Source: Piromyces finnis finn (lineage: Eukaryota > Fungi > Neocallimastigomycota). Taken from it: a DNA stretch of 21,857 nt. A model generated the notes under the pieces. That model made no database searches. It was not told where the DNA came from and saw only the letters and a list, made by a program, of their open reading frames with translations. This document shows positions 1 to 21,857 of this stretch, piece by piece. The first letter of the stretch is position 1, and every line of letters starts with the position of its first letter. The stretch covers positions 1-21,857 of the forward strand of contig MCFH01000167.1 of NCBI GenBank assembly GCA_002104945.1. The letters run 5' to 3'. A program made the translations under genes and the position numbers.

Positions 1-1866
1 AAAATCTAATTTTATAAAATTCAAAATCAAAATCTAATTTTGACAATAAATTTACTAATTCAAAATTAAAAGTAAATTTAAAACAAAGAGTTCTCAGGAT
101 CAAATAAACAAAAACATTAAACCTCCATTATTAGTTAAACCAAATTTATCAGCATTTAATAAAGCTTTAAAACAAACAAAATTAACATTTAGTACTAAAC
201 AAGGAAGAGAAAAAAGTAATGATAATTCTGTTAATAAAATTGAAGAAAATATTGAAGATGATTTTAGTGATTCAGGTACTTCTAATAGTTTCGATTCATT
301 CTCGAATTCAATAGATGATAGTTCATTTTTATTCTTTAATAATACAGATCATAATGTAAAAAACAATAATAGTCAAAATGATATATTTAATAATTTTCAT
401 TCAGAATTGGAAAGTTTTGAGGGAAATACATATTCAAAATCTAATAATGAAGATAATGAATTTACAATAAAAAATAATAGTCAAGGAAAAAACTAATGAA
501 AAAGTTCACTGAAGATAAAGAAAAAAAATTGTTAGATAAAAGGGATATCTTTGATATATTTAATGATAATAGCAATAGTAATTTGGAATTTAGTGATAAT
601 TTATCAGATAAATATAAAAATTATGAAGAGTCTCTTAGTCCAAAATTTAATCTTAATATATTTAATAATAAAAAAATTGTTGAAAATGATGATAGGTCAT
701 TTTATGAGGTTTCAGCAAGAAATATTTTTGAAGCAGAACTTTTATTAGAAGGAGAAAGTATTAAAGAGAGTTTGCAATTTGATGATAATTTTTATAATTT
801 TTCATTGAATAAAAAAATGTCGAAATACACTAAGCAAAACATTAATTCATTTATAGATGATGATAATAATTTGTATAAATATTCAAAAATTAACAATAAT
901 ATTAGCAATACAAAAAATAATTCAGTCAAAAAAGAAAAAAGAAAAATCACCCTACCGAATGATATCTGGAAAAAATAAAATTATTTAAATTTTAAAGAAA
1001 TACTATCAATGTCATGCACATCAAAGCAAATGAATAAGATTATACGTGAATTATATATATGGAAGAAAATCGATATATATTCTATTTTTAAGAATAACAA
1101 TATAAAAAATAAAAATAAATTTTTAGAAGAATTACTGAAATCAGTATATACATCAAAAATTGAAATATTAATATTTAACATTGATAAAGATATTCCTACA
1201 CCAAATATGATTTCATTAATTATTCAAAATTGTAAAAATTTAAAATCATTAATATTATCAGATACAAGTATTTCATTAAAACATTTCGAAAATAAATTCG
1301 AAAAAGGAGAAAGGTATTTTATTTTTTTATTTTTTTTTTTTTATTATGTTATATTAGCAATTAATAATAAGATAATCACAATAAAATTATTTAGTATATT
1401 TATATTAAATATTTATTTAAAATATAATAAATATATAATTAGGTTAAAATCATTGAAATATTTAAACATTAATAATTGTTATAATATAAATTATTCAACG
1501 TTAAAACATTTAGTAAATGGATGCCCTAATTTACTGAAACTTGAATGCTGCAATTTAAATTTAAAACCAGGCGAATTTGGTGTTATACAAGAATTACAAC
1601 ACTTGCAGTATCTAAACATATCAGGAAATAAATATTTATGTAATTTAGATATCAAAGCGATATATAACAAGGAAAATAATATCAAATATTTAGATATTTC
1701 AAATGCAATAGTTTAACTGATAGAGCTATATCCTTTATACTAAAAATGCACAAAATTTAGAAACCATAAAATTTATGGATCAAACATGCGAATAACTCAA
1801 AATAGCTTTTATTTATTAACAAAATTAAAGATACGGAACGTTGAATATCAAAAAAGAAACAAATAA
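1..1866 (+). CDS. F-box / leucine-rich-repeat (FBXL-like) protein, 5'-partial, frame-disrupted in this sequence
   Basis: Low-complexity N/S/D/E-rich N-terminus, then an F-box-like motif LPNDIWKK*NYLNFKEILSMSCTSKQMNKII (952-1041, in-frame TAA at 976-978). Cysteine-containing LRRs follow (NCKNLKSLILSDT, LKSLKYLNINNCYNI, GCPNLLKLECCNL, LQHLQYLNISGN). One GT-AG intron at 1314-1442. The last repeats (DISKCNSLTDRAISFILKNAQNLETIKIYGS...RNK*) read through only after adding single A's in A-runs near 1700, 1745 and 1770. Stop TAA at 1864-1866. Confidence 0.75.
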
Positions 1867-2131
1867 TAATATCAATATTTAGTATTTAAAATAATTTTTA
1901 AATTTTACTATCGTTTTTTCAAAAAAAAATTTTTTACTATATTATATATATTGTAATATGTATTATATGTTATTATCTAAATTTAAATTAATGTAAATAG
2001 TTATATTTTTGTAGTATAATTTATAAAAATATTTTAGCCAATCAAATTAATTTAAAATAAATCAATAAAATATTGAATCCTCATTTTTTAAAAATTATAT
2101 ATAAACAGTTAAAATTATAATTATTTTAATC

Positions 2132-2301
2132 TTTGTACCTGACGTCCTGTCTATATCCCCGAGTCAATGTTGCTGAGAACTTTATTTTTCTAAAAGTTTT
2201 CGGTGCCAAGGTGGGACAAGAACAAAAATCGTGCGGTAGAGAAATTTAATCTGATTTAGTTTTTTCAATAAATTAAATTATATAACAGATTTCTCACATT
2301 A
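2132..2301 (+). ncRNA. Candidate box H/ACA-like snoRNA or other structured ncRNA
   Basis: GC-enriched island in AT-rich intergenic DNA with no ORF. Hairpin 1 upper stem UGCUGAGAACUUU/AAAGUUUUCGGUG (2171-2205, several G-U pairs, which favours the + strand) and lower stem UGUCU/GGACA. ANANNA hinge AGAACA at 2219-2224. Hairpin 2 is GAGAAAUUU/AGAUUUCUC with upper stem AUUUAGUU/AAUUAAAU, followed directly by ACA at 2296-2298 plus 3 nt. Confidence 0.45.
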
Positions 2302-2490
2302 TATGAAGCACCCATTTTTTATAAAATATTAATTTGAAATTAAAAATGTAATTTTAAGGATTTATTTTAAAATTAATATGAGAGTTTTATTTTTTAAAAA
2401 TGTATTAATATTTTTAATTTTATTAATATTTGTTTAAATTATAAATTTTAAATATAATCTTATTATTTTAAAAAAAAATACAATTTATAT

Positions 2491-5400
2491 CTATTTATAT
2501 CTATTTTTTTTTGGTGGTATAACTTCATCAATATATTGACTAAATGCAATTTCAACTTTTTCCTTTTTTGAAATTGTCATTGTACTTGTTATATTTTGTT
2601 CTTGTTGCTCTTTAAAATCAATAGATGGTCTAATTATTGCTGATGCAAATGTTTAACTTTTAAATATTTTAATTATTAAATAATAATATTTAAATTTTAT
2701 AAAATATATTTGATTTAAAAGTTTTAAAAGTTAATATATATATATATAGCTTGAAAAATAATAACAAAAAAATAGCATTGAGGGTTTTATTACCTAGTTC
2801 ACTTTTTGAGATTAATTCATATGAAATAGTATCTCCTATGTAATATTATGTAATTTAATGTATTTGCATGACATGAAGGCAATGCAGAATATAACTATAT
2901 ATATACAAATAAGGAAATAAAATTATAATGATGATATATATAACAATAATTAAAGATATTAAGTGAATAAAATAGTTATTATATATAATATATTTATATT
3001 AATATTATGATTCATACTGTTTGGAATTTGGATCCGTATTTTTTAAAAATTTTCATAGGGAACTACTGCATTTGGAAATTCATATAAGAATTTCATTAAA
3101 ATTTCAGCCATAGAATTTATAGAAGGTAGTTTTCCTTGTCTTTTAACTATTTCAGCTATTTTTTGTTTTACAGCTTTCAATGAATAATTTTTATATATGA
3201 TTTCGTTGAGGTTAGTTTTTGACTCAGAAGATTGATAATCATAAAGACTTAATTTTTCCATTTTTGATATACTACTAATAGCTGAATCCATTGAATCCAT
3301 TGATGTTAAATTATCTAATGAATTTAAATATGAATCTGATAAACTTGATCTTCCAAAAAGTAATAAGTTATTATCAATATCAATATTGTTATTCAACAAT
3401 ATTTATATACTTTTTTATTATTATATTTCCATTATTGAATACATATTTCTTTTATGAATAGATAAATATATATATATATATATTTAAATATAAATTATTT
3501 AATTATTATTTAAATCATTATTACATTTATTTGCAATTATATATATATATATTTTTTTTTATATATTACCTCATCTCTACCATATTTTATCAAGAAATCA
3601 ATAACCACATATAAATTCTTAGGAATACATGAGATTTCTTCATTTTCTAACAATTCTTTTGTTTTCTCTGATAATTCCTTTTTATTACTTAATTCTAGTA
3701 TTGAATCCCATGGATAATAAGATAAAGGACGATTTATTTGGCATAAAGTTTCAATAGGAATACCAAACAAACTTGGAACAATTTCACTTTTCACATTTAT
3801 AAATATATCATTGCCATTTTTAACTTTTAATATGATTATTTCGTCAATTTTTTTTATTGATATTCCGGTTGTTACAGTTAAAGTAATATTAATTGTTTGA
3901 GATTCACCTTTTAATAATGTATTTTATTTTAATATTAATATTTATAAATTTTAATGTACACATATATATATAAACTATAAAATAATGGAATTTTATATTA
4001 TACCCGGATATATAGTATTTGATGATGGTTTTACTGATATCCATGGAAACGATAGCGATGTTTTATTATCATCTAATGATGTTACTAATTCATATGAGGA
4101 TAATACTTTTCCTTCATTTTTGATTATTAATGTTTTTGTAGTTGAAATATTATTGTTATAGTTCCAAAATCAACCAAAATCGATGATACTTTAATTACAG
4201 GAATACTGTCATTTTCATGATGATCAAGTTGTTTTATTAATTGAGAATATATCTCTGAGTATTTTTCAGTATTAATTTTTCTTACCTATTTATTTATAAT
4301 TAATATATAAGTATTAGAACATATATATTATTATATATGTTACAATTTAATAACAGTAATGTTGTTAAAAAAAAAATTAATTTTTTTATAAAAATAATAT
4401 ATACCCAAATTTCAAATTCAGAAATAATTGGTTTATGATCACTAATTGTTAATTCTCCATAAGAATTATAATTTTTGGGAATAATCCATTCATTATCCTC
4501 AATAGTAATTTTATTTGAAAATGATACTTCAGATGGTTTTAACGCATTTGATGCTTTATACCATTGTACTCTATCACAGAAAGCTGGTGCTCTCTTCTTT
4601 TCACTTTTTATAACAATAATTTTAGCAAAGTTAAAAGCCAAAATTTATATATAATAAATCAATTTACCTTGTATCGAATGTATTTGTTCCTATATCATAT
4701 TTATATGTTGGTTTAAAAGTGATTTTACTTTCATAAAAATCAGTAAATACTACCTGCTTAGCTTTTTCAATTAAAAGCTTAATAATAAAAGTTAATTGAA
4801 AATTTTTTCATTAATTTTAATATTTAAGTATTTTAAATATAATATATATATTTTATTAATTATATTAAAAATATACCTGATCAAATTCTAATAAATCCTC
4901 GATTTTCCCCTGATTAATATACTCTTTTATGACATCGCTATTATTATTAAGTCTATAATTCAAATCACCAAACCAAAATAATATACTAATTATTGCATAA
5001 TAGATAATAACAATAATATTAAGAATCGTATTAGAAAGTTCGTCACAATAAAGTATTATATTATATTAGTAATTTAAATAAAAAAATAACTTACTCATTA
5101 TCATATATTGAAAAATTAATTTTCATGTTTCCCTTTTCTTTAAGATTTTCTTGACATATATTATTTAACCATTTATTACTTGTAATATTAAATCTTAGCA
5201 TATTTTCAGTATAGAATTGCTCTTTATTAAATCCAGTTCCATTATAGAATCCATTAATATTATCTCTTGGAGGAATAAATGGAAATTGCAAATTTTTAGC
5301 AATATCTCTATAATCCTCATTTCTTCGTTGAACTTGCATGGTATCTGCTGCTAAATGTGAATTTACAAAACAAACATAAGAATCATATATCATCATACGA

Positions 5401-6906
5401 ATTCCTGATGCACCTTTATTTCCCATAATTCCCATTAAACCACATCCGATAAAGGATGTTGATACATTACTGATTACTTTTTTTAATTCTTTTCTTACGT
5501 ATACAAAAACGCATATGCCCACCATTTGCTGAGATGCTATCTTCATAGATTAATTATAATTGAAATGTAATATATTAATTTAAAGATTATTAAGTATAAT
5601 TTCCCCATATATTTATATTATAATAATTACTTTGACATATTTTTTATTAAGGCTATTTATTCCTTCCTCAATTTTTTCTGACCAGTGATTTTCTTTTTCA
5701 TTATTTGATACTATATATGCTTCCTTTGATAAATCCATTTCTTGAAGGCTTAAAAAATAAAATAAAATAAAATATATTTTAAATAAGATATTTTATTTTT
5801 TTTAGCATTATAAATTTCCTTAATATCTACCCTATAACATATATATCTGGAATTTTATGTTTATATGAATTTAACCATCCTTTCAAAGAACATTCTGGGT
5901 CTCTACCATTGACATTCCAAGTTCCAATAAATATACTATTCAAATATGTAGTTATATTAAACATTTCAAATTAAAATTATTTTTATTATTTATTATTTGA
6001 AAAAATATTAAAAAATATAGAAGTATCGAAAACTACTTTATTTTTTTTAAATCGGTAAATTTCGGTTGTTCTATTGCAAGTTGTTTTGATATCCAACATT
6101 CTCTTGATAAACGATAATTTAAAGTTATTTCTGAAGATAAGGGGTGAATGAAAGGATTTTCATCTGTCGTTGTCATACTTGAAACTACAAATTGGTTTAA
6201 TTGTTTAAATAATATAAATTATGAATATTTAAATCTTTGTAAGTTATTTATATTATAAATATTTAAAGTAACGTATGTACACTTTTCTTCTAAATCAGTT
6301 TTATATGCTTTATAATTATTTAACCAGTTGAATGAAAAATCTGGATAATATTCCTCATTTTCTTTTTTCACATATATGAAAATTAATATAATAAAATGAA
6401 AGAATATAAAATATAATAAAGTAAAAAATTAATTCATTTTTTAAAATTAATAAAATGAAATTTGAAATTTACACTATTATATAATACATACAATACATAT
6501 ATAAATATGGTTATGAAAATGATACTATACTTTTTTCCTCAACAATTCTTTCTAGTTTATATTTAAATTCTTTATAATTTTGTTGTTTTGTTGGAACTGT
6601 TATTTTTAAATCTGTGTTTTGTGATTTTAGTATCCATATTATATTATTTTCTGTAAATTTTTTTTCAATTGTAAATTTGAAATTTTCATCTATGGGTATT
6701 ACATTATATATAGATATCCCGAAAAAATTCTTCTCTAATAAAAAGAGACAATATTCATGAGTGGTAATATTTGAAACAATTGTTACTAAAATACTTTGTC
6801 CATATGAAATGGCCGTCAAATAAGCTGATTCTAATTTTTCATTAAGTCGAAGAATTGACTGAAATTTCTTTATTGCTTCTTTCTCTTTTTCTTTTTTAGT
6901 TTCCAT
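2491..6906 (-). CDS. OCRL: OCRL/INPP5B-family inositol polyphosphate 5-phosphatase (PH - 5-phosphatase - ASH - RhoGAP-like), multi-exon
   Basis: Spliced exons give an N-terminal PH-like region (VIPIDENF) and 5-phosphatase motifs IFIGTWNVNG, DIYVIGLQE, GLMGIMGNKG, FVNSHLAA, ILFWFGDLNYRL, TFKPTYKYD, PAFCDRVQW and SDHKPI. An ASH domain follows (ENDSIPVIKVS...NEGKV...PWISVKP), then PSLFGIPIETLC and a RhoGAP-like domain (INSMAEILMKFLYEFPNAVV, LPSCHANTLNYII, FASAIIRP). About five single-base frame disruptions lie between 2650 and 4160. OCRL and INPP5B cannot be told apart here. Confidence 0.92.
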
Positions 6907-7331
6907 TTTTATAGTTTTTAATTAGTTTATTAATAGTATATTTTCATTATAATATTGACTTATTTTTCTTCTGAAGTGTTATATTGTTTTGAAGGAATAT
7001 GAATAATAAAGGAAGGAGAAAAAGAGCATGTAAATTTTTAATTTGTAAATTGTATATTAAAAAGAGGCAAATACTTTTTGTTGGATTGAATTTATATAAA
7101 ATTTTCTTTTTTTAAAATATTTAATATAGATATATTAATTTTTTATTTTCCTAATTAAAAAGTTTCTAAAATACAATAATCTACATCAAATAATGGTAAA
7201 TGTATACAATAAATAAATTAATTAATTTTTTTTAAAATATATTTAATAAAATTACAATAATAAATTTCCTTTTATAGGTATAATTAATTTTTTTTATTTC
7301 GAAAAAAAGATTTTTAAATAGTAAAGGTAAA
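6907..7331. promoter_or_regulatory. Short divergent (head-to-head) intergenic region between OCRL-like and RSU1
   Basis: The two ATGs point away from each other 425 bp apart, so both promoters and 5' UTRs must fit here unless OCRL has an upstream exon. No specific motif identified. Confidence 0.5.
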
Positions 7332-8650
7332 ATGGGAAATAAATTACTAGATACTTTAGTTGAATCGAAGCCATCTGAAATCAATTTAAATGATAGAGGT
7401 TTAAAAGAATTTTCAGAAAGATTAAGTATGTAAAATTATATGAATATGTTACTATTTCAAAACATTTATATTTATATATATTTATATATATTAAGCAACA
7501 ATCACAGAATTGGAATCATTATATTTGTCAAACAATAAAATTAAAGGTATTTAATTCATAAAAATAATTTGAAGTATTTTTAATATATAGTTATCATATA
7601 AAGTATATTTTTATCGAAATAATAATATATATAATTAAACAATAATAACAGAAATACCTGAGAGTATTAGTAACATTAAAAAACTTTCTACATTAAATTT
7701 GTATCACAATAAAATAACAAAAATCCCTACAACTATCAATGCAATCTCATGTTTACGCTACTTAAACGTTAGGTATAAAGTAAAGAACAAAAAATTTAAT
7801 TATACTTTTAAAAATTATTAACAAAATTGTTATATATATATTTAAATTAAATAGTAACAATAATATTTCTGAAATACCAAGTGGTTTTGGTAGTTGTCCA
7901 AATCTTGAGGTTTTAGATTTAAGCTGTAATAATATTTCATCTATTCGTTCAAATTTCGGTTATTTAAGTAAATGATCATAATATATTATTAAGCTATTCA
8001 AAAAAATAATGCTTTATAATATTATTTATTCTTAAATGGAATTTTATATACAAATATAATAAAACGTTAATATAGCTACTTTAAAAGCTTTATATATGTC
8101 TGATAATAAAATTGAAACATTACCTCCGGAATTTACAAACTTAACAAAATTAGAAACTGTATACTATTAATAATAATTAAAATCAAAAAATTATTATTTT
8201 ATAATATTATATAATTTATTTTAATATACCTTTTAATAAATAATTATTACTAATGTAGATTTCATTAAGAAATAATAAATTAACATCATTGCCTGATAAT
8301 ATTGGAAAGCTAAAAAATTTGAAAGAATTTTTACTTCAAGGAAACAAATTGAAAGTTTTACCAATATCATTAAGTAATATTCAAAAAAAAAAAAAAAAAA
8401 AAAAAAAACAATTTATATTATTATATTGAATTATAAAAAAACAATAATTAAAATTATATATATTATATTTCATGTATTATAAAAATTAATATTAGGTGAT
8501 TGCCCATTAGTTGGTGAAAATAGATATTTAAAATTAGCAGGAAATCCATTACATAAAGATATAATAAATCAGTTAAATAAAGGAGGAACAGAAGCTCTAT
8601 TTGAATTAATGAAAAGTATTGAATATTATGATATTATAGAAAATAAATAA
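7332..8650 (+). CDS. RSU1: Ras suppressor protein 1 (RSU1)-like LRR protein, 243 aa, 7 exons
   Basis: Exons 7332-7425, 7496-7546, 7652-7772, 7855-7967, 8076-8158, 8259-8373 and 8496-8650 are all GT-AG and sum to 732 nt with no stop. Protein: MGNKLLDTLVESKPSEINLNDRGLKEFSERLTTITELESLYLSNNKIKEIPESISNIKKLSTLNLYHNKITKIPTTINAISCLRYLNVSNNNISEIPSGFGSCPNLEVLDLSCNNISSIRSNFGYLTTLKALYMSDNKIETLPPEFTNLTKLETISLRNNKLTSLPDNIGKLKNLKEFLLQGNKLKVLPISLSDCPLVGENRYLKLAGNPLHKDIINQLNKGGTEALFELMKSIEYYDIIENK. It is collinear with human RSU1 as recalled (DRG cap, GFGSLPALEVLDL, NFFYLTTLRALYLSDN, LSLRDN, KELHIQGN, C-cap). Confidence 0.88.
8383..8408. repeat. A26 homopolymer in RSU1 intron 6
   Basis: Read directly. Similar long runs occur at 14239-14261, ~16370, ~20620 and ~20800. 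Confidence 0.9.
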
Positions 8651-8991
8651 CAGCAGTATCAATAATTATATGATATTCTAAATATATCTATAATTTTTAT
8701 TATTATTTTATTAATATAATTTAAAAAATTATTTGGAATCTTTTTATAATAAATATAATTTTTAATATAGTCATACTAAATATTTTAAATCTTTAATATT
8801 TAAATGTTTTTTTAATTAATATATTTTTGTTTTCTTATTTTAATTTATATTAATACAAAAAATAAATATAAAAATAAAAAATAAAATAAATATAATAATT
8901 AAAAGGTTTATCTTTATTCTCATTCGTTAAAATTGTTATTATTATATGCATATATATTCTTTATTCTCTATATATTATTTTGATTTTATAA

Positions 8992-11900
8992 ATGAATATG
9001 GAAAATCCAAGTTACAAAAATCTAAATGCCAAAATATTTATTAAATACGTAAAAGATGTTATAAGAAATTCAAATAATTATAACGAAATAGAAAATTCTC
9101 TATTAAATGTTGAGAACAATGTTGATTTTTATGTAAATTTTAGAGAAATACAATATAGAGTTTTTTTTTTATTAAATATATAAACAAAATTTAAAATATT
9201 TTAATTGAAATTATTATTTTTTTGTGAAAATAGAATTTTTCATTAGTATCTTTTATAAAAGGGAAAATTGATATTTTATTACAAAATTTATCAAATAATG
9301 GTATTATTTTCTTTTTTTCTTTTTAAATATTTATATAATAAAATAAATTAAAATCATCTAAAGGATTTAAATTAATTATATTTCATAAATTTAAAGATAA
9401 TAATGTTATGGATTTTGAGGAGATTAAGAATCTAAAAGAATATAGGGTAGAATTTAAACATGTAATGAATGATATTGAAAATTACATATATCATATGATA
9501 AAAAGTAGAAAAATACAATTTAGAAATTTTGATAATTTAATATATGGTATATATATTTAATAATTTAGAAATGTTGAATTTGAAATTTGATTTTTAAATA
9601 ATTAAATTGAAATTTAATTTTAAATTAAATTTCAAAATCCATTATACATTTAATCAATTTTGAATGTCATTATTTATAAAACTATTTATATAAATGAAAA
9701 TGTCTTTAAAGAAAAAACATTTAGTGAATCAAAGAGTGAAGGAAATTTTAAAGAGAAAATTATCATTTTAAAAGTAAATATTATTAATGATAATATAAAT
9801 TTTGATTATGAATTATATGACTTTGTTATTTTTAATAAAAAACATATATATATTTTTTTATTCTTTTTAATTATGTAGCAACTTAATTCACTCTCAATTA
9901 ATGATTTGCTTTCTGAGGAAATATGGCCAAAAGTTAAATTTGTATTAAAAAGAGTTGTTAACGATAAAGAAATAATGTAGACTTTTACTTAATATATATG
10001 TTAAAAAAAATTATAATAACTATGGTTTTTATGATTAATTATATTATTTATTTAAAAGAATTGTAGATGAATACTTAAAACTTTACGAAAAATTGATTAA
10101 TATGGAAAATATCCAGGAATTAAATAATTTATTTATAAATTTTTGTCAGTGTTTAATAGAGAATAATAAGATAAAAATTACAGTTGAAAAAAAAGATGTG
10201 TCATCTATGCTTTATTTTAATTTAAATGAACCACAAAACATAATATGGATGAAAAAAGTAAATAGTTTTTGTTTTTATTAGAATAAGCATTAAAATCAAA
10301 ATCTATTAATATTAATATTAAAAATACATCAATATAAATTATATATATTTGAATAGATGAAGTATTTATTAAAATTCCAAAAGATGATTCTTTTAAATTA
10401 TTACAAAATACCGAATGAAAGTCTTCGTGAATCCATTTTTATTTTACTAAAATTATTGTTTGTTCCTTATAATAATTCAATGAAAAACAGTTACTTTATC
10501 CCTATACATATATTAAGTTTGTTAGATCCAAAATCTGAATGGATAAAATTGTGGATAAACAATGCACTATGTTTATCTTTTATAACTGAGTTTTTTCAAC
10601 AGGAGGAGAATATTAATAATATAATATCAAATGTATTATGCTATTATGATAATGTTTATGAAACAAATAATGTTAAAGTAACAAGAAATAATCTTTTGCT
10701 TTCGTCTGTTGTTAATCAAGGTTTAATACCTGTTGATTATATAAGACATATTTTTTTCCTTCAAAATCTTTTTATTTTGACAAAAGTTTCATCTACTTTT
10801 AATGGTAATAAATTATTTCCTATAATTATTAAAAAATCAATAGAAAATGAACATGAGTTAAAAATCAAACACCATTTCAATGAAAAAGAAGGTAATAAAA
10901 TTAATATATGTATTTTTTTAGAGTAAAATATTATTTACGAAATAAAATAGGATATTCATATATATAATTTTAAATCGTTTTTTTTTATAGATGACTTTAT
11001 CATGGAATATAATAATTTTTTAGAAATAGTTTTTTCCTTATTCTATAAAAATACATGTATTAATTATGTACAACAGATAAAGCACAGAAATATAGCATGT
11101 TTTTCAATTTCAGATTATCTAAGTGAAATGTTTAATGCAAATCCGCATAATTGCTTTTTTATACAAAAAATAATAGAAAATGTAACAATATTTATTAATT
11201 TATAGTTTATTAATGTATTTATTAATTAATATCAATTAAATTCATTTTAGGATAATTGTAAAAAATCCATTTTACAGCCTTTAGATTTTTATGAGAAATT
11301 AGATATGAATGAAAAAAGAAATTTTTTTTCATACTATAGTTTTATTGGGAATATATTAAACCAAATTATAGACAAACTATCCATAATAGAATTTTATAAT
11401 ACTTTTTGCTATATAAATAATAATATATGCACTCAGTATAAATATGATATAAATTATATATTGTATGAAAGATCATATAAAAATATAGAATCAAAATCGG
11501 AAACTATATACTTTGACATAATAGAAAAATTTATTATACACATAATAAGAGATAACTACAAAGATAACATACAATATAATAACATTATATCTGTATATTT
11601 TAATATACTTAAAAAAATGGTATCAACATCTTATGGTTATATGGCTTTAAAAAGGTATAATATATTGGAAAAGCTGTTAAATATATATAAGGAAGAAAAA
11701 GATGATAGTAAGAAATCAATATTTCTAAAATGTATAATTGATTATTCCGCTTCTACACGAGGATTATCTGATTTAATATTAATGAATCATGACATTAAAG
11801 ATTCAATTATAAAATACATTAATCTACCAAACATGAATATTTTATATATCATAAATATTTTTAATGAAGTAACTGATACTGAACTAATGAGGAATATTTA

Positions 11901-14027
11901 TGATTTTAAATTTATCAAAAACATTGTTAATATATTACATAAAACTATATACAATGAATCAGATATCCTTTTTTAATTATAAATCTAATAATACTAAATG
12001 TTTATAATTTTTATATTTCTTTAACCTTTTTTTTGTTTTATTTCGTATAAATACATAAGGAAATATCCGAAATTTCATTGGATTTTTTGAACAATACTTT
12101 TTTATATAATGTTTTATCATATCAAAATATAAGATCTATATTGTCTTTAGAAAAAATGAATTCAAATAATGATAGTCATAATTATTTGTCAAATTTAATT
12201 CAATTAATTCTACAGAAATCTTCAATGAATAATAAAATTAATATTAAAGTAGATGAATTATAAGAAGTTTTTCAAATAATTTATAAATCATTGTAATAAT
12301 AATATATATATATAAATAATATAATATAATATAGATGATATTATTTTTAAAAATATTATTCCAATTATCTTTGGACTCGATACTTATTCTCGAATCTGAA
12401 CTTGATATTAGAAAATTAATATCGAATAAACTAGAATACTTTAATTGTAATTTTCATTATAAAATATGTTACAAATTATATATATTTATTTTAAAATCAA
12501 TTTATAATTAAAATAACATATTTTTTTTTATTTTACTTATAAAATTTATTCACAACTTCTTGTAAGACTCAAATGAAGTAAAAAGTTTAGAGGGCGTATT
12601 AATAGATAATATATTCAATTCTATAAAAATAATAGGAAATAATTCAAGATTTAGCCAAAACATTATTAATAATAATTGTAATAATGCATCAGAAATTTCG
12701 GAATACAATAACATCATAGGTTCATTAGATGATGGTATATTAGACCCATCATTATGGTTAAATAAAGCTCAGGTAAGAAGTTGAATATTTTAAACTAAAT
12801 CAAACATTATATTTGTTTAAAAGGAATTATAAATTAACATTTTTATTTAAAATTTTTTTAAACATATTATTATGCTTATAGATAAAATACATTGAATTCT
12901 TAAATAAAAATCCATCTCCTGTTAATGTTATTTCTTTTGCTTCATGTCATCTTTTAAAAATAGTAAATAATATTGTTAAACTTAATGTACATGATAAAGT
13001 TCCTGGTTGGTCAAAAATTCAACTGTTAAAGTATAAAAAACTATATGGAAAAATCTCATTTCATGTAAATTTATATTGTTATAAGAATAATCATATATTT
13101 AATTATAATTTATAAAAATTAATATATTCTTTTTTTACATATTCTAAAATTTAATATTTGATCTTTTAATGTAGAAAAAAATAAAAAATAATGGAATAAA
13201 TAAGATTTTAGATTATTATAAAAGAAATTTTAATATTACCAATAATTCATTACTTGAAAACCAAAAAGAGAATTTAAATGATTTATTAAACGAAGTAGAA
13301 AAAGTATTAAAATCCAAATATGACTTTTCATTAAAATCTAATGGTTTTTTTTCATCATTTGACTGGTTTACTTCTTTCATTTTTTGTATAATACCTGAAC
13401 TTGATAATGCCAAAGAATTTATTCAAAAATTGAGTGAAACTGAATTTTCAATTTTTATGTGGTCATTTTCTCATAATCTTTCTTTAAATGAACAAAATAT
13501 ATCTTATCCTGTTATTTATTATACTTTATGTAATTATGTTGAGCTAATATTAGACAAAGAACTACCGTTAATGTCTTCTATATTAAAAATTAATGAAATC
13601 AATTTGATAAATGTAAAATAGTATATAATTTTATTTTTTAAATAATTTTAATAATACTTATTTAATTTATAATAATATATTTATAAAGGTTATTCAAAAA
13701 TGGTATAGAGAACTCTTTCTGAATATACTAGATATAAAACAGATAACTGAATGCATAATATTAATTTTTCTTTTTGGTTTAGATTATTATGTATATTATG
13801 TCATCTCATTATTTAAACACATACATCCTACTCTCCTTGAACTTAATCAACAAAAATTTTTAAAACCTTTTTTATATTTAGATGATACTTATTTGATACC
13901 TATATATCAAGTATCTTATTGTTCATATAATTTAAATAACTATTTTAAATATATGCAAAATCTACAATTAAAATATAGAAATTTTATTTTTAATGACATA
14001 CAACAAGTATTATATTCTTCTAATTAA
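8992..14027 (+). CDS. TBC1D32: Broad-minded (BROMI/TBC1D32) orthologue, ciliary CCRK/CDK20 partner with a C-terminal TBC-like domain, multi-exon
   Basis: Exons follow recalled human BROMI from start to end: DFYNFSLVSFIKGKI, SINDLLSEEIWPKV, IPIHILSLLDPKSEWIKLW, HIFFLQNLFILTKVSSTFNGNKLFPIIIK, STSYGYMALKRYN, DYSASTRGL, SLDSILILESE, FDWFTSFIF, YPVIYYTLCNYVELILDKELPL. The last exon (13689-14027) reads VIQKWYRELFLNILD...FGLDYYVYYVISLFKH...NYFKYMQNLQLKYR. Exon 1 is 8992-9132 and exon 2 is 9234-9300; boundaries around 9550-9880 are uncertain. Confidence 0.88.
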
Positions 14028-14388
14028 ATAATATAAAATCTATAATATAAAAAATAAATAAATTATTATAACTTCAATTTATATGAATTTTTTATTTTAT
14101 TTTATTTTATTTTTTTTTTTATTTAATTTTCTTTTTTTTTTTTTAATTTATTTTTAATGTTAATGTGTAATATTATAAAAGATATATATTTATGTATAAT
14201 ACTACAAATAAATTTATTTTCTTCGTCTAAATGATTCCTTTTTTTTTTTTTTTTTTTTTTTAATTTATTACATTTGTATTATTTATTTATAAATTATAAA
14301 ATAATTGATTAGAAAATAATCCAAAATATGAATTTCTTTATCAACTATATTATATTTCTTTGTGTTCTATTCTTTTTTTCTAATTAAT

Positions 14389-15381
14389 TTATTCAGCTTT
14401 TTCTTCAGCCTTTTCTTCAGCCTTTTCTTCAGTCTTTTCTTCAGCCTTTTCTTCAGCTGGGGCAGCATCAGCCTTTGGTTCATCATTTAAACAATACTTT
14501 GGTGGCCATGAGACATCTTTAGTGTATTGTTCTTCCTTCCATGGTCCTGGATCGGTTCTAGAACATCCACCAGTACATTCTGGACATTCACAAGTACCAC
14601 CAAGGAACTTAGGGAAGTTTTCTTTATCAATAACCTTGAAGATTTCACTTTCATATTTACCACCTAAAATCTTAATCTTCTTAACAGTAACTGGATCAAG
14701 AAGTGGTGTGATTAATTTCCATGTAGAAGTGAAGAGCATTGGAGCATTAATAATAAACATTTGACCAAGCATTTCTGGGTAGTAATCTTGAGCAATAGCA
14801 CTACTACTCTTAATGAAACTGAAAGCTTTAGCAAATTGGAAAAGACCAACCTTCTTTAAATCCATAATAGTACAACTGGTTTCAATGTGGTATCCAGCTC
14901 TGTTTGAGCAAGCTGGGAAACGAGTATGAATGAGTTTTTCATATTCATAAACGTGGTGATTAATCATTTTTTCTTCAGTGGTAACATTGAAAAGTTTCTT
15001 TAAATCTAATGGACCAAGTTGTTCGATGTAAATTGGTCTACCGTATTTATCAACCTTGTGATAGAAACGTGGGTAAAGTTTGTGAACTTCTTCTTCTTCT
15101 GGGAATTCAAAGTTTTTACATAAATCTTTAATTTTAATGCTTTCTCTCCACTTTTCACAGTTAGAAAACATTTCGTAGGTTTTAGTAAGGTTAAAATCTC
15201 TAGCACGGAGGAAACGTAATAATAAATAATCATTATGTTCTTCTTCCTTAAATTCATTCTTTTCTTTTAACATAGCTTTGAAATCATCTAAAGCTTTTTT
15301 TTGTTCTTCAGTTAAATTTTCAAGAGATCCTGGTTTTGGTTCTGGAATGAGAACTTCAACCTTGTTAGCTTCTTCGGCCAT
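14389..15381 (-). CDS. SEC14: Sec14 phosphatidylinositol/phosphatidylcholine transfer protein (CRAL-TRIO), 330 aa, intronless
   Basis: Motifs LLRFLRARDF, YPRFYHKVDKYGRPIYIEQLG, ETSCTIMDLK, QDYYPEMLG..FIINAP, LDPVTVKKIKILG and PKFLGG. Start placed at the second Met (MAEEANK, 15381) because the upstream 21 codons are an (AAT)n repeat. GC is higher than in the neighbouring genes, with many TTC/AAG/GCT/CCA codons. Confidence 0.96.
   Translation of the reverse strand: MAEEANKVEVLIPEPKPGSLENLTEEQKKALDDFKAMLKEKNEFKEEEHNDYLLLRFLRARDFNLTKTYEMFSNCEKWRESIKIKDLCKNFEFPEEEEVHKLYPRFYHKVDKYGRPIYIEQLGPLDLKKLFNVTTEEKMINHHVYEYEKLIHTRFPACSNRAGYHIETSCTIMDLKKVGLFQFAKAFSFIKSSSAIAQDYYPEMLGQMFIINAPMLFTSTWKLITPLLDPVTVKKIKILGGKYESEIFKVIDKENFPKFLGGTCECPECTGGCSRTDPGPWKEEQYTKDVSWPPKYCLNDEPKADAAPAEEKAEEKTEEKAEEKAEEKAE
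14392..14457 (-). repeat. Coding 12-nt tandem repeat giving an (EEKA/EEKT)x5 acidic-basic tail on Sec14
   Basis: The + strand shows a ttcagccttttc-type unit repeated about 5 times; it translates as AEEKAEEKTEEKAEEKAEEKAE*. Confidence 0.9.
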
Positions 15382-15389
15382 TATTCTAT

Positions 15390-15391
<2 letters not shown>

Positions 15392-15432
<41 letters not shown>

Positions 15433-15438
15433 TAACAA
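15392..15438. repeat. (AAT)n microsatellite upstream of the SEC14 start
   Basis: aataataat... run with aac variants, read directly. Confidence 0.9.
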
Positions 15439-17148
15439 TTCCATAATTAATATTTTTACTATTAATTAATTAATTATTTTTTTTTATTTCATTTTTTGAA
15501 TATATATATATATATATGGAAATATAATAATAATAATAAAAGTATAAATTTGTATTTATAATTTATCAATAATATTTTATTATAATGCTATTGTTATAAT
15601 TCAGTAATAATCATTTTTTTTAAAAAGTTATAATTAATATTTATATACTCATCAATTATTTATATAATTAATACATATTATCTTTATTATTTAACTATTT
15701 TTTCTTTTTATATATATCATTTTAGCCTTTATGTAATTTTTCTTTCTTGTTTATAAAACGAAAAACAACTATATAATTTATAATATTTAATAATAAAAGA
15801 AATCAATTTCGGATTATTTTTTATACCTTAATATTTATTTATTGTTTTTAATAAAATATTTAACTGTATTTTATTGTTATATTTATTTATTTTTTTTATT
15901 ATTATTTTATTTTTCTCTTTTTTCTATTATTATTAATATTTAAAACTGTTAAATTAATAACAATTCTGGTATAGTTTAAAAAAAAAAAAAGAATAAAAGA
16001 AAATAGTTAAAAGTTATATTAAAAATTAACAGATTAAATATATTAATTTATTATAATAAATAAAATTTACCTATTAAAAAATTACCTATAATTATATATT
16101 ATTTATATACAATTAAGAAATCTTAATTTTATTTATTAATAAAACAAATTATTATTGTTGTTTTTTATTATAATATATTGACAAGTTGATGGATGATTTA
16201 TATTTAATTTTCATTGATTAAAATAATGATTTAAAATTTATGTAAATGTATTTATATTAACAAATAACCTTGATATCAATGCATAAATAACTATTATTTT
16301 AAATAAATTATTAATAACTTTATTAGATGAGTAAAAAGTAAAAATAAAAAATAGTTTGAACTTAATCCTTTTTTTTTTTTTTTTTTATTATTTTATTTAT
16401 TTATTATTATTTCTACATTGACATAAGACATAATCTAAATAAATAGTAATAAATAATAATAAACTAAAAAAAGTATGGTTGAAATATAAAGATTTGTGAT
16501 AATTACACCATATCTATATTGGTAACAGATCTTATTTAACTTTTTTAAATAATATGATTATACCAAAAATAATATCTATTTATTTATATTAAATCTGGGG
16601 AATAAAAAATAAGGTTTTATAATGTATGAATATGAAAAACAAAAAACGAAAAATAAAACAAAAATAAAAATTATTAAAAACGTTATTTATATGTATTACT
16701 TTTTTCTTTTTATCCCATTTTAAAATAATAAATTATAATTATGAATGAATGAAAAGTAAATAAATGAATAGCTATATAATATTAATTATATTAAACGATA
16801 TTGAACGATATTGAAATTATTGGATATGTCATATGTAATTATAAATGATTATCAGAAAATTAATAGGTTTTATTATTATTTTATTTTGAAATATAATATA
16901 ACCGCAACTAAAACAAAAAAAAAAAAAACAAAATAAAAAAGAAATTTACTTTAATGAAATATACATTTTTTTTCTAGTGGGGTATATAATAGTAATAATT
17001 ATTAACAAATTATAATTTCTTTTTTTTTTTAGGTATTTAACTTTTTTTTTTTTTTTGAGAAAAGTATAATCATTAATACATCCATGAATTATATGAATTA
17101 TGTATACATATTAAGTTTGTATATTTTATATTTTATGTATACACATTT

Positions 17149-21669
<4,521 letters not shown>

Positions 21670-21857
21670 CTTAAAATGTGTATATTAATTAATTATATAT
21701 TAAAAAATAGAATACATTATAATAAGATATTAAAAAAAAATTTTTTTTATATTTATTTTATGACAATTTTTAAAAGACAGTTATAATATTATAATAAAAT
21801 TTTCAAGCATTAAATTTTTACAATTATAAATGATAATAATAATAATAATAAATAATA

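Follow-up and report, generated by a model that had tools for sequence, protein, structure and literature searches.

Does a fungus that, unlike the host of human RSU1, has no canonical integrins nonetheless encode a protein of this family, and what might such a protein do there? This question is raised by a gene on the forward strand (7332-8650) of a 21,857-nucleotide stretch of Piromyces finnis DNA, contig MCFH01000167.1, which was analysed at its full length and is referred to below as the window. Animals as distant as human, worm and fly have a conserved RSU1 (PMC7909951; PMC8141872). Outside animals we found no mention of it in the literature searched, which concerned fungi, unicellular relatives and Dictyostelium, and an amoebozoan adhesome survey does not mention it either.

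When seven small exons are joined, they yield 732 nt, that is 243 codons and a TAA stop, without any internal stop. GT..AG borders define all six introns, which measure 70-122 nt and have a GC content of 7-14%, compared with 21-27% in the exons and approximately 18% across the gene region. The transcript is composed of the following parts:

7287-7331, forward strand: 5' untranslated region; 7287 is where the longest transcript contig starts (record starts at 7287, 7293, 7307 and 7317)
7332-7425, forward strand: exon 1, with the start codon, the N-cap helix and the first LRR (aa 1-31 and base 1 of codon 32)
7496-7546, forward strand: exon 2, with the LRR2 strand (aa 32-49, a split codon at each end); contig piece 7499-7544
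7652-7772, forward strand: exon 3, LRR2-LRR4, with N64 at 7696-7698 and Y66 at 7702-7704; borders at contig joints
7855-7967, forward strand: exon 4, LRR4-LRR5, with D110 at 7916-7918; borders at contig joints
8076-8158, forward strand: exon 5, LRR6, with K130, Y133 at 8093-8095 and D136 at 8102-8104; borders at contig joints
8259-8373, forward strand: exon 6, LRR7-LRR8, with R158 at 8268-8270 and N159 at 8271-8273; borders at contig joints
8496-8650, forward strand: exon 7, with a partial LRR9, the helical C-cap and the TAA stop; seen in the contigs and in L001 (see below)
8651-8775, forward strand: 3' untranslated region; contigs end at 8773-8775

The encoded protein contains seven canonical LxxLxLxxN repeats with a 23-residue period, in addition to a degenerate first and a partial last repeat. 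A preliminary description of this DNA had proposed an intact seven-exon gene for a 243-aa LRR protein, and the GT..AG joins, the uninterrupted frame and the spliced contigs discussed below bear this out. It had also described the gene as invisible to the ORF track; indeed, the gene is absent from the ORF list of the window because no ORF of at least 70 aa overlaps it. The three motifs named there are all found in the spliced protein: LEVLD at aa 106-110, ALYMSD at aa 131-136 and ISLRN at aa 155-159. Within intron 6 there is a run of approximately 27 A residues (8383-8409), probably an AT-rich simple repeat and non-coding.

Three studies provide the four public runs in which the spliced form occurs, with one contig of 750-900 nt per run that is divided into seven pieces ending at the exon borders. 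In these contigs, introns 2-5 are seen as GT..AG joints; introns 1 and 6 lie within masked simple repeats, and the record coordinates are contiguous across both. The three record letters preceding the contig piece of exon 2 (7499-7544) also sit in a masked repeat, and the lone mismatch, where the last contig piece begins, is compatible with the junction 8373/8496. From the contigs, the transcript extends from approximately 7287 to approximately 8775. The RNA origin of the four runs is a guess: we read them as RNA because the presence of a spliced form in assembled contigs would otherwise be hard to explain.

Additionally, a search of JGI metagenome contigs with exon 7 identified a metatranscriptome contig of 1,293 nt, here called L001, with an uninterrupted 243-aa ORF at 327-1058. 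The L001 protein is 85% identical to the window protein, and 88% identical over exon 7. Compared exon by exon, the two have the same residue in 203 of the 239 whole codons; 57 codons differ synonymously only and 36 change the residue, which indicates purifying selection. Judging from this likeness, L001 is the mRNA of the same gene from a second, related gut-fungal species. The gene is real, transcribed, spliced as predicted and under purifying selection. In its 5' leader (30-245, forward strand) L001 also holds a 71-aa ORF rich in Lys, Arg and Glu, most likely a purine-rich low-complexity leader and no gene.

An exhaustive representative search of a large protein collection with exon 7 returned neither RSU1 nor a fungal orthologue, although such a short query has little power, and the sole match (P0001), a repetitive protein of 4,202 aa, was rejected as a chance match. 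Word searches with the L001 protein, at full length and with residues 95-200, returned only generic LRR proteins at 38-47% local identity; they gave no RSU1 and no gut-fungal orthologue even though gut-fungal proteomes are in the collection, candidates being picked by shared exact words and the power of the search therefore being low. By exact look-up, neither the L001 protein nor the Sec14 neighbour of the window gene is present in the collection. Since the word search of a collection with gut-fungal proteins found no close match, the gene may be missing from annotations. This suggests that it is unannotated or mis-modelled in public gut-fungal annotations, the very small size of its exons being the probable reason.

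The RSU1-like gene is surrounded by ordinary genes of a fungus, including ciliary ones, with no functional link to RSU1. Elsewhere in the window we observed:

3043-3794, reverse strand: ORFs downstream of the 5-phosphatase-type gene on the next line, of which they may be the C-terminal part
4300-6906, reverse strand: gene of several exons whose product has an inositol-polyphosphate 5-phosphatase-type domain (Pfam Exo_endo_phos2, matched in 5091-5546 at E 6e-24 and in 4300-4641 at E 7e-6)
10357-11976, forward strand: ORF piece matching Pfam BROMI (E 7e-7, above the curated cutoff)
14389-15444, reverse strand: intronless Sec14/CRAL-TRIO gene, 93% identical to Piromyces finnis, 88% to Anaeromyces robustus and 86% to Neocallimastix californiae
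18633-19190, reverse strand: ORF piece matching the CEP76 peptidase-like domain (E 4e-6, narrowly missing the curated cutoff)
19223-19726, reverse strand: poly-Ile, poly-Tyr and poly-Leu ORF, probably an AT-rich simple repeat and non-coding

BROMI corresponds to Broad-minded/TBC1D32, a ciliary protein, and is compatible with a flagellated zoosporic fungus. The Sec14 ORF, with its poly-Leu start and C-terminal AEEK repeats, extends beyond its relatives of 258-320 aa, and therefore its true start may be an internal Met; at this gene the GC content rises to 26-31%. From the 86-93% identity of the Sec14 gene to proteins of the three gut-fungal genera, the window belongs to an anaerobic gut fungus of the Neocallimastigomycota. 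Scanning the window for Rfam families and tRNA genes detected nothing.

To which LRR family does the protein belong? Full-length searches and the fold model used the L001 protein, while the window protein was searched exon by exon; the PDB comparisons cover proteins with a solved structure, which none of LRRC57, LRRC40, LRRC30 and PIRL has. In the PDB, human RSU1 is aligned by HMMER as one stretch (L001 residues 4-236 to chain 10-245, 179.7 bits, E 6.6e-52) and is the sole solved protein aligned end to end in a single stretch. LRRD1 and SHOC2 reach higher total HMMER scores, each a sum over four or five overlapping stretches none of which exceeds 68 bits, and the SHOC2 total exceeds that of RSU1 because SHOC2 repeats are many. 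Foldseek places human RSU1 entries at ranks 1-4 (E approximately 1e-13, 40-42% identity over 231-242 columns), followed by LRRC8A (approximately 30%) and SHOC2 (25-29%), with all non-RSU1 LRR proteins at 31% or less. Among the language-model neighbours in the Atlas, the RSU1 cluster comes first (0.98, with 199 of 256 features shared) and LRRC30, CG3040 and LRRC57 are the runners-up at 0.96-0.97. RSU1 is the closest characterised relative, and on this point the single-stretch score, the Foldseek ranks and the Atlas ranking all agree with what had been proposed from the letters.

The exon-wise comparisons follow the same order along the chain. Searched singly against the PDB, exons 4, 5 and 6 each match the positionally equivalent RSU1 repeat, and for exon 5 the best single stretch (22.2 bits) is the colinear RSU1 repeat. 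Residues 1-39 of exon 3 align ungapped with RSU1 chain 60-98 and residues 1-36 of exon 6 with chain 167-202, and RSU1 is the sole chain to cover residues 2-37 of exon 4 in one stretch. The best summed totals for exons 3, 4 and 6 belong to SHOC2, plant receptor kinases or Leptospira LRR proteins. Pfam finds generic LRR families in exons 3-6 only and no other domain; exons 1 and 7 matched no Pfam family. The preliminary description had extended the RSU1 match to the N- and C-caps, which stands for the longer queries but not for the cap exons alone. With the C-terminal 59 aa, RSU1 is the sole PDB match and is colinear (chain 196-245), at a weak E of 0.27; with the N-terminal 45 aa, RSU1 is matched from residue 4 (E 0.02-0.06) among many LRR matches. 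Exon 1 alone and exon 7 alone gave zero matches in the PDB, as queries too short to be informative.

A single-sequence AlphaFold2 model of the L001 protein (mean pLDDT 71, pTM 0.72) shows a helix at aa 4-12, a strand at 16-19, nine strands in total with flanking helices, and C-terminal helices at 212-221 and 224-233, the C-cap being poorly modelled (pLDDT below 50). With its N-cap helix, its nine LRRs and a helical C-cap, the last at low model confidence, the protein has the RSU1 layout for a chain of approximately 240-280 aa: RSU1 is described with nine LRRs plus an N-cap and a C-cap (PMC7909951). The fold itself was dropped as a discriminator, given that all LRR solenoids tie. VIA-align Z-scores of 20-23 are alike for RSU1, SHOC2, Leptospira LRR proteins and LRRC8, and in the Atlas shape search RSU1 is tied with soc-2 at a TM of approximately 0.76. 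Since the shapes tie, only the sequence identity within structural alignments is informative.

Set beside human RSU1 (7LT8, 7LT9, 7D2S, 7D2T), the fungal protein has the same succession of N-cap helix, nine LRRs and helical C-cap, and the two share 40-42% identity over approximately 235 residues in one colinear alignment. The fungal protein (243 aa) is shorter than the human one (277 aa) because it is without the basic, lysine-rich C-terminal tail; moreover, its LRR1 and LRR5 loops are two residues shorter each. SHOC2/SOC-2, a Ras-PP1 scaffold, has the same repeat type and 23-residue period, and its single repeats align well. Nevertheless, SHOC2 has approximately 20 LRRs and a long N-terminal region, whereas the fungal protein has nine repeats in 243 aa, and between the two there is no cap-to-cap alignment and no match of the C-cap. 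The N-terminal region of SHOC2 contains an RVxF motif, and SHOC2 scaffolds MRAS and PP1C. Membership of the SHOC2 group was rejected on the basis of the mere nine repeats, the lack of an N-terminal extension and the 25-29% identity. LRRC57 and related small cytosolic LRR proteins are similar in length (approximately 240 aa) and likewise cytosolic, with a language-model score of 0.96-0.97; they stand below RSU1 in the Atlas ranking. The fungal protein is very probably an RSU1-family orthologue, orthology in the strict sense being inferred.

If the family is RSU1, does the surface that contacts PINCH persist? The tested contact residues of RSU1 are N69, F71, D115, R137, Y140, D143 and R165; the Y140K substitution lowers the affinity approximately 100-fold, and D115K/Y140K abolishes binding (PMC7909951). 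F71, R165 (salt bridge with PINCH D295) and D166 (salt bridge with PINCH R314) are stressed in PMC8141872. With the residue numbering of these two papers, and with R, Y and D of the exon 5 alignment at chain index 142, 145 and 148 (offset +5 in 7D2S, +3 in 7LT8), the human positions and their fungal equivalents are:

Human N69: N64, identical
Human F71: Y66, conservative
Human D115: D110, identical, assuming the two-residue LRR5 gap in the post-strand loop, as the paper describes
Human R137: K130, conservative
Human Y140: Y133, identical
Human D143: D136, identical
Human R165: R158, identical
Human D166: N159, changed

Five of the eight contact residues are therefore identical to human RSU1, two are conservative and one is changed, and all eight positions are unchanged in L001. 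The concave-face equivalents named at the outset (D115, Y140, D143 and R165) are conserved, while F71, R137 and D166 are not identical.

The setting in which such a surface would operate has been described in part. Orpinomyces C1A has genes for alpha-actinin, talin, paxillin, vinculin and the ILK-PINCH-parvin complex but none for integrin, FAK or Src, and other Neocallimastigomycota follow the same pattern (Calkins and Youssef, 2016; PMC5042518). The earlier statement that early-branching fungi are known to have no more than scattered parts of the adhesome does not hold as worded, as all the scaffold proteins and the ILK-PINCH-parvin complex had been reported there, and with the complex published in 2016 (PMC5042518) the inference of such a module is not new. 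That toolkit comes from the fungal group of the window gene and covers the pathway in question, and RSU1 is unmentioned in it (PMC5042518); RSU1 would be an added regulatory subunit of this published set. The most likely mechanism, by analogy with human RSU1 and PINCH1, would be binding of the last LIM domain and the C-terminal helix of a fungal PINCH by the concave beta-sheet face. This contact would adjust the way in which the ILK-PINCH-parvin complex engages actin and bundles it, in cells without canonical integrins. PINCH binding, and any cellular role along with it, is put forward by analogy, and the suggested roles in crawling of zoospores, in encystment and in the attachment of rhizoids are speculation. 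Taken as a whole, a transcribed Neocallimastigomycota gene for a 243-aa cytosolic RSU1-family LRR protein, with a mechanism that homology would supply, is the reading we consider likely. The chances seem evenly balanced that the RSU1-PINCH pair belonged to the ILK-PINCH-parvin machinery of the fungus-animal ancestor and still works without canonical integrins in gut fungi, perhaps under a different membrane receptor.

How do other explanations compare? The likeness to RSU1 could come from repeat consensus and size, the protein being a member of another small cytosolic Ras-group LRR family (LRRC57, LRRC30, PIRL or a short SHOC2 relative) with a different partner. The total HMMER scores of LRRD1 and SHOC2 above that of RSU1, the best totals of exons 3, 4 and 6, which go to the other proteins named above, the structural Z-scores tied between RSU1 and other LRR proteins, and the close Atlas neighbours LRRC30, CG3040 and LRRC57 (0.96-0.97) would all fit, as would the MGN start and a DRGL-x-EF motif, which we take to be reminiscent of LRRC57. 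However, the higher totals are summed repeats, whereas RSU1 alone is colinear from cap to cap with an equal repeat count; identity is 40-42% to RSU1 and at most 31% to the others, RSU1 is the sole PDB match of the C-cap, and it best matches the atypical LRR5-LRR6 stretch as a single stretch. Another LRR family therefore appears unlikely. Concerning the MGN start, N-myristoylation was considered and dropped: this modification usually requires a small residue at position 6, which here is Leu or Ile.

Slightly more credible, though still improbable, is a true RSU1 orthologue whose working link to PINCH was lost or never existed: an orphan scaffold that would bind some other ligand, by its concave or its convex face, in a lineage from which integrins were lost. 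The replacement of D166 by Asn and of F71 by Tyr would agree with this, as would the absence of integrins, FAK and Src from these fungi (PMC5042518) and the second conserved surface of RSU1, on the convex side, which may bind other partners (PMC7909951). Against it, five of the eight contacts are identical and two conservative, the D115 and Y140 pair is kept, and PINCH, ILK and parvin are retained in Neocallimastigomycota (PMC5042518). Finally, the gene could have been acquired recently from the animal host, or the assembly could be contaminated with animal DNA, given that all descriptions of RSU1 so far are from animals. The protein is only 40-42% identical to human RSU1, though, and the exons (21-27% GC) with their six short AT-rich introns resemble the rest of the window. 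The gene is flanked by fungal genes, among them the Sec14 neighbour, which is 86-93% identical to Neocallimastigomycota proteins, and an orthologue occurs in a second gut-fungal species (L001). Horizontal gene transfer is a known feature of gut fungi, but in this case we regard an animal origin as highly improbable.

Our preferred reading remains an RSU1-family protein of gut fungi that may act with PINCH. With the core complex already reported in gut fungi in 2016, the gain is incremental. Nonetheless, if the protein is an orthologue, the origin of this ILK-PINCH-parvin regulator moves back to the fungus-animal ancestor at least, and gut fungi would offer a simple system for asking what the ILK-PINCH-parvin complex does without integrins.
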